Source: Candidatus Multivoradales bacterium (GTDB taxonomy: Bacteria > Acidobacteriota > Thermoanaerobaculia > Multivoradales > J023). Taken from it: 64,000 nucleotides of DNA. The notes beneath the pieces were generated by a model. It was given only the letters and a program-made list of their open reading frames with translations, had not been told where the DNA came from and ran no database searches. This document shows positions 1 through 64,000 of this stretch, piece after piece (position 1 is the first letter of the stretch; every line of letters begins with the position of its first letter). Location of the stretch: positions 3,840,001 to 3,904,000 of the forward strand of contig CBDFLE010000006.1 in assembly GCA_965248925.1 (NCBI GenBank), given 5' to 3'. The position numbers were made by a program, and so were the translations under genes.

Positions 1-698
1 GTGGCCCTTTTCTTGGCGCCTTCTTCGCGTTCTTGTTTTTGCGGTTTGCGGATGCAGCGACTCGGCTCTACGACCGGCAGGCTAAGGATCATAGCGCCTT
101 GGTGAGGATGGAGCATGGGCTTTTCTCATCGATGAGAGTGCTTGAGGATGATTATGTGCTTGCCAAGGGCTTCGTAGACACTCTGTCAGAGCCAGTGCTC
201 GATGGATCCCCACGGATTAGCGTGAATGAGCTTGCGCCGATCCCAATCGAAGCCGAGTTGTCGCTGGATATGCTCAACGTGGACTTCATCTCGGACCTTC
301 TCCGTTACAACTCTCAGGTCCGGCAACTGAACGACAGCATGGGAATAGTCTCCCGAATGTACTCTGGAGCACTGAAGTCTCTGAACACTGGCCAAATCGA
401 CTTGCAACAATACAAAGCGAATGCGTTGCTTGCTAGAGAGACCATGTGTCAGATTCAGACGAGGATCGGTCAAGTCACAAAGATGACCGTTGAGATGATC
501 GCGCGCGCCAAGTTGTTGGGGCAAACCAGGAAGCCACTCTTGGCGTGGCTACTCCACAGGCTAGCGCCAACGAGCTATCCGAAGGGGTTCGAAGGTAAGG
601 TGGCACTCGAGCTCAGCAGCATGCGGAAGAAGAAGCCAAGTGATAGCGACGGTGATGCTAGCAGACACCTCGTTCACGAAGCGGAATCGATAAAATGA
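1..698 (+). CDS. hypothetical protein, 5'-partial, with N-terminal hydrophobic segment
   Basis: Frame is open to the window edge (GPFLGAFFAFLFLRFA...). No family recognised. Followed by a degenerate attC-like sequence. Confidence 0.6.
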   Translation, partial: GPFLGAFFAFLFLRFADAATRLYDRQAKDHSALVRMEHGLFSSMRVLEDDYVLAKGFVDTLSEPVLDGSPRISVNELAPIPIEAELSLDMLNVDFISDLLRYNSQVRQLNDSMGIVSRMYSGALKSLNTGQIDLQQYKANALLARETMCQIQTRIGQVTKMTVEMIARAKLLGQTRKPLLAWLLHRLAPTSYPKGFEGKVALELSSMRKKKPSDSDGDASRHLVHEAESIK

Positions 699-699
699 C

Positions 700-781
700 G
701 CATTACCAGGCGACTTCGCACGGGCGCCGGAGTTCGGATTCTGCCGCGACTTCCGTGGCGGTGAGCCGCGCTCCGTTGTGC
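700..781 (+). other. degenerate attC-like site
   Basis: GCATTAC (700-706) ... GGTGAGC-N8-GTTGTGC (775-781) directly after the stop codon. The R'' and L'' boxes match only partially. Confidence 0.3.
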
Positions 782-966
782 GACAAGAAGTCGCTTCGTA
801 TAGGTGTCTTCCGTTGTGCGGCCGCGATTTTACATTTTCCTCGAGATTGAGATGACTTCAACCGAGACTTCCAGCTCCCTCAGAGTGCTCCTTCTTTTTG
901 GAGCTCTTGCCACATCTCTGCACTCTGCTGCCCAAGCCGGCTGCGAGGCGATCTCAGGGAATCTTG

Positions 967-999
967 TCCCAGGGTCAGGGCGCCACCCTCTCCGAACTC
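967..999 (+). repeat. junction motif M, copy 1
   Basis: TCCCAGGGTCAGGGCGCCACCCTCTCCGAACTC. 24/33 identical to 1751-1783; its last 25 nt are 21/25 identical to 6016-6040. Confidence 0.6.
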
Positions 1000-1052
1000 C
1001 GCGCCGCCGTTGAATTCAAGCTGTTCTACGCAAGACCGATGAAGGGGCTTGC

Positions 1053-1085
1053 CTGTTTGCCCGGTTACCGGGCAAACAGTATAGT
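1053..1085 (+). promoter_or_regulatory. higBA promoter with palindromic operator
   Basis: CTGTTTGCCCGGT-T-ACCGGGCAAACAG (13-bp arms) overlaps TTGCCC-N17-TATAGT. Confidence 0.7.
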
Positions 1086-1105
1086 GGCGATGAGGTGGAA
1101 CGGCA

Positions 1106-1402
1106 GTGATCGTCTCGTTTGGCGACAAGGGAACAGAAGACCAGTTTCACAACCGCGCTACGCGGCGGGCGAGGCGGTACCCGCAAGACATTCTTCGCTC
1201 TGCAACGCAGAAGCTCGACATGGTCAACGCCGCGCGGCAGCTCAGAGATCTGAGATCTCCGCCTGGCAACCGCCTCGAGCTTCACAAGGGCGACTTGAAG
1301 GAGTATCACAGCATCCGCATCAACAGCCAATGGAGGATCATCTTTCGGTGGGATTCGTCCGACGCGCTTTCGGTGCAGGTCGGGGACTACCACCGCGGAT
1401 GA
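1106..1402 (+). CDS. higB: HigB / RelE-ParE family toxin (plasmid maintenance killer type)
   Basis: 98 aa with LRSPPGNRLE.LKGD, HSIRINSQWRIIFRW. Toxin-first order with an HTH antitoxin. Confidence 0.92.
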   Translation: MIVSFGDKGTEDQFHNRATRRARRYPQDILRSATQKLDMVNAARQLRDLRSPPGNRLELHKGDLKEYHSIRINSQWRIIFRWDSSDALSVQVGDYHRG

Positions 1403-1414
1403 AAGGAGTGAGTC

Positions 1415-1702
1415 GTGCTACCAGAGAACCGTATTCCAACCCATCCAGGTGAGATTCTGCAAGGGCAGTTTCTGGAGCCGATGGGGTTGACGCAGGTTGG
1501 TCTTGCCGAAAATCTTGGCGTTCCCGTTCAGCGAATCAACGAGGTCGTGCGAGGGAAGCGAGGTGTGACCCCCAAGACGGCCTGGCTGCTTGCTCAGGCG
1601 TTCGATACGACTCCTGAGTTTTGGCTGAATCTGCAGACGAATCATGACCTGTCGCTCAATCGGCCAGGAAAAGCCGTGCCGCCATTGCGCAGAGCGGGTT
1701 GA
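1415..1702 (+). CDS. higA: HigA addiction-module antitoxin (XRE HTH)
   Basis: PTHPGEIL...FLEPMGLTQ...RINEVVRGKRGVT...TTPEFWLNLQ. Confidence 0.93.
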   Translation: MLPENRIPTHPGEILQGQFLEPMGLTQVGLAENLGVPVQRINEVVRGKRGVTPKTAWLLAQAFDTTPEFWLNLQTNHDLSLNRPGKAVPPLRRAG

Positions 1703-1724
1703 TGCGGGAAAGCAGATCTGATCA

Positions 1725-1753
1725 GGTTGGGTCGATGAGTTGAGGGGATTTCC
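1725..1753 (+). repeat. 29-bp direct repeat D, copy 1
   Basis: GGTTGGGTCGATGAGTTGAGGGGATTTCC, identical to 6769-6797. Confidence 0.9.
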
Positions 1754-1783
1754 TAGGGCTAGGGTGCCACCCAAGTCGTACTC
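1751..1783 (+). repeat. junction motif M, copy 2 (abuts repeat D)
   Basis: TCCTAGGGCTAGGGTGCCACCCAAGTCGTACTC. Confidence 0.55.
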
Positions 1784-2403
1784 ACCTGTTTTCAACACCT
1801 TACGCCACACACGGGAGATTGCGATTCCAAGCCGCCCCGCAATCCATCAACTTTTCTCCCAAGACTGACAAGATCGGAGACCCTTTTCTCGTCCCTAGGT
1901 GCATGACAAGGCCATTACGACACGTACGCCCGGGCGGCGCCATGTTCGAGATCACAACCCGCTGCATGCTGAGCCGATTCCTGTTTCCTGCGGGTCAGCA
2001 CTTCCGCAGCATTGCGGTCGGCATCTTCGCCCGAGGCCAATCGCCGTGGCAAGGAGGTCGCCTCCGAGACCTTCACCGAACGCCACACCCTGCGGCTGGA
2101 TCCGCTGCTCTGCTGGCGGCATTTTCCGTCTGAGGAGATTCGACGGCGAAGCACCGAGATGGTCGAGAAGATCGACGCTGAGAGCGCCCGGAGGGTGGTG
2201 CTCAACGGCGCTGTACCTTTGGATTCGGCGGCGATCTGCCAGCAACACCTTCATGAGCGCCCGACTCGCAGCAAGAGGTCTCCGGCGCTGGCCATGCACG
2301 CAGCGTCGAAAGTGGTGAGGAGGCAGCTGAAGGAGGCCTACCGCCTCTTCGTCGAAGCCTATCCGGAATGTGTCAATGAAAGTGAGACACTTTCTTCTGG
2401 GAA

Positions 2404-3525
2404 TTAGTACGGAATCGGTAGTGGCTCCGGCACCATCGCTTTCAGCGAGGGCGCGCAGCCAGGGGTCTCGCCTGGTGCGTCGTTGTGTACGCGGTGTGTC
2501 ACTACGTTCTCGGTATCGACTGGGTCAGTGCTGGCGGCGGTGGTCGGCGGGTTGATCCAGACCTTGTCACTGGGCTCCGGCAAAGCCGGCGCTCGCCGCT
2601 TGAAGCGGCTTGGATGAGCGGCTGAGGCGGCGGCGAGGACTTCTCGACGTTGCTCCAGTACTGAGGCCGTGAGGCCGTAGTGGACGGTCTCTGGCGTCAA
2701 CAAGCCGAGTCCTGTGTGGTAGTGCTGCGTGTTGTACCAGCCGATGAACGAGCGGCAGAATGCTCGTGCATCTTCCAGTGATCCGAAGCGGTCGGGAAAG
2801 CTCGGATGGTACTTGAGCGTCTTGAACTGGGCCTCAGAGAACGGATTGTCGTTGCTCGTGTAGGGCCGGTTCAGCGACCGTGTCATCCCGAGATCGGCCA
2901 GCAGTAGAGCCACTGGCTTGGATGTCATGCTCGAACCGCGGTCCGAGTGCAAGGTAAGTCGATCTCGCTCAACACCTTGCTTCTCAACACTGTCGGCGAT
3001 CAACCGCTTCGCGAGCCCTCCGGACTCGCGGCAGGCGAGCATCCAGCCGACGATGTAGCGGCTGAAGACGTCCAGAATTACGTAAAGGTAGTAGTGGGTC
3101 CACTTCACCGGGCCCTTGAGCTTGGTGATGTCCCACGACCACACCTCGTTCGGCCCTGTGGCCAGCAGTTCGGGCTTGGTGTAGTTGGGATGACGCCGCT
3201 GACGGCGTCGCTCGCGCAGCTCGCCCTCAGACTCCAGGACCCGGTACATGGTGCGCACCGAGCAGATATGGCGCTGATCCTCGTCCAGCAGCGCCGCCCA
3301 GACTTGACGCGGCGAGCGGTCGACGAAGCGCTCCGAGTGCAACACATCGAGGACCTCCTGGCGTTCAGCGGGCGTCAATGCCAGCGGCGGTCGAGGCCGC
3401 GTTGATAGCTGCGGCCCTGCGCTCTGCTGCCGACGGCGGCGATAGAAAGTGGCTCTGGGGACCGCCAAGGCGACGCAGGCTGCTTGCACCCCCACCGTCT
3501 CGGCCAGCGGCGCCACAGCGCTCAT
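2404..3525 (-). CDS. IS3 transposase OrfB (rve/DDE integrase core)
   Basis: PNEVWSWDITKL, LHSDRGSSM, DNPFSEAQFKTLK. Confidence 0.93.
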   Translation of the reverse strand: MSAVAPLAETVGVQAACVALAVPRATFYRRRRQQSAGPQLSTRPRPPLALTPAERQEVLDVLHSERFVDRSPRQVWAALLDEDQRHICSVRTMYRVLESEGELRERRRQRRHPNYTKPELLATGPNEVWSWDITKLKGPVKWTHYYLYVILDVFSRYIVGWMLACRESGGLAKRLIADSVEKQGVERDRLTLHSDRGSSMTSKPVALLLADLGMTRSLNRPYTSNDNPFSEAQFKTLKYHPSFPDRFGSLEDARAFCRSFIGWYNTQHYHTGLGLLTPETVHYGLTASVLEQRREVLAAASAAHPSRFKRRAPALPEPSDKVWINPPTTAASTDPVDTENVVTHRVHNDAPGETPGCAPSLKAMVPEPLPIPY

Positions 3526-3936
3526 GGCTGGCTCTCGCTCGGCTCGATCCCTAGCAGCCGGGAAAGTTTTTTTTGGACATCGATGATCGTCTCGGCTTTG
3601 TACAGCTGATGCTTGAGCCGGGCATTCTCACGCTCAAGCTCCGCGACGCGGCGGGCCTCGGCAGAGACCGGTCGACGCTTGCGACCGCGCTTCTTCGACA
3701 GACCGGCCAGAGCTCCCGTGTCGCGCTGACGGCGCCACGTCGACAGTAGCGAGGAATACAGACCCTCCTGGCGAAGCAGGGCGCCAATCTCGCCGGGCTT
3801 GCTACAGGCGTCGGCGGCCTGGACGATGCGCAGCTTGTACGACGCGCTGTACCGCCGCCGCTTCGCCTTCTCAGCTACCTCGGGATCTGGTCGGTCAGCA
3901 CCCATATCTCGCAGCTCGTGGCTTGGACTCGCCATG
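3522..3936 (-). CDS. IS3 transposase OrfA (HTH)
   Basis: KRRRYSASYKLRIV...LRQEGLYSS...IDVQKKLS. A8 tract near the 3' end, ATGA overlap with orfB. Start uncertain. Confidence 0.85.
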
Positions 3937-4112
3937 GTGATTGCTCTCCACACCCTCACTAATTTCTCGGTACTTGAGTGTCTCACTTACATTGGCACAG
4001 AGGGATCGTGCAGCGGTGGCCCGCCTGCGATCGGGCGAGTACCCGGTGGAATTCCCTTCCGGCTGCTTTCCGCCCCCGCTTCCCTGTGTATCGAGCAATG
4101 CTGGGCGGCCCT

Positions 4113-4140
4113 GTAGCCGCGCGGGGCCAGCCCGCGCGGC
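4113..4140 (+). repeat. GTAG-type REP-like palindrome
   Basis: GTA-GCCGCGCGGG-GCCAG-CCCGCGCGGC (10-bp arms, opening with GTAG) at the 3' end of the RAYT remnant. Single copy in the window. Confidence 0.4.
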
Positions 4141-4314
4141 GGGATAGACCTCGTCGTCGCCAGCGTCACCGCCACCTAGAAGGCTCGCAAGTGATTGTAT
4201 TCGAATGCCTCTGTGGAGCTATGGGGGAGGTGTGTCGAGTCGATTCCGGATGATCTTTCGTCTCTATCAAAGGGTATTTCGGCAGGCTAACGATCACGGG
4301 CCTTCAACAGAAGA

Positions 4315-4330
4315 GCCTGATCAGGGCGCC
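4315..4330 (+). repeat. junction motif M, partial copy
   Basis: GCCTGATCAGGGCGCC: 14/16 to 6010-6025; its last 10 nt are identical to 975-984. Confidence 0.4.
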
Positions 4331-4450
4331 TGCGGCCAGGAGCGCAGGTCACTCAGAGCTAGAAGACGGCAATCTCAGCGGATTCTGCCGAGATGGGTGG
4401 CCCGCTTCTGGCGGGCGACAGGTTCAGTTAATAGATGATAGCATCTTGGT

Positions 4451-4930
4451 ATGAAGCGCCGCGCATACATAGAGACTTCCTTGGTGAGCTACCTCGTTGC
4501 TCGGCCTAGCCGGGATGTCGTTGCTGCTGCTCATCAGCAGGTTTCGCTCGATTGGTGGGAGCATCGCCGCACGGACTTCGAGCTTTGCACTTCCCAACTC
4601 GTCCTCGATGAGGCGCGTCGCGGTGATCCGGACCTGGCGCAGCGCAGGATTGGAGCCCTTGACGGAATCCCTTTCCTGGAATTGACCAACACGGCCCGGA
4701 AGTTCGCTGTGTCCATTGTCGAGGAAGGTCTTCTTCACCAGGCGGCCTTTCCTGATGCGCTACACATCGCGATCGCGACAGTGCATCAAGTTGACTATCT
4801 TCTTACCTGGAACTGCTCCCACATCAACAATGCTGAGATCTTGCCGCGCATTGCGCTGATCTGCGAGCGTCTTGGCCTACTCTTACCGTATGTTTGCACT
4901 CCTGAAGAACTCCTTGGAGAGCCCCAATGA
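4451..4930 (+). CDS. PIN-domain (VapC-like) protein
   Basis: AYIETSLVSYLVARPSRD...SQLVLDEA...DALHIAIA...YLLTWNCSHI. Confidence 0.88.
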   Translation: MKRRAYIETSLVSYLVARPSRDVVAAAHQQVSLDWWEHRRTDFELCTSQLVLDEARRGDPDLAQRRIGALDGIPFLELTNTARKFAVSIVEEGLLHQAAFPDALHIAIATVHQVDYLLTWNCSHINNAEILPRIALICERLGLLLPYVCTPEELLGEPQ

Positions 4931-5118
4931 GCACAGATCCAGTTGTCGAAGAGCTACATCGCCAACGCGCGGAAGAAATGAAGCGCTTCAACTTTGACTT
5001 CGATGCGTACTATCGACACCTCAAAGAGCAGGAAAGTCTCGCGGTGAAGCTTCTGCCGGCCGCAGCTACATCGACGCGGAACCCTTCGGTGCAGCGGACT
5101 CGCGTTGCTCGCTGCTGA
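4927..5118 (+). CDS. small partner protein (putative antitoxin) of the PIN protein
   Basis: ATGA overlap; DPVVEELHRQRAEEMKRFNFDFDA. The C-terminus reads into the attC. Confidence 0.7.
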   Translation: MSTDPVVEELHRQRAEEMKRFNFDFDAYYRHLKEQESLAVKLLPAAATSTRNPSVQRTRVARC

Positions 5119-5134
5119 CCGTTGGCCGTTAGTC
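5076..5134 (+). other. integron attC site (59 bp)
   Basis: R'' GCGGAAC, 5-nt spacer, L'' GGT(G)CAGC with an extrahelical G, L' GCTGACC, 7-nt spacer, R' GTTAGTC. Confidence 0.7.
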
Positions 5135-5196
5135 ACAAAGAGAAGATGGAGAAGCGCCAGAATCGTCGATGCGATCAGCAACACAAGGAGAATCCC

Positions 5197-5406
5197 ATGA
5201 ACCACGAGCACCCTTTACTAGAGCGCGCACAGAGGTACGTCCGTCAAGAAGTCGACTTAGAACCAGCCGGATGTCTTTATGACGAGGCAATTGGAGCTTG
5301 GCGGTTAGTCGAAACCGGAGAGCTTTGGGTTGAAACGCCCGGGCGCGTGGGACCCAGGACGAAGAAGGCGGATATCGAAACGGGCGAGGACCAGAAAGGT
5401 GAGTAA
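5197..5406 (+). CDS. putative ATP-grasp-modified RiPP (graspetide-type) precursor
   Basis: AAGGAG RBS; 69 aa ending TKKADIETGEDQKGE (Thr/Lys donors, Asp/Glu acceptors); 6 bp from the ATP-grasp gene. Confidence 0.7.
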   Translation: MNHEHPLLERAQRYVRQEVDLEPAGCLYDEAIGAWRLVETGELWVETPGRVGPRTKKADIETGEDQKGE

Positions 5407-5412
5407 CCAACC

Positions 5413-6015
5413 ATGGACGCCATACCTGGAAGTCACAAGCCGCAGGTTCTTATCCTTGCGAGTCGGTACGACCTTACCTGCGACTTCGTCGTGGCTCAAC
5501 TCAGGACCAGGTCAGTTCCTTATCTGCGCCTGAATACAGAGGATCTCAGCGATTCGATTGTCTGTCTGGACCCCGTTGGACGGCACCTTGTGATCAAACA
5601 GAGCGGGGGGAGCTACTACATTACGCCGGACCATCTTCGCTCGGTGTTCTTCAGGCGTCCCGTCTTCCTTCGAGACTATGGTGACGACCATCGATCGCCC
5701 GAAGATCGCTTTTCGCGCCTCCATTGGATGGCGTTTGTTCGGAACCTGATGCTGTTCGAGGAAGCGTGCTGGATTAACAACCCCGCGACCACATACAAAG
5801 CGGAACACAAGGCCGTTCAGCTTTCCCTAGCAGCTACATTAGGCTTCGCTGTTCCAGAAACGCGGGTGACGAATGCACCATCCCCACAGTCGCTGGGCGC
5901 TCTGTCGGGGCAAGTGGCTATCAAAGGCCTCGATACGGTCCTGCTTCGGGATCAGGGTCATGAGATGTTTGGATTCACGACTTTCGAGTGTCGCGAAGCA
6001 CTGAGGCCCGCCTGA
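5413..6015 (+). pseudogene. MvdC/MvdD-like ATP-grasp ligase, C-terminally truncated
   Basis: VLILASRYDLTCDFVV...YLRLNTED...SVFFRRP...WINNP...AEHKAVQL..A..LGFAVPETRVTN. Stops at 200 aa, before the FQE/ELR/FLE-N-GEW ATP-grasp core, at junction motif M. Confidence 0.75.
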
Positions 6016-6040
6016 TCAGAGTGCCACCCTCCCCGTACTC
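6010..6040 (+). repeat. junction motif M, copy 3
   Basis: GCCTGATCAGAGTGCCACCCTCCCCGTACTC. Confidence 0.6.
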
Positions 6041-6114
6041 TATTGCTCTCAATAGCTTACGCGTGGAGTCAAGGAAAAGCCCTAACCCTCTGGGCCTGGT
6101 CCAGGAGGAGGTTC

Positions 6115-6525
6115 TCAGCCGTCTTGAGCGCCGAAGAGGGCCAGCTCGATAGCGTTGGTGAAGGTGGTGAAGTTCTGGTCGGTGGTGAAGATCGAGTACC
6201 TTCGACGCCGGCTCACCGCGCAAATCAGGAAGTCGGTGTTGGACCCTTGGATGCTCCGAGACCGGCAGCGGTTGAAGCAGCGGGAGGCTTCTTCGTAGTC
6301 TTCGGTCTGTAGCTCGATGTCGGGGAAGGCTCGCAGCTTTGCTCGCAGCATCTCGAATTGTTCGTCGTGCTGGATGCCTGCGAGGAGTTCTTGGCGCACG
6401 GCACCGAGCATTTGCGCTCGGCCTTCGCGAATCAATTCGGTGAGCTGTCGCCGCTCGGGTGAGTTCTCAGCTCTTGAACGCCGAAATGACAGCGACCAGA
6501 TGGAGGTGTCGATCAATACCTTCAC
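6115..6525 (-). CDS. vapC: VapC PIN-domain toxin
   Basis: VLIDTSIWS...VRQELLAG...TDFLICA...IFTTDQNF. Confidence 0.92.
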   Translation of the reverse strand: MKVLIDTSIWSLSFRRSRAENSPERRQLTELIREGRAQMLGAVRQELLAGIQHDEQFEMLRAKLRAFPDIELQTEDYEEASRCFNRCRSRSIQGSNTDFLICAVSRRRRYSIFTTDQNFTTFTNAIELALFGAQDG

Positions 6526-6722
6526 TGCCGCTGCCGCTGCTTCTTGTAGTCGTAGTCGGGGTCTAAGTCGAGGGTTCCGAAGAGTTCTATGACTTGGAGC
6601 TGGCGGCGGTGCTGAACGTACTCTTCAAGAGCTTCGGTGACGGTCGCCTTCTTGGTTCGGTGACCACCGATCTCAAGGGCCTGTTGCAAGAGGCGTTCGT
6701 CGATTGCGAGGTTGGTTGCCAT
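6522..6722 (-). CDS. vapB: VapB-family antitoxin
   Basis: MATNLAIDERLLQQAL...TKKATVTEALEEYV; overlaps the vapC start. Confidence 0.9.
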   Translation of the reverse strand: MATNLAIDERLLQQALEIGGHRTKKATVTEALEEYVQHRRQLQVIELFGTLDLDPDYDYKKQRQRQ

Positions 6723-6739
6723 GTGTGAAGTCTTACACA
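6722..6739 (-). promoter_or_regulatory. vapBC operator-like palindrome
   Basis: TGTGTGAAGTCTTACACA, an imperfect palindrome adjoining the start codon. Confidence 0.5.
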
Positions 6740-6768
6740 GACGGAGCTACCAGGCAAGATCTCTTGTC

Positions 6769-6797
6769 GGTTGGGTCGATGAGTTGAGGGGATTTCC
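6769..6797 (+). repeat. 29-bp direct repeat D, copy 2
   Basis: Identical to 1725-1753; lies just upstream of acs. Confidence 0.9.
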
Positions 6798-6820
6798 GGC
6801 TAGAATCCCCTTTCCAGATC

Positions 6821-8776
6821 TTGAACCGGCCGGAGGACCTGATTGTGATTGCCGTCAAGCCCGATATTTCGTTGCGTGCTCATGTTCCTTCGATGGACGA
6901 CTATCAGCGCCTGTACCAGGCATCGCTGGAGGATCCGCAGGCGTTTTGGCTGGATCAGGCGGAGCGGCTGAGCTGGTTTCAGCCGCCGTCGGAGGCTGGG
7001 GATTGCGATTTCAATAGCGTCGATATCTCCTGGTTTGCCGGTGGTCAGCTCAACGCTTGCTACAACTGTGTTGATCGCCACGCGCAGAGTCAGCCGGAGC
7101 GGACGGCGATCATCTGGGCCGCCGATGAGCCGGGTGAGTACACCCACATCAGCTATCGCCAGCTGCAACGCGAGGTCTCGCGAGTCGCTAATGTGCTGCT
7201 GGCCCACGGCGTTGGGCGCGGCGATCGGGTGTGCATCTACTTGCCGATGATCCCCGAACTGGCCTACACCATGCTGGCTTGCGCGCGCATTGGCGCGGTG
7301 CATTCAATCGTCTTTGCCGGCTTCTCGGCGGCGGCGCTGCGCGACCGTATCGTCGATGCCCACTGCAAGATCGTGGTGACCGCCAATCAGGGCCTGCGGG
7401 GTGGCAAGAGGATCCCGCTCAAGGAGACCACTGATGAGGCGGTCGAGGGGCTCGACTTTGTCGACAGCGTGCTGGTGGCTCGTCGCACCGACCATGATTC
7501 GGCGATGCGCGCCGGCCGCGACTACTGGCTTGACCAGGAAGCCGCCAAGCAGCGCGCGGTCTGCCCCGCCGAGTGGATGGATGCGGAGTCGCCGCTGTTC
7601 ATCCTCTACACCTCGGGCTCGACCGGTCAACCCAAGGGAGTACTGCACACCACCGGTGGCTACTTAGTCTACGCCTCTCTAACCCACCAGATCGTCTTCG
7701 ATATTCATGATGACGATGTCTATGCCTGTGTCGCGGATATCGGTTGGGTTACCGGCCACAGCTACATCATCTATGGGCCGCTGGCCAACGGCGCGACGAC
7801 GGTGATGTTCGAATCAGTGCCGACCTATCCCGACGCCGGCCGCTACTGGCAGCTGGTCGACGATCTCGGCATCACCGTGCTCTACACCGCGCCGACCGCC
7901 ATTCGCGCCATTGCCCGGGAGGGCGACGAATGGGTCAAGAAGTACAGCCGCAAGAGCTTGCGGGTGCTCGGCACGGTGGGCGAGCCGATCAATCCGGAGG
8001 TTTGGCAGTGGTACTACGAGGTGGTGGGCGAGGGCCGCTGCGCGATCGTCGATACTTGGTGGCAGACTGAAACCGGCGGCATTCTAATCACCCCGCTGCC
8101 GGGTGCGATCCCTACCAAGCCGGGTTCTGCGACCCTACCCTTCTTTGGTGTGGAGCCCTGCCTGGTGGATGAGGAGGGCCAGGAGATCGAGGGCAACGAG
8201 GTGCGCGGCAACCTGTGTCTGAAACGTTCTTGGCCAGGCCAGGCGCGGACTATCTACGGTGATCATAGTCGTTTCAAAGAGACCTACTTCAGCCAGTATC
8301 CGGGCCTCTACTTCACCGGCGATGGCTGCCGCCGCGACGAGGATGGCTATTATTGGATCACTGGCCGGGTGGATGATGTGCTCAATGTCTCCGGCCATCG
8401 GCTCGGCACCGCGGAGGTCGAGAGCGCGCTGGTGGCCCACGAAGCGGTCGCCGAGGCAGCAGTGGTGGGTTGCCCGCACGACATCAAGGGCACTGGCATC
8501 TTCGCCTATGTGCTGATCAACCCGGCTTTCGAGTCGACCCCGGTCGACGAGCTGGAGGCTATCCTGCGAGCCCAGGTGGCCAAAGTTATCGGGCCGATCG
8601 CCAAACCCGACCACATTCAGATCGCCCCCGGCCTGCCCAAGACCCGCTCGGGCAAGATCATGCGTCGCATTCTACGCAACATCGCCGCTGGCGCGTACGA
8701 CGATATGGGCGATATCTCGACCCTGGCCGATCCGGGGGTCGTCAAGCAGTTGATCGAGGCGCATCAACAAGGCTAG
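6821..8776 (+). CDS. acs: acetyl-CoA synthetase
   Basis: [63 protein letters not shown]. Confidence 0.97.
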
Positions 8777-8781
8777 AAGGG

Positions 8782-10662
8782 ATGGCGGAATCCCAGGGGG
8801 TAGGTCAGCCTATTCGATTGAACTCGTCCTCGCCGCCGCGTACTTCGGGATGGTTGGCGGCCAGCTGTCTCTTACTGGTCGCGGTGACCGCCGTGGCTTG
8901 GATCCTGGCCGCGGGGTTGGTGGCGGCCAACGATTTGCCTTGGGGCGAGCGTTGTTGGCTGGGTCTGCTGTGTTTCGTGACCCTGGCTCTGGGGGCTGGC
9001 GGTTTGCTGGCCTTGGCGGCCCTCAGTCACTGGTTGTGGAGTCGTTTTACGCCACCACGCTGCCAGCGTCCGCCCCCCTGGGTGCAGGTGGCCGCTGTTC
9101 TGGCCGCAGTCATGGTGCCAGCGATCGTCGGTTGGGGGACTGGCGGAGCGCTACCGTTCGCTCTGCTCGTTGCTCTGGCTGGGCTCGCTTGGCTCTGCTG
9201 TGGTGCCTTGCTGCGCCGAGCACGACTTCTCGATTGGCGGCCTCTGGTGGCTGTGACGGTGAGCCTGATGGTGCTCTGGGGAGTGGTGGCTCGGGTTTCC
9301 AGTAGCAGCGCCGAGGCTCGGCGCCAGGGTGAAGAGGAACTCTTCCACCAGGTCACGGCAGGTTTGCGAGTCAACGGCCAGCGGCTGCTGGTGATTGGTC
9401 TCGATGGTTTCTCCTGGCAGTTTTTCTCGGCGATGAGGCAGCGTGGTGAGTTGCCAAACTTGAGCCGCCTTGCCGGCTTGGGTGTGGCCGGTCCCTTGGG
9501 CTCGCTGCGGCCCACCGAATCGGCACGCCTGTGGACCACGGTGGCGAGCGGTGAAACGGCTGAGCGGCACGGTGTAGCGAGTTTCTTTTCCTATGTCTTG
9601 CCGGGTATCGGGAAGCCGCTGATCGCCCGCTGGCCGAACGGCAGCGGGCTGCCGCGTCTGCTCGATCTGGCGGTAAGTCGTGGTTGGGCGCGGCGCGAAC
9701 CGGTGTCTTCTTACAACTGCAGCTCGCCGCGATTCTGGGAGATCGTCGAGGCCGCTGGCGGGCGCGCCGCGGTCCTAGGTTGGTGGGCGACTTGGCCGGC
9801 CCACGCCGCCCGCGGGGTGGTGGTGAGCGATACCTTCTACTACCACTATGGTGGCCGCGACAAGCCGCCGCGGCTGGGCTTAGAGGGTGCGGGCGGGGCG
9901 GTCTATCCGTCAACTTTGAAGGTCGAGTTGGAAGGGTTGCGGCGCTCGCCGCACTCGGTTGGCGAGGCAGAGATTGAGCGTTTCTTCGCTCGCCCAATGG
10001 AGCGCCTCGAAGAGCTGCGCAACAGCAGTTGGCTGCCGACCGTGGACGACCAGTTCCTCTATCTTTTCTCGATGGACCGCACCTATGCCGACCTGGCCCA
10101 GCACCTGTTGCGGCGGCAGCCGGATCTCGACCTGATGGTGGTGTATCTGCGGGGTGTCGACACCCTGTCTCACCTGGCGCTCGAATTCGGCACCCCTCTC
10201 GATCCTGCGTCGCCGGGTTCGGCGGCCGACTTGGTGCGTGCCTACTACGTTTTCACCGATCAGTTGGTGGGAGAGTTGGTTGCGGCGGCAGGGGCGGGGC
10301 GTGGTGTCTTGGTGCTCTCTGACCACGGCTTTGCTCGCGACGATGTGGGCCGCTGGGGTCACGACGACGCGCCGCCAGGAGTGTTACTGGCGGCCGGTTC
10401 CGGCTTGGCCAGCGGGCGGCGCATCACCGAAGTGGATCTCTACGACATCTTCCCGACCGTCTTGCGCTTCTTCGGCTTACCACGGGTGGCGGGGCAGTCC
10501 GGCGAATCTTTGGCCATCTACGGCGCCGAGCTGGCCAGCCCGCCGCCGCCGCTGCCGAGCTATGGCCGCCCACCCCGCGCCGCGCCGGCGGACCTGGCGG
10601 TCGGTGAGAAGGCCAGGGAGGAAGAAGTCGAGCGGCTTCGATCCCTCGGCTACGGCGGCTAG
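8782..10662 (+). CDS. membrane-anchored alkaline phosphatase/phosphodiesterase (sulfatase-superfamily) protein
   Basis: About 5 N-terminal TM segments; LLVIGLDG, WTTVASG, GVDTLSH, VLSDHGF, C-terminal ERLRSLGY. Start moved to ATG 8782 (after the acs stop). Confidence 0.85.
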   Translation: MAESQGVGQPIRLNSSSPPRTSGWLAASCLLLVAVTAVAWILAAGLVAANDLPWGERCWLGLLCFVTLALGAGGLLALAALSHWLWSRFTPPRCQRPPPWVQVAAVLAAVMVPAIVGWGTGGALPFALLVALAGLAWLCCGALLRRARLLDWRPLVAVTVSLMVLWGVVARVSSSSAEARRQGEEELFHQVTAGLRVNGQRLLVIGLDGFSWQFFSAMRQRGELPNLSRLAGLGVAGPLGSLRPTESARLWTTVASGETAERHGVASFFSYVLPGIGKPLIARWPNGSGLPRLLDLAVSRGWARREPVSSYNCSSPRFWEIVEAAGGRAAVLGWWATWPAHAARGVVVSDTFYYHYGGRDKPPRLGLEGAGGAVYPSTLKVELEGLRRSPHSVGEAEIERFFARPMERLEELRNSSWLPTVDDQFLYLFSMDRTYADLAQHLLRRQPDLDLMVVYLRGVDTLSHLALEFGTPLDPASPGSAADLVRAYYVFTDQLVGELVAAAGAGRGVLVLSDHGFARDDVGRWGHDDAPPGVLLAAGSGLASGRRITEVDLYDIFPTVLRFFGLPRVAGQSGESLAIYGAELASPPPPLPSYGRPPRAAPADLAVGEKAREEEVERLRSLGYGG

Positions 10663-10875
10663 GCCGGCCGCAAAGGCAATTTAATATCGAGACAAATGCT
10701 GATTGGCCTCACCAAGGCTGATGGGTCGGGAAAACGGCATCTCCTGGAAAAATTGGAGAGCCACAGGATCTTCTGTAACCAGCACGGCTGATCAGCTGTA
10801 GCACGAGCTATCCGGAGCCACCAATGTCCCACCCCCTACCTTGGCCATGGGTGAGCGGCGAACGGCTTCGCTGGC

Positions 10876-11126
10876 TCAGCATTCGCATTGGTTGCGGCGG
10901 AATTCCTCGACTTTGTCTTCGCCACCGAGCTCGATGAAACAGCATGCCTCGAGCTCCGTCTCCAGCAGGCGGCGCCTCGGTGGATGCGCAGCTGGGCCTC
11001 CTGGGCCACGTCGTCGGCGTCCTGGGCTGGAGTGCGTTGGGCGATGAAGGCTCGCAGCCCAGCGACAAGTCGCGCCCACGAGGGTTCGGTGCTGGGCGGC
11101 TGGGTTGTTGGGTTGTTCGACTTCAT
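10876..11126 (-). pseudogene. sigZ duplicate with large internal deletion
   Basis: Both ends are near-identical to 13861-14463; ~350 bp is missing at an AGGCGG microhomology. Confidence 0.85.
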
Positions 11127-11141
11127 CGCCACTCCACAAGT

Positions 11142-11540
11142 TCAGGTACAGCAGGTTGCGTCGCAGCAGCCGTCTTTGGCCGCTGCCGGTCCGCGGCGTA
11201 CAGTGGCTTCGCCGGAGGTGTAGAACAGTTCCCACGAGACCTCCTGCGGATCGCTGACCCAAGCCTTGTCCGCGGCGTGGTAGCAACAGACTGTCTCTCC
11301 CTCGTCGATGACCTTATCCAGTAGCGTGCCAAGGCGCTGTCGGAGTTCTACCAGCTCCGCTTGGGTCGCGGCCTGGATGCCGAAACGCTGGATGCCGTGT
11401 TCCTCAGCGCTGGCCGGCTGTTCGATGATGGAGAAGTTGACTCGGGGGTCGTCGGGGTTCCACTTGGCGTAGTCTGATTTGGTGACCGTGGCCTCGCTGT
11501 CGAAGAGCGTCGAGAAGATGCGGATCGACTCTGCGAGGTT
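11142..11540 (-). pseudogene. ArsI/CadI duplicate lacking its N-terminus
   Basis: Collinear with 14479-14880, but the MKRLHV start is lost and HLG has become RFG. Confidence 0.75.
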
Positions 11541-11826
11541 TTGGGGCGGTTCGATAGGGGCCAACTTCTCGCGCAATTTGGTGCCAACGTAAACGTTTGT
11601 CTGACGTGACTGTCAATCGATGTCCTATTGCACGACGGTCGACAAATCCAAGTTCCTGCTCATTTTCCTTGGAGTCTGCAGGGCGTCGATCGTCAGCCCG
11701 TAGTCTTGTTAGTCTCTTGACTGGTTGAGGAGTCTTAGAGGAGATCAGCTTCTTCCTGACTCAGCGGAGCTTCAGGGGTTGTCGACTGACGATCGGACTA
11801 GAGGTTGACCATGTCCAGATTGACCG

Positions 11827-13263
11827 TTGCCAACAATTAAATGTCTAGGGAGGTGCCATGCCGTGAGTAGCGAGACAGAGGTGTTGATGACTATTCGTGG
11901 GTCTTCTGGGGGGCGCGAGACCTACTCGTTCCTTGAGCGAGTGCTGCCGGGCACCACGCTGCTCTTCCTAGTCTTGGTGCTGGCCAATTCGACTGACCGA
12001 GCTCTTGCGTTGTGGCTTTGCGCAGGCCATGTCGTGAGCAATGTGTTGATGTCTTGGGTGATTTCGAGATTGGATCAGACATCAAGTCGGATTGGCGAGT
12101 TGGTCAAGCTTGGATTCAATTTGGTATATGTATTTGTGGCGACGCTCTTGGGCGGACATTCGACACTGATCTGGATCTTGCACTTGGTGCAAATTTGCAG
12201 AACGATGTTAGTCTTTCCGGCTAGCTCGATAAGAGTTGGGTCGGCGATAGCGTTCGGTGCCTCGGCGGCTTGGGCCGAGCATCTAGCAGGAGGGCGATTT
12301 GGGAAAGCCATCGAGCCTCTCATTGTTTTGGTCGCTCTAGCGATTTTGACGGATGCTCTGTTCAAGTTTTTTGATCGACTCTTGAAAAGGGAGCAAAAGA
12401 TGCTGCTCAAGAGTGAGCATCTGCGGCGACTATCTGGCCGGATGGAGGCGGTTGGTAGTCTTGCTGCAGGTTTGGCCCATGAGATCAATACGCCGATCCA
12501 ATACGTCAGCGACAGCCTGGATTTCGTCCGCCAGGGTGTCGAGCAGTTGCTGATCGATGGGCGACAACAAGGTGACTTCATCGAGGCCTTGCTGGCCGCT
12601 CGGAGATCGGGGATGCCTATGCCGCGCGCGGAGAATCAGAGCGAAGATAAGCTGCAGTCTCAAGCGTTTCTGCGGGAGAACCTACCGGCGGCTCTGGCCA
12701 GAATCAGCCTTGGTTTGGAACGGGTTTCTGAGATCGTTTGTGCTATGCGAGTATTCTCCCATCCGGGGAGCTCCGAACAAAACTGGGCTGATATCAAAAA
12801 ATCATTGGCGTCGGCGATAACGATGACTTCCTCAGAGTGGAAAGAAATTGCGACTGTGGAGCTGGATTTGGTCGACTTGCCCAGAGTCAGGTGTAACATT
12901 GCGGAGATCGGCCAGGTGTTTCTGAATCTTCTAGTCAACGCTGCCGACGCCATTCGCCAGACGGAAAGTAAAACCCTTGGGCTGATTCAGGTCGCGACCC
13001 GGTGCCTCGGCGACCGCTGGGTGGAGATCTCCATCTCTGACAATGGATGTGGAGTGCCGGAAGATGCCAAGGAGCATATTTTCGATCCTTTCTTCACGAC
13101 CAAGGAGGTTGGCAAGGGTACCGGTCAAGGTCTCGCAATGGCCATGAACGTGGTCGCCAGTCTTCACGATGGCAAGATGGATCTGCAGAGTTCGGAGGGG
13201 CAGGGTACTCGAGTGAGCGTGATTCTGCCGATTAATGGAAAAGGAGGAACTGATGAGACGTGA
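11827..13263 (+). CDS. membrane sensor histidine kinase (NtrB-like)
   Basis: N-terminal TM helices; AGLAHEINTPIQY, QVFLNLLVNAADAI, ISDNGCG, FDPFFTTKEVGKGTGQGL. Start may be 11887. Confidence 0.92.
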   Translation: MPTIKCLGRCHAVSSETEVLMTIRGSSGGRETYSFLERVLPGTTLLFLVLVLANSTDRALALWLCAGHVVSNVLMSWVISRLDQTSSRIGELVKLGFNLVYVFVATLLGGHSTLIWILHLVQICRTMLVFPASSIRVGSAIAFGASAAWAEHLAGGRFGKAIEPLIVLVALAILTDALFKFFDRLLKREQKMLLKSEHLRRLSGRMEAVGSLAAGLAHEINTPIQYVSDSLDFVRQGVEQLLIDGRQQGDFIEALLAARRSGMPMPRAENQSEDKLQSQAFLRENLPAALARISLGLERVSEIVCAMRVFSHPGSSEQNWADIKKSLASAITMTSSEWKEIATVELDLVDLPRVRCNIAEIGQVFLNLLVNAADAIRQTESKTLGLIQVATRCLGDRWVEISISDNGCGVPEDAKEHIFDPFFTTKEVGKGTGQGLAMAMNVVASLHDGKMDLQSSEGQGTRVSVILPINGKGGTDET

Positions 13264-13813
13264 AGAGGAACCAAGAGTGCTGTTTGTTGACGATGAAGAG
13301 CTGGTCGTGCAGAGCCTCAAGACGGCACTTTGGAAGTCTGCGTTCAAGGTCGAAACAGCGAATTCGGCGCGGGAGGCTCTTGCTATGCTCGACCGGCATG
13401 TGTTTGACGTGATCGTGTCAGACGAGCGAATGCCGGGCATGTCGGGTGCCGACCTGCTCGCTAAGGTCCGGCGGCGATTTCCCAAAACCGTACGGATAAT
13501 TTTCACTGGCTACTCAGACCGTAAGGCGACGGTCCGAGCCATCAATGAAGGAGAGGTCTTTCGCTACCTCTCCAAGCCTTGCAAGTTATCTGATCTGCAA
13601 GAGGCTCTTTGGGCGGCGATGGAGTTCAAGCAGCGATTGACCGAGCTGCGAGAGATACCGCTGGAACAGCCGCTGGACCAGCAGCGCCAGCAGCTGTTCG
13701 ACGAGCTCGAGCGAGTCTATCCCGGTATCACCAAGACGGCTCGCGATAGCCAAGAGCTGATCGTGATTGACGAGTATGAGCCCTGCCCCAGCCTTGTTCA
13801 CCGGGAATCTTGA
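13253..13813 (+). CDS. response regulator (receiver domain)
   Basis: AGGAGG RBS; VLFVDDE, VIVSDERMPGMSG, IFTGY, YLSKP. Confidence 0.92.
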   Translation: MRREEEPRVLFVDDEELVVQSLKTALWKSAFKVETANSAREALAMLDRHVFDVIVSDERMPGMSGADLLAKVRRRFPKTVRIIFTGYSDRKATVRAINEGEVFRYLSKPCKLSDLQEALWAAMEFKQRLTELREIPLEQPLDQQRQQLFDELERVYPGITKTARDSQELIVIDEYEPCPSLVHRES

Positions 13814-13860
13814 GAGGAAGGATCTGTTCGCTGTTGGACTCAGCCGCTAACACTGCTGGG

Positions 13861-14463
13861 TCAGCAGTCGCAACGGTTGCGGCGGAAGTCCTCGACTCTG
13901 CCTTCGGCACCGAGCTCGACCGAGCAGCACTTCTCGAGTTCCGTGGCTAGCAGGCGGTGGCCACGTTGCACGCGGGACTTTATCGCCGCCAGCGACAGGC
14001 CCAGCTCGCTGGCCGCCTGGCGTTGGGTTTGGCCTTCGAAATCGGTCAGCAGCAGGGCTTCTCGGTAGATCTCGGGCAACTGCTCGGCGAGAGGCCGCAA
14101 CCAGCTGAGCACCTCCTCGTGGGCGCTGTGATCGCCTTTGTAGGTGGCGAGTCTTTCGGCGACGGCGGCACTGGGGTCGGCGACTGATTCCGGCTCGACC
14201 CCAGCTGCCGTGTCGATCGGTCGCTGGCCGCGATAGTGGTCGGCGATGGCTCGCCGAGCCACCGTGTAGACCCAGGACTGAAGGCGTTGGGGATCGCGCA
14301 CCGAGGCGGCGCCTTGGTGGATGCGCAGCAGGGCCTCCTGGGCCACGTCGTCGGCGTCCTGGGCTGGAGTGCGTTGGGCAATGAAGGCTCGCAGCCCAGC
14401 GACAAATCGCACCCACGAGGTTTCGGAGCTGGACGGCTGGGTTGTTGGGTTGTTCGACTTCAT
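13861..14463 (-). CDS. sigZ: ECF sigma factor, SigZ-like
   Basis: ADDVAQEALLRI, SWVYTVARRAIADHYR, LPEIYREALLLTDFEG, KSRVQRG, C-terminal KCC...RCDC. Confidence 0.85.
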   Translation of the reverse strand: MKSNNPTTQPSSSETSWVRFVAGLRAFIAQRTPAQDADDVAQEALLRIHQGAASVRDPQRLQSWVYTVARRAIADHYRGQRPIDTAAGVEPESVADPSAAVAERLATYKGDHSAHEEVLSWLRPLAEQLPEIYREALLLTDFEGQTQRQAASELGLSLAAIKSRVQRGHRLLATELEKCCSVELGAEGRVEDFRRNRCDC

Positions 14464-14478
14464 CGCAACTCCACAGAT

Positions 14479-14910
14479 TCAGGTACAGCAGGTTGCGTCG
14501 CAGCAGCGGTCTTTGGCGGCTGCCGGTTCGCGGCGTACGGTGGCTTCGCCGGAGGTGTAGAACAGTTCCCACGAGACCTCCTGCGGATCGTTGACCCACG
14601 CTTTGTCCGAGGCGTGGTAGCAACAGACGGTTTCTCCCTCGTCGAAGACCTTATCCTGCTGCGTGCTGAGTCGCTGCCGGAGTTCTACCAGCTCCGCTTG
14701 GGTCTCGGCCTGAATGCCTAAGTGCTGGATGCCGTGTCCTTCTGTGTTGGCCGGCCGCTCGATGATGGAGAAGTTGACTCGGGGGTCGTCGAGCAGCCAC
14801 TTGGCGTAGTCTGATTTGGTGACTGTGGGCTCGCCGGCGAAGAGGGTCGAATAGAAGCGGATCGACTCCGCGAGGTTGGACACTGTTAGGTTGACGTGCA
14901 GTCTCTTCAT
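14479..14910 (-). CDS. ArsI/CadI family VOC metalloenzyme
   Basis: MKRLHVNL, YAKWLLDDPRVNFSI, QHLGIQ, TVCCYHASDKAWVNDP, WELF, Cys-rich tail. Confidence 0.9.
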   Translation of the reverse strand: MKRLHVNLTVSNLAESIRFYSTLFAGEPTVTKSDYAKWLLDDPRVNFSIIERPANTEGHGIQHLGIQAETQAELVELRQRLSTQQDKVFDEGETVCCYHASDKAWVNDPQEVSWELFYTSGEATVRREPAAAKDRCCDATCCT

Positions 14911-15189
14911 GGTCGGGTCTCCCTGGTGTTGGCCGGATGTTCAGCGTCCGGTTATCTAGAGAGTCGGCTGATTGAGCAAAAGGATGCAAGATTTATCCAA
15001 CATAGATTTCGCGGCTCCGAGGAGCCGCGTGGCCTGATTTGTATCTTTGTTGGAAACCTTTTCTGCTTACGTTTTGGATTGCAGTGACGGTGCGGAGAAG
15101 GTCGCGGTTCATGTAGGTGTTTGGTACCTAGCTCTGTAGGTCTAGGTCTTGTTTTGCCATTTTCAACTGGCTAGTTTTCTCTATTCCTC

Positions 15190-15334
15190 TGCTGTGGATC
15201 ACGAAAGATCGACGCCGCTGTTTTTACTTGCTACTCTAGAGGGTGCCAAGCTTCATGAAGGTAGGAGTGATCTCGAGAGTTTGGCAGGGGAAGAGCAGGT
15301 GAAGCCGCTGTTTGATAGGGAAGCCGCTGGTTGA
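15190..15334 (+). pseudogene. remnant of histidine kinase C-terminus
   Basis: KLHEGRSDLESLAGE aligns with SLHDGKMDLQSSEGQ of the 11827-13263 kinase, at the same position relative to the receiver gene. Confidence 0.5.
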
Positions 15335-15351
15335 TGGGGAAGGAGCGAGTG

Positions 15352-15867
15352 ATGAAGAACCAAGAGAGACCACGAGTAATGTTCATCGATGATGAGGAGA
15401 TAGTTGTTCAGAGCCTCAAGGCGGCGTTGCGGAACTCCCCCTTCCAAGTTGCCACGGCGGGTTCTGCGGCGGATGCTCTCGCTCAGCTTGAGCTGCAAGA
15501 GTTCGATGTGATCGTCTCGGACGAGCGAATGCCGGGAATGTCGGGGGCGGCGCTTCTGGCCGAGGTTCGGCAGCGTTTCCCCGAGACCATGCGGATGATC
15601 TTCACCGGCTATTCGGACCATCAAGCGACGCTGCGGGCGATCAACGAAGGAGGAGTCTTTCGCTATTTGAGCAAGCCTTGCAGCCTGCCCGACTTGAAGG
15701 AAGCCCTGGCGGCAGCGGTGAGCTTCAAGCGCCACTTGACCCAGGTGCGGAGGATGCCGCAGGACCAGCAACGTCGGCAGCTGCTGGATGACCTCGAGCG
15801 AACCTATCCCGGGATCACCTACACCCTTCGGGATAGCCAAGAGTTGATCCTCATCGACAGTCCTTGA
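15352..15867 (+). CDS. response regulator, paralog of 13253-13813
   Basis: Shares FDVIVSDERMPGMSGA, RAINEG, FRYLSKPC, YPGIT, RDSQELI. Confidence 0.9.
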   Translation: MKNQERPRVMFIDDEEIVVQSLKAALRNSPFQVATAGSAADALAQLELQEFDVIVSDERMPGMSGAALLAEVRQRFPETMRMIFTGYSDHQATLRAINEGGVFRYLSKPCSLPDLKEALAAAVSFKRHLTQVRRMPQDQQRRQLLDDLERTYPGITYTLRDSQELILIDSP

Positions 15868-15932
15868 CCCTGGCCCTGACCCTGGCCCTGCCGGCTTTGA
15901 CCCTGGAGGTGCCTCCTCGATCAAGGGACTGT

Positions 15933-16200
15933 CTAGCGCGGCACCTTGAGGGTTACTCCGATGCCCACGAAGCTGTCTGGCGCTGGGCCGGCAAGGCTGT
16001 TGCCGGCAGCTAGATCGCTGTCTTGGGCGCTTTGCCGCGTTCCTCAAGCAGCAGGATCTTGGCGCCGAGTTCGCCGTCGGTGGAGCCATCGGTGTCGAAT
16101 CTACCGGCTCCTGTCCGTAGCTCCGATTCGTCTCTGCCGCCCCAACCCAGGCGTAGCTCCAAGCACTCGGTGAGGCCGAATCGCTCCAGTGTTTCCGGGC
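15933..16200 (-). pseudogene. remnant of an outer-membrane 'transporter' (MetA/phenol-degradation-like beta-barrel)
   Basis: FGLTECLELRLGWGG...DGELGAKILL joined out of frame to a typical C-terminus, DLAAGNSLAGPAPDSFVGIGVTLKVPR*. Confidence 0.5.
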
Positions 16201-16325
16201 CCGAGACGGTTTCCAGGCACCAAAATAATAATCTCAATCAATCAACCTCGGCGGCGCTCAAAGAGCCTGTCGCCAAGGCACAACGAAGGCCTGCGGTGGG
16301 TCGGAGGGATGAAATTGCCGTGGGT

Positions 16326-17549
16326 CTAGCGGCGGCAGCGGGCGCAGATCTGGCGGACGACCTCGATCACTCGATCGCGTTCGGCGGCGGCCATGGCGGG
16401 GTAGATCGGCAGACTGACCAACCGCGGCCACAGTTCGCTCGCAGCGGGTAGCTGCCTTGGCTGCCAGCCGAAGCGCTCTTCGTAGTAGGGGTGCAGGTGC
16501 AGCGGACGCCAGTGGACCGAGAAACCTACTCTTTGCTCGCGCATTGCCTCGACAAAGCGGTTGCGGTCGACGGAGAGCCGATCGAGGCGGAGGCGGATCG
16601 GGAAGAGGTGCCAGGCGTGCAAGCGATTGCTGTCGCTCAGCGGCAAGCCGATCTCGTCGATCTCGGCGAGATCGGCGAGGTAGTGCTCGGCCACCGCCTG
16701 GCGCTGGAGGCGGAAGGTCTCGGCCCGCTCCAACTGCACCAAACCGAGGGCGGCGGCGGTGTCGGGCATGTTGTACTTGAAGCCTGGAGCGACAATCCGG
16801 TAATCCCAGGAACCGCCGCCGCTGTAGCGATTCCAAGCGTCTTTCGACAGGCCGTGCAGGGTCATCAGTCGGATGCGCTCGGCGAGGTCTGGGCGATCGG
16901 TGACCGCCATGCCGCCCTCGCCGGTGGTGATCGTCTTGTTGGCGTAGAACGAGTAGCAGCTCACCGCCGCGCTGTTCTCACCACAGCGCTGCCATTCAGC
17001 TTCGGCCGACGGACGCCAGGCGGCGGGGAAGGCGTGGGCGGCGTCTTCCACCACCCACAGATCATGTTCGGCAGCGAAGGCGGCGATGGCCTCGAGATCC
17101 ATTAGGTAGCCGCCGACATGTACCGGGATCATTCCCACCACTTCGAGATCAGCGGCGATCGCGGGAGCCAGCTCGCCAGCTCGCAGAGCAGCGATCTTGC
17201 GCCGGGCGTCGCCCAGGTCGAGATTGGCGCTCAGCGGGTCGCAATCCACCAGGATCGGCACGCCGCCGAGGTAGCGCACCACTTCGGCGGTGGCGGCGAA
17301 GGTCATGGTGGGCACCAGCACTGCCTGACCGGGGCCGAGCCCTAGCGCCTCGACCGCCAAGTGCAAAGCTGCCGTGCATGAGGTCACCGCGATGGCCTGG
17401 CGGCCCCCTACGGCGGCGGCGAAGCCATCTTCGAAGGCCCTGCTTTTTGGGCCGCTGGTGAGCCAGCCCGAGCGCAGCACATCGGCGACCTCGGCGATCT
17501 CTCGTTCGCCGATCGGCGGTCGGAAGAAGGGCACTTGCGGTGCGCTCAT
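16326..17549 (-). CDS. DegT/DnrJ/EryC1/StrS sugar aminotransferase
   Basis: SGWLTSGP, SCTAALHLA, VEDAAHA, SFYANKTITTGEGGM, GFKYNM; ATGA overlap with wecB. Confidence 0.95.
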   Translation of the reverse strand: MSAPQVPFFRPPIGEREIAEVADVLRSGWLTSGPKSRAFEDGFAAAVGGRQAIAVTSCTAALHLAVEALGLGPGQAVLVPTMTFAATAEVVRYLGGVPILVDCDPLSANLDLGDARRKIAALRAGELAPAIAADLEVVGMIPVHVGGYLMDLEAIAAFAAEHDLWVVEDAAHAFPAAWRPSAEAEWQRCGENSAAVSCYSFYANKTITTGEGGMAVTDRPDLAERIRLMTLHGLSKDAWNRYSGGGSWDYRIVAPGFKYNMPDTAAALGLVQLERAETFRLQRQAVAEHYLADLAEIDEIGLPLSDSNRLHAWHLFPIRLRLDRLSVDRNRFVEAMREQRVGFSVHWRPLHLHPYYEERFGWQPRQLPAASELWPRLVSLPIYPAMAAAERDRVIEVVRQICARCRR

Positions 17550-18661
17550 GCGCCGTCTCCAGCTTCCCGCGTGGCCGCCCAATCGACAATCACGGCGGCA
17601 ATCCGCTGGCCGGCGGTGCCATCCCACAAGGGTGGTGAAAAAGGTGCTGGCGCGGCGGCCTTGGTAGGTGGGCTTGCCAAGACCTCGTCGAGAGCGGCGA
17701 TGATGGTGTCTGGCACGGTGCCGACCAGCCGGTTGCTACCCGTCTCAAGGGTGATGGGCCGTTCGGTGTTGTTGCGCAAAGTCAAGCAGGGGACGCCGAG
17801 TACGGTGGTCTCCTCCTGGATGCCGCCGGAATCGGTCAGCACCACGCGAGCGCGGGCCATCAGACCGAGAAAGGTGAGGTAGGGCAACGGCTCCAGGACG
17901 CGCGCCCGCAGCTCGATGCCGGCATCGGCCAGCCGCTGCCGGGTGCGTGGGTGGGCCGGAAAGAGCACCGGCAGGCGGCGCGCCGCACGTTCGAGAACCT
18001 CCACCATGCGCTCCAGGTCTGCCGGTTGGTCGACATTCGAAGGCCGGTGCAAGGTGGCCAGAGCATAGCCTCCCGGCGGCAAGTCGAACGCCTCCCACGG
18101 ACTGGCGGCGATGGCGTTCTCGGCGTGGGTCAGGAGGGTGTCGACCATGCAATTGCCGACGAAGTGGATGCGTTCTGCGGCGAAACCCTCGGCGCGCAGA
18201 TGGTCGTTGCCGCTCTGTTCGGTGGTGAAGCAGAGTTCCGCCAGCTGGTCGGTCAAGATGCGGTTGAGTTCTTCGGGCATGGCGCGATCCCCGGAGCGCA
18301 AGCCGGCCTCGACGTGCGCCACCGGAATGTGCAGCTTGGCCGCCACCAGCGCCGCTGCCAGGGTGGAATTGACGTCGCCAGCGACGATCACCAGCTCGGG
18401 TCGCTGGGCCTCGCAGACCCGTTCGAACTCGGTCATCACCCGAGCGGTCTGTCGAGCGTGGCTGTCAGAGCCCACCCCGAGGTCGAGATCCGGCGCCGGC
18501 ATGCCGAGTTCCTCGAAGAACACCTGTGAAAGGCGGCGGTCGTAGTGCTGACCGGTATGCACCAAGTAGGGCTCGAAGCCGTGCTCGCGCAGGGCGAACA
18601 CCACCGGCGCCATCTTCATGAAATTAGGCCGCGCTCCGACGACGCACACAATTCGTTGCAT
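17546..18661 (-). CDS. wecB: UDP-N-acetylglucosamine 2-epimerase (non-hydrolysing)
   Basis: VVGARPNFMK, HTGQHYD, GDVNST, HVEAGLRS, PEELNR, TDSGGIQEE, TERP. Confidence 0.95.
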   Translation of the reverse strand: MQRIVCVVGARPNFMKMAPVVFALREHGFEPYLVHTGQHYDRRLSQVFFEELGMPAPDLDLGVGSDSHARQTARVMTEFERVCEAQRPELVIVAGDVNSTLAAALVAAKLHIPVAHVEAGLRSGDRAMPEELNRILTDQLAELCFTTEQSGNDHLRAEGFAAERIHFVGNCMVDTLLTHAENAIAASPWEAFDLPPGGYALATLHRPSNVDQPADLERMVEVLERAARRLPVLFPAHPRTRQRLADAGIELRARVLEPLPYLTFLGLMARARVVLTDSGGIQEETTVLGVPCLTLRNNTERPITLETGSNRLVGTVPDTIIAALDEVLASPPTKAAAPAPFSPPLWDGTAGQRIAAVIVDWAATREAGDGA

Positions 18662-18681
18662 GCCCTGACCCTATGCCAAAC

Positions 18682-20397
18682 CTAGTCTTGCAGGTAGATG
18701 AAAAACGCCCCCACTCGGGCGACGGCAACGCTGTCTTGCAACCACGACAGCTGATTCTCCGGCAGCCACACCAGCTGTCCCTCTTGGACGGTGAAATAGG
18801 GACGGCCGACAACGAACGAGGACGAGACCGCCAGCCAGCCGCCCGAAGCCTTGGCATCGGCAGCCGCGACCGGCAGATCGTAGACCGCTGGATCTACCCG
18901 CGAAGCGGCGATCACCCTGATCTGCTCGATGCCCTGGGTCTCGACATAGTCGTGCAGGCGGCGAAAGTCCTGCCCCCAGTCGTTGTTGGAGTCGCTCAGC
19001 CAGTGGTGGCCGCCGCGCGCACCGCCGCCCAGCAGGTTGACGAATTGCAGATAGCGCGGCGCCACCGCCAGGGTCGCAACTAGCAACCCTCCAGCCAACA
19101 ACAGACCACTGGCCCGAGCCACCTCCGCTCGCCGTCCCTGGCCAACTTGCAATAGGCTGGCCAAAGTCGCGCCGGCCGGAATCAGCAACAAGGTGGTCGC
19201 GGCGAGCATGTGGCGGACACCGATCTGCTGCGAGTTGAAGAAGATGTTGGCGGCGAAAACCACTAGCACCGGCAGACCGACAAAGAGCAGCGGATCACAG
19301 CTGTGGCCGGGCTTGGATTGGCGAAACCAGCGGCCCACACCGAGGGCCATCAGCACTAGTAGCGCCAACGGCGTCTTCAGCGCCAGAGCCACCAGGTGGT
19401 AGTACCACCAGCCCTCTGCGGACAGTTCGCCGGCCAGGTAGTACAACGGAATCTTAGTCGTCCCACCGGTCGACAGCACCTTGTCGACTCCGCGCAAATA
19501 GGGCGCCGGCAGCGGCAGGCGCAGGCCGGGCAGAGTTTCCGCGAGGGAGGCGAAGGAGCTATCGCCGGCCCATTCGATGGTGCGCCAGGGCGCCAGAAAA
19601 CCGGCAAAACCATAGCTCAGGCTCAAACTCAGCAGGGCGATCAGCAGCACCGCTGTCAGTCGCACCAGCTGTGCCCGCCCTGGTCCGCCCTGGCCGCTGC
19701 CGCGGCGCCAGGCGAGCAGCAAGAGAATCACCACCAGCGGCACCAGCAGGGCATTCCACAGCTTGATGGCGTTGGCCAGGCCGAGGCAGATGCCGAGTGC
19801 CAGTGTCGCCGGCCAAGTCGCTCGTCGTCGCAGTCGCCAAGTGGCATAGAGGGTGCCTACGAAACCCAGAGTACCGACCACGTCGAGGGTCACCAAATGG
19901 CCATGAGCCAGCAAGTCTGGAGTCAGCACGAAGAGAAACAGGCACCCTCGCCCGGCCGCTCTGCCGCCCAGCTCGCCAGCGAAGCGGTAGGTTGTCACGG
20001 CCAGTAGTAGCAGCCAGAAGACGGTCATCGCGCGAGCTTTGGCGAAAGTATGATGGTAGACCTCGGCATGGCGCTGCATGAAGTCGAAGGCCAGGCGCCA
20101 GTGGAAGCGGCCGAGTTCTTGATTGATTAATAGATCATCGGCCATCACTGGCAGCACTGCCAGCATGCGGCCCAAAGGCGGGTTGATCGGATCGACGCTA
20201 AAGTCGTGGCCAGCGAGAAAATAGAGCCCCAGGGGCAGGTGGACCGTCTCGTCGACCGTCACCGAGTCGCGGCTCGCGGCGATAGTGACTTGCAGCAGCA
20301 AGAGCCCCAGCAGTGCCAGCACCAGCCAGCGTAGCTGCCGCGGCGGGTCGACAGTGGACTCGATCGCAGCCGCTTTGGTGGCTTCAAGATCGTGCAT
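18682..20397 (-). CDS. GT39/ArnT-like polytopic membrane glycosyltransferase
   Basis: SVTVDETVHL, NPPLGR, LAHGHLVTLD, WWYY...KTP, IGVRH, LSDSNNDWGQD. Confidence 0.85.
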   Translation of the reverse strand: MHDLEATKAAAIESTVDPPRQLRWLVLALLGLLLLQVTIAASRDSVTVDETVHLPLGLYFLAGHDFSVDPINPPLGRMLAVLPVMADDLLINQELGRFHWRLAFDFMQRHAEVYHHTFAKARAMTVFWLLLLAVTTYRFAGELGGRAAGRGCLFLFVLTPDLLAHGHLVTLDVVGTLGFVGTLYATWRLRRRATWPATLALGICLGLANAIKLWNALLVPLVVILLLLAWRRGSGQGGPGRAQLVRLTAVLLIALLSLSLSYGFAGFLAPWRTIEWAGDSSFASLAETLPGLRLPLPAPYLRGVDKVLSTGGTTKIPLYYLAGELSAEGWWYYHLVALALKTPLALLVLMALGVGRWFRQSKPGHSCDPLLFVGLPVLVVFAANIFFNSQQIGVRHMLAATTLLLIPAGATLASLLQVGQGRRAEVARASGLLLAGGLLVATLAVAPRYLQFVNLLGGGARGGHHWLSDSNNDWGQDFRRLHDYVETQGIEQIRVIAASRVDPAVYDLPVAAADAKASGGWLAVSSSFVVGRPYFTVQEGQLVWLPENQLSWLQDSVAVARVGAFFIYLQD

Positions 20398-21475
20398 GGG
20401 TCGATGGCTTCCCGGCATCTTGCGACCTTTCTCGGTGGCCCCAGGCGGCAGCGCCGTCGGCGATCCGCCAAAAGGCGCGGCCGAAGAAAAAGATGAGTGG
20501 CCGATGAAGGCCGTCGAGAGCGGTCGCCAGCTGCCACTTCTGGCGCCGCACGGTGGCTGGCCCCAAGCGTTCGGCGCGGTAGGGCACCTGCCGTGCTCGC
20601 TGCACTAGTCGGCGGCCAGGATCGAGTTCATCGGCGGCATGCCGGTAGTCGGGGTCGTCGAGTCCCAGCCGGATCAGCGCCCGCAGCCAGATTGCGCTCG
20701 CCTTGCGCGCCCGCCAGTGCCGCGCTCGACGCACCAGCTCGACGGTATCCACCTCTCCGCCAGCGATCAACAGCAAGCTGTCGACAACTGATCGCAGCTG
20801 GACAAAGAAGCCGTCTTGAGCGGCGTGGGTGGCCAAGCTGAGCAGCAGATCGGTGGCCTCAGGCAGCAGGAGGCCGGAGTAGCTAGAGGCCGCGGTAGCA
20901 CGCTCGAACAGCCCGTCGTGATCCACCGCGAAGAGTCGTGGGTCGTGAACCTGGCGATGTAGGTCCACCACTGCTTGACCGACATCGACATGGACTTCGT
21001 GAAAACGGCGGGCGGTCAGCGGGCGCTGCCGCGACCATTCGATCTTGCCGCCCGCCTGGCGCACCGCCACCAGCGCCTCTTGCCAGTGCTCAGCCGGCAC
21101 CAGCAGGTCGGCGTCGCCCATCGGTCGGCGGCCTGGGTCGCCATAGACCGTTTCCACTAGGGCTACCCCCTTGAGGGCCAGGGTCGGCACCTGATGCTCT
21201 GCCAGTGCCCTCAGCAATGGCCGCAGACGCGCTTCGAGCAGCAAGTTGAAGGCGGTGGTCTGGCGGTGTTGCTGGCGCAGCTGGTGGTCGATCTCGGGGT
21301 TGCTCGCCGCGAGCCGCCGCCGCCGCAACCGTGCGCCGAGCAGTGGCGCCAAGCCCTCACTGCGGGCCAATCCGGCAAGTTCCAGATCCACTTTCGGCGG
21401 CTCGCCGGTGATGGCGCCCGCGGCTAGTAGGAGTCGCCGGACGTTGAGCGCGCTGCGGTTGGGCAGCGCCCTCAA
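20384..21475 (-). CDS. nucleotidyltransferase family protein (NTP_transf_5-like)
   Basis: LKGVAL...YGDPGRRPMGDADLLV...VDLH. Start placed at the TTG overlapping the methyltransferase stop. Confidence 0.8.
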   Translation of the reverse strand: MRALPNRSALNVRRLLLAAGAITGEPPKVDLELAGLARSEGLAPLLGARLRRRRLAASNPEIDHQLRQQHRQTTAFNLLLEARLRPLLRALAEHQVPTLALKGVALVETVYGDPGRRPMGDADLLVPAEHWQEALVAVRQAGGKIEWSRQRPLTARRFHEVHVDVGQAVVDLHRQVHDPRLFAVDHDGLFERATAASSYSGLLLPEATDLLLSLATHAAQDGFFVQLRSVVDSLLLIAGGEVDTVELVRRARHWRARKASAIWLRALIRLGLDDPDYRHAADELDPGRRLVQRARQVPYRAERLGPATVRRQKWQLATALDGLHRPLIFFFGRAFWRIADGAAAWGHRERSQDAGKPSTHARS

Positions 21476-22179
21476 GGGAGTCTCTCGATGCAGGCGAAGA
21501 GGTGGGTGTTGAGCAGCCGCAAGCCTTGGAGTAGCTCGGCGGCCTGGCGGCTCAGGGGTACCAAGCGACGGGCCAACGGTGGTGCCAGGGTGACCCGGCG
21601 GGTCCAGATCCGGCAGCTGGGAAAGAGCTCGTCGAGTTCTCGCCGTCGCACTCCGCGGACTTGCGAATTGGCTGGGTTGTCCCAGCTGAAGTCGTACCAC
21701 AGGATGCGCCCGTTGGGAGCCAGTACGCGCAGCATCTCGGCCGCCACCGCGCGGCGTACGTCGGGCTCCAGGATCGAGGTGAAGACGGTGCTCTGCAGGA
21801 CCACTTCGAAGCTAGCGTCGGCCCACGGCAGCTCGCTAGCATCGCCGAGGCGCAGGTCGGCCCCAGGGAAGCGCTCGCAGGCGCCACGCCAGCGTTCTTC
21901 ATCTAACTCGATCGCCGCCAGCCGGAGGCGGTCGGCGCCAAAGGCTTCGAAGCTGGCCAACCACTGACCGCCGCCGCAGCCCACTTCCAGCACCCGTCGT
22001 TCAGCCAGGGGCAGTAGGCCACCGTGGCGCAGAGCCGCGGCCAAGGCCCGTTCCTGGGTGTGGCGGGCAAAGAGGTTGGCCGGCCGATCGAGAGCATAGA
22101 AACCTGGTTCGATGTCCCGTTGTCGGCGCTGATACTCGCGCCGAATGCGTTCGGCCTCGCGCTGCCTCCGATCGCTCAT
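21472..22179 (-). CDS. class I SAM-dependent methyltransferase
   Basis: VLEVGCGGG, DASELPW, QSTVFTSIL, LRVLAPNG.ILWYD. Confidence 0.9.
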   Translation of the reverse strand: MSDRRQREAERIRREYQRRQRDIEPGFYALDRPANLFARHTQERALAAALRHGGLLPLAERRVLEVGCGGGQWLASFEAFGADRLRLAAIELDEERWRGACERFPGADLRLGDASELPWADASFEVVLQSTVFTSILEPDVRRAVAAEMLRVLAPNGRILWYDFSWDNPANSQVRGVRRRELDELFPSCRIWTRRVTLAPPLARRLVPLSRQAAELLQGLRLLNTHLFACIERLP

Positions 22180-22190
22180 GGCGGGCTCGC

Positions 22191-22439
22191 TCAGAGCTCC
22201 CGCAAGCGTTGTTCGAGGGTGCTCACCGAGGCGAAGTCGTCGGCAATCAGGTCGCCAGGAGCCACCTTGCCGGGCAGTATCTGCCCGAGTTCGGCGATCA
22301 ACTCGACCAGCGAAAAACTATCCAGATAGCCTTCCTGGAAGAGCTGGCTGTCGCGGTCGAGAGCGCTCGGCTCAAGTCCTTTGCGGGTCTCGATGAACTT
22401 GCGAACAATAGTCAGCAGGGCGGTCTGATCGATGTCCAT
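22191..22439 (-). CDS. acyl/aminoacyl carrier protein
   Basis: 82 aa, acidic, GYLDSFSLVELI phosphopantetheine motif, DDFASV. Confidence 0.85.
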   Translation of the reverse strand: MDIDQTALLTIVRKFIETRKGLEPSALDRDSQLFQEGYLDSFSLVELIAELGQILPGKVAPGDLIADDFASVSTLEQRLREL

Positions 22440-22448
22440 AAGCGGTAC

Positions 22449-24152
22449 TCAGTCCTCGGTTAGGGTGGTGGGTTGCAGGGCCATCGCGACAGGGCCGAAG
22501 CGGCCTTGCAGGTACCATTCGCGATTGCCGTCGCGGGCCAGCTTACCGCTGGTCGACTTGCGCAGTCTCCCTCGAGCTTGCAAACGGGCGTCCCAAAGAT
22601 CGAGGTCGAGTGCCGCCGGCACCGCACGGCGAATATCGCGCAGCAACGCGGGCCAGTCTTCCTCGGGCCGTTGACTTTCTGCCAGCACCACCAAGGTCTC
22701 GGTGGCCGGACCCACCGGCCGGACGCCGAAACACACCACTCGGCCGGGCTGGATGCCAGCGATCTCGCCGACCAGCTGCTCGACCTCCTGCGGATAAACA
22801 TTGCGACCGGCGACGATCACCAAATCCTGGTGCCGGCCGGTGACCCACAGCCGCCCCCGCGGGTCGACAAAGCCCAGGTCGCCGCTGTCGTAGAAACCTT
22901 GTGGGTCGATCAGGTCGTTGTTGAGGTCGTTGCGGCGGAAATAGCCGTCGAATAGAAACGGTGCCCGGATCAGTACCCTGCCGGCAGAATACGGCGGCAG
23001 CCCAGCGCCCGACCCGTCGACGATGCGCACTTCGCAGCCCGCTAGACAAAGCCCGCTCGACAGCAGAGTCAGGCTCTCGCCCGCACTACGCTTCACCTCC
23101 TCCGCCCGATGCTCGCGCTGCCAGATGGTGCGGTCGATCCGTAACTCTGTGGGTGGCTCATCCAGGCCGCTGGCGGTCACCGCGAAGACCGTCTCAGCCA
23201 TCGCGTAGCAGGTGCCCAGGGCCCGCTGCTCGAAGCCATCTTCGCGATAGCGCTGGGCAAAGCCACCCATCGCCTCAGCGGTCACCGGCTCCGAGCAGTT
23301 GATCAACTGGCGCAACGACGAGAGGTCGAAACTGCCCGCTGGCTGGCGCACTCGCTGAGCGAGAAAAGCGAAGGCGAAGTTCGGCAACCACGACAGGGTA
23401 GCTCGATACTCGCCGACCGTCTCCAACCACAGCGCTGGGTTGGCCACCCACTCGAAGGGTGACATCCATGCCACCGGCACGCCGGCGATCAGCGGGTTGA
23501 GGAAGCAGGCGACAAACCCCATATCGTGGTAGAGCGGCAGCCAGCTAGCCACCAGATCGTCCTCTTGCCGACCGAGGACTTGCCACAGGGCATCGGCATG
23601 GCGCCGCACCGCGCCATCAGAAAGCATGACCCCCTTCTGCATGCCGGTGGTGCCCGAGGAGTGTTGCAGCAAGAGCAGATCCGTATCGCCATGCTCGAAG
23701 ACCTCCGGCGCCGGGCCGGAATCAAGAGCCAGCTCTGTGTAAGTGCGGTGCTCGCCCAGCAAGTCGCTTTCGAACTCGATCTCCGGCGCCAATGCCAGTA
23801 GCTTGCCGTCAACCCGTTCGAGCAGAGCACCTAGGCGTTGCCAGTAGAGTTCGCGATCCATCCGCACGCTGGGCTCGGCCAGCACCGTCGGCACGGCCCC
23901 TACCCAGCAAGCCCCTAGCCAGGCGGCGTAGAAGTCGATCTGGTGGGTGCCAACCATCACCACGATGTCGCCGCTGCCCACCCCGGCCTGGCGGTAGGCC
24001 GCCGCCGCCCGCCCGGCGGCTCCAGCGACTTCGGCGAAAGTGAGCGAGATCGTGGGCTTGCGGCGCGAGACACAGTGGACGCAGGGGACGTCTGGCTGGG
24101 TGTCGGCTTGGTGGAAGAAGCGGCGCAGTACGCTGTCTGATCGGTGTTTCAC
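22449..24152 (-). CDS. fatty acyl-AMP ligase-like AMP-binding enzyme
   Basis: LQHSSGTTGMQKGV, SWLPLYHDMG, LPNFAF, CYAMAE, DSGDLG, KSTSGK. Confidence 0.9.
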   Translation of the reverse strand: MKHRSDSVLRRFFHQADTQPDVPCVHCVSRRKPTISLTFAEVAGAAGRAAAAYRQAGVGSGDIVVMVGTHQIDFYAAWLGACWVGAVPTVLAEPSVRMDRELYWQRLGALLERVDGKLLALAPEIEFESDLLGEHRTYTELALDSGPAPEVFEHGDTDLLLLQHSSGTTGMQKGVMLSDGAVRRHADALWQVLGRQEDDLVASWLPLYHDMGFVACFLNPLIAGVPVAWMSPFEWVANPALWLETVGEYRATLSWLPNFAFAFLAQRVRQPAGSFDLSSLRQLINCSEPVTAEAMGGFAQRYREDGFEQRALGTCYAMAETVFAVTASGLDEPPTELRIDRTIWQREHRAEEVKRSAGESLTLLSSGLCLAGCEVRIVDGSGAGLPPYSAGRVLIRAPFLFDGYFRRNDLNNDLIDPQGFYDSGDLGFVDPRGRLWVTGRHQDLVIVAGRNVYPQEVEQLVGEIAGIQPGRVVCFGVRPVGPATETLVVLAESQRPEEDWPALLRDIRRAVPAALDLDLWDARLQARGRLRKSTSGKLARDGNREWYLQGRFGPVAMALQPTTLTED

Positions 24153-24418
24153 GACGTCATTGGCTCAAGACTCTTGGCGGTTCAAACGAGTAGGCAGAGT
24201 CTACGTGGAGTGGATGCTGTTGCCCAGCCGCGTTGGCGGCTCGCCAAATTGAAGACCAAGCCAGGGGTGCCGACGCTCTCGTTCCTCTTCCATTCCCCGT
24301 GGGGACTTGACGATTCCCCTCGTACAGGTTGTATGATCCGCCAGATTCCAGAAGTTCAATAGTTTGCCTTCGTGGCGGGAATCCGCGAACAATATCTACC
24401 CTGACAGGGGGTGTCTCT

Positions 24419-26020
24419 GTGGCCGCGACCCAGAAAGAGAGTATTTCGCTCTATGTCGAATACATCCATCGAATAGCCCACCTTGCGACTGCAGACCGTG
24501 ATTACGGCAGTTTGGAGCTTGTGGCGCACCTCTTCGCCATTGCCCACCAGCTGTCGGTGGATGACAACGATCTCGATGGGGGATCTTTAGGGCACATTAT
24601 TCAATCGCTGGAGCATCTCCAAGGGCTTCTTCTGGCGCTACCGAAGACACTTTCGCCGAAGGAACTATACTGGCGTTTGATCGAGGCTATGGATGCCGTT
24701 GAGAATGTCAGCTGTCAGTCTAAAGATGAGGGGTATTCTGCTGAGCCTGTCGAGATCGACTCTTTCGGGAGCGGTAGCCATCGTCTTACCGGGCGCGTTA
24801 GCTATTGGATCCGGCCCCCTAGCGCCTTCAGGGCTTGGCGCCTGGAGCTGCTTGAAGCGGCGCGAGATGCTGGCAAGCACACCTCGCGGGAGCCGTTGGA
24901 AGAGCCGGCGCGGCATCTCAAGCGCCTCGTATGTCACTGGATGAAGGGGAAGATTGAGGTCTCTTTGGCCCATCCTGCCGATTCCGGTGCGCCCCTCTTC
25001 CGTTCAAGCGGATCCTGGATCGAAGACGGCGAGCCTTTTCGCATTGCCCTCTGCCCGTTGGATGCTCGAGCGCATCCGAAATTCGAAATGGTCAAAAACG
25101 ACACGAGATTCCTGGTCCACCAAGCTGCTCCTATGGTTGTGAAGCCGGGTTTTTCTGTTCCTGAACAGCTCCAGGTCATCCTCGAGGCTTGCCGAAAGAC
25201 TGGCGTCCATATCCTTGTGCTTCCCGAACTCACAGTTGATCTCGAGGCTCGCGAGTGGCTTTCCAGGCACCTTTCAGAGTCTCCCGAAAATCTTCCCTAC
25301 GGGGTAGTAGCGGGGAGTTTCCACATCGGCGCATCCCTTCCCCGCAATGAAAGCGTATTTCTTGGCCATACCGGGGAAGTTCTCCTATCCCACCACAAGC
25401 GGGGCCGTTTCAGCGTTTCTGGGCACGAAGTGGAGGATCTTTGCAAGCGTGGTTTCTTTCACGATGAGGCGTGGATTCTATCGCGGCTCGCCCAGCTCCC
25501 TGCTGACATTGATGAGCATATTGATCCAGGCAAGGGGCTCTCGCTGCTCGAGACGGACCTAGGGCAGATGGCAGTACTCATCTGCGCCGACGGCATTGAT
25601 GAGCAGGATCGGCCCGAGCTGCACCAAGAGATCGCTTCGCTGCGACCCGATTTTGTCTTCCTCCCTTCGATGACCCCGAAGACCGCCCGTTTCGACGAAC
25701 TCGCGAGTCGACTTGAGCGTCTGGGAGTCTCTACTCTTTTCGTCAACGCCGCATGTGTGTGCCCGTCTACCGAGACTCTCGCTGCCTTCTGCCTTGGCAT
25801 CCACGAAGACCAAGATGGCCCGGCTACCCACGTACGTTGGTGTGGCGATTGCCTGCAGCAGTGGGACCGCAAGCGAAAGCCAGAAGGATGGGCAGAGATT
25901 GGTGATCGGGGTGGTGCGGTGAGCTGGCTCGAGAGCGGTGGTGGCCAGAAACTCGGCATGGTGGTGGATCTCAGCGCCTATCGAACTCGAAACACCAGAA
26001 GGAACGCCACATCGATCTGA
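24419..26020 (+). CDS. divergent carbon-nitrogen hydrolase (nitrilase-fold) protein with helical N-terminal extension
   Basis: Triad-like motifs ILVLPEL (Glu), HHKRGRF (Lys), VLICAD (Cys), then LFVNA. Start placed at GTG 24419 (ORF track 24329). Confidence 0.7.
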   Translation: MAATQKESISLYVEYIHRIAHLATADRDYGSLELVAHLFAIAHQLSVDDNDLDGGSLGHIIQSLEHLQGLLLALPKTLSPKELYWRLIEAMDAVENVSCQSKDEGYSAEPVEIDSFGSGSHRLTGRVSYWIRPPSAFRAWRLELLEAARDAGKHTSREPLEEPARHLKRLVCHWMKGKIEVSLAHPADSGAPLFRSSGSWIEDGEPFRIALCPLDARAHPKFEMVKNDTRFLVHQAAPMVVKPGFSVPEQLQVILEACRKTGVHILVLPELTVDLEAREWLSRHLSESPENLPYGVVAGSFHIGASLPRNESVFLGHTGEVLLSHHKRGRFSVSGHEVEDLCKRGFFHDEAWILSRLAQLPADIDEHIDPGKGLSLLETDLGQMAVLICADGIDEQDRPELHQEIASLRPDFVFLPSMTPKTARFDELASRLERLGVSTLFVNAACVCPSTETLAAFCLGIHEDQDGPATHVRWCGDCLQQWDRKRKPEGWAEIGDRGGAVSWLESGGGQKLGMVVDLSAYRTRNTRRNATSI

Positions 26021-26026
26021 AAGTTT

Positions 26027-26142
26027 CTGCAAACTGATGACTGTAGAATGTCGTATACTGTATTGACAACATGGGGATCTAACTGCAAATATCTGCAAAT
26101 AGTCTTCGGGGTAAGCTACAAATAGCGGCGCAGATGCAAACT
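26027..26142 (+). promoter_or_regulatory. promoter with repeated CTGCAAAY boxes
   Basis: TTGACA at 26063-26068; CTGCAAAC 26027, CTGCAAATA 26083 and 26093, CTACAAATA 26116, ATGCAAAC 26134. Confidence 0.55.
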
Positions 26143-26196
26143 TGCCGCATCTCACGTGCCTTGGGTGCCCCTGCCCAAGGACGACGGAGACCAGCG

Positions 26197-27138
26197 ATGA
26201 CTCGACACCAACGTCCTGCGAATGACCTTTCCACGTTAGGCCTTCAACTACGTTCCTCCCTCGAAGCTCTCACCGACCAAGCCGAAGGCGGTGATGCCCG
26301 CGACTATCGGCGCTTTCTTCGCCAGATCATTTCTCGGGGCTGGCGTGCCGCCGTGGTCGGTAGTGCGGACGCGCTACGCGAGGCGATCAACGTCCTCCGG
26401 GAAGCCCGTCCAGTGGTTGACGATGCGTTGCCAGCTCTCACACCTAGGTCTCAGGCTGCGACCGAAGTTCAACAGGCCCTGATGGCTCTTTACACTGGCG
26501 AGGATGAGCTGCGCGAAACCGAGTTCGAGCAGCGCTGGAGCGACCGTGGTCGCAATCCGACCGAGCGTGCCATCCTCAAAGTACTGGCTAGTGTCGCAGA
26601 ACCCTCGCGCCAAGGCGAGGTTCACCAGCAGTTGAAGCTTGGCGCATCAAGCGTTACAGCAAGTCGGGTCGGCCAGCTGCTGCGCGAACTGCACCAGCAT
26701 GGTTATGCCATCCGCCGGATGGTCCGCGCTCGCGGTAACAAGGAGGTTGCCCACTACGCTTTGGCACCTCGTGGTTTCACTCTGTGCAGACATCTCGGGA
26801 TTGCGACGCCGACACCCGCGACTATCGCCAAGCTGGAGTCCTCAGCTAAGCCAACTCTGGCTCATGAGACCGAGAAGGTCTTGGCGGCGATGTCCAGGGC
26901 TTGGGCGCAGTCCCAGCCCGGAGTGCAGAATTGGAGGCGTCGTGTGTTGAAAGGAATCTTGCAGAGCACGGCGAATGCAGCCTTCGTCAAGAATTCCTTG
27001 GAGAGATTCGGTGCCCCAGCAAGAGAGGTTCAGCACGAAGTTACTCAAATCGAAGACTTCCAGGCCGTGAGGCGAGTCGCCGAGCCGCAAGTCGATGGCT
27101 CTAGCAGGAGAGGAGCTGAGTTGGTGGCTCTGGGCTGA
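26197..27138 (+). CDS. protein with central winged helix-turn-helix (MarR/PadR-like)
   Basis: TERAILKVLA...QGEVHQQL...SRVGQLLRELHQHGYA...HYALAPRG; GGAGA RBS before ATG 26197. Confidence 0.65.
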   Translation: MTRHQRPANDLSTLGLQLRSSLEALTDQAEGGDARDYRRFLRQIISRGWRAAVVGSADALREAINVLREARPVVDDALPALTPRSQAATEVQQALMALYTGEDELRETEFEQRWSDRGRNPTERAILKVLASVAEPSRQGEVHQQLKLGASSVTASRVGQLLRELHQHGYAIRRMVRARGNKEVAHYALAPRGFTLCRHLGIATPTPATIAKLESSAKPTLAHETEKVLAAMSRAWAQSQPGVQNWRRRVLKGILQSTANAAFVKNSLERFGAPAREVQHEVTQIEDFQAVRRVAEPQVDGSSRRGAELVALG

Positions 27139-27186
27139 GGCTGGAGGGAAGTTCTACCGTTATATGCTGCGAGGCAGGTCTGAATA

Positions 27187-29760
27187 GTGTCAGCGTTCCA
27201 CAGTAGCAACCTCGATGCGCTCGAATCCACCTTGATTCGCGATCTCGCCCGTGTCCAATGGGAAGGCGTCGACGCCCTGCCAAAGTCCCTCGCGCGCCTA
27301 GCGGAAAGGTTGACAACTCTTCTGGAAGTTGCGGGCTCTGCCGTAGTCGCGTTCAACGACCAGACAGAGCTGCTCGCCGTCGCATCGAACGGCATGGATA
27401 TTACTCTCGATGACGAGAGGTTGAATGCCTTGCCAGTAAGACTGAGCAGTACTGATATGTGCTTTCTTACAGCGGTTGCTGCTGGCACTGATCGCGGCAT
27501 TCTGCTGGGGTTTGCTGCCCGACACAAGGGTACTCTCGCTGGCGCTATTCTGCTGCATGGCAGAGGACGTGGGCGGATCGAGACTCTCGCCAAGACAGTT
27601 ACCACGGCCGCTCCTTGGGTAGCCGAGACGGTTCAGGCCGCCAAGAAAACTGAAGCAGCGACCAAGGTCCAACAGCTCCAAGATCTCGCGCTGCGCGGCC
27701 TCGGTGCTGACCAACCCGATCTGGCGTTGATCGTCAGTTGTCTCGCCACGCTGTTCTCGGCTACTTCCTGCACATTGCTGCTCGAAGAGCCAGCCAATGC
27801 TACGCTGCGGCTGAGTGCCAGCACTGACTCCCGTCTTGGCCGGGGTGAGAACGGCAGAGGGCCGGTTGAGTATCAGCGAGGAGAAGGTCTTACTGGGTGG
27901 GTTTTTGATCGCGGTAGAGCCCTGCGTTTGGTGCGGGCTGGTGACGCTGGTGCGGTACTGAAAGCTACAGGGCTCAGGCGCGCGGGGCCACGGTTTGCAG
28001 AAAATGATGGAGATGGCGTGGAGGATACACAGTTTCTCGCCGTGCCAGTGCGTACTGCTGGAGAAACCTTCGGTGTCTTGCGGATGACCAGACCCTTTGC
28101 AGCCTCTCGTTTTTCGGGTGACGACGAGTCAGCACTCCAACATTTTGCTGGCATTCTGGGTATTGCACTCGAACCTAAGTGGAAGTTGCTTGTTGGGCAG
28201 ACCATCGAGGATTCGGAGGCAATTGCAATTGCCGTTACCCATCGCGAAAGACAAGAAGACGGTTCCTTTATTCCGCGACTCATCTTGTTTAACCCCGGGG
28301 CTGAGCGCATGCTTGGTTACAAAGACGGAGCAGCCTTGCGGCTGAACGCAGAAAATCTGTACGCGCCAGATGCGTATGGGCCAGTTCAGGACGCACTTGA
28401 AGCCAAACTTGCACAGGCCGAGGAGGCTGGGCATGCCGAATATGGGCCTGTTGATTCGGAGTTGCTCCACCGGAACGGATCTGTTCGCTCAGTCAAGATG
28501 TCCTACCGAATCTTTGCCGACCATCGGTTCCAACCGACAGAGATCTATACCATTGGCATTTTCCGTGATCGAACGGATAGCGCACGGCGCGAGGCGCAAC
28601 ACCGCCGTTTACTCGAGCTGCTTCGCGGTATGGGAATTGCTTACTTCCATGCCCGAATCGACGGTCGAACCCTGGAGACGTCTGCCGCTGAGGCGGATAT
28701 TCTTGGTTATTCTGAAGCCGACTTGCTGAGACTGGATCGTTCAGAGTTCTATGAGGATCCGCAAGATCGGATTAATCTGATGATGCGTGCTCAGACCGTG
28801 GATTCAGGCGAGTTGGTGCCGGTGCGCCAGCCATTGCGCCGCCAGGGTGGTGAGTTCATCAATACGACTGGCTATGTGCGTACCGTTCAAGAGACCCTCG
28901 ACCAACATGGTCAGGCGACGGTTGAGGGGCTTTACCGCGACGTCACACGGAGGCTTGAGATTCAGGGGTTTGTCGATGCGTCGAGAGAGCGGGTCGTGTC
29001 CGACGACGAGCTTTTTGCAAAGCTCAAAGAGCGCGATCAACATCAGCACGATTATCTGTCGGGCCTCGGGCACCAGCTCCTTACGCCGCTTGCTTCACTG
29101 GTTGGAAACCTTGATGATCTGCATTCCGGACTACTCCGAGACGCAGCCGAGATTGACGACAGTTTAGAATGGATTATTGGTCAGGCCAAGCAGTGCATGC
29201 GGATGGTGCGAAACCTGTCCTACATGGATAAGATTCTGCGTCAGGAAACGTTCCCTATGGGGAGGGTCTCCATGGCCAAGGTTTGCATTGCCACTCGCAA
29301 CGACTTCTTGCATCTTCTTGAGGAGAAGTGCTTGCGTCTGGATGTTGATGATCGAAGCTTACGGAAACACTTGACTGTTCGCGGGCACGAAGACCTCTTG
29401 CGGCAAGTTGTAGTCAATTTGGTAGACAACGCAATCAAGTATTCTCCCAAAGGATCCACGGTCGCGATCTATGGCTCGACAGTGTCGCAGGGCCAGGTGC
29501 TCCAGGTCAGCAACGAAGGGTTACCGATTCCTGCTGAGCTGCGAGCTAAGGTTTTTGAGCGCGGTTTCCGCACTGACCGTGCAAAGACTTGGGTCCCGCA
29601 CGGTACTGGCCTCGGCCTCTGGCTAGTGCGATTGATTCTCGAGGCCCACGCCGCCACCGCCTCCTGCGACGAGATCGAAGAGAACGGCCGACGTCGAACT
29701 TGTTTCAAATTGGTGTTTCCTAGCCCTGAGCGCAGCGCGATAGGAGGACATGATGAGTGA
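27187..29760 (+). CDS. cytoplasmic GAF-PAS-PAS histidine kinase
   Basis: GAF (GEGLTGWVF...FLAVPV...GVLRM), PAS (FNPGAERMLGY; ADILGYSEADL), H-box GHQLLTPL, NLVDNAIKYS, VFERGFR, GTGLGL. No TM segment. Confidence 0.9.
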   Translation: MSAFHSSNLDALESTLIRDLARVQWEGVDALPKSLARLAERLTTLLEVAGSAVVAFNDQTELLAVASNGMDITLDDERLNALPVRLSSTDMCFLTAVAAGTDRGILLGFAARHKGTLAGAILLHGRGRGRIETLAKTVTTAAPWVAETVQAAKKTEAATKVQQLQDLALRGLGADQPDLALIVSCLATLFSATSCTLLLEEPANATLRLSASTDSRLGRGENGRGPVEYQRGEGLTGWVFDRGRALRLVRAGDAGAVLKATGLRRAGPRFAENDGDGVEDTQFLAVPVRTAGETFGVLRMTRPFAASRFSGDDESALQHFAGILGIALEPKWKLLVGQTIEDSEAIAIAVTHRERQEDGSFIPRLILFNPGAERMLGYKDGAALRLNAENLYAPDAYGPVQDALEAKLAQAEEAGHAEYGPVDSELLHRNGSVRSVKMSYRIFADHRFQPTEIYTIGIFRDRTDSARREAQHRRLLELLRGMGIAYFHARIDGRTLETSAAEADILGYSEADLLRLDRSEFYEDPQDRINLMMRAQTVDSGELVPVRQPLRRQGGEFINTTGYVRTVQETLDQHGQATVEGLYRDVTRRLEIQGFVDASRERVVSDDELFAKLKERDQHQHDYLSGLGHQLLTPLASLVGNLDDLHSGLLRDAAEIDDSLEWIIGQAKQCMRMVRNLSYMDKILRQETFPMGRVSMAKVCIATRNDFLHLLEEKCLRLDVDDRSLRKHLTVRGHEDLLRQVVVNLVDNAIKYSPKGSTVAIYGSTVSQGQVLQVSNEGLPIPAELRAKVFERGFRTDRAKTWVPHGTGLGLWLVRLILEAHAATASCDEIEENGRRRTCFKLVFPSPERSAIGGHDE

Positions 29761-30253
29761 ACGCAGGAAGGTCTTTATCGTCGATGACCAGGCCGGTGAG
29801 ATCAGGTCGCTGATTCGCCGCATCAAGAACCGAGGGTACGACTTGATGTTGGCGACCAACGAGCGTGAGGCCGAGCGAATGTTGCAGGAAGTCGCCGACC
29901 ACCCAAGCTCTTTTGTTGCGGCTATCTTCGATGTCATGGTGGCTACAGTAGATTTCGCCACGCTACTGGAGATGGATGACAGTGTCGACTTGGAGAGCAA
30001 GGTACTCGAGCCATCCGTCGATACCGGTCTTCGGCTTTGTCGTTATGCGCGCGAGAGGCTGCGGATCGCTGAGGCTGATCTACCGATCGCAGCTCTATCG
30101 GTCCGTACCGACGATGAGCTACGGGAGGCCCTCGGTCAACTCGGAGTCCCTCTCTACGATCGCACACAGATCGATGCTGAAGACGAGCGATCAATTATGC
30201 GGTTTGTAGAACAACACTTGCCACGGCGTGATGAAGAGTTCAGCTCGACTTAG
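29750..30253 (+). CDS. stand-alone response regulator receiver protein, atypical
   Basis: VFIVDDQ, AAIFDVMV, GLRLC, PIAALSV; GGAGG RBS; overlaps the kinase stop. Confidence 0.75.
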   Translation: MMSERRKVFIVDDQAGEIRSLIRRIKNRGYDLMLATNEREAERMLQEVADHPSSFVAAIFDVMVATVDFATLLEMDDSVDLESKVLEPSVDTGLRLCRYARERLRIAEADLPIAALSVRTDDELREALGQLGVPLYDRTQIDAEDERSIMRFVEQHLPRRDEEFSST

Positions 30254-30497
30254 GTTTGGAAGGGTCGATTTTTCTGTTTTCTAACTCTGTGACTGCTTCT
30301 GGTGATTCTGTTAGCGGCCGCCTTGGCACTGCCTGGAGATCTCGCTGGCTACCGCCGAGAGCCGCCAGTCGGCGAGCACTCTCTCTCGCGACGAGAGCCT
30401 CTAAGCCCGCTCGAACCAGCGCTGTCTTGCCACTTAGACCGGTCAGCAGCTGTGCCTCCCGAAGCAGCCTGTCGTCAATGTTGAGTGTCGTTCTCAT
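30240..30497 (-). CDS. orphan VapB-family antitoxin
   Basis: MRTTLNIDDRLLREAQLLTG...KTALVRAGLEALVARESARRLAALGGS; upstream inverted repeat GAGTATG...CATACTC; no vapC downstream. Confidence 0.75.
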   Translation of the reverse strand: MRTTLNIDDRLLREAQLLTGLSGKTALVRAGLEALVARESARRLAALGGSQRDLQAVPRRPLTESPEAVTELENRKIDPSKPKSS

Positions 30498-30569
30498 GCA
30501 TATGAGTATGGTTCTAGAAGGCATACTCGTCAATAGGAGTTGAGGACTGGCTCCTTCGCTCGCCCTCAC

Positions 30570-32003
30570 TCAGAACTGAAAGTAAATGAAGCTGGTCTGC
30601 CCCCGCAGATAGACCAGACACAGCGCCAGCAGCAGGCCGAGACCCACGCCCTCAGCCGCCGCCATCCAGCCGGGTCGTCGGGCCGTTGCCGGGGTCAGCA
30701 GGCGCTGGCCGGCACGGCTGAGTCCAGGCATCGCCCATACCGCGACGGTGAGCAGGGCGGTGTGCAGGTAGAAGGTACCGGAGAGGGCGCGACTGCGGGA
30801 AATCCATGGGGTCAGGGCGCGGCTGATCAACTCGCCGGCTTGGCTCAGGTCGCTGGAGCGAAAGAGTAGCCAACCGAGGCTGACCAGAGCGAAGGTCAGT
30901 AGCACTGATGCCCCCCGCCGCCAGCGATTGCTTTGGCTGGCGGTGCCAGTTGCAGCGGGTCGGCGCGCTCGTAGCAGGTGGTACCCGGCGATCAGAAGGC
31001 CGTGGTAGAGGCCCCAGAGGACGAAGGTCCAGCCGGCACCGTGCCACAGGCCGCACAAGGTCATGGCGAGGATCGCAGCGCGGCAGAGGCCGGCCAGACC
31101 GGGGCGACGGCTGGCTAGGGGGAAGAAGAGGTAGTCGCGAATCCAGCGCGATAGGGAGATATGCCAGCGAGCCCAGAAGTCGACCGGCGAAGTCGCCGAG
31201 TAGGGGAAGTTGAAATTGTCGACCAGGCGCAGACCGCAGATCCGTGCCGAGCCGATGGCGATGCGGCTGTAGGCCGAGAAGTCGAAGTAGATCTGCAAAC
31301 CGAAAGCCGCCGCCATGATCCAGACATCGAAGCCTGACAACGCCGCGGGCGAACGGGCGAAGGCACGGTCGATGTGCGGCGCTAAGCCGTCGGCGAGGAC
31401 GATCTTGACCGCCAAGCCGGTGATCACCAGGCGGAGCCCACCGAGTACGTCCTCGGCGCTAGTGCGCCAGTCTTCGCCGAGCTGCGGTAGGAACTCCTTG
31501 GCGCGCATGATCGGGCCGGCGATGAGTTGGGGGAAGTAGGTGATGTAGAGCTGCAAATCCCAGAACGAGTGCAGCTGCTCGCGCTTGCGCATCAGGTCGA
31601 TGACGTAGCTGATTGCTTGAAATAGATAGAAGGAGATGCCCAGCGGCAGCACCAGATTGGCCGCTGGCAGCTGGCTGAATACACCGAACAATGCCAGGCC
31701 GTCGTTGGCGGAGGCGATCAGCCAGTCGAGGTATTTGAAGATCGCCAGCAGCAGCAGGTTGGCGGCCAGTAGCAGCCGTCCTCGCGGCCGTCGATCGGCT
31801 GCCGCTACCATCCACCGAGCGCCGAAATGGTTGAGGGTCACGGCGCCGAAAAGCAGCGCCAAGTAGGGCCAATGCCACGAGGCGTAGAAGACGTAGCTGG
31901 CGCCGAGCAGCCAGCCCTTACGCCAGCGGCGGCCGGGCAGGGCCGCGAAGATCACGCAGACCAGGGCCAGGAACAACCAGTAGGTGAGGCTGTTGAACCT
32001 CAA
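30570..32003 (-). CDS. MBOAT O-acyltransferase (AlgI/DltB family)
   Basis: LPLGISFYLFQAISY, FPQLIAGPI, QIYFDFSAYS, FWARWHISLSRW, GLWHGAGWTF, FIYFQF. Confidence 0.95.
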   Translation of the reverse strand: MRFNSLTYWLFLALVCVIFAALPGRRWRKGWLLGASYVFYASWHWPYLALLFGAVTLNHFGARWMVAAADRRPRGRLLLAANLLLLAIFKYLDWLIASANDGLALFGVFSQLPAANLVLPLGISFYLFQAISYVIDLMRKREQLHSFWDLQLYITYFPQLIAGPIMRAKEFLPQLGEDWRTSAEDVLGGLRLVITGLAVKIVLADGLAPHIDRAFARSPAALSGFDVWIMAAAFGLQIYFDFSAYSRIAIGSARICGLRLVDNFNFPYSATSPVDFWARWHISLSRWIRDYLFFPLASRRPGLAGLCRAAILAMTLCGLWHGAGWTFVLWGLYHGLLIAGYHLLRARRPAATGTASQSNRWRRGASVLLTFALVSLGWLLFRSSDLSQAGELISRALTPWISRSRALSGTFYLHTALLTVAVWAMPGLSRAGQRLLTPATARRPGWMAAAEGVGLGLLLALCLVYLRGQTSFIYFQF

Positions 32004-33184
32004 GGCGCCGCCACCTCTGGGGCCTCATCCAGCTCGCCCTCCGAGCTTTCGAGAGCTTGCCAGATGCCGAGCCGCTGTCCTTTGCCAACCAGAAAATCGG
32101 CCAGCAGGCGGTGTCCGGGCTCGGTGAAGTGTGATCGGTCCGGGGTGTTGTAGACCCATCCCCAATATTTGTTGGGCACCGTGTGGCGTCCATCGACCAG
32201 CGGGGTGTCGAGTTTGGCGAACTCGTCTTGGAGGGAATCCATTAGCGGCTGTTGTCGAGCTGGATCGATCAATGGTGGGAAATCGTCGCGCTCGGGCGCC
32301 TGATAGACCAGTACTCGACTGCCGCTCTCGGTGAGCATTCTGAGCAGTGCCCGCAAGCTGGCTAGGTTGTGGTGCAGATCGCGGTCGACGACGCCATAGA
32401 CGTAGTCGATGCCTTCTTTGCGCACCAGCAGGTCGTCGATGGTCAGCGCGACCTTGCGGTAGACCGCCGCCCTCAGCTCGTTGCTGCGGCCGAGCAGCTG
32501 TAGCCGCTGGCCGGCCCAGCTGCTCAACAGGCGGTCGAAGCGGTCGGCGGCGCTGCGTTGGCGTTCTAGGGCGAGCTCGCTGACGGCTCGCCGCTGCTCG
32601 CTGGCCAGGGTCTCGAAGACTTCTGGAGCGTTGCCGGCTAGATCGGCCTTCGAGCCCAACCGCTGACCGAGGGATTCGCCAAACCCAGGGTCGCGGAAGA
32701 GCTGGCGGATCTGCCGTCGAGTCTCCGAGCCACGGGCCAGGTTGCGAAAAGTCAGCCCGAGTACCACGACGGTCGGTCGTAAACCCTGCCGTTGCAGCTG
32801 GGCGACGCGGGTGAGCATCTCGAAGCTGAGGAAGTTGGGATACGCCAGGCGGTAAAAGTGGGTCTGCGGGTAGCTCTCGCCAAGCCTCGCCGCCAGCTCG
32901 TCGATCAACGTCGCGCCAGGATCCGGGCGCAGGGGCCGGCCGCGCTCCAAGCCGGGCAGGGCATAGGCGTGGGAGTTGCCGATCAGCAGCACGCTGGGGC
33001 CGCTATTCCAGCGCTTGGGCAGGTCCGTCGGGTCTTTCGCCAGGGCGGTTACGTTGCTGGCTCGGTGCCAGTCGGACGATGGCCCGGGGCCGTCTTGGGA
33101 AATGCGATGCGCTAGCCACTCGGTGGCGGCCAAGGTCGCCAGACAGACCAGGGCGGTGAGCAGGAGGTGGGAGCGGTCTGCCAT
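32000..33184 (-). CDS. SGNH-like (AlgJ/DltD-type) periplasmic partner of MBOAT
   Basis: N-terminal anchor, LLIGNSH, C-terminal DRSHFTEPGH; overlaps the MBOAT start. Confidence 0.7.
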   Translation of the reverse strand: MADRSHLLLTALVCLATLAATEWLAHRISQDGPGPSSDWHRASNVTALAKDPTDLPKRWNSGPSVLLIGNSHAYALPGLERGRPLRPDPGATLIDELAARLGESYPQTHFYRLAYPNFLSFEMLTRVAQLQRQGLRPTVVVLGLTFRNLARGSETRRQIRQLFRDPGFGESLGQRLGSKADLAGNAPEVFETLASEQRRAVSELALERQRSAADRFDRLLSSWAGQRLQLLGRSNELRAAVYRKVALTIDDLLVRKEGIDYVYGVVDRDLHHNLASLRALLRMLTESGSRVLVYQAPERDDFPPLIDPARQQPLMDSLQDEFAKLDTPLVDGRHTVPNKYWGWVYNTPDRSHFTEPGHRLLADFLVGKGQRLGIWQALESSEGELDEAPEVAAP

Positions 33185-33456
33185 CGCTCAGCGTCCGCCG
33201 AAGGCTTGGCGCAGCCTGAAGAGACGTTGGGACGCCAAGCTGCGTTTGAACTCGGGCCTTGCGCGCTGGTCTAGCATGGTCAGAAGCTACCGCATTCAGT
33301 GCCCTCCTGGCGAGCTTGCAGAGATCCACGAGCAGTGGATGGGTCGCTGGCCATCGGTGTGGAGATGTCGATGGAGGCAGCCTCTCTACCCACGTCCAGG
33401 TTAGTCGTGGAGGCTAGAGATTTCTCTCGTCCAGCATTTGAGCTAAAGAAACTTAG

Positions 33457-33499
33457 GGAAAACGGTTCATTTCTAGAGGCGTAGAATGAACCGTTTTCC
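33457..33499. promoter_or_regulatory. 15-bp perfect inverted repeat in a divergent intergenic region
   Basis: GGAAAACGGTTCATT-N13-AATGAACCGTTTTCC. Confidence 0.6.
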
Positions 33500-33630
33500 A
33501 GATCGTTGTATGTCGAGTAGGGTTACCTGTAGTGTTGAAATGCACAGGACCTGGCAGCGGTTCAACACGCAGACGAGCCCACATTGGCAGCAACTCGAAC
33601 TTCACACCTGCTAGACGAGAGGAACCTGGA

Positions 33631-36600
33631 ATGTTTTGGCCGAAGAAACTAAGAAGTGCATATATCCTTATCGCAATATTGTTCTCTGTACTCACCTTCA
33701 CTTCAGCGAATGCACTGCCGGTTGACATCCAACTGTTCAAGCCTGCGAATTCAACGGTTGCGGAGTGGCCGGTCAGCTTCGGAGTGCCATTTCGCAAAGG
33801 GCAAGCTTGGGAAGGCGGGCTAGTCGTTGTCGATGCGCAGAGCGTGGTCCAACCCTCTCAAGTCAAGGCCATGGCTACCTGGGACGACGGCAGCTTGCGT
33901 TGGGCATTGATTGATTTCAAACCCGATCTGATGCAGCAATACCAAATCGTTGCAGGGACACCAGCGAACCACAGCGACGATATTCAGCTGCCCAAGTCCT
34001 GCCCCGGTAGCCGCGGGAAGGGGACTAGCGGTGTAATTGCGATCGATACCACCGCGGCATGTTTCGAGATCGATGCCGACGCGGGGTTTCTCAGTCGAAT
34101 CTGGCTACGCGACACTGGCGGAAGCTTGATATCGGTGATCGATGCCGGCAGCGATGCGTTATACGTCGAACAGGTCGCCGGCCAGCGAGCCCTTTTTGAA
34201 CCATCGACGGCAACTTCTACAGTAATCGAACTCGACGGTCCACGGCATTTGGTAGTGAGAGTCGAGGGCGAGTACCGCTTCAACTCCGCCACCGTCGCCG
34301 CTGGCGTCGTCTACTACCATTTCTACGCCGGCCAGGCAGCGTTTCGCGTTAGCCACAAGCTGATCGTGACCGACGATCTCCCGGGCCCTTATCTGCTGGA
34401 GGCTGGACTCGAGCTGTCCCGGCCGGCAGCCGTGCCCGCGACCTTGGTGACTTTCAATAGCGACCACGACGATACCTCGGTGACCGCCGGCTTCAGCCTG
34501 AGCCCGACGGACCAGCTAGTGATGGTGCAGGATGCCTTTCCCTACTTCGAGAGTCTCGACAGCACCTTCGCAATCCGTAACCTGGCCACGGTCAATCCGC
34601 CGCTGCTCTCGGGCACCGCGGCTGGCGATTGGGCGGATCTCTCCGGCCCTAACTTCGGCATCGCGGCCCAGCTACCCGCCTTCGCGGAGCAGTTTCCAAA
34701 ATCTTTTGTTGCCGACCCCGGCTCGTTGTCGGTCAAGTTCTGGGCGCCGGAGCGTAGCACTGCCGCTCTGCCGGCCAGGCAGATGGATTTCAACGTCAGT
34801 CCATTCATGGACGAGTACTTCCCGGCTGCCAGCCTGCCGCCCGAATCGTGGATTCTAGGCGATTCGCCAGCACGCACCAATCTGGTTGTTGGTACTGGCA
34901 GCGCGCGCACACACGAGCTCTGGATCTACCCCCATCTCGGGCCGCTGACCAACGGGTTAGTCAGTGGATTCGGCGGCAAGGAGGATGAGATCTTTGCTCT
35001 GCCCGATCCGCAGTGGATTTCTTCCACCGGGGCGATGGGTGTTTGGAAAGCAGAAGGGCCGGAGTTCGCGGAGGTCGAGCAGGCCCTGGACGACTATCTG
35101 GACCGAGCGGCGTTCGCCAAAGACAAAGTGTTTCCCGCCGCCGGCTACTTCTACTATGGGATGTATCCGTTTTCTGCCCAGCTTTGGTCGACCGGAAATC
35201 TGGTGATGCCGGCCCGCTGGTCGCCACAGGCCAACCGGCTGGCACGTGGTCTTGAGTACAATTTTCGTCGTGCGCTTTGGACTTTGGTGGCGCGGGGAGG
35301 CGAAGCGCGTTATTTCCATTTGGCGCGCCAGATGACCCGTCACTTTAGAGATTTCCTGTTCTCAAGCTGGCAAATCGCCTGTAAGCCGAAGGGCTGGATG
35401 ATACTTGGCGGAGTCAACACAGTATTCGCGACACCGGTGTTATGGGGACAGTTCAGCAATCAGGCTACCGCCTCAAACTGTGCCAATGTGCCAGCCAACT
35501 TCAATCACGATACCGGTGTTGCTCTGGTTTATGAGAGCAGCGGTGACATTATCCAGTTCGTCTACGACTACTTTCTGACCGGCGATTTCCACTCTCGTGA
35601 CATGGCAACAGAGTGGCGCGACGCGATGATCGCCGAGATGACGGTCGGTGGGCAGCTTGACGTCGACAAGGCGATGTTGTTCAACCCAGAGACGGAGTTT
35701 CTGCGGCCTTTGTCAGCAGCCTACGAGCTGGACCACGATCTGGCGCTGTGGCAATACGGTCACGAGGTTCTCGGCCGAATGCCAGCGCCTTTTCCGCTGC
35801 CTGAGCAGCTGCACGGCAATTGGGTTTATGGCATCAAGACCACCCAACTCACCGGGCAGCTGGCGACACGCCTGTTTCGTGTCGCGCCAGATGGCGGGGT
35901 GGTCGAAGACCTCGGCGCGTTACTGGTAGCCGGCGTTGGGGCGAGATTTGACGGCCTGGCGATCTCTCACCAAGGGAAACTTTACGCCTTCGAAGTCAAT
36001 GGAAATCCTCAGCCACCGGTGCAGGGTGGCGTCGGTTCGCGCCTGGTGACGTTTGAGTTGTCGGCCGCGCCACCGGCGAATATCGAGGTTTCGATGGACC
36101 TGTCATTCTTCGCGGGGCAAGTGGTGGGAGCAGCTTTCGACACAGCGGGCCACCTGTGGGCGCTGGATCTAAACAGTCACTTGTTCCAGGTCGATCTGGC
36201 GACGGGTGCCAAGGTCGTTGGCAGCACCCGTGCTATTGCGGTGCAGAGCGTAGGCATCGCTTTCCCGACCGCGCTCAGTGCCGCCATGGACGGGTCTCTC
36301 TATGGCCTGTGGCAGGAGCGCCGACCCTCGATGATCTACGACTATCTGTTTCAGATTGATCCGGGAGAGGGCTACCAGGAGATCTTCAGAGAACAGTGGA
36401 AGACTTCTACTAGTGCTGGACCCGATGGGATTTACGGCCTCGCATTTCTTCGCGGTGCCGACTCGCCGGATCATCTCTTTGCCCTGCGTTGCGGCCCGGT
36501 GGACGAGCTGGTGAGGTTTGATCTCGATGCTGTGGATCCGGTGAGCGGACAGGTGTCTTTGGTCGGTGGCTTGTTGCCTGCCAGCGATTGTGACGCTGGA

Positions 36601-38706
36601 ACCGCGGACTTGGCGGGACTGAGGACCGTCGGGTTCCCGGAGTCATTCGACCCCAGCCTCGGCCTGAGTGTGTCGGCAAAGGCCGGCGAGTACTTCCAGT
36701 CTCTCTATTCTTACTACGTGTCTACCGGGGATGAACGTGCTAGAGATTTCTTAGTGCGCCGCGTGCAGACCGCCTACTGGTTGGGCGCGGTGAGCAATAT
36801 TTCCCGTGACTTCCAAGGCCGCCATAACAAGGATCTGATGACTTCCCTGCTGGCGGCGTATGACGCGACCGACAACCGTGTTTTTCGAGATCTTGCGGCC
36901 GCGGCCGCCGAGGATCTGCCCCGCAACGAGATCGGTCTTGCCGAGCAGGGGCTGTTGATCGACACTCTTCACCCGTTGACGGCGGATGACTTTGGGCCGC
37001 AGAGCCTCGCGTCACACGATGTGCACACCATCGGCTTACCTTTAGCCATGAATGCCCTCGCCAACACGAATCCGGTGCACCGGTACCTGCCTCTGGCAGT
37101 CAAGGGCTTCCCCACGGCGCGGACTTATCTCTTGTTCAATCGTACGGATTCGAGTCCTGCTTTTCTCGACATCGCGGTCTGGAATGTCGGCGAACCAAGG
37201 GTTCGGCCACGGTTGCTGGACGCAAGTGTCCCGGCGCAAGAAGTCGGTCTGCGAGTCTGGGATCATCGGTGGCAGCGGATCATCGATGGGACGGAACTCG
37301 GTAACGAGGTTCGGAGTACTCTCGGAGGCCGCCGTGAAGGGTACCATTTCTTCCGCGTGGAGATTCCGTCGAGCGTTGGGCCGGGCATCTATCACCTGGA
37401 CTTGGGGGAGCAGGTTGCCTTCGCACTGCTCGATTCCGACATCGAACAGGTGCTGCAAGTAGCTCCTGAAGGTATCCCGCTGATGCGCGCCAAACCCTAT
37501 TACTTCGTGGTCCCTGATGGGGTCAGTGAGGTCCACTTCTTCACCCACCGCGGGGTTGCCGTGTGGGACCCACAAGGAAACGAGGTGGTTGTCGAGTTCG
37601 ACCCGGGCGATGGGTCATCGACCGATCTAGGCAAGCGCTTCTTCCCGGTTTCTCAATCTGGCATCTGGAAGATGCAGGCGGTCAACGGGATCCGCCCAGG
37701 TGCCACAGCCGGCGACCCGCCACTGCCCAACCCCATTTTCAGGAATTTGGATTCGGCCGATACTTTCGTGCGCTTTCTCCAGGATCAGTCTGGCAACGAC
37801 TTGCCTCTGATCATCGCTCTCGGTGAGGCTTCGAGAATATTCGACCTCGACCCCGACTTCTACCCGAGCTCCGCTCCTTCTGGACTGGGCTGGCCGCCAT
37901 CCGCCGACGGTCAGTTTACCAAAGGACGCTTTGGTCTCGGCTTCGGGGTGAAGAATCGGTGGGTTGAGTTAGATTTACCTGCGGCTGGATTGGACGCCAC
38001 CTTCCCCACCGAAAAGGGAACTGCCGAGTTCTGGTATCAGCCTATGCAGGACGGCAATGTGGCATCTTATGACAATCTCGAAGCCCAGAACATTCACTAC
38101 TTGTTTGCCGTGCTTGGGCCGGGTGCATCCAACTTCGCCCCACACTACTCCATCAAGAAGAGATCTGCTCAAGATGGCAACCGAGAGGGAGGTATCTACA
38201 ACACCGGGACGATGATTGCCCGAGTAGAGGGTGGGACGTTGAAAACTCCGGGTTGGTTTTATCCGGCCGAAGGCCGCTGGTACCATGTGGCGATGACTTG
38301 GGATCTAGATCCCGATCCCGACGAGGCCGGAGAGCCCGGTGTGCTTCGGCTGTTTGTCAATGGCCGGGAGAAGGGTAAGTTACTCCCTAAACAAGGTGTG
38401 ATAGGCCTGACGAACGTTCTGGGTGCTGTCTTGCGTCTTGGCTCTTACCACGACCTCGCGGCGTCGGCTTTCTTTGTCGGTGTGGTTGTCGACGAACTCA
38501 GAGTGTCTAAGACTCTGCGCTATGGCGGCGATTTCACCCCGCCGCGGGCGGCCTTTGTCTGGGATGACGATACCTACTTACTGATGCCGTTGGATGGCGA
38601 CCTCTCAGCGGCAACATCCCCGACCACTTCGATCACAGGGGCTCTTACATGTGCGATGAGAGTTGGCGGTATAGAGTATCTCCGCCCCGGGGTCCCGTGT
38701 CCCTAG
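33631..38706 (+). CDS. large secreted multidomain protein: exo-rhamnogalacturonan-lyase/YetA-like N-terminus, beta-propeller insert, C-terminal LamG-like domain
   Basis: Signal peptide (...TSANA-LP); PVSFGVPF...TWDDGSLRWALIDF; propeller-like repeats; GTAEFWY...WYHVAMTWD...LFVNG...VDELRVSK..RY. Start at ATG 33631 after GAGAGG. Confidence 0.7.
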   Translation: MFWPKKLRSAYILIAILFSVLTFTSANALPVDIQLFKPANSTVAEWPVSFGVPFRKGQAWEGGLVVVDAQSVVQPSQVKAMATWDDGSLRWALIDFKPDLMQQYQIVAGTPANHSDDIQLPKSCPGSRGKGTSGVIAIDTTAACFEIDADAGFLSRIWLRDTGGSLISVIDAGSDALYVEQVAGQRALFEPSTATSTVIELDGPRHLVVRVEGEYRFNSATVAAGVVYYHFYAGQAAFRVSHKLIVTDDLPGPYLLEAGLELSRPAAVPATLVTFNSDHDDTSVTAGFSLSPTDQLVMVQDAFPYFESLDSTFAIRNLATVNPPLLSGTAAGDWADLSGPNFGIAAQLPAFAEQFPKSFVADPGSLSVKFWAPERSTAALPARQMDFNVSPFMDEYFPAASLPPESWILGDSPARTNLVVGTGSARTHELWIYPHLGPLTNGLVSGFGGKEDEIFALPDPQWISSTGAMGVWKAEGPEFAEVEQALDDYLDRAAFAKDKVFPAAGYFYYGMYPFSAQLWSTGNLVMPARWSPQANRLARGLEYNFRRALWTLVARGGEARYFHLARQMTRHFRDFLFSSWQIACKPKGWMILGGVNTVFATPVLWGQFSNQATASNCANVPANFNHDTGVALVYESSGDIIQFVYDYFLTGDFHSRDMATEWRDAMIAEMTVGGQLDVDKAMLFNPETEFLRPLSAAYELDHDLALWQYGHEVLGRMPAPFPLPEQLHGNWVYGIKTTQLTGQLATRLFRVAPDGGVVEDLGALLVAGVGARFDGLAISHQGKLYAFEVNGNPQPPVQGGVGSRLVTFELSAAPPANIEVSMDLSFFAGQVVGAAFDTAGHLWALDLNSHLFQVDLATGAKVVGSTRAIAVQSVGIAFPTALSAAMDGSLYGLWQERRPSMIYDYLFQIDPGEGYQEIFREQWKTSTSAGPDGIYGLAFLRGADSPDHLFALRCGPVDELVRFDLDAVDPVSGQVSLVGGLLPASDCDAGTADLAGLRTVGFPESFDPSLGLSVSAKAGEYFQSLYSYYVSTGDERARDFLVRRVQTAYWLGAVSNISRDFQGRHNKDLMTSLLAAYDATDNRVFRDLAAAAAEDLPRNEIGLAEQGLLIDTLHPLTADDFGPQSLASHDVHTIGLPLAMNALANTNPVHRYLPLAVKGFPTARTYLLFNRTDSSPAFLDIAVWNVGEPRVRPRLLDASVPAQEVGLRVWDHRWQRIIDGTELGNEVRSTLGGRREGYHFFRVEIPSSVGPGIYHLDLGEQVAFALLDSDIEQVLQVAPEGIPLMRAKPYYFVVPDGVSEVHFFTHRGVAVWDPQGNEVVVEFDPGDGSSTDLGKRFFPVSQSGIWKMQAVNGIRPGATAGDPPLPNPIFRNLDSADTFVRFLQDQSGNDLPLIIALGEASRIFDLDPDFYPSSAPSGLGWPPSADGQFTKGRFGLGFGVKNRWVELDLPAAGLDATFPTEKGTAEFWYQPMQDGNVASYDNLEAQNIHYLFAVLGPGASNFAPHYSIKKRSAQDGNREGGIYNTGTMIARVEGGTLKTPGWFYPAEGRWYHVAMTWDLDPDPDEAGEPGVLRLFVNGREKGKLLPKQGVIGLTNVLGAVLRLGSYHDLAASAFFVGVVVDELRVSKTLRYGGDFTPPRAAFVWDDDTYLLMPLDGDLSAATSPTTSITGALTCAMRVGGIEYLRPGVPCP

Positions 38707-39962
38707 CTAGGTGCGCACCGGCTGGGAAGGCGCGCTAGAAACCGATGCAGTTGCTCGACTATGCGCGCCCGGTCGTAGGTGCTCTCGGCGGCCAACCTAC
38801 CGGCCCGGCCGAGTTCGGCGAAGGTGTTTGCATCGGCGACCAGGGCGGTGAAGGCGTTGCGGATGGCTGCTGGATCATCGGGCGAGACGGCGATGCCGCA
38901 GCCTGCCGCCTCGACTCGCCGAGCGGGTTCACCCTCGGCGATCAACAGAATCGGCAGGCTGGAGGCCATTGCTTCGTAGATCTTGCTCGGCACCGCACCG
39001 GGAATCTGACTGCCGAGGCTGATCAAGGCGGCATCGGCAGCCGCCAGCAAGGGTGGGATCTTTTCCCGCGGTTGCGCCTGTAACAGGCGAACCCGATCGA
39101 TGCGTTCCTCCCGCAGACGCTCTTCGAGATGCTCGCGGACTGGGCCGTCGCCGACCAGCACGAAGCGTCCTGGAACTTCCCGCGGCAAGGCGGTGGCCAA
39201 ATCGAGTACGCGGTCGAGCCCCTGGGCGATGCCCAGCAGGCCGGCGTAGATAAACACCGGGCCGGGCTCGTCACCGATCAAGTGGCGGGCTTCCGCGGTT
39301 GCCTGTTCGGCGCCGAAGCGACTCGGATCGCAGCCGTTGGTGATCACCGCGGTTGCCTTGCCGGGCACCTTTCGCTGGACGTGCTCGATGATCTCGTTGC
39401 TTTGACCCGTGATCGCGGCGGCCTGGCGGTAGAGCTTGAGTTCCAGACGCTCGGCGACACGCACTGCCGGGTGGTTGGAGCGCAGCATGCCGACGCTGAC
39501 AAAGGATTGGGGCCACAAGTCGCTGACGTTGAGCACAAAGGGACAGCGCCAGCGCCAAGCCAACCAGCGAGCCGCCCAGCCGATGAACAGAGGCGGTGAT
39601 TCGACCAGGATCAAATCGGGGCGAGAGACTACTCGCGGGCCCAGCAGACTGGCCGTGAGGGCGAACGACAGGTAGGAGATCAGCCGCTGCGCGATGCCGC
39701 TCTTGGCCGGCCACAGGGGCACTCGGCCGACCGCCAGATCGCCGACTTCTTCCCGCACTGTCCGCCAGCGGGAGTAGCCCGGAAGGATTCGGCCGGTGGG
39801 GTAATTGGGCAGCGCGGTCAGCACCTCCACCTGCCAGCCGAGCTGGGCGAGACCCTGGCCGAGTTCCGACAGCCGTACTTGAGGGGCACCCATCTCGGGC
39901 ACGAAATATTGACTCAGCAGCAGCAATCGGCGGCCTTTGGCCCTGCTCTGATCAGAGGGCAT
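38703..39962 (-). CDS. glycosyltransferase family 4 (WbuB-like)
   Basis: SQYFVPEMGA, PNYPTG, SPPLF, VSDLWP, YAGLLGIAQGL, PSKIYEAMASSLP. Confidence 0.93.
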   Translation of the reverse strand: MPSDQSRAKGRRLLLLSQYFVPEMGAPQVRLSELGQGLAQLGWQVEVLTALPNYPTGRILPGYSRWRTVREEVGDLAVGRVPLWPAKSGIAQRLISYLSFALTASLLGPRVVSRPDLILVESPPLFIGWAARWLAWRWRCPFVLNVSDLWPQSFVSVGMLRSNHPAVRVAERLELKLYRQAAAITGQSNEIIEHVQRKVPGKATAVITNGCDPSRFGAEQATAEARHLIGDEPGPVFIYAGLLGIAQGLDRVLDLATALPREVPGRFVLVGDGPVREHLEERLREERIDRVRLLQAQPREKIPPLLAAADAALISLGSQIPGAVPSKIYEAMASSLPILLIAEGEPARRVEAAGCGIAVSPDDPAAIRNAFTALVADANTFAELGRAGRLAAESTYDRARIVEQLHRFLARLPSRCAPS

Positions 39963-41013
39963 CGTGCAGCCCCCAGCCCATATGCCAGCTATTCATGTGG
40001 TCGACCTCGGCATGCGGGTAGTCGTTGCGCTTGACGATGAAGAAAAAGTCGTGGGGCAGCCAGCGGCGGGGCACTTCGCGGAAGCCGACGCGGCCTACCG
40101 ATCGTTCTTGCCGCGGCTCGGCCAGCATCAAGGCCAGCAGGTCTGGAGCCTCGCCGCTGTCACCCAAATTGCGTTCGAGGCTGGCCAGCGCGCCGCTGGT
40201 GCTGTGGCCTTCCGGGTCGCCGGCGGTCACCAGGTCGATTACCCAGACGATCTCCAGGCCGAAACGCTGCTGTCGGCGAGTGACCAGGTAGCCGATCGCC
40301 TGGCCGCCAGCGCTCAGCCGATAGCGTTGGTAGGAGTGTGGCGCGTCGTCGTAGCGCCAGCGCAGAAACTCGGGTGAGCGATCAAAGGTCATACCCTTGG
40401 TTTGCAGCAGGCTGCCGAGTTCGCCGTCGGCACCCGCGAACGACGGCATGGGCTCGATCTCTAACCTCCGGCCGCGATCGCGGTAGAGGCGACGGTAGGC
40501 AGCCAACGCTGGCCTGGCGAGGTGGAAGACCGGCGAGCGGCGAGCTAGGCCGGCACTGCTCAGCAGCTTGACGAAGACCCGTGGTTGGCCAGCCGCTGCC
40601 CAGCCCAACTTGTGGATGAAGAGCGGATGCGATTTGTGGTTGGGAAAGCCGTAAAAAGGCACTTCCCGAGGCATGGTCGCGGTGACCTGGCGTTCGAGGT
40701 TGCCGAAGATGCCGCGGCGATGGTGATCGGGGTGGATCATGCCGTCGAGGGCTACGTAGCCGCGAAGAGAGCGTCCGCGGTGGCGCAGGGGCAAGGCGGC
40801 GAAGGCGAATTGCCCCACCAACCGACCCGCGACTTCGGCGACCCTGATGTAGCTCTCACCGGCCGGGTTGTCGACAAATCGCCAGCGCCAATGCTCGGCT
40901 CTCATCTCGCTGCCGAAAACTTTCTCGTAGAGCTGACGCAGGGCCTCTGTATCGTCGGCTCGAAAGGGTCGATACTCGACTGGCGGCAAGCTAGAGCGGC
41001 TAGTCGAGGTCAT
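39952..41013 (-). CDS. GNAT family N-acetyltransferase
   Basis: HWRWRFVDNPAG, DGMIHPDHHRRGIF, YGFPN, RSPEFLRWRY. Confidence 0.85.
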   Translation of the reverse strand: MTSTSRSSLPPVEYRPFRADDTEALRQLYEKVFGSEMRAEHWRWRFVDNPAGESYIRVAEVAGRLVGQFAFAALPLRHRGRSLRGYVALDGMIHPDHHRRGIFGNLERQVTATMPREVPFYGFPNHKSHPLFIHKLGWAAAGQPRVFVKLLSSAGLARRSPVFHLARPALAAYRRLYRDRGRRLEIEPMPSFAGADGELGSLLQTKGMTFDRSPEFLRWRYDDAPHSYQRYRLSAGGQAIGYLVTRRQQRFGLEIVWVIDLVTAGDPEGHSTSGALASLERNLGDSGEAPDLLALMLAEPRQERSVGRVGFREVPRRWLPHDFFFIVKRNDYPHAEVDHMNSWHMGWGLHDAL

Positions 41014-41851
41014 GGTGGCGCCTCAAATAGTCGCGCATCGTGGTTGCCCGGAAGGTGCTAAACAGGCGCCTCAGCTTGCCGTCGAGACGACCGCTGGAGT
41101 AGTTGTGGCGCAGGCGGCGGAGCAGCGACATCGGTAGGTGGCGGGGGAAGACACCGCCGATCTCATAGGGATGCAGGTAGCTCATGGGATCGGCGCTGGC
41201 CTGCAAACAACGCTGGGTTAGCCACCAGGGGAAGAGGCGTAGGTAGCCGCCGCCACCGACCACCAGCCGATGACCGCCGGGTAGCCGCGCGGTGGTTGCG
41301 GGGAACTCCAACAGGCCATTGCCGAGCCGATAGACGGCGCGTTGATCGGTGGTGCCGGCATAGACGTCGTGCAGGGTAGTGGGGTTCAAGCTGGCGTCGT
41401 AGCGGAAGCCGATTTTCGCCATGTGGTCGAGCAGCCAGCTATCTTGGCGCAAGGAGAAATCCGGCGCCCGAAAGCCGATCACCGGCTCGCCGATGGCGTC
41501 TTCGAGGGCTTTCTTGGAGCGTTCGATTTGCTGCGTCGCCGGTTCCTTACCCAGCCGCAGCAGGCGGCGGTGGTGAAATGAGTGGCTGGCGATCTCGTGC
41601 CCCGCCTGGTGGATGCGTCGTACCAAGCCGGGCAGCCGCTCGGCGATCCAGCCGAGGATGAAGAAGGTGGCCCGCACCTGGTGGTGGTAGAGCAACTGGA
41701 GGCAGGCCTCGGCATTGGCTTCGAGTTCGGCATCGATCTCGAAGCGCGGCTCTTCGGCGGCGATTGGAAAGCTCTCCTCCATTGCTTCGACGTAACCCTC
41801 GAAGTCGATCGAGAAGGCCAGCCAGCGGCGATGCTCGGTGTTGGCGCTCAT
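41000..41851 (-). CDS. polysaccharide deacetylase (DUF3473/XrtA-associated type)
   Basis: FSIDFE, ATFFILGWIAE, GHEIASHSFHH, GFRAPDFS, GGGYLRLFP, YLHPYEI; ATGA overlap at 41848-41851. Confidence 0.9.
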   Translation of the reverse strand: MSANTEHRRWLAFSIDFEGYVEAMEESFPIAAEEPRFEIDAELEANAEACLQLLYHHQVRATFFILGWIAERLPGLVRRIHQAGHEIASHSFHHRRLLRLGKEPATQQIERSKKALEDAIGEPVIGFRAPDFSLRQDSWLLDHMAKIGFRYDASLNPTTLHDVYAGTTDQRAVYRLGNGLLEFPATTARLPGGHRLVVGGGGYLRLFPWWLTQRCLQASADPMSYLHPYEIGGVFPRHLPMSLLRRLRHNYSSGRLDGKLRRLFSTFRATTMRDYLRRHHDLD

Positions 41852-42909
41852 GCCGCCTCCTCGTCCCGACTGCGACCGCTCTTCCCGCCGAACAGCTGTC
41901 GTAGCCGGAAACGACGCTCGTCCATGCTCATGTAGAGCAGTCGTTGCCCGACTCTCACGGCCCACTCGCGGCGTCGCAGGCCGCGGTATTGGATAGCGTA
42001 GGCGGTGGGCTCTCGATCGAGAATCCGAGCGTAATTCGGGCAGCGGGCTGTTGCCGGCCGGGGTAGGCCGTGGCGATCGTGGCGCAAGCCGCGGGCTTGC
42101 CAGCTCCAACCACCTCGGCCGAGCTGCCCGTCGAGCACCAGGCCGCGCCGCGCCTGGGGGTGAAATCGATAGTGATAGCCGCGAGCTTCGCGGAATCCAG
42201 GGAAGAGAAAGTTGCCCAATCCATAGTAGATCGATGCCTTGCCATGGCGCTCGAAGCCGAGGGGCACATGGGTGTGGGCCGCCACCACTAGGTCGGCGCC
42301 GGCGTCGGCCAAGCGTCGCGCGTCGCGGCGCTGCTCGGCATCTGGGAAGCGCACGTATTCCTCTCCCCAATGCAACACCGCCCACACCCAGTCGGCTCGC
42401 TCGGCGGCTTGGTGCACTTCTTGGACGGCGCGTTCGATGGCCAACTCGTTAACCCCGGCGTGCTGGTCTCTGGCGGCCTGGGCGCCGACCCGTGGCGCAG
42501 TCTCCGCCCAGCCCAGTATCGCGAGTCGTCCGGCGTCCAGGTCGAGCTCGAGAGGTTGCCGCGCAGCCCGCTGATCCATGCCGGCGCCGACCTGGCGCAA
42601 GCCCCGGCGGTCGAGCTCGGCGAGGGTGGCTTGGGTACCGCCCGCGCCGAAATCGCTGAGGTGATTCGAAGCGGTCACTGCGACGGTGGTCTGGCCGAGG
42701 TGCAGTGCCTCTAAATGCTCAGCGGTGAAGGCCAGACAGGTTTGCCTCGGTCGCGGTGGACCCGCGGCGAGGGCGGCATCGAGAGTGAAGAGAAAGATCT
42801 CCGGCTGTTCAGTGACGCCGCAGGCGGCTAGCAAAGCGCCGCGGTCGGCGGCGGAGGGATAGACATCACCAGCGATCAGCGCCCGCGGCGGTGGCGTCGA
42901 GTGTCTCAT
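41848..42909 (-). CDS. CapA family (poly-gamma-glutamate synthesis-type metallophosphatase)
   Basis: AGDV, ASNHLSDFG, VGAG, LHWGEE, AGADLVVAAHTHVP, YGLGNFLF. Confidence 0.88.
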   Translation of the reverse strand: MRHSTPPPRALIAGDVYPSAADRGALLAACGVTEQPEIFLFTLDAALAAGPPRPRQTCLAFTAEHLEALHLGQTTVAVTASNHLSDFGAGGTQATLAELDRRGLRQVGAGMDQRAARQPLELDLDAGRLAILGWAETAPRVGAQAARDQHAGVNELAIERAVQEVHQAAERADWVWAVLHWGEEYVRFPDAEQRRDARRLADAGADLVVAAHTHVPLGFERHGKASIYYGLGNFLFPGFREARGYHYRFHPQARRGLVLDGQLGRGGWSWQARGLRHDRHGLPRPATARCPNYARILDREPTAYAIQYRGLRRREWAVRVGQRLLYMSMDERRFRLRQLFGGKSGRSRDEEAA

Positions 42910-42915
42910 CGCCTT

Positions 42916-44622
42916 CTAGCTTCTATCTTGCTTCGAAACCAGAAATTCGCCAAGCTGCAAATATTCGAGCCCTGAGCCTTGGAGCACATCGATGGCTTCT
43001 TCGCCGGTGCGGACGATGGGGAAGCCATGCAAATTGAACGAAGTGTTGAGCAGCACACCGCGGCCGGTGCGCTCGGCGAAAGCGTCGAGAATAGCCGACA
43101 GCTCCGGGTTCTGGTCGCGGCGCAAGACCTGCGCCCGGCAGGTGCGGTCGACATCGTGCACCGCCGCCGCCAGGTCGGCGGAATTCTCGCGGGTGTCGAA
43201 AGTCATCATCATGTAGGGGCTAGGCAGCTGCTTGTCGTTGACCACGTACTCCTGGTGGCGCTCTTCCGTAACCATCGGAGCGAAGGGCATCCAGAAATCT
43301 CGCTTCTTAACCATGTGATTGATCACCTTGACCACGTCGGTGTGGATCGGATCGGCCAGAATCGAGCGATTGCCGAGAGCCCGAGCGCCAAACTCCATCC
43401 GCCCGGCACAGCGGGCCACGGGATGACCGGCGATCAGCAGCTCGGCAACCGCCGCCGCCATGTCGTCGGGCTGCTCGCAGTGCAGGCCGCTGGCGGTGAT
43501 CGAACGGCGGATTTCTTCAGGATCAAGATCGCCCCCGAGGTAGAAATGGCGCAGGCTCTCGACCTGCTGGTGGCCGAAGCGTTCGGCCGCTTTCAGGTAG
43601 TAGGCGCCGAGGGGTAGGGTCTCGTCGCCGCAGGAGGGGAAGGCTTCGAACGACTCGACCGCTTCGAGTTCGGCAATGCGCTGATTGGCTTTGACGTTCA
43701 TGAACACGCCGCCAGCCGCCAGCACTCTGCCGATGCCGGTCCTGCGGACGGCGTTGTCGACCCATTGGCAGAGTAGCGCTTCGGTAAAGCGTTGCAGCCC
43801 AGCCGCCAGGTAGTCAAAGCGCTTGGCGCGAAAATCGCGGTGCAGGCGGTCGGAGATGTTGGAGATCCGTTCGGAAATCTTGCGCTCGAAAGATAGTCCG
43901 CTGGGGTCGAGCCCGAGATAGGCGCGGAACAGCTCGGCGTGTTGGGCGGTCGGCCCCTCGCCGACATAAGGGGCCATACCCATCAGCTTGTACTCATGCT
44001 CGAAGGGAACAAAGCCTTGGCTGTAGGTCACCCAAGCCCACAGAGCACCCAGCGAATGCGCCATCGAGGTTTCCGCCACCACTCGGTCCTCACCCCCGCC
44101 CATCACCCGGACCGTGGCGCAGAGGGTGTCGCCGGAGCCGTCGCAGGTCAGCACCAGGTAGCTTTCGTCGGCATCGCGGCGCAGGCCGTAATAAGCGGTG
44201 GCCGCATGCGCCGTATGGTGATCGACCCGCTCCAGCGGCACCTCGCCGAGGCCGCTCTGGCGCAGCAGGCGGTCGAACCCTTTGTGACCGTAGGTCGGCA
44301 GCATGGCGATGGCCAGCGGCATCAGCACCCGCTGACGAATTCTGCCCAAGGTGGTGCTGTGGCGTTCGGCGGACTTCAACACATCCTCGCGGGCATGGTA
44401 GCGGGTCGACACGCGGATGCCGCCCGAGACTACTAACGCCAGGTCAGCCGGGCTCGCCCCAACCGCTTCCAAGCAGGCGGTGATCGAACGGCTCGGAAAG
44501 CCCCAGAAATTCTTCTCACCCGTCAACCGCTCCTCCTGGATGGCGAAACGCAGCTGCTGACGGTTGCCGATCGCGGCGCTGGCATTGTGGCCGGCGCGTA
44601 GGGCGAGGATGTAGTCGGACAT
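42916..44622 (-). CDS. carbamoyltransferase (NodU/CmcH family)
   Basis: GHNASAA, EERLT, DHHTAHAA, DGSGD, EYKLMGMAPY, AGGVFMNVKAN, EFGARALGNRSIL, NTSFNLHG. Confidence 0.95.
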   Translation of the reverse strand: MSDYILALRAGHNASAAIGNRQQLRFAIQEERLTGEKNFWGFPSRSITACLEAVGASPADLALVVSGGIRVSTRYHAREDVLKSAERHSTTLGRIRQRVLMPLAIAMLPTYGHKGFDRLLRQSGLGEVPLERVDHHTAHAATAYYGLRRDADESYLVLTCDGSGDTLCATVRVMGGGEDRVVAETSMAHSLGALWAWVTYSQGFVPFEHEYKLMGMAPYVGEGPTAQHAELFRAYLGLDPSGLSFERKISERISNISDRLHRDFRAKRFDYLAAGLQRFTEALLCQWVDNAVRRTGIGRVLAAGGVFMNVKANQRIAELEAVESFEAFPSCGDETLPLGAYYLKAAERFGHQQVESLRHFYLGGDLDPEEIRRSITASGLHCEQPDDMAAAVAELLIAGHPVARCAGRMEFGARALGNRSILADPIHTDVVKVINHMVKKRDFWMPFAPMVTEERHQEYVVNDKQLPSPYMMMTFDTRENSADLAAAVHDVDRTCRAQVLRRDQNPELSAILDAFAERTGRGVLLNTSFNLHGFPIVRTGEEAIDVLQGSGLEYLQLGEFLVSKQDRS

Positions 44623-44651
44623 TAGGTCGCTTCCCTCTCGTGCAATGACTC

Positions 44652-45851
44652 TCAGTTCGACTGGCCCAAGGCCAGTTGGCATTCTGCCAACAAGGCGTCG
44701 GCCATTCGTTCGACGGTGGTCAGCCGGGCGCGCTGCAAGCCCCCTTCGATCAGCCGCTGGCGCAGCGGCAAGTCGGTAGCAATCTGGCGCAGGGCCGCGG
44801 CCAAGGCAGCCGGGTCGCCGACCGGCACCAGCAGACCATCCCGACCGTCATCTACCGAGGTCGGGATGCCGCCCACCGCGCTGGCCACCACTGGGCAGCC
44901 CAGTGCCCGCGCTTCGACTAACACCCGTGGTGTTCCCTCATTGCGACTCGGCAATGCCAATACATCGGCATCGGCATAGCAGCGAAAAAGGTCGTCGCCG
45001 AAGTTCTTGTGGCCGAGGAAGGAAATCTGTCCTCGGCTCTGCAAATCGTCGATCGCCGAATTCAGCATGGCCGAGATGCCACGGTCGAGCAGCTCCCGAC
45101 CGCCAACGATGTGGAGCTCGGCCTCGGGCTGGTGCTCGAGCAGCAGGCGGAAGGCGTCGATCATCACGTCGATGCCTTTCTCATGCCGCAGATAGCCGAC
45201 AAACAACACTCTGAAAGGGGCTGCGGCCGGTCGTTGACGTCTGACCGAGAGGATCTCACGTTCGAGCATCGAGGAGGAGACTAAGGCTCTTCCCAGAGGC
45301 TGGCCGTAGTGCTCGCGCAGGTGTTCGCCGTGGGTGACCGCGCGGGTGTTCGGGGCAGTCAGCAGGCGCTGCTGTAAGCGATCGATGAAGTGGCCCATGG
45401 CCAGCGCCGTCGGTCGCCTGAGACCGCCGTACCAGGTCGAAGTCCGGGCTTGCTGCAGGATGTCGGCACAGAGATGGTAGACCCGCGGTTTGCGGCCGCC
45501 GAGCAGGGCCAGGGGGGCGGCAAAAGGGAGCTGAACCAACAGCACATCGCAGCGTTGTTCCAACTGGCGGACAATGCGGCGACAGGCGCGCGCTTGGGCG
45601 AAGCCGCGAGCCAGTGACACCAAATGCGGCAAGGCTCGGAACTGTTCCACTGGCAAGTGCTCGAGACGGTGGTCTTGCAGGGGTTTTTGCCGGGGAACGG
45701 CGCATAGTGCCAACTCCAGCGTACGGCAGCGCGAGGCGAGGTGATCCACCACCCGGCCAAGGCCAGCGTCGGTCCACACGCCATCCTCGGCCAGGTAAGC
45801 CGAGCGGGCGCTGAGGAAACCTAGCCGCAGGTCGGCATCGGGTCGGTTCAC
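44652..45851 (-). CDS. glycosyltransferase family 4
   Basis: LFVGYLRHEKG, LPSRNEGTPRVLVEA, VGGIP. Confidence 0.92.
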   Translation of the reverse strand: MNRPDADLRLGFLSARSAYLAEDGVWTDAGLGRVVDHLASRCRTLELALCAVPRQKPLQDHRLEHLPVEQFRALPHLVSLARGFAQARACRRIVRQLEQRCDVLLVQLPFAAPLALLGGRKPRVYHLCADILQQARTSTWYGGLRRPTALAMGHFIDRLQQRLLTAPNTRAVTHGEHLREHYGQPLGRALVSSSMLEREILSVRRQRPAAAPFRVLFVGYLRHEKGIDVMIDAFRLLLEHQPEAELHIVGGRELLDRGISAMLNSAIDDLQSRGQISFLGHKNFGDDLFRCYADADVLALPSRNEGTPRVLVEARALGCPVVASAVGGIPTSVDDGRDGLLVPVGDPAALAAALRQIATDLPLRQRLIEGGLQRARLTTVERMADALLAECQLALGQSN

Positions 45852-47161
45852 CGCCGCGGCCCTTCATCCATCAACGTCGCTCGAGGCTCGGGCGGCGGCT
45901 CGCTGCTTGGCCAGCTGCCCACCTGCCACAGACCGTCGGCCATGGTCAAACCGAGCACCAAGCCGAAGGCCATCGAAAAGCTCGGCGAGTAGAGAATCTC
46001 GCGCGAAAACATGCCCCGTGCCAGCCACAAGATCAGCAGCATGCGCAGTAGGTCGTGGTGGTGCGCCTGGGTCGGATTCAGCACCAGCAGACGAGCGAAG
46101 TTGGGCGGCCGGCGCCATAGCGCGGTGGCGCTTGCCAGCAAGGCCAAGAAAGTCAGTAAGCCGCAGCCCCCGGCGACAAATGCCAGGACATTGTGGGGAT
46201 CGATGGCCAAGGCACGTACCTTAGCCCTCTTGGCTAGTTCAAAAGGTAGCCGGCGCGGTGAGGCGCCGAGAATCGGCTGTGCCAGCGCGATCTCGAAAGA
46301 GGTGGTGATCAGGCGTAGCCGCAGCTCGTCGGAGCTATAGCCCTGAACCGACTGCTCGACGCGATATTCGAAAGTGCCAGTCGAGGAAAACCGGTTCAGC
46401 GCCCAATAGCTGGCACAAGCGAGCAGGACGATGGCGATGCTCGCTTTGACCCGTTGTTTGCCGCCAAACATCAGCAAGCCGATCAGCGCCACCCCCAGCC
46501 AACCGGAGCGATTGGCGCTGGCGAAAATGCCTGCCACTGAGGCGATGACGCTGGCCGCGAGGGGCAGGCGAACCCACTTGGTGGTGGTCTTGTCGAGTAG
46601 CAGATGTGCCGCCATCAGGATCGCTGGCAGGGTGTAGAGCGAAAGTGCGTTCTTGTTGGCGACCTGTTCGAGGGGATTGATGCCGGCTAGGCCAGCGCTG
46701 GTCAGCAGGCCGCGTAGCGATAGAAGACTGGCGGCTGCCGCCAGCCCCAGCACGCCGGCGCGATAGTCTGAGAAGTTGCGTACCAGCAAGGTGGTGACGA
46801 CGATAGTAAACAAGGATGCGCAGATCTTGATGATCTCGCTGATGTGCGCGCCACCTTGGGTACAGGCAAGGCAGTAGAGGCCCAGGAAAATTAGCAGAGG
46901 CCGCAGGACCCGACCGGGAAAAAGCTGAATTCGCGTTCCGCCGACCAGCACTCCGAGGGCCAGCAAGGGAATCAAATAGGGGTGGACCAGCAGGCGACCG
47001 AACTCCAAGCGGAGGCCGCGAAATGCTGAGCCGGCGATCAGCAAGGCGACCAGGAAGAGGGAGAATCCATAGGGAGTTACCTGGTCGTACCAGTGCGTTT
47101 TTGCGGCTACCGGGGGCGTCAGCTGAGATACTTCCGGCAAAGTCTGGGGGCCGCGTTTCAT
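45848..47161 (-). CDS. O-antigen polymerase/ligase (Wzy_C) family membrane protein
   Basis: About 10 TM segments; NKNAL, SANRSGW, SDELRLRL, PHNVL. Confidence 0.75.
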   Translation of the reverse strand: MKRGPQTLPEVSQLTPPVAAKTHWYDQVTPYGFSLFLVALLIAGSAFRGLRLEFGRLLVHPYLIPLLALGVLVGGTRIQLFPGRVLRPLLIFLGLYCLACTQGGAHISEIIKICASLFTIVVTTLLVRNFSDYRAGVLGLAAAASLLSLRGLLTSAGLAGINPLEQVANKNALSLYTLPAILMAAHLLLDKTTTKWVRLPLAASVIASVAGIFASANRSGWLGVALIGLLMFGGKQRVKASIAIVLLACASYWALNRFSSTGTFEYRVEQSVQGYSSDELRLRLITTSFEIALAQPILGASPRRLPFELAKRAKVRALAIDPHNVLAFVAGGCGLLTFLALLASATALWRRPPNFARLLVLNPTQAHHHDLLRMLLILWLARGMFSREILYSPSFSMAFGLVLGLTMADGLWQVGSWPSSEPPPEPRATLMDEGPRR

Positions 47162-48207
47162 GGCTGCCGCTCAGCTTGTTGTCGGGCGTAGGCGCGGGCC
47201 GCGATCCAGCTGCCCACCGGCCCGAGAGCGAGCAGCCAGCCTAGGGCGGAAGCCTTGCGATTGCGGCGCAGATGCCAGGGATAGGTGGCCTGGCCGAAGC
47301 GCAGGATCCGCCGAGCTCGAGCGCTTTGGCCGCGGGCCAGGGTAGCCAGGCCGTGGCGGCCGATATCGTGCTCGATAAATGCGCCTTCGAGTTCTTGTCG
47401 CTCGAGGCCCAAGCGGTCGAGCAGGGCGCCGTCCAATTCAAGGGTTGAAGCGTACTCGTCGGCCAGGTGCTTGAGAGCGCCGGTGACGGCCTGCTGCGCA
47501 CTTTGGTTGGCGGCGTGCCAGCGGTAGGCGAAGAGCGGCTGGTCGATAAAGTAGGCCCTCTTGGCGGCACCGAGCAAGCGCCAATGGAACCATTTGTCGG
47601 GGTTGATCAGTCGACCGCCGCCATAGCCTTCGACGGCTTGGTAGAGCGCTCTGGGGTAGGCGGTGGCGGCGAAATTGAACGGATTGCGCATCCGTCGCAG
47701 CGAGCGTCGTAGTAGCTCGTCGGCTGGCAGACAGTAGACCGGAGCGTCGAGGACCTGGCTTAGAGTCGGGTCGAGATCCTCTGGGCGCCACAGCTCACGA
47801 TCGGGTCCCAACTTGCCGGTGGTGTTGTCGTCGGCATCGATGATGTCCATGGTCGAGCTGACCACAGTCGTGGCGGCCTGGTCGCCGAGCCTGGTGAACA
47901 GCTGGCTATAAGTCGCGAGAGCGCCGGCTCGTATTAAGTCGTCAGAGGACAGCAGGATCATCACTTCGCCCACAGCCATGCCGGCGGCCCGATCTAAGTT
48001 GCCGCCAAAACCGACGTTGCAGCGGTTCACCCGCAGCCGCACTCGGGGATCGCCGCCCGCCCGCACGATCTCCACTGAGCGATCCTCTGAGGCGTTGTCG
48101 GCGATAACCACCTCGAGGTCGGTGTGTGACTGCTCAAGCACGCTGGCCAGAGTCTTGCCCAAATAGCGTTCGTAGTTGTAGTTCGGGATGCAGATCGAGA
48201 ACTTCAT
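47158..48207 (-). CDS. glycosyltransferase family 2
   Basis: SICIPNYN, IADNASED, LSSDD, YRWH. Confidence 0.92.
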   Translation of the reverse strand: MKFSICIPNYNYERYLGKTLASVLEQSHTDLEVVIADNASEDRSVEIVRAGGDPRVRLRVNRCNVGFGGNLDRAAGMAVGEVMILLSSDDLIRAGALATYSQLFTRLGDQAATTVVSSTMDIIDADDNTTGKLGPDRELWRPEDLDPTLSQVLDAPVYCLPADELLRRSLRRMRNPFNFAATAYPRALYQAVEGYGGGRLINPDKWFHWRLLGAAKRAYFIDQPLFAYRWHAANQSAQQAVTGALKHLADEYASTLELDGALLDRLGLERQELEGAFIEHDIGRHGLATLARGQSARARRILRFGQATYPWHLRRNRKASALGWLLALGPVGSWIAARAYARQQAERQP

Positions 48208-49439
48208 GCCGTTGCGCCGGGTTGTGAGTTCGTTCGGCTTCGGCCGAGGGGCCGGGCCATAGCTCGACGATATACCTTTGCCATGCGGCCGGCACAGTTT
48301 TCGAGGGAGTAGCGCTGCTCGGCCCGCTGCCTCCCATTCTTGCCAAGACTTTGGCGCAGATCACTATCGCTTGCCAGGCGTTCAATCGCTGTCGCCAGGG
48401 CCTGGGCATTGTTCGGTGGCACCAGCAGTCCAGTGACACCGTCCTCGACCAACTCGCCAACGCCGCCGTCGGCTACCCCGACCACTGGTAAACCGGCGGC
48501 CATCGCTTCGACCACGATACGGCCAAAAGACTCGACGGCGGTGGGATGCACCAGCAGGTCGATCTCGGCCATGATCCGGCTTGGTGGCTCGACGAAACCG
48601 CAGAAGCGCAAGCGCTCGCCCAACCCCAAGGCCCGGCTGCGGCGGCGCAACTCCTCGACATAGGGATCGCCAGCTGACGCATGGCCGTAGAGGCGCAGTT
48701 CGATCGCCAGTGTCGGGTCGAGCAAGGCGGCGGCTTCGAGCACTAGATGATGTTGTTTCCAGCGCGAACTGAGGTTGGCGACCATGGCGACGATCAGCGG
48801 CTCGGTGGTCGTTCGGGTTCTTGGGCGACAAACCTCGAATTGGCTCAGATCGATACCATTTTCAACCACCCGCAGCTGATCCTCGTCCAGCCATCCATCG
48901 ATGGTTCGAGCTGTAAAATGGGAGTTGGCGACCAAGACAGAACAGCGCGAGCGCAGGTAGCGGCCGAAGGAAGCGCCTTCGCGGGGCATGCGGAACGGGT
49001 TTCCCGGCCCGACCAATTCACGCAGGTGCCAGACATGCGCCAAGCCGAGGGCTTGAGCCGCTGCTGCCCCTTCTGGGTTGAGGATGGTGTTGGTGTGGAT
49101 CAGCTCGACTTCTTGTTTGGCGGCGAACTCTGCGACCCAGCGTCGAGAAGCGCGGCCCCAGCCGGTTGCTATCAGCTGCCGGGCTTCGATCAGTGGACGT
49201 TTCCACAGCTTGGCTCGGCTGCGGCGATGCCAGAAATAGAGCGGGGCAAACAATACCCGGCCGGCGAAAGCCTCTCGCACCATCGCCCGTTCGGCACTGG
49301 TGCCAGCGCTGTGGCAAACCGCCGAAGAGGTGATTCCATGGTCGGCCAGAGCTTCGGCCAAGCCGCAAGTCGACATCGCTGCACCGCCACCGGCTCCATT
49401 GAGCACATGCAATACCCGGCGGGGAAGCTCAGTGCTCAA
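48204..49439 (-). CDS. glycosyltransferase family 4
   Basis: LHVLNGAGGGA, HVWHLRE, NGID, ESFGRIVVEAMAAGLPVV. Confidence 0.92.
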   Translation of the reverse strand: MSTELPRRVLHVLNGAGGGAAMSTCGLAEALADHGITSSAVCHSAGTSAERAMVREAFAGRVLFAPLYFWHRRSRAKLWKRPLIEARQLIATGWGRASRRWVAEFAAKQEVELIHTNTILNPEGAAAAQALGLAHVWHLRELVGPGNPFRMPREGASFGRYLRSRCSVLVANSHFTARTIDGWLDEDQLRVVENGIDLSQFEVCRPRTRTTTEPLIVAMVANLSSRWKQHHLVLEAAALLDPTLAIELRLYGHASAGDPYVEELRRRSRALGLGERLRFCGFVEPPSRIMAEIDLLVHPTAVESFGRIVVEAMAAGLPVVGVADGGVGELVEDGVTGLLVPPNNAQALATAIERLASDSDLRQSLGKNGRQRAEQRYSLENCAGRMAKVYRRAMARPLGRSRTNSQPGATA

Positions 49440-50158
49440 CCGGTGTATCCCTGCTCGAACTTTGCCAGCTCCTCCGGTGTGCCCAACACCCAGACTTCCC
49501 GTGCCACGTCCAGCACCAGGTGGGCACCCTTTGCGATCATGCGATTGTAGACTGGGATGACGTAGAACTCACCGCCGCTGCGATCATCTTGGCTAATCAT
49601 GGCCTCGGCGTGCTCGACGAAATCGCTGCCATGGCGGAAGAGATAGAGCCCGGTGGAGGCCCAATCAGAGATGCGCCGTTTCTCGGCCGTTTCCACCACC
49701 CGGCCGCTGGCATCGACCCGGGCGAAGCTCCAGCGTTCGCCGGGTGCTTGGAAAACCCCCAGCACGCCATCGACCTCCGATGGCAGCCCACTCAGTGTTT
49801 CGTCGAGTGAGCTACGGCAGAAAGTGTCGGCGTTGTAGATCAGCAGCGGTTCTGGAGAGTCGATGTAGGAGCGAGCTTCGAGTACCGTCGCGGCCTGCCC
49901 GGCGGTGACTTGGTCGAGAGGGACTATCACCGGGTCAAGGTGGCCGTAGCGTTGTTCGATATCTGCTTCCAGCCGCCGGCCTTCGAGGTGCTCGCGCAGG
50001 CAGACAAAGATCAGCCGCCGCGCCAGATTGAGTGGCAAGCTATCCACCGCCCAGCTGTACATCGGTCGGCCGCGCACCTCGATCAGCGGCTTGGGAACTC
50101 GGTGGCCGGCATCGTGGAAACGGCGGCCGGCTCCGGCCATGGGAATGACGATGTTCAT
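49436..50158 (-). CDS. sugar-phosphate nucleotidyltransferase-like (GT-A fold) capsule protein
   Basis: IVIPMAGAGRRF, PKPLI, TAGQAATV, IYNAD, AEKRRIS, GEFYVIPVYN, LGTPEEL. Confidence 0.88.
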   Translation of the reverse strand: MNIVIPMAGAGRRFHDAGHRVPKPLIEVRGRPMYSWAVDSLPLNLARRLIFVCLREHLEGRRLEADIEQRYGHLDPVIVPLDQVTAGQAATVLEARSYIDSPEPLLIYNADTFCRSSLDETLSGLPSEVDGVLGVFQAPGERWSFARVDASGRVVETAEKRRISDWASTGLYLFRHGSDFVEHAEAMISQDDRSGGEFYVIPVYNRMIAKGAHLVLDVAREVWVLGTPEELAKFEQGYTG

Positions 50159-50394
50159 CTCAGAATTCCTCCTACTGTCGGCGCGCCGCGGGCTTCGCGG
50201 TAGGCGCTACTCAGTTCTACCCTTCGGGGTTACGGCTGGAATTACCGCTAGCGGGCAACACCAGCGTGGCTAGCCGAGAGCTTGAGATGAGAACTACGAC
50301 GAGATCACTGGGTGGGGGGAAACCTACCACGGCCTCGAGACCGCGGGTTGGCTAGATTGGCCGGCTGAGGCCGTCTGTTTTCAGCCTCCGGTCG

Positions 50395-50570
50395 TGAGCG
50401 CTATCTTGGCCTTGCGCATGGCGGCGCCGACCCGGCGGCTGAGATCGGTCGCGCTGCGGCTATTCCAACCCGAAGCACGGTAGACCACGACGCCTTGATG
50501 ATCGACCACTGTGTGAGTTGGCGTAGGTTGGGGTTGGGGGAACGCTGTCACCTGAAACACGGCGCTGCCT
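50395..50570 (-). pseudogene. degraded copy of the 3' end of the TlpA/redoxin gene
   Basis: Collinear with 61055-61210, e.g. CGGTAGACCAC..C.CCTTGATGATCGACCAC and TCACCTGAAACACG. Confidence 0.8.
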
Positions 50571-50738
50571 TTAACTCTATATAGGCGCAGCGGCAGCTGA
50601 AACGTTACCGCAGCTCAGCAGTCCATAGCGGCGAGCAGTGTTTCACCATACCGAGGTAATCGCGACGCTCTGATTCCAGACCTCCTGACCTACCCCTCCT
50701 AACCCTCTGAAAACACAGGACCGCCCCTCAGAGGTGGT

Positions 50739-51415
50739 GCGGACCCAAAACTGTCCGCTTTTTTCGGTGCCGAGGCATGATCGAGCATGGCACTGACGAG
50801 CGAGCACACCGTCCTGTTCCCAGACCACGCCGGGGTCCCCGATGGGGTTGTGGTGATCAACGACCGCTGCCGCCTCCAGCAGAGGGGCGGCTATCGGGTG
50901 GTGGTGGTCAGCGGCATGCCGCTCGCTCACTTCGCTGCCGGCGACAGGACAGGCGAGGCCCACGCGATGGTGAGTCTCGTTGAATTGGGCTGGGCACAGC
51001 AACGCGAGGTGGCCCTTGCGTTCGCTTGTGATGTGCGGACTGTGCGCCGGAATCAGCGCCGCTTCGAAGAAGGTGGGCTGGCTGCTCTGGGCCGGCCGCG
51101 CGGTTTTCCCCGGGGTCAGTCTCGGGTAGCGCAGGGCCGCCTGGACGCGGTCAACGGCTGGAAGGCCGAGGGTGTGTCGAATCGCGAGATTGGCCGGCGG
51201 CTGGGCATCGATGAGAAGGCCGTTCGCAAGCTCGCCAAGCGCCTGGGCTGGAAAGAGCGGTCGGTAGTGCAGATGACGATGCCCTTCGAGAGTGCGGACC
51301 CAAAACTGTCCGCCTCTGATGAGCAGCAGGTCGACGGCCCCCTGAAAACTGCGGATCTTGCGCTCGACGCTGAGGGTGGCGGTGACCCAGCGGCTGCGGA
51401 CCCAAAACTGTCCGC
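50739..51415 (+). repeat. three identical 20-bp palindromic motifs GCGGAC-CCAAAACT-GTCCGC
   Basis: Copies at 50739-50758, 51294-51313 and 51396-51415. Confidence 0.9.
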
Positions 51416-53180
51416 TTCTGCGTCCGAGCAAGATCAGGTTCCCCTCTCGCTGGACCTCGATCCAGCGGATCGCGCCAGCGATCGGCTGCTGGCGAGGCTG
51501 GGATTCCTCGATGATGCGGCGCCGATCTTCGGAGCGGCGACCCAGCTACCGGGCGCCGGTGCTCTGCTGGCGATTCCCGCCCTGGTGGACAGCGGCGTGC
51601 TCTCCATCGCGCAGGAGCTGTACGGCAGCATCGGGCCGGCCTTCTATGGGCTGCGCACCACTCTGGTAACCCTGCTGCTGATGGCACTGTTGCGGGTCAA
51701 GCGACCCGAAGGGCTCAAGGAGCGCTCACCCCGGCATTTGGGTCAGCTTCTCGGGCTCGACCGAGCGCCGGAAGTGAAAACCTTGCGCAACAAGCTCGCT
51801 CGGCTGGCCGCGCATGGCCTGGCCGCGGATCTCGGTCGCGCCCTCGCTCAGCGCCGGGTCGCCACCAGGGGCCATGCCATGGGCTTCCTCTACGTGGACG
51901 GGCATGTGCGCGCCTACCACGGTGGCCGAGAGATTCCCAAGACACACGTAGCGCGGATGCGGATCGCGATGCCGGCCACCACCGACTACTGGGTCAACGA
52001 TGCTGAGAGCGAGCCTCTCTTCGTGGTTCCCACCGAGGCCAACAAGGGGCTTGCGACGATGCTTCCCCTCATTCTCGAAGAGGTACGAAAGCTACTCGGA
52101 GACCGGCGAGTCACCGTCGTCTTCGACCGTGGGGGTTGGAGCCCGAAGCTGTTTGCGAAGCTCATCGCCAAGAAGTTCGACATCCTCACATACCGAAAGG
52201 CCCCCTTTCGTCCGGTGCCGTTGAGCAAGTTCGGGCAGATCAAGGACACGATCCACGGGCGGAAGCTCGAGTACCTCCTCGCCGATCAGCGTATCTACCT
52301 CGAGTATGGCCCGAGGAAGAAGCGCAAGCGGCTGTACCTGCGCCAGGTCACCCGCCTCTGCGACAACGGCCACCAGACGTCCATCATCACCTCCCGCCGC
52401 GACCTCTCCACACTCGAGGTCGCCTACCGCATGTTCGATCGTTGGAGGCAAGAGAACTTCTTCAAATACCTGCGCGAAGAATTCGCACTCGATGCCCTGG
52501 TGGACTATGGCACCGAGCCAGCGGACGCCGCCCGCGATGTGCCGAATCCCGAGCGCGGCAAGATCAATGCAGAGCTGCGCAAAGCTCACGCACATCTCGA
52601 GCAGCTCCGGGCCCACATCGGGATCGCTGCTCTTGAAAACCGCGAGGATCGGCGGCGCACGATGCGCGGATTCAAGATCGCCAACGCCGCCATCTCCGCC
52701 AGGGTCCGGGCAGCGATAGAGCAGATCACCGAACTCGAGAACCAGCGCGCGACCCTCCCCGTCCGCGTCCCCGTCCAAGAGGTCGTCGAAGCGGATGTCA
52801 TCAAGCTGTCCGTCGAGCGCAAGCACCTCACCGATATTCTCAAGATGGTCGCCTACCAGGCCGAAGGTGATCTTCTCCGGCTCCTATCACCCCACTACCG
52901 CCGCACCGAGCAGGAGGGACGCACCCTGATCCAAAGCGCTTTCGCGGCCGGCGGCGATATGGAGGTTACCGACACCGTGCTGCTCCTTTCCATCGACCCG
53001 CTCAGCTCTCCCCACAAGACGGCGGCGATCGCCGCCGTCTGCGAAGAACTCAACGCTACCGCCACCCACTTCCCCGGCACCGAGCTACGGATGCGGTTCG
53101 CGATCAAGAAGGCGCCACCCCGGAGCCTGGCCTTCCCAGGGCCTCGGAACACCTCCGGAGAGGCTCAACCGGACATTTGA
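50787..53180 (+). CDS. putative DDE transposase with N-terminal HTH domains
   Basis: FLYVDGHVRAYHG, VVFDRGGWS, RWRQENFFKY; HTH-like QREVALAFACDVRTVRR and SNREIGRRLGIDEKAVRK. Confidence 0.88.
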   Translation: MALTSEHTVLFPDHAGVPDGVVVINDRCRLQQRGGYRVVVVSGMPLAHFAAGDRTGEAHAMVSLVELGWAQQREVALAFACDVRTVRRNQRRFEEGGLAALGRPRGFPRGQSRVAQGRLDAVNGWKAEGVSNREIGRRLGIDEKAVRKLAKRLGWKERSVVQMTMPFESADPKLSASDEQQVDGPLKTADLALDAEGGGDPAAADPKLSASASEQDQVPLSLDLDPADRASDRLLARLGFLDDAAPIFGAATQLPGAGALLAIPALVDSGVLSIAQELYGSIGPAFYGLRTTLVTLLLMALLRVKRPEGLKERSPRHLGQLLGLDRAPEVKTLRNKLARLAAHGLAADLGRALAQRRVATRGHAMGFLYVDGHVRAYHGGREIPKTHVARMRIAMPATTDYWVNDAESEPLFVVPTEANKGLATMLPLILEEVRKLLGDRRVTVVFDRGGWSPKLFAKLIAKKFDILTYRKAPFRPVPLSKFGQIKDTIHGRKLEYLLADQRIYLEYGPRKKRKRLYLRQVTRLCDNGHQTSIITSRRDLSTLEVAYRMFDRWRQENFFKYLREEFALDALVDYGTEPADAARDVPNPERGKINAELRKAHAHLEQLRAHIGIAALENREDRRRTMRGFKIANAAISARVRAAIEQITELENQRATLPVRVPVQEVVEADVIKLSVERKHLTDILKMVAYQAEGDLLRLLSPHYRRTEQEGRTLIQSAFAAGGDMEVTDTVLLLSIDPLSSPHKTAAIAAVCEELNATATHFPGTELRMRFAIKKAPPRSLAFPGPRNTSGEAQPDI

Positions 53181-53224
53181 GAAAAAGGGTATGTCAGGAG
53201 TTCTGGATTCGCCCGTTGGCCTGC

Positions 53225-54721
53225 TCAGCAGCCGAAAGGCTCGTCGAGCAACTTGAGCCCGCGGGCCTACATGGCGATCTGGCGCCGTGGCGCGTCGTAG
53301 TGCAGGGCCGGCATGCTGGCGAATAGCAAGGCGGTGATCAGCAGCACCTGGCGCCGGTCGAAGGTGGGGAAGAAGAGCCGTTCGAAGCGCTGCCGAATCT
53401 CGCCATGCTGGGGCAGGGAGCGGATCTCGAGCTTGACCTCGGCGCCGTCGGTCTCGACCTGAAAGAGGTCGTTGACGATCAGATCGTAGAGGCCGTAAAC
53501 CGAATGGTAGAGCCTGGCGACGTCGTAGCGTGGGTCGCCGTAGATCCCCGGCATGCCGAAGCTGCCGCGCGGGTCGATCAGTTTGCAGATTCCGGCTGAC
53601 AGGTCGTAGAGGAAGTTCGACAGGCACATGTCGCCGTGCATGACAGCGCCTTCGGCTGTCGCCGCGAGATCTAGGACGGCGCTTTCGATCTCAGGCCAGA
53701 GGAGCTTCAGACTTTGCACTCGGCGACCGTTGAGCTGCACCCAGTTCTCAGCCTCGACCAATTGTAGGAACTCGGGCGGCCGTTTAGATCAGCGAGCCGC
53801 TGGCGTATTTTTCCCAGATACATCTGCTCTACGGCGCCAGCCGGCAGCGGCCGCCGTTCGCTGGCGAAAGACTTGGTCAGGATGTGGAGTAGGTGCTGGA
53901 AAACCCGTTCCCACAATCCTGGATCGAGGGATTCGAAGACGAAGGCGTCGGCCAAGTTGGGGTAGCCGTAGTACTCCTGGGTCAAATGTGGGCGCTGCCA
54001 GTCGGTGGAGAAGTCCACCAGCCGGGGAAATAGCACGCGCAATCGCGGTGGTGGCAAGCGCAGGAAGTTGATCTCGTCGACGAACTTCTCGACGTTGCGG
54101 CTGCGCTTGGTGATCAAGCCGAGGTGCCAATCGACTTCGAGCTCGTCGAAATCGCGCTCTTGCAGCAGCGCTCGATGGGAGCTGGCGTGGCGGTCGGGGT
54201 TGCCGCAGTCGAGCCAATCGCCGGCGCGCTCGACGCGGATCGGCGAGGTGGCGGTGATCCGTTCGAGGATGGCGGCCATCTCGGTGCGTTTGCCGGCCTC
54301 CACGGCGGCGTTGGCGACGCCCCGCAACGAGCTCAGCTCGGGAAAGTAGTGGACCCCAATAAGAGCTTCGAGCTCGCTTTCGCCGGCCGCTGCGGCGAGG
54401 GCTTGGACCGTATCGCCGAGCCCGCCGGGGCGTTCCGGCACCAAGAACTCAACTTCGCAGGACGAGCCAAAAGCACACTCGACGAAATCTTCGACGAACA
54501 GTCCGCGGCGCGACACTGCGACTATGAAGCGACGCAGGCCCAAGGAGCGTAAATTGGAGACCTCCAGTGGATCACCGGCCGGCCACCGGGATCATCGCCG
54601 GGCAGGAGATGTTGGCCAGGCCCAGCACACCCTCCGGAACCGGCCCGGCGGCGGGGATCAGCACGGTGGTGGCGGCGAGGCTGGATTCGACGGTCTTGTC
54701 GGCGGTTTGGGTCTTGCTCAA
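53225..54721 (-). pseudogene. capsule-locus nucleotidyltransferase-like / sugar-kinase (APH-like) fusion, frameshifted
   Basis: VLIPAAG...PAMIPVAGR / WLDCGN / QEYYGYPNLA / MHGDMCLSNFLYD..KLIDPRGSFG...YGDPRYD. Frameshifts near 54590 and 53780; in-frame TAG at 53267. Confidence 0.8.
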
Positions 54722-54914
54722 GGGTCGCTCTTAGTCGGAATCATCGGTGGCTGAAGTGTACTGCCACCATATCTTCCCCACCAGGGCCCGGCGGAGCAGT
54801 TCGGCCCGGTGGCCTCGATCCGAGCTCTCAGGGTCGCTGCTGGCGGGTACGGCCGGCGGGTGCCCACCAGGCGGCCCGCTCGACGCGGCGGGGTGAAGGC
54901 ACTATCATGTTCTC

Positions 54915-56267
54915 GTGACATGGACTTCCGCAAAGTGGTTTTGGGGCCTGACCGCTGCGATCATCAGCGTGGTGGTCGCTGGATTCTGGTTCGACAGTGA
55001 TCCGCAGGCGCCGATTCTCGGCCGGTATTCGGTACCCACTTTGGTGAGGCTCGGTTGGTTCTCGGTGCTGGGGTATCTGACGGTCTTGTTGCTCCGGTTC
55101 CTCCTGGTGGTGCCGGCAGCGCGGGCGCCACGGTGCCGGGCCATTGCGTTCCGCGCCAGGCTGCTGATCGTCACCGGGCTGGGCTTCCTTGCCCTAGCGC
55201 TAGCCGAAGGGGGGTTGCGATGGGTGGCCTACCGGCAGGCCGAGCAGTCGCTACGGGAGCGCCGAGAACGGGTCGCCAGCTTCGATCCCTTTTTGCAGAT
55301 TGTGCCGCGGGCCCAAGATTCGGCCAAGCACATCAACAGCTGGGGTTTTCGCGGTGAGCAGATCGCCAGGGAGAAGCCCGCCGGAACCTATCGGATCTTT
55401 CTGGTCGGTGGCTCGACGATCTATGCCGCGCGGGTGGGATTCGAGCAAAGCCACCCGCGGATTCTGGAGCGGGAGCTCCGCCGACGCTACCCGAGCCGCC
55501 GAATCGAGGTACAGAACGCCGGCATGCACTGGCATACGTCGCAACATTCCTTGATCAAGATTCTGTTCAATATCCAGGACTTCGACCCCGACCTGATCGT
55601 CGTCTACCACGCCATCAACGACCTCTACCGGAGCTTTGCGGTCGAGCGTTTCAGCCGTGGCGATTACCGCGGCGACTACAGTCACTTTCTCGGCCCGGTG
55701 GCGCCGATTCTCGAGGCGTACTTGAGCGCCCGGCCGGGGCTTGAGCTGCGGGTCGTAAGGGCGGCGCGCGAGCAATTTCGCGACCACTGGTTCGCCGATC
55801 TTCGCGACTCACCTGGCTCCGGTCCGGCCGGCAAGCTGACGCCAGTCACGGTCGACAGCTGGCCCAGCCTGCCGGCGTTCGAGCGCAACATGAACAGCCT
55901 GGCCGGAGTGGTCGAAAATTTGGGGGCAGAATTGATCATTGCCTCGCAACCGTTCCTCTACCGGACTGATCTGAGCGAGGGTGAGCGGGCGAGGATTCTC
56001 TTTCCCGACAATTTCTGCCGCTTCGGTAGCAGCAAAGCCGACATTCCGTCGATGATCGCCGGTATGGAGGCGTTCAACGCCGCCAGCCGGAGGGTGGCCC
56101 AACGGCATGCTTTGGTTTTCGTCGATCTGGAGAAAGCGGTGCCGAAGACCCTCGAGTTCTTTCGCGACGACGTTCACTACACTGTCGCTGGAAACCGCTT
56201 GATCGGCTCACTGCTCGCCGAGCGAATCTCCGCCCGAGGCAATATCGATCAACAGTTGCCGCGGTAG
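54915..56267 (+). CDS. membrane-anchored SGNH/GDSL hydrolase
   Basis: TM segments; INSWGFRG, VGGSTI, QNAG, HAINDL, DDVHYTVAGN. Confidence 0.88.
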   Translation: MTWTSAKWFWGLTAAIISVVVAGFWFDSDPQAPILGRYSVPTLVRLGWFSVLGYLTVLLLRFLLVVPAARAPRCRAIAFRARLLIVTGLGFLALALAEGGLRWVAYRQAEQSLRERRERVASFDPFLQIVPRAQDSAKHINSWGFRGEQIAREKPAGTYRIFLVGGSTIYAARVGFEQSHPRILERELRRRYPSRRIEVQNAGMHWHTSQHSLIKILFNIQDFDPDLIVVYHAINDLYRSFAVERFSRGDYRGDYSHFLGPVAPILEAYLSARPGLELRVVRAAREQFRDHWFADLRDSPGSGPAGKLTPVTVDSWPSLPAFERNMNSLAGVVENLGAELIIASQPFLYRTDLSEGERARILFPDNFCRFGSSKADIPSMIAGMEAFNAASRRVAQRHALVFVDLEKAVPKTLEFFRDDVHYTVAGNRLIGSLLAERISARGNIDQQLPR

Positions 56268-56592
56268 GCTGGCCTCCCATTTAGAAGGGTGATGATCAGC
56301 TAGCGGGCTGACGTTAGTGCGGCATCTTGGCGGTCGGAGCAGACAGCCTCCGTCGCCACCGACCAGTTGCGCCGGCCGGACCGCAAAACGAGAGAGGCTT
56401 CCAGCTTCCTCTCACCCCTCCCAAGTCATGCCAAGGGAAGGTTGCCGGGCGGGTCGCTGTCGCATTGACCGAACCGGTATAGGAAAATGGACGCATCCTC
56501 GACGCTCGAGGTGAGCCAGTAGGGGGGGGGCTCACTCTCTCCTGCTGGCAAGCAGACGCTGATCTTGTTCGACAACCGAAAGGAGGAGCCCT

Positions 56593-57609
56593 ATGCCACT
56601 CTATGGCGCCATGGATCTACATTCAAACAACACTTATGTTGTCGTCCTCGACGACCAGGACCAATGCCTGCTGGATAAGAGGCTGCCTAATCGGCTCGAT
56701 GTCATCCTTCGCGAACTCGAGCCCTACCGATGCGAACTGGTCGGCTTTGCCGTCGAATCAACATTCCATTGGGATTGGCTCGTCGACGGTCTTATGGACA
56801 ACGGCTATTGCGCCAGGCTGGCCAACACCTGCGCCGTCCAGCAGTACAGCGGTTTGAAGTTCACTGATGATCGACATGACGCCCGATGGCTCGCCCATCT
56901 GCTCAGGTCAGGCATCTTGCCCACGGGCTACATCTAGCCCAAAGAGCAGCGACCGATCCGCGATCTACTGCGCCAGCGAGCCAGCTTCGTTCATCACCGG
57001 ACCGCCCATCTGCTCAGCCTCCAGAACCAGATCGTGCGCCAGACCGGCCATATGGTCAAAGGTAATGCGCTCAAACGGCTCACGCCAGAGGAGGTCTACG
57101 AGATTCTCGTTGACGAACATCGCGCTTTAGGCGCGAATGCTCATCTCGAAGTGATCGAGATCCTCAACGACCAGATTCACCATTTCGAACAGGCGGTTCT
57201 AGCTCACGCAAATCTCCAGCCTCGCTTTCGGGTGCTGAAGTCCATCGGTGGTGTCGGTCAGACCTTGGCTCTGACGATCATGTACGAAACCGGCGAGATC
57301 GACCGCTTCCCGGCCGTCGGGAACTTCGTTTCCTACTGTCGACTGGTGCAAGCTCAACGTCGAAGCAACAACAAGAAGAAGGGTGAGGGCAACCGCAAGA
57401 ACGGCAACCCCAACCTGTCCTGTGCCTTCTCCGAGGCCGCCGCCTTCGCACTGCGATTTCAGCAGCTGGCCCGACGCTTCTACGATCGCAATCGTTCCAA
57501 GACTTGCCACCCGGTCGCGATCCGTGCCCTCGCGCACAAGCTGGCCCGGGCGAGCTACTACTTGCTTCGCGATCAGACGCTCTACCAACCGGGTCGACTA
57601 TTTTGCTAA
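56593..57609 (+). pseudogene. IS110 transposase with one in-frame TAG
   Basis: AMDLHSNN, VESTF, KFTDDRHDA, GYI*PKE (TAG 56935-56937, same frame continues), SIGGVG, RSNNKKKGEGNRKNGN, ALAHKLAR. Confidence 0.9.
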
Positions 57610-57834
57610 ACCTTGGCCGGGGTCCTCAGCCAGAAAAGGTGCTGGACTGAGAACCACACCGGGTGATTGGAGACGATCCCGGCCAATTCCACATCGAGCG
57701 AAGAAGCGGGATGCGCCCACGCCGTGAGCCCTCAATGTGCTGGACCCGCCCACCAGGGCGGTGAGCCATGCGAGTGTCATAACCTCTGGACACGGCCTGG
57801 TACCGATAGTTTTCTGAGGCAAGTTTTTGCCAGG

Positions 57835-57870
57835 GGCGTTGGAGGTTCGGCTCGCCGAACCTCCAACGCC
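57835..57870. other. perfect hairpin in the IS110 3' non-coding end
   Basis: GGCGTTGGAGGTTCGG-CTCG-CCGAACCTCCAACGCC; no U-tract follows. Confidence 0.8.
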
Positions 57871-58571
57871 TTGATCCAGATGTGTGGCTGGTGCGGATCC
57901 CGATACGGGACCGACACCCGGCAAAAGAGAACCCCGGCAATGCAGCCTGCTACCTAGCTCACCAACTCTACGACCGCGATCTCGAACAAAGAGCGCTAAG
58001 GGGAGATCTTGCCCTTGACGGACTATCCGCTAATGTGTGGCACTTTTTTTGGAGCTCAGTGATATTAGAGGGTCGTCACCTCACGGGCTCCGTGCTGGCG
58101 GCTGCGCGCAGCTCGGTATAGCGCCGCAAGCCAAGTGCCCTGGGCAGTGATGGCCGGCGACGCTCAGCGGGCAAGGGTCCATGTGGCCCGGCTCTGATTG
58201 GGTAGACCCGCTTTCTCTGCCGAGGGGGGGAGAGAAATCCAAGAAATTCGCTCGGCTCAACGGGCTGGCCCGGTGTTGGTGCCACTTCGTCTATTTGGTT
58301 CATGATCTGCCCATGAAGTACCGAAACCTGTGGATCAACCTGCAGTCGCGAGAAGAGGACGAGATTGTCGTCGAGCATCAGGCGAAGCATCTGAGCGGTG
58401 ACATGACGATGGAGTGTGTGCCGATCTGGATTGCCGCGACAGCGATCCGGAAACGTCATTCCTGGACGCCTGTGGTGTCTGCGGTGGTGACAATTCGAGC
58501 TGCGGCATCTTTGCCGATGGATTCGAGAGCGGCGATCTTTCGGATTGGGACAGTCAACTGGGGGAGGCACG

Positions 58572-60797
58572 ATGACTCAACAAGGATCCACGACACCACG
58601 CCGGCCTGCTGGCGCCCGCCCGTTAGTGGCAGCGCTGATATTGACCTCGGGGTTGGTGGCTTGTGCCATCTTCGGCGGTGGGCTGCTCAGCGCCGATGAG
58701 GTGCTGAGCACTGGCGGCGCGCCAGCCGTGCCTTTATTAGCACCTGGTGTGGACGAGCATGGAGAGCTAGAGCTCCTGATTCGTCTGCGCGGTGTCGCCG
58801 CACCCAGCAAGCTGCACCAGATTGGCGAGAGCTACCGGGCTGAGATCGCCGGGTTGCAGGCGGAGCTGCTGGACATTCATCGCTCCCTGCGGCCTAGCCG
58901 TCCACTGTCTCCTGCCGAAGAACGCCGGCACCAGGCGGAGATCAGAGCCACCGGCCGGTGGCTTTTGCCGGCCGATGTGCTGCGCACGCAGCAGCTCGTG
59001 CAACGTAGAGAGCACCTCGAAGCCGACTTGGTCACGGCTGAGCAGCGCTTCGTTGCCGCGGCGGTAGGGGGTGAGATGCAGGCAGCCGCTGATTGGATCG
59101 AGTCGTTGGGTGGCGAGATCCTCGGCCGCGCCGCGAGGTGGAGTACGCTGGCCGTTCGCTTGCCGGCGGCTCGCTTGGCGAAAGTCAGCCACGATTCACG
59201 CATCATTGATGTACGGCCCCTGATCGAGCCGGTTTTAGTGCTCGATCATCATGTTCAGTCCCTGGGGATCGTCACCGGACCGTGGCAAGCTGGTTTTACC
59301 GCCGGCAGCCTCGGCTTGATCGATACTGGAGTGCAAGTCGATCATCCCGCCCTGCGGCATGTGACCTTCAGCTCGCGAGAAGGAGACCTTGACATCGACC
59401 TCTCGGGCCACGGTACCGCGATGGCGGGTATTCTGGTGAGCAACGACCCACTCTTTCGCGGTCTGGCCTTCGGCGCCTCGCAACTGCAGCTGGGGTCTGT
59501 ACAAACGTCCCGCATCCTCTCCGATCTGGCCTGGATCTGGGCGAGCGTGATCAGTCTCAGTGCCATTTCGCCCATGCACTCCGAGATCGATGAATTCGGC
59601 AGTTTTCGGACGATCGTCGCGCCGGTCGCTGGCAACAACATCCTTGGGGTGCTTGAAGTCGACGATTTCAACACCGTCGATCGCAGCGATGATCGAGTGG
59701 TCACTCCGCTGACCAATCTAACGGTACGTCGGCGGACTCTGTCGGCGCCGGGAACCAACACCCGAACCACCAACAATCTGTGGTTCGGCACCCGCCCCGA
59801 CTTCGTCGACGTTTCCGGTCGCAGCGCCGCCGTGGCTCACGTGTCGGGTCTGGCCGCTCTGTTGCGAAACTCCGGGGTCTCGCGGCCGATTCCGCTGCTG
59901 CTCAACACCGCCGATGCCTGGTCGGCGAACGGGCCGTTGGTGGGAAGTCACTACAATGAGTACGGCTGGGGCTATCTCGACGGTGGCGAAGCGTGGCTCG
60001 ATGCTGGCGGGGTGCTGTACGGATTCTTCGCCAAGGAACCTTTCCCCGAGACGGTGAAATCATACCGTGGCTTCATGTTCGCGGGTGAGAAGGCAACCCT
60101 CACCTCGCCCCGGCGAGTAGTGTGCTGGCAGATTGACAGCTGCGAGTTCGAGGTCTTCGAGACCTTTCTCGACCTGGATCTCGAGGTCTATCGCTGGGAC
60201 GACGGCACTCTGCTCGCCAGCAGCAGCGGCGCCAGCCATACGGTCGAACAAGTGAGTGTCGAGGAGGATGGGGAAGTCGTGTTGGTGGTCCATCGGCGCT
60301 CCGATTTCGACCCCCAGACCGTGGTTGGGCACGACTTTCAACTGGCGGCTGAAGAAGGCTTTGCCGAGGTCAATCTGTTGAATTATCCGGTGTTGCGTCC
60401 GGTCAACCCGGTGGTGTCGAGCTTACCCGACCAGCAAGTTTCTTTTGCGGTCGATATCGAAGGAGATCCGTTGAGTCCGACTTTCGAAAGCGTGGTGGAG
60501 TTTCGTTCTATTTCCGGTGGATTGGTGCCGGTCGGCCCACCGATAGTGAAGTTGGGAACCTTGGCGGCAGGAAGCCTCACCACCGTTCGTTGGAATTTGA
60601 TGTCCCCTGGTTCTAGGGGGGTCGAGCAGATTCGGTTGACGACCGCAGGCCACGGTTTCTTGCACCCGACAATTGCTCACGATTGGGATTTCGAGATCAA
60701 CCTGCAGAACCTCTCACCGGGCGAGAAGCCGGTGGTCGGCCAATGCGTTTCGCGCAACTGTGCCGCCGCAGGTTCCGGTCGTATTGCCGGACGCTGA
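58572..60797 (+). CDS. secreted S8 (subtilisin-like) peptidase, divergent
   Basis: GGAGG RBS, signal-like segment; LIDTGV (Asp), SGHGTAMAGI (His), VAGN, SGRSAAVAHVSG (Ser), YGWG. Confidence 0.75.
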   Translation: MTQQGSTTPRRPAGARPLVAALILTSGLVACAIFGGGLLSADEVLSTGGAPAVPLLAPGVDEHGELELLIRLRGVAAPSKLHQIGESYRAEIAGLQAELLDIHRSLRPSRPLSPAEERRHQAEIRATGRWLLPADVLRTQQLVQRREHLEADLVTAEQRFVAAAVGGEMQAAADWIESLGGEILGRAARWSTLAVRLPAARLAKVSHDSRIIDVRPLIEPVLVLDHHVQSLGIVTGPWQAGFTAGSLGLIDTGVQVDHPALRHVTFSSREGDLDIDLSGHGTAMAGILVSNDPLFRGLAFGASQLQLGSVQTSRILSDLAWIWASVISLSAISPMHSEIDEFGSFRTIVAPVAGNNILGVLEVDDFNTVDRSDDRVVTPLTNLTVRRRTLSAPGTNTRTTNNLWFGTRPDFVDVSGRSAAVAHVSGLAALLRNSGVSRPIPLLLNTADAWSANGPLVGSHYNEYGWGYLDGGEAWLDAGGVLYGFFAKEPFPETVKSYRGFMFAGEKATLTSPRRVVCWQIDSCEFEVFETFLDLDLEVYRWDDGTLLASSSGASHTVEQVSVEEDGEVVLVVHRRSDFDPQTVVGHDFQLAAEEGFAEVNLLNYPVLRPVNPVVSSLPDQQVSFAVDIEGDPLSPTFESVVEFRSISGGLVPVGPPIVKLGTLAAGSLTTVRWNLMSPGSRGVEQIRLTTAGHGFLHPTIAHDWDFEINLQNLSPGEKPVVGQCVSRNCAAAGSGRIAGR

Positions 60798-61054
60798 TTG
60801 CCGACCTCAAGCCGCGTCGGTGCTCAACTCCGCGGCCGCGGTAGATCCGTGGATCGCGGAGCGTGGGTACCAGACATCTGTCCAGCATTGGGGCGCCTTG
60901 CCGAGAGCGGTGCCGCCACTCTGCTCGCCAGGCCGTGGCGAACCACTGGGGGACCTATGGGCTTGATTCTTCACCGTTCGCTGCTAGCCGACCGTTACTT
61001 GCTGCCGAAGGTTTAGCTTGACGAGCGCTGGTAGGTGCTCCTCAACCCCCGTGT

Positions 61055-62140
61055 CTAGAGCGCCCTCTTGGCTTTGCGCACGGCGACGCCGATCTGGCGG
61101 CTCAGGTCCGCCGCGCTGCGACTGCCCCAGCCCGAGCTGCGGTAGACCACCACACCTTGATGATCGACCACCAGGTGGGTTGGAAACTTCCTCACCTGAA
61201 ACACGCTGCCGGTCAAGCGGCGATCCTGATCCGAGATCTGTGGCCAGGTCATGCCACGCTCGGCGACGAAAGCCCGCAGGGTGGATTCTTCGTCACCGCT
61301 GTTGATGCTCACGAAGACGAACGGGCTGTCGGCAAAGCGTTTGTTGAGCCGCTTGAGCTCCGGGATCGAGGCGACGCAGGGCGGACACCAGGTACCCCAG
61401 AAGTCGATCAGCACCACCTTGCCGAGCAGATCTTCGGAGGTGAGATACTCGCCGGCCAAGGTGGCAGATTCGAAATCGGGGATCAATGGCACTCGAGCAC
61501 GGCGCGGATTGTGGACCAGCGCTCGGGCGAGTTCTTCCTCCCTGCCTCTGGGCTTCTGAGCGAGAAAGGTCTCGAGTTCGGCAATGCCCTCGCTGTCGCG
61601 CCCTAGCTTGAGCAACACCAGGCCGAGGTTGAAATACACCACCGGAGAGCTTTGATCGAAGTCCAAGGTGCGGCGAAAAGCCTGCGCCGCCTGTTCGAGT
61701 TGGGCCGGGTCGTTGTCTCGCTGGCCTTCGAGCAGAGCTCGGCCGCGTTGATTGTGGGCACGGGCGCGGTCGAAATCGGACGGCGCGAGATCAATCGCCG
61801 TATCGGCTCGGCGGATCGCTTCCTTGTGGGCGCCGAGTTGATTGAAGGCTAGCGCCAGGCCCAGGGAGCAGCGGAAGACCGGCGCGTCGGCGAGCTTCTC
61901 GGCTTTCTTGAAGGCCTTGACCGCGGCTCGGTAGTCACTCTTCGCGAGGTGTTCTTCGGCTTCGATCAAGGATTGCTCAGCGGCCTGAGAGTCTGCCCAG
62001 GTCGGTGCCGCCAAGGTGGCGAAAATGAAGAGTAGCAACGGGATCGAGGGCAGTGGGCGAAAGCGAGTGAGGGAAGGAGGGGTCTGCCGCTGGGCAGATC
62101 TGAAATTGTCACTAGGAGGTGGCATCGATCTAGTCCTCAT
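61055..62140 (-). CDS. exported TPR-repeat TlpA/redoxin disulfide reductase
   Basis: Signal peptide, TPR helices, GKVVLIDFWGTWCPPCV, FPTHLVVD. Confidence 0.9.
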   Translation of the reverse strand: MRTRSMPPPSDNFRSAQRQTPPSLTRFRPLPSIPLLLFIFATLAAPTWADSQAAEQSLIEAEEHLAKSDYRAAVKAFKKAEKLADAPVFRCSLGLALAFNQLGAHKEAIRRADTAIDLAPSDFDRARAHNQRGRALLEGQRDNDPAQLEQAAQAFRRTLDFDQSSPVVYFNLGLVLLKLGRDSEGIAELETFLAQKPRGREEELARALVHNPRRARVPLIPDFESATLAGEYLTSEDLLGKVVLIDFWGTWCPPCVASIPELKRLNKRFADSPFVFVSINSGDEESTLRAFVAERGMTWPQISDQDRRLTGSVFQVRKFPTHLVVDHQGVVVYRSSGWGSRSAADLSRQIGVAVRKAKRAL

Positions 62141-62245
62141 AAGTAAAATAAATCAGTGAGTTGGGAGAATCACGGTGATTTATAGGGGGCAATGGGTCAA
62201 CGTGGCTTAAACCCTAGTCGTCAGATACACAATAAATTCGCTCGA

Positions 62246-63511
62246 TTACGGTAACTTCTCGGCAATCTTCGGGCGCTCCTGCGGCATCGCTGCCCATATT
62301 ACTAATCGCAGCTCACTGTCGTCGAGGACCGAGTACTCGGGGGTCCGTCCTGACAATTCCTGACTCTCCTCGAGAATGATCGGCACCCCGTCGCCACGCC
62401 GATCCATGAGGTGCGATCGGCCGAGGCCTGCTGATTTCGGGCTGGGGCAGCGCGCGAGTAGAGAGGCGATCAGCTCATTTCTGCGGTATTGACGTAAGGG
62501 CATGCTATCCGGGGTAAGAGTATTGGCCAGTCCGCCTGGAACGAATAATTCGATGCGATCCCGGAACATATGCAGGCGTATTCTGGCCCCGGCCATCGCG
62601 CAGTCGCGGTGGGCCACCGCGTTGACCAGAGCCTCGAAGATCGCTCGTTGGCTGAACTGTGGTTGCTCCTCGCGGGCAGTCGCTTTGGTAGCTTCGATTC
62701 GGCTGTTGCGGCGCACGAAATGGAGGGCTTCCGCGACTTGAACATCCAGCGGGCCGCCAAGATCTCGGGCATCGTTCTGGTAGTTGATGTCCTGTCGGGA
62801 TCCGGCGTAGCTGACCGTCTGGATCTCGGCGTGGGGAAGCCAGCGTTGTGGCTCCTGGGTCGCTAACAACACTCCGGAAACGGTCATCCTGGCTTGGCCA
62901 CCATGGTCTTCGGCGATGAGCCGCAGCTTACGCAGGGTAGTTCCGTCTAATTCATTTCCTGGACGCAGAAACTGCCGCACCCGGTCGTCATCGAGGTCTT
63001 GCGGAGAAGAGCCGGGGACTGTTGACTCGTCGAAGCGGATCACCCGGGTCTGGCTCCTTTCCTGGAACAGCCGCGCCAGCAGCTCAGGTGCCATCTCTCG
63101 CTTCGAGCTGCCGAGCCGGCGGAAGTATCCGCCAGGACTCTTGTGGACGAAGAGGCTATGGGGAACGTCGACCTGGATCAGCGGCACCAATTTCCCCGTT
63201 GAGTCGGGTAACTCGAGCTTGAGGATGATGGCGTAGAGCGCCGGCTTGACGGAGTCATTGCAGATCTCGCGTACCCACTTCTCCACTCCATCGAGTCGTT
63301 CCAGGGGTAGCCCTATAACCTCTCGAGTTTCATCGTCGACGCCTAGGACGACTGTTCCATCTCGCCCGTTGGCGAAGGCTGCCAGCTCATCAGCGAAGGC
63401 ATTGCGGAGAGGCTCCTTGACCCGCTCACCGGCCAGCAGCAAACGTTTGAATTCCAACTCGGAGTCCTCTCCGAGGCGAATCCGGCGTGCAAGATCAGTC
63501 AGCTCTGCCAT
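62246..63511 (-). CDS. AlbA_2/Schlafen-like domain plus HATPase_c_4 protein
   Basis: GEDSELEFK, AFANGRDGTVVLGVDD, EALVNAVAHRD, IELFVPGGL, RNELIA, MDRRGDG. Confidence 0.88.
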   Translation of the reverse strand: MAELTDLARRIRLGEDSELEFKRLLLAGERVKEPLRNAFADELAAFANGRDGTVVLGVDDETREVIGLPLERLDGVEKWVREICNDSVKPALYAIILKLELPDSTGKLVPLIQVDVPHSLFVHKSPGGYFRRLGSSKREMAPELLARLFQERSQTRVIRFDESTVPGSSPQDLDDDRVRQFLRPGNELDGTTLRKLRLIAEDHGGQARMTVSGVLLATQEPQRWLPHAEIQTVSYAGSRQDINYQNDARDLGGPLDVQVAEALHFVRRNSRIEATKATAREEQPQFSQRAIFEALVNAVAHRDCAMAGARIRLHMFRDRIELFVPGGLANTLTPDSMPLRQYRRNELIASLLARCPSPKSAGLGRSHLMDRRGDGVPIILEESQELSGRTPEYSVLDDSELRLVIWAAMPQERPKIAEKLP

Positions 63512-64000
63512 CGGCTGTCCCTCTGTGGGTCATGATCCGGCGGTAGCGGGTCTCGAATGCCTCGCGCCCGCCTTCCATGACTCGACATATCTCGTCTCGT
63601 CCTTGCTGCTCCTGAAGACCGCCTACGAAAGCAGGGTGGGTTTGGCCGGACTTGGCTTCGAGGGATATCACCAGCTCTGCATCCCCATGCACGACGATGT
63701 TGGGATTGTGGGTCACCACGATAATTTGGCGGCTTTTCTTTTGCTCGCGTAGACGTTGCACCAACAGATCATAGATCAAGATGCTGTCAAGGTCGTCCTC
63801 GGGCTGATCTAGAAGTATGGGTTCGCTGCCGTAGCCGAGCACGAAGGCCAGTAGCGCTGCTGTCTGCTGGCCGGGAGAGCCTTGAGCTAAGTCTCTTGAG
63901 CTTCTTTTTGGATCCCGCGGGTCAGTGAAGCTCACTTTGACCGCATCCTCGGGCTGGTATAAGGCTAGTCGATCTAGCCGCTCAGGGTGGAGGTCCCTTA
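63495..64000 (-). CDS. TrlF-like (Ppl-type) ABC/AAA ATPase, C-terminal part
   Basis: Frame open to the edge; PERLDRLALYQPED, GSPGQQTAALL, LDQPEDDLD, IIVVTHNPNIVVHGDAE, MEGGREAF. Confidence 0.85.
   Translation of the reverse strand, partial: RDLHPERLDRLALYQPEDAVKVSFTDPRDPKRSSRDLAQGSPGQQTAALLAFVLGYGSEPILLDQPEDDLDSILIYDLLVQRLREQKKSRQIIVVTHNPNIVVHGDAELVISLEAKSGQTHPAFVGGLQEQQGRDEICRVMEGGREAFETRYRRIMTHRGTADGRAD

Follow-up and report, generated by a model that had tools for sequence, protein, structure and literature searches.

RAYT/REP systems are well described in Proteobacteria, although to our knowledge it is still open how RAYT enzymes move their repeats and what effect these repeats have on neighbouring genes. 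Integrons, a further point of reference, combine the tyrosine recombinase IntI and an attI site with cassettes ending in attC. A REPtron is a RAYT (TnpA-REP) gene flanked by REP sequences (Nunvar 2010, PMC2817692; Bertels, Gallie and Rainey 2017, PMC5581495). RAYTs are described as typically single-copy and not themselves mobile, REPs as palindromes of 20-40 nt that bear a GTAG or CGTC tag and usually number >100 copies, and BIMEs and REPINs as alternating in orientation (PMC2817692, PMC5581495, PMC6006769). Members of the IS200/IS605 family (IS608, ISDra2) are described as transposing through single-stranded circles (PMC6006769). Class 3 TnpA-Y1, found in Acidobacteria, Planctomycetes and Proteobacteria, is placed between IS and REPtron in that study, with the motifs NHVH, W[TA] and YV[VI][AENY]EQ and a CnGA foot (Quentin 2018, PMC6006769).

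The window (the whole 64,000-nt stretch of DNA analysed here) contains an accessory block of ~7.5 kb between an actP-like symporter gene and acs (acetyl-CoA synthetase; 6821..8776, + strand; Pfam ACAS_N, AMP-binding and AMP-binding_C), the native gene to the right of the block. The GC content of the block is 0.53-0.60, in comparison to 0.62 for the genome. Besides three units of a repeat, M, it comprises an IS3 element, two or three toxin-antitoxin (TA) modules and the broken remains of a Y1 gene and of a graspetide cluster. Among 12 loci from the same family, none from the same genus, the symporter and acs genes were neighbours in four, DUF4212-SSF immediately preceding acs in the same direction, with gaps of ~20-160 nt in three loci and 1.3 kb in the fourth. 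Relatives match the acs region only from the coding start onward.

Two of the TA modules, higBA and vapBC, consist of adjacent small genes of matching families, as expected for type II systems. The first comprises higB (1106-1402, + strand; Pfam HigB-like_toxin, E=6.6e-19) and higA (1415-1702, + strand; Pfam HTH_3, E=5.2e-11), and the perfect 12-bp inverted repeat upstream of higB (1047..1076), read from the sequence, is a likely HigA operator. The second comprises vapC (6115-6525, - strand; Pfam PIN, E=1.1e-7) and vapB (6522-6722, - strand; Pfam VapB_antitoxin, E=5.5e-18). A PIN-like 159-aa ORF and an overlapping 63-aa ORF (4451..5118, + strand) are a possible third TA-like pair, with a Pfam PIN match of only E=0.031, below the cut-off. 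The remnant of a graspetide (ATP-grasp RiPP) cluster follows (5122..6015, + strand), consisting of a 94-aa ORF, the putative graspetide precursor, and a cut maturase gene. The latter matches NCBIfam TIGR04187 (E=6.3e-25) over model positions 2-181 of 312, and the remainder encoding its C-terminus was not found anywhere in the genome. Finally, an ORF fragment with a signal-peptide-like start (804..974, + strand; ORF 804-1013), the frame of which enters M and stops there, is possibly what is left of the 5' part of a gene for a secreted protein or lipoprotein, judging from its translation.

M is ~50 nt long with discrete edges, has the layout TCAG-GGGTGCCACCC-N4-CGTACTC-hairpin-TTACGC and also occurs as solo units without a gene. 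An earlier note on this DNA had placed M at four sites. Its 25-nt pattern held up against shuffled sequence, as proposed there, with 3 matches (975, 1759 and 6016) versus 0.01 expected. The supposed partial copy of M at 4321 is something else, its 10 bases aligning with the conserved 3' block of all five intact Y1 elements (4310..4345, + strand). The true fourth site is the inverted core (GGGTGGC) at the right end of the Y1 element (4385..4410, + strand), identified by alignment and by a weak minus-strand match of the covariance model at ~4385-4410 (E=0.48). Of the three M units, the one with which the dead Y1 element begins (1755..1811, + strand) scored highest with this model (69.5 bits) and aligns with the left ends of intact elements. 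Unit B (6012..6068, + strand; N4 = TCCC), a solo copy that abuts the broken ATP-grasp gene, scored 54.8 bits (nhmmer, E=6.6e-12). Unit A (971..1027, + strand) is canonical in its first half (N4 = TCTC) and divergent in its second; its 34.4 bits are not independent, since this copy formed part of the training alignment, and an nhmmer profile built without it gave only E=0.48 genome-wide. Units A and B were identical at only 21/25 positions, and their N4 variants were absent from every other copy of the M alignment.

The source genome contained 25 nhmmer matches to M (E<0.01). With the covariance model, 29 copies were counted in this genome and 23, 21, 10 and 5 in G005, G008, G010 and G017, i.e. 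four related genera carried several copies each (5-23), and a match occurred in 10/24 genomes of the family. The 11-mer core occurred 29 times versus 16 expected. Within the M hairpin, 83% of cells were paired, compared to 32-52% after sliding the partner columns; covariation was weak, the observed score being reached by 27/500 shuffles. TCAG precedes most M left ends (CTAG, ACAG and TCTG were also found), and short partial re-iterations of M's own first bases, differing from copy to copy, often precede the unit. No GTAG tag was found in the M unit, and an Rfam scan of positions 1-9000 returned nothing but one sub-threshold sRNA match.

M precedes each intact gene of one RAYT-like Y1 subfamily, which ties it to a recombinase family in line with the RAYT link suspected previously. 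This family encodes proteins of 322 aa and is represented by five intact copies (77-96% identity to one another) and at least 4 remnants in the genome. The protein combines an N-terminal HUH/Y1 single-strand DNA endonuclease domain, a conserved ~180-aa C-terminal domain and the motifs NHLH, FWG and YVISHG. Pfam Y1_Tnp matched the intact copies at E=8e-8 to 4e-4, above the cut-off for 4/5, and genome-wide it gave 14 matches, 11 of them above the cut-off. The best NCBIfam model was REP_Tyr_transpos (E=5e-11, model positions 9-144/146), at 34-43 bits against a cut-off of 80, and the best solved structure by profile was E. coli TnpA-REP 4ER8 (weak, E=0.13). Four of the intact elements can be aligned from M as far as a right end that they share, ~1.37 kb away, with an inverted GGGTGGCAC core; their flanks read CAGGGTGCCACCC on the left and, on the right, GGGTGGCACGCTG, a degenerate inverted copy of the core. 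The fifth intact copy, at the same distance, and the remnant within the window also carry the right-end core. Direct repeats of at least 11 nt were not detected on either side of the five intact elements.

The Y1 copy in the window is dead, having lost its catalytic core and been split by an IS3-family element. A tblastn search with an intact copy recovered residues 1-64 and 167-276 of 322 from its first part (1903..2362, + strand) and residues 277-322 from its last (4007..4144, + strand). Residues ~65-166 (~100) have been lost, and with them the HUH (62-64) and the tyrosine (near 123). The IS3-family element (2363..4006, - strand; orfA 3522-3986, orfB 2404-3525; Pfam HTH_Tnp_1 and rve) has terminal inverted repeats at 2369-2391 and 3977-3999, multi-copy depth and loose contig ends at 2363 and 4004.

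Junctions with other DNA repeatedly coincide with M's left edge. At M(6016) the ATP-grasp gene ends prematurely, exactly where the earlier note had seen it break off (the TIGR04187 match ends at 181 of 312), and one copy of a second repeat, D, is cut at M(1759). Neighbouring M pairs were co-oriented in 14/16 cases, and arrays in which one or two genes separate M units of the same orientation occurred in both the source genome and related genera. In one such array (G005:C345), plus-strand M units at 112, 1421, 2718 and 4443 separate a membrane ORF, a PALP enzyme, a multicopper oxidase and an outer-membrane protein. In addition, M or half-M pieces in direct orientation bracket TA modules at C5:394-396 kb, C5:2082 kb and C6:1923 kb. 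TA modules lay beside M at 5/23 M loci, in comparison to 0.49 expected, a number reached in 0/20,000 random placements.

The exact 29-bp repeat D reported at 1725 and 6769 was confirmed. D1 (1725..1762, + strand) consists of the exact repeat (1725-1753) followed by TAG and GGCTAG, and D2 (6769..6811, + strand) of the exact repeat (6769-6797) followed by GGCTAG; the hexamer thus follows both copies as described, but at D1 only after three extra bases. Allowing for this single 3-nt indel, the repeat extends to 35 nt (29+6) at 100% identity. In D2, AGGGGATT (6787-6794) pairs with AATCCCCT (6804-6811) to form a complete 8-bp palindrome; D1 lacks the right arm because M starts there. The perfect identity of D over 29+6 nt, versus 21/25 positions between M units A and B, indicates different histories for the two repeats. 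D was present only twice in the 7.98-Mb genome, even at ≤5 mismatches. Two exact-word scans of genome and metagenome-contig collections returned 0 matches, no significant match occurred in 23 other genomes of the family, and D preceded none of the other M units inspected.

The two TA units had been described as sharing a frame of 784 bp from M to the CTAG after D. The arithmetic is true at this chosen anchor, but the equality does not reflect a common frame: M start to D start measured 750 and 753 bp, and cargo edges, set from TA homology and the vapC stop codon, fell at different offsets (roughly 79+663+46 vs 99+625+64). No sequence common to the two units was found besides M and D. The equal spacing is a coincidence. 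Homology to higBA in other genomes begins at ~1054-1068, and that of higA with one relative stops 9 nt short of D1, which means that higBA did not bring D in. In our reading D stands outside the M system, as a duplication, private to this locus, of 29-35 nt from immediately in front of acs. It would most likely have arisen in the single event that put a 5-kb block led by the Y1 element next to higBA. In practical terms this is a correction, D and the equal spacing being local accidents and not part of a site.

We consider it somewhat probable (roughly 0.6) that M forms the left end of a REPtron/IS200-like system of unusual form, with D lying outside it. By analogy with the hairpin action of IS608 TnpA and E. 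coli TnpA-REP, the Y1 enzymes, which score below the NCBIfam RAYT cut-off, would nick and rejoin single-stranded DNA at M edges. Such nicking would explain why the left edge of M is a repeated junction with unrelated or truncated DNA, why this edge stutters and why units pile up in the same orientation within accessory islands. The ~7.5 kb between the actP-like symporter gene and acs is one such island, in which D2 is complete and D1 is cut where the M of the Y1 element begins. Plain repeat litter alone does not predict the 14/16 co-orientation, the TA enrichment or the N4 variants and D common to both units.

The earlier note had inferred a D/M junction that repeatedly captures small modules. 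Extended to the M family as a whole, M would be the recombination site of an HUH/Y1-driven gene-cassette system, a single-strand-DNA analogue of integron attC arrays, in which genes and TA modules are inserted, stacked one way and swapped between co-oriented M units; M-higBA-D and M-vapBC-D would be cassettes sharing a frame, and the acs-upstream block one such array in decay. If true, this would be a second enzymatic route to integron-like gene capture, but we regard it as distinctly unlikely. Several observations do agree with it, namely M at truncated-gene junctions, arrays such as G005:C345 with M units facing one way around one or two genes each, TA modules bracketed by direct M or half-M at three loci and enriched near M, and a private M variant plus D in common between units A and B. 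The PALP gene between two M units also fits: its one close family ortholog (76% aa, G001) lies in a different context, with nucleotide homology that stops at the gene's own edges. However, the covariance model found no M in G001, gene orientation relative to M was inconsistent, and genes at the left edge of M are truncated with their other halves absent from the far side, unlike clean cassette insertion. D as part of a recurrent site did not survive, as D is unique to the acs-upstream locus and intact Y1 elements have a different right end; nor did the shared frame. Repeated capture of TA modules fared no better: homologous pairs were found in 40 (higBA) and 29 (vapBC) of 300 sampled genomes of the class, at 65-84% nt identity ending before both M and D, and only 5/75 TA modules in the genome lay near an M, the other 70 having none nearby. 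No identical cassette was seen at two places, and the circular M-cargo-D forms envisaged left no circle or deletion joint in the contigs of 4 runs (one sample), which cannot reveal rare forms.

Alternatively, D1 and D2 could be the attL and attR of a degenerate island (1763-6803; 5,044 bp D to D). Such an island would have recombined, site-specifically or homologously, with an attB resembling D in front of acs, its integrase having been lost later and the M units being incidental passengers. An exact 29-nt direct repeat (35 nt with one 3-nt indel) flanking a lower-GC block full of mobile DNA is consistent with this, as is the higA homology ending 9 nt before D1. A full palindrome in D2 and the left arm alone in D1 would likewise be expected if the sequence to the right of the crossover differs. 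We nevertheless think it unlikely. A scan of 14+12 ORFs from the region and its upstream side (1-9000) turned up neither an integrase nor a serine recombinase family, and since D occurred in no other genome or metagenome contig, neither attB nor attP is demonstrable. Moreover, the left junction matches the M left edge to the base, which points to the Y1 system and not to an integrase. That M and D are mere chance similarity or an assembly artefact has almost no probability left. The weak score of the M at 975 when left out of training (E=0.48 genome-wide) speaks for it, but shuffles (3 vs 0.01 expected for M, 2 vs 0.00 for D) and the M copy numbers (25-29 here, more in four other genera) ruled it out. 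So did the assemblies of 4 public runs, all from one sample, in which independent contigs run through D1 and through D2 into unique sequence at either side; the D duplication is thus no artefact of assembly, a doubt the earlier note had raised.

Under the REPtron/IS200-like reading of M, this Thermoanaerobaculia family makes a convenient case of the RAYT/REP type, with few copies and an easily read layout. Its M units have sharp edges with a copy-specific stutter on the left, coincide with gene truncations and keep one orientation around TA and accessory genes, so that nick sites and strand-transfer products are directly predictable from the edges.

In comparison to integrons and pdif modules, judged by description, the likeness lies in spaced, co-oriented, structured repeats with one or two genes between them and TA cargo. 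Unlike those systems, M is tied to an HUH enzyme, no IntI- or Xer-type tyrosine recombinase was found among the scanned ORFs, and there was no attI-like platform or cassette at two places. The class 3 TnpA-Y1 group, as described in PMC6006769, shares with the present family its phylum, atypical flanking structures without GTAG, several related gene copies per genome and an HUH motif of the form NH-hydrophobic-H. Compared by those published motifs alone, it differs from the NHLH, FWG and YVISHG read here, where no CnGA foot is evident.

Features in common with the IS200/IS605 family are a Y1 HUH domain, multiple copies without target duplications of at least 11 nt at intact copies, hairpin-capable ends and, adjoining the left end on its outer side, a near-constant word (mostly TCAG) in the position expected of a target tetranucleotide. 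However, the Y1 protein is twice the length of IS200 TnpA, the right end resembles an inverted degenerate left end instead of a similar hairpin in the same orientation, and solo left-end units and stuttered edges are not described for that family. The REPtron differs in that RAYTs are typically single-copy, whereas five intact genes plus remnants occur here; REPs usually number >100, versus 25-29 M copies; M is a 50-nt two-part unit without GTAG or CGTC tag; M arrays are co-oriented whereas BIMEs and REPINs alternate; and the Y1 protein carries the conserved ~180-aa C-terminal domain. Shared with the REPtron are a Y1 HUH gene for which REP_Tyr_transpos is the best-scoring named model, although below its cut-off, the bracketing of that gene by a short repeat in inverted copies, and dispersed, mostly intergenic gene-less copies of a repeat type that goes with one gene subfamily. 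With M as an end-piece of a RAYT/IS200-like gene family and D as a one-off local duplication, the locus would thus represent a variant of a known system and not a new gene-capture machine.

The repeated motif M is the ~50-nt left end of a RAYT/IS200-like Y1 (HUH) gene family, and also occurs as solo units. One long ORF recurred in several places, starting ~95 nt past the end of the M unit. Four intact copies could be aligned over their whole length, beginning at M and finishing ~1.37 kb away in a shared right end with the inverted core GGGTGGCACGCTG; in a fifth intact copy this right end was found at an equal distance. At none of the five copies was a direct repeat of at least 11 nt detected in the flanks. 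The encoded protein (322 aa) matched Pfam Y1_Tnp over its N-terminal 130 residues (E = 8e-8 to 4e-4) and the NCBIfam REP-associated tyrosine transposase over the whole model (E = 5e-11, with a score below the cut-off). In the Y1 alignment, NHLH was read as a HUH motif and RLRYVISHG as a tyrosine motif. When searched against the PDB, the protein gave no match with phmmer, and the corresponding profile yielded weak matches only, among them E. coli TnpA-REP 4ER8 (E = 0.13). The source genome (G000; 7.98 Mb, 6 contigs) has 14 Y1_Tnp matches in several subfamilies. The M-linked subfamily comprises five intact copies, with a mutual identity of 77–96%, plus remnants. A second subfamily is represented by three near-identical copies (contig C6:3633281, C5:709232 and C5:1438402), each within a larger duplicated segment starting in a Mg-chelatase/ComM-type-like gene fragment; its mobile unit therefore exceeds the gene, and alignment of the three copies gave no clean ends from which to set element borders.

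The 25-nt M pattern of the earlier note was recovered at 975, 1759 and 6016 (3 matches vs 0.01 expected). With up to three mismatches allowed, 19 matches occurred in the whole source genome, part of them tightly tandem, and their flanks revealed that the pattern is the start of the longer conserved unit. This unit opens with TCAG, followed by the dyad GGGTGCCACCC; four variable positions (N4) and CGTACTC come next, then a short T-rich/A-rich hairpin, with TTACGC closing the unit. With a profile built from ten units, 25 copies in the source genome reached E < 0.01; the M at 975, which was not among the ten, scored E = 0.48 only. A covariance model derived from 23 units was run on 24 family genomes and gave 29 matches in the source genome and 23, 21, 10 and 5 in the relatives G005, G008, G010 and G017, respectively. 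Five further genomes had one or two matches and 14/24 had none. Outside the source genome, the exact pattern was found in a single genome, an uncultured Thermoanaerobaculia MAG, in a search of 185,579 species with one genome each. The proposed hairpin was paired in 83% of cells vs 32–52% in slid controls; its covariation was weak, the observed score being reached by 27/500 shuffles. An Rfam search over 1–9000 gave no match at M or D (the second repeat, below), returning one sub-threshold sRNA match alone. M as a promoter or operator was ruled out because the downstream gene can lie on either strand, and M as a classical high-copy REP because its core words occur at most 2–8 times over expectation.

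M shows short partial repetitions of its left edge, with a sequence particular to each M copy, as if this edge had been cut and rejoined several times. At two loci (L013:2460–2590, i.e. source genome C6:891960–892090, and L100:2130–2270), truncated restarts, ~11 or ~26 nt long, are piled up at the left edge. Their sequence varies by copy (TTCAGGGTGCC, GCGGGGTGCC, GTTCTGGGTGCC and CTAGGG), and similar 12-nt restarts are present at the right ends.

Re-reading of the window agreed with the previous gene calls, namely higB and higA (1106–1702), vapC and vapB (6115–6722, minus strand), acs (from 6821) and an IS3-family element (~2363–4006). A dead Y1 element has the M unit at 1755–1811 as its left end. 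Its remnant encodes residues 1–64 (1903–2076), 167–276 (2033–2362) and 277–322 (4007–4144), is without the catalytic core and is split by the IS3 element between residues 276 and 277. What had been taken for a partial M at 4321 aligns to a conserved block ~75 nt before the right end in all intact Y1 elements, and the true right end of the dead element lies at ~4385–4410. Very many copies of the IS3 element are present in the source sample (contig depth ~25–30x that of its flanks), and there is a second variant with 14 differences within 2445–2592. A solo M unit (6012–6068) abuts the stop codon of the ATP-grasp gene, which is indeed broken at this point: it matched the graspetide maturase model TIGR04187 over positions 2–181 of 312 only, and no other piece of it was found anywhere in the source genome. 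The stretch 5122–6015 is the remnant of a graspetide (ATP-grasp RiPP) cluster, in which the cut maturase gene follows a 94-aa ORF with many T, K, E and D residues towards its end. The M unit at 971–1027 is preceded by what looks like the start of a secreted-protein gene, judged from its apparent first 40 codons.

The window is directly preceded by an actP-like pair of genes, one for DUF4212 and one for a sodium:solute symporter. Among 12 same-family loci fetched, four have this pair immediately before acs and in the same orientation, with symporter–acs gaps of ~20–160 nt in three and of 1.3 kb, including a yaaA-like gene, in the fourth; the pair was absent from the fetched stretch in the other eight. 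In the source genome the pair and acs are ~7.5 kb apart and the GC content of the interval is below that of the genome. This separation and the lower GC indicate that the DNA from the window start to the D copy before acs is accessory and occupies a variable spot. The relatives are too distant for intergenic DNA to be aligned (acs ~75% nt identity). In the relative G019 (L032:4380–5560) the gap is occupied by an opposite-strand yaaA-like gene (peroxide-stress, DUF328-type by reading), so the spot varies in the family even without M.

The two toxin–antitoxin (TA) modules had been described as unrelated cargo held between M and D at an equal spacing of 784 bp. Apart from M and D, the M–higBA–D and M–vapBC–D units have no sequence in common. 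The equal spacing holds when the CTAG is used as anchor and a 3-nt insertion is included, and fails from M start to D start (750 vs 753 bp). Homology with other genomes of the class spans 1054–1716 for higBA and 6160–6739 for vapBC, which sets the cargo edges. By these edges, the non-cargo lengths beside M and D differ between the units by ~20 nt per side. The equal total is best taken as a coincidence. M and D do not accompany the homologous modules in other genomes of the class, where higBA was matched in 41/301 genomes (a tally counting one unpublished genome, G044) and vapBC in 30/301, the source genome included.

D itself stands as reported, an exact 29-mer at 1725 (D1, after higBA) and 6769 (D2, before acs; 2 matches vs 0.00 expected). 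On alignment both copies extend into GGCTAG, which in D1 is separated from the 29-mer by three inserted bases (TAG). AATCCCCT comes next in D2 only, where it and the end of D together make up an 8-bp palindrome. The palindrome AGATCT occurs six times in the first 9 kb of the window (1714, 6757, 6817, 1248–1260), once 5–6 nt before each D and once just past the D2 palindrome, a placement that may be chance. These are the only two D copies in the source genome with five mismatches allowed; an exact 20-mer of D had 0 matches in genome_contigs and metagenome_contigs, and BLAST (91 nt) against 23 other family genomes gave a best E of 0.05. The proposal of a recurrent D/M junction was not borne out, as no other inspected M is preceded by D. 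D as the right end of Y1 elements was ruled out, since the intact elements end differently and have no flanking repeats; nor is D a convincing degenerate M or hairpin by alignment, and its folding z-scores were unremarkable. In Logan contigs from four public runs (all of one sample, possibly the source of the assembly), D1 and D2 are each enclosed by unique sequence within a contig, which shows that the duplication did not arise in assembly. The same contigs held no D1–D2 deletion joint and no D–M circle, and are uninformative on excision because they drop rare forms. Since D2 is the complete version and D1 ends at the start of M, we read D as acs-upstream sequence that would have been duplicated once, in the event joining the Y1-led block to higBA. 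That D is the att core of a decayed integrated island is a fair alternative.

The suggestion that M units are the sites of a cassette-type system, capturing genes by recombination, appears unlikely to us, yet several observations go beyond plain repeat litter. Neighbouring M units >200 nt and <10 kb apart are co-oriented in 14/16 pairs, one of the two exceptions being made up of the two ends of a Y1 gene. A replication-strand bias was ruled out by eye as the explanation, the orientation flipping many times along the 5.2-Mb contig. A 7.3-kb contig of G005 carries four M units in series with a single gene between each pair, and for one of these genes the sole close ortholog in the family lies in a different context, in a genome that lacks M. 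TA modules also lie beside M in four further places in the source genome and beside an M–Y1 gene in G017. A TA module was found within 900 nt at 5/23 M loci vs 0.49 expected, and 0/20,000 placements reached five, in a test of five Pfam TA families under uniform random placement, which ignores the clustering of accessory DNA; conversely, only 5/75 TA modules lie near M. Both TA units in the window have an N4 variant (TCTC and TCCC) absent from all other aligned copies, and the copy-specific stuttering of the left edge is a further point of this kind. Taken together, these points leave a cassette-type reading with a low probability.

Further arrangements of M were seen at individual loci. The G005 array (L095, G005:C345:1–7271) has four to five co-oriented M units, and the single genes between them encode a membrane ORF, a PALP enzyme, a multicopper oxidase (opposite strand) and an outer-membrane beta-barrel. 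A second row of M, TA, M, TA in the source genome (L016:2300–4200, C5:394300–396200) consists of a weak half M, a minus-strand Gp49/HigB-like toxin with an HTH_37 antitoxin, a full M and Phd-PIN, with another higA-like match 2.5 kb beyond. In G008 (L102:1900–2800, contig C72), a 153-aa ORF with no known family lies between two inverted M units 750 nt apart, the only such pair observed in the absence of a Y1 gene. In G010 (L101:2100–2840, contig C225), four co-oriented M-like units within 730 nt at the contig end come after a type I restriction-modification hsdM gene and a short hsdS-like ORF.

Targeted literature searches found no paper tying RAYT or IS200/IS605-type elements to TA cargo. The M/Y1 system would work like a REPtron, and differs from the strict REP/RAYT definition (PMC5581495, PMC2817692) in copy number, the GTAG tag and the single-copy gene. 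The system also resembles the class 3 TnpA-Y1 genes of Quentin et al. (PMC6006769), which that study places in Acidobacteria and Planctomycetes as intermediates between insertion sequences and REPtrons. The motifs printed there for class 3 are unlike those of the M-linked Y1 protein.
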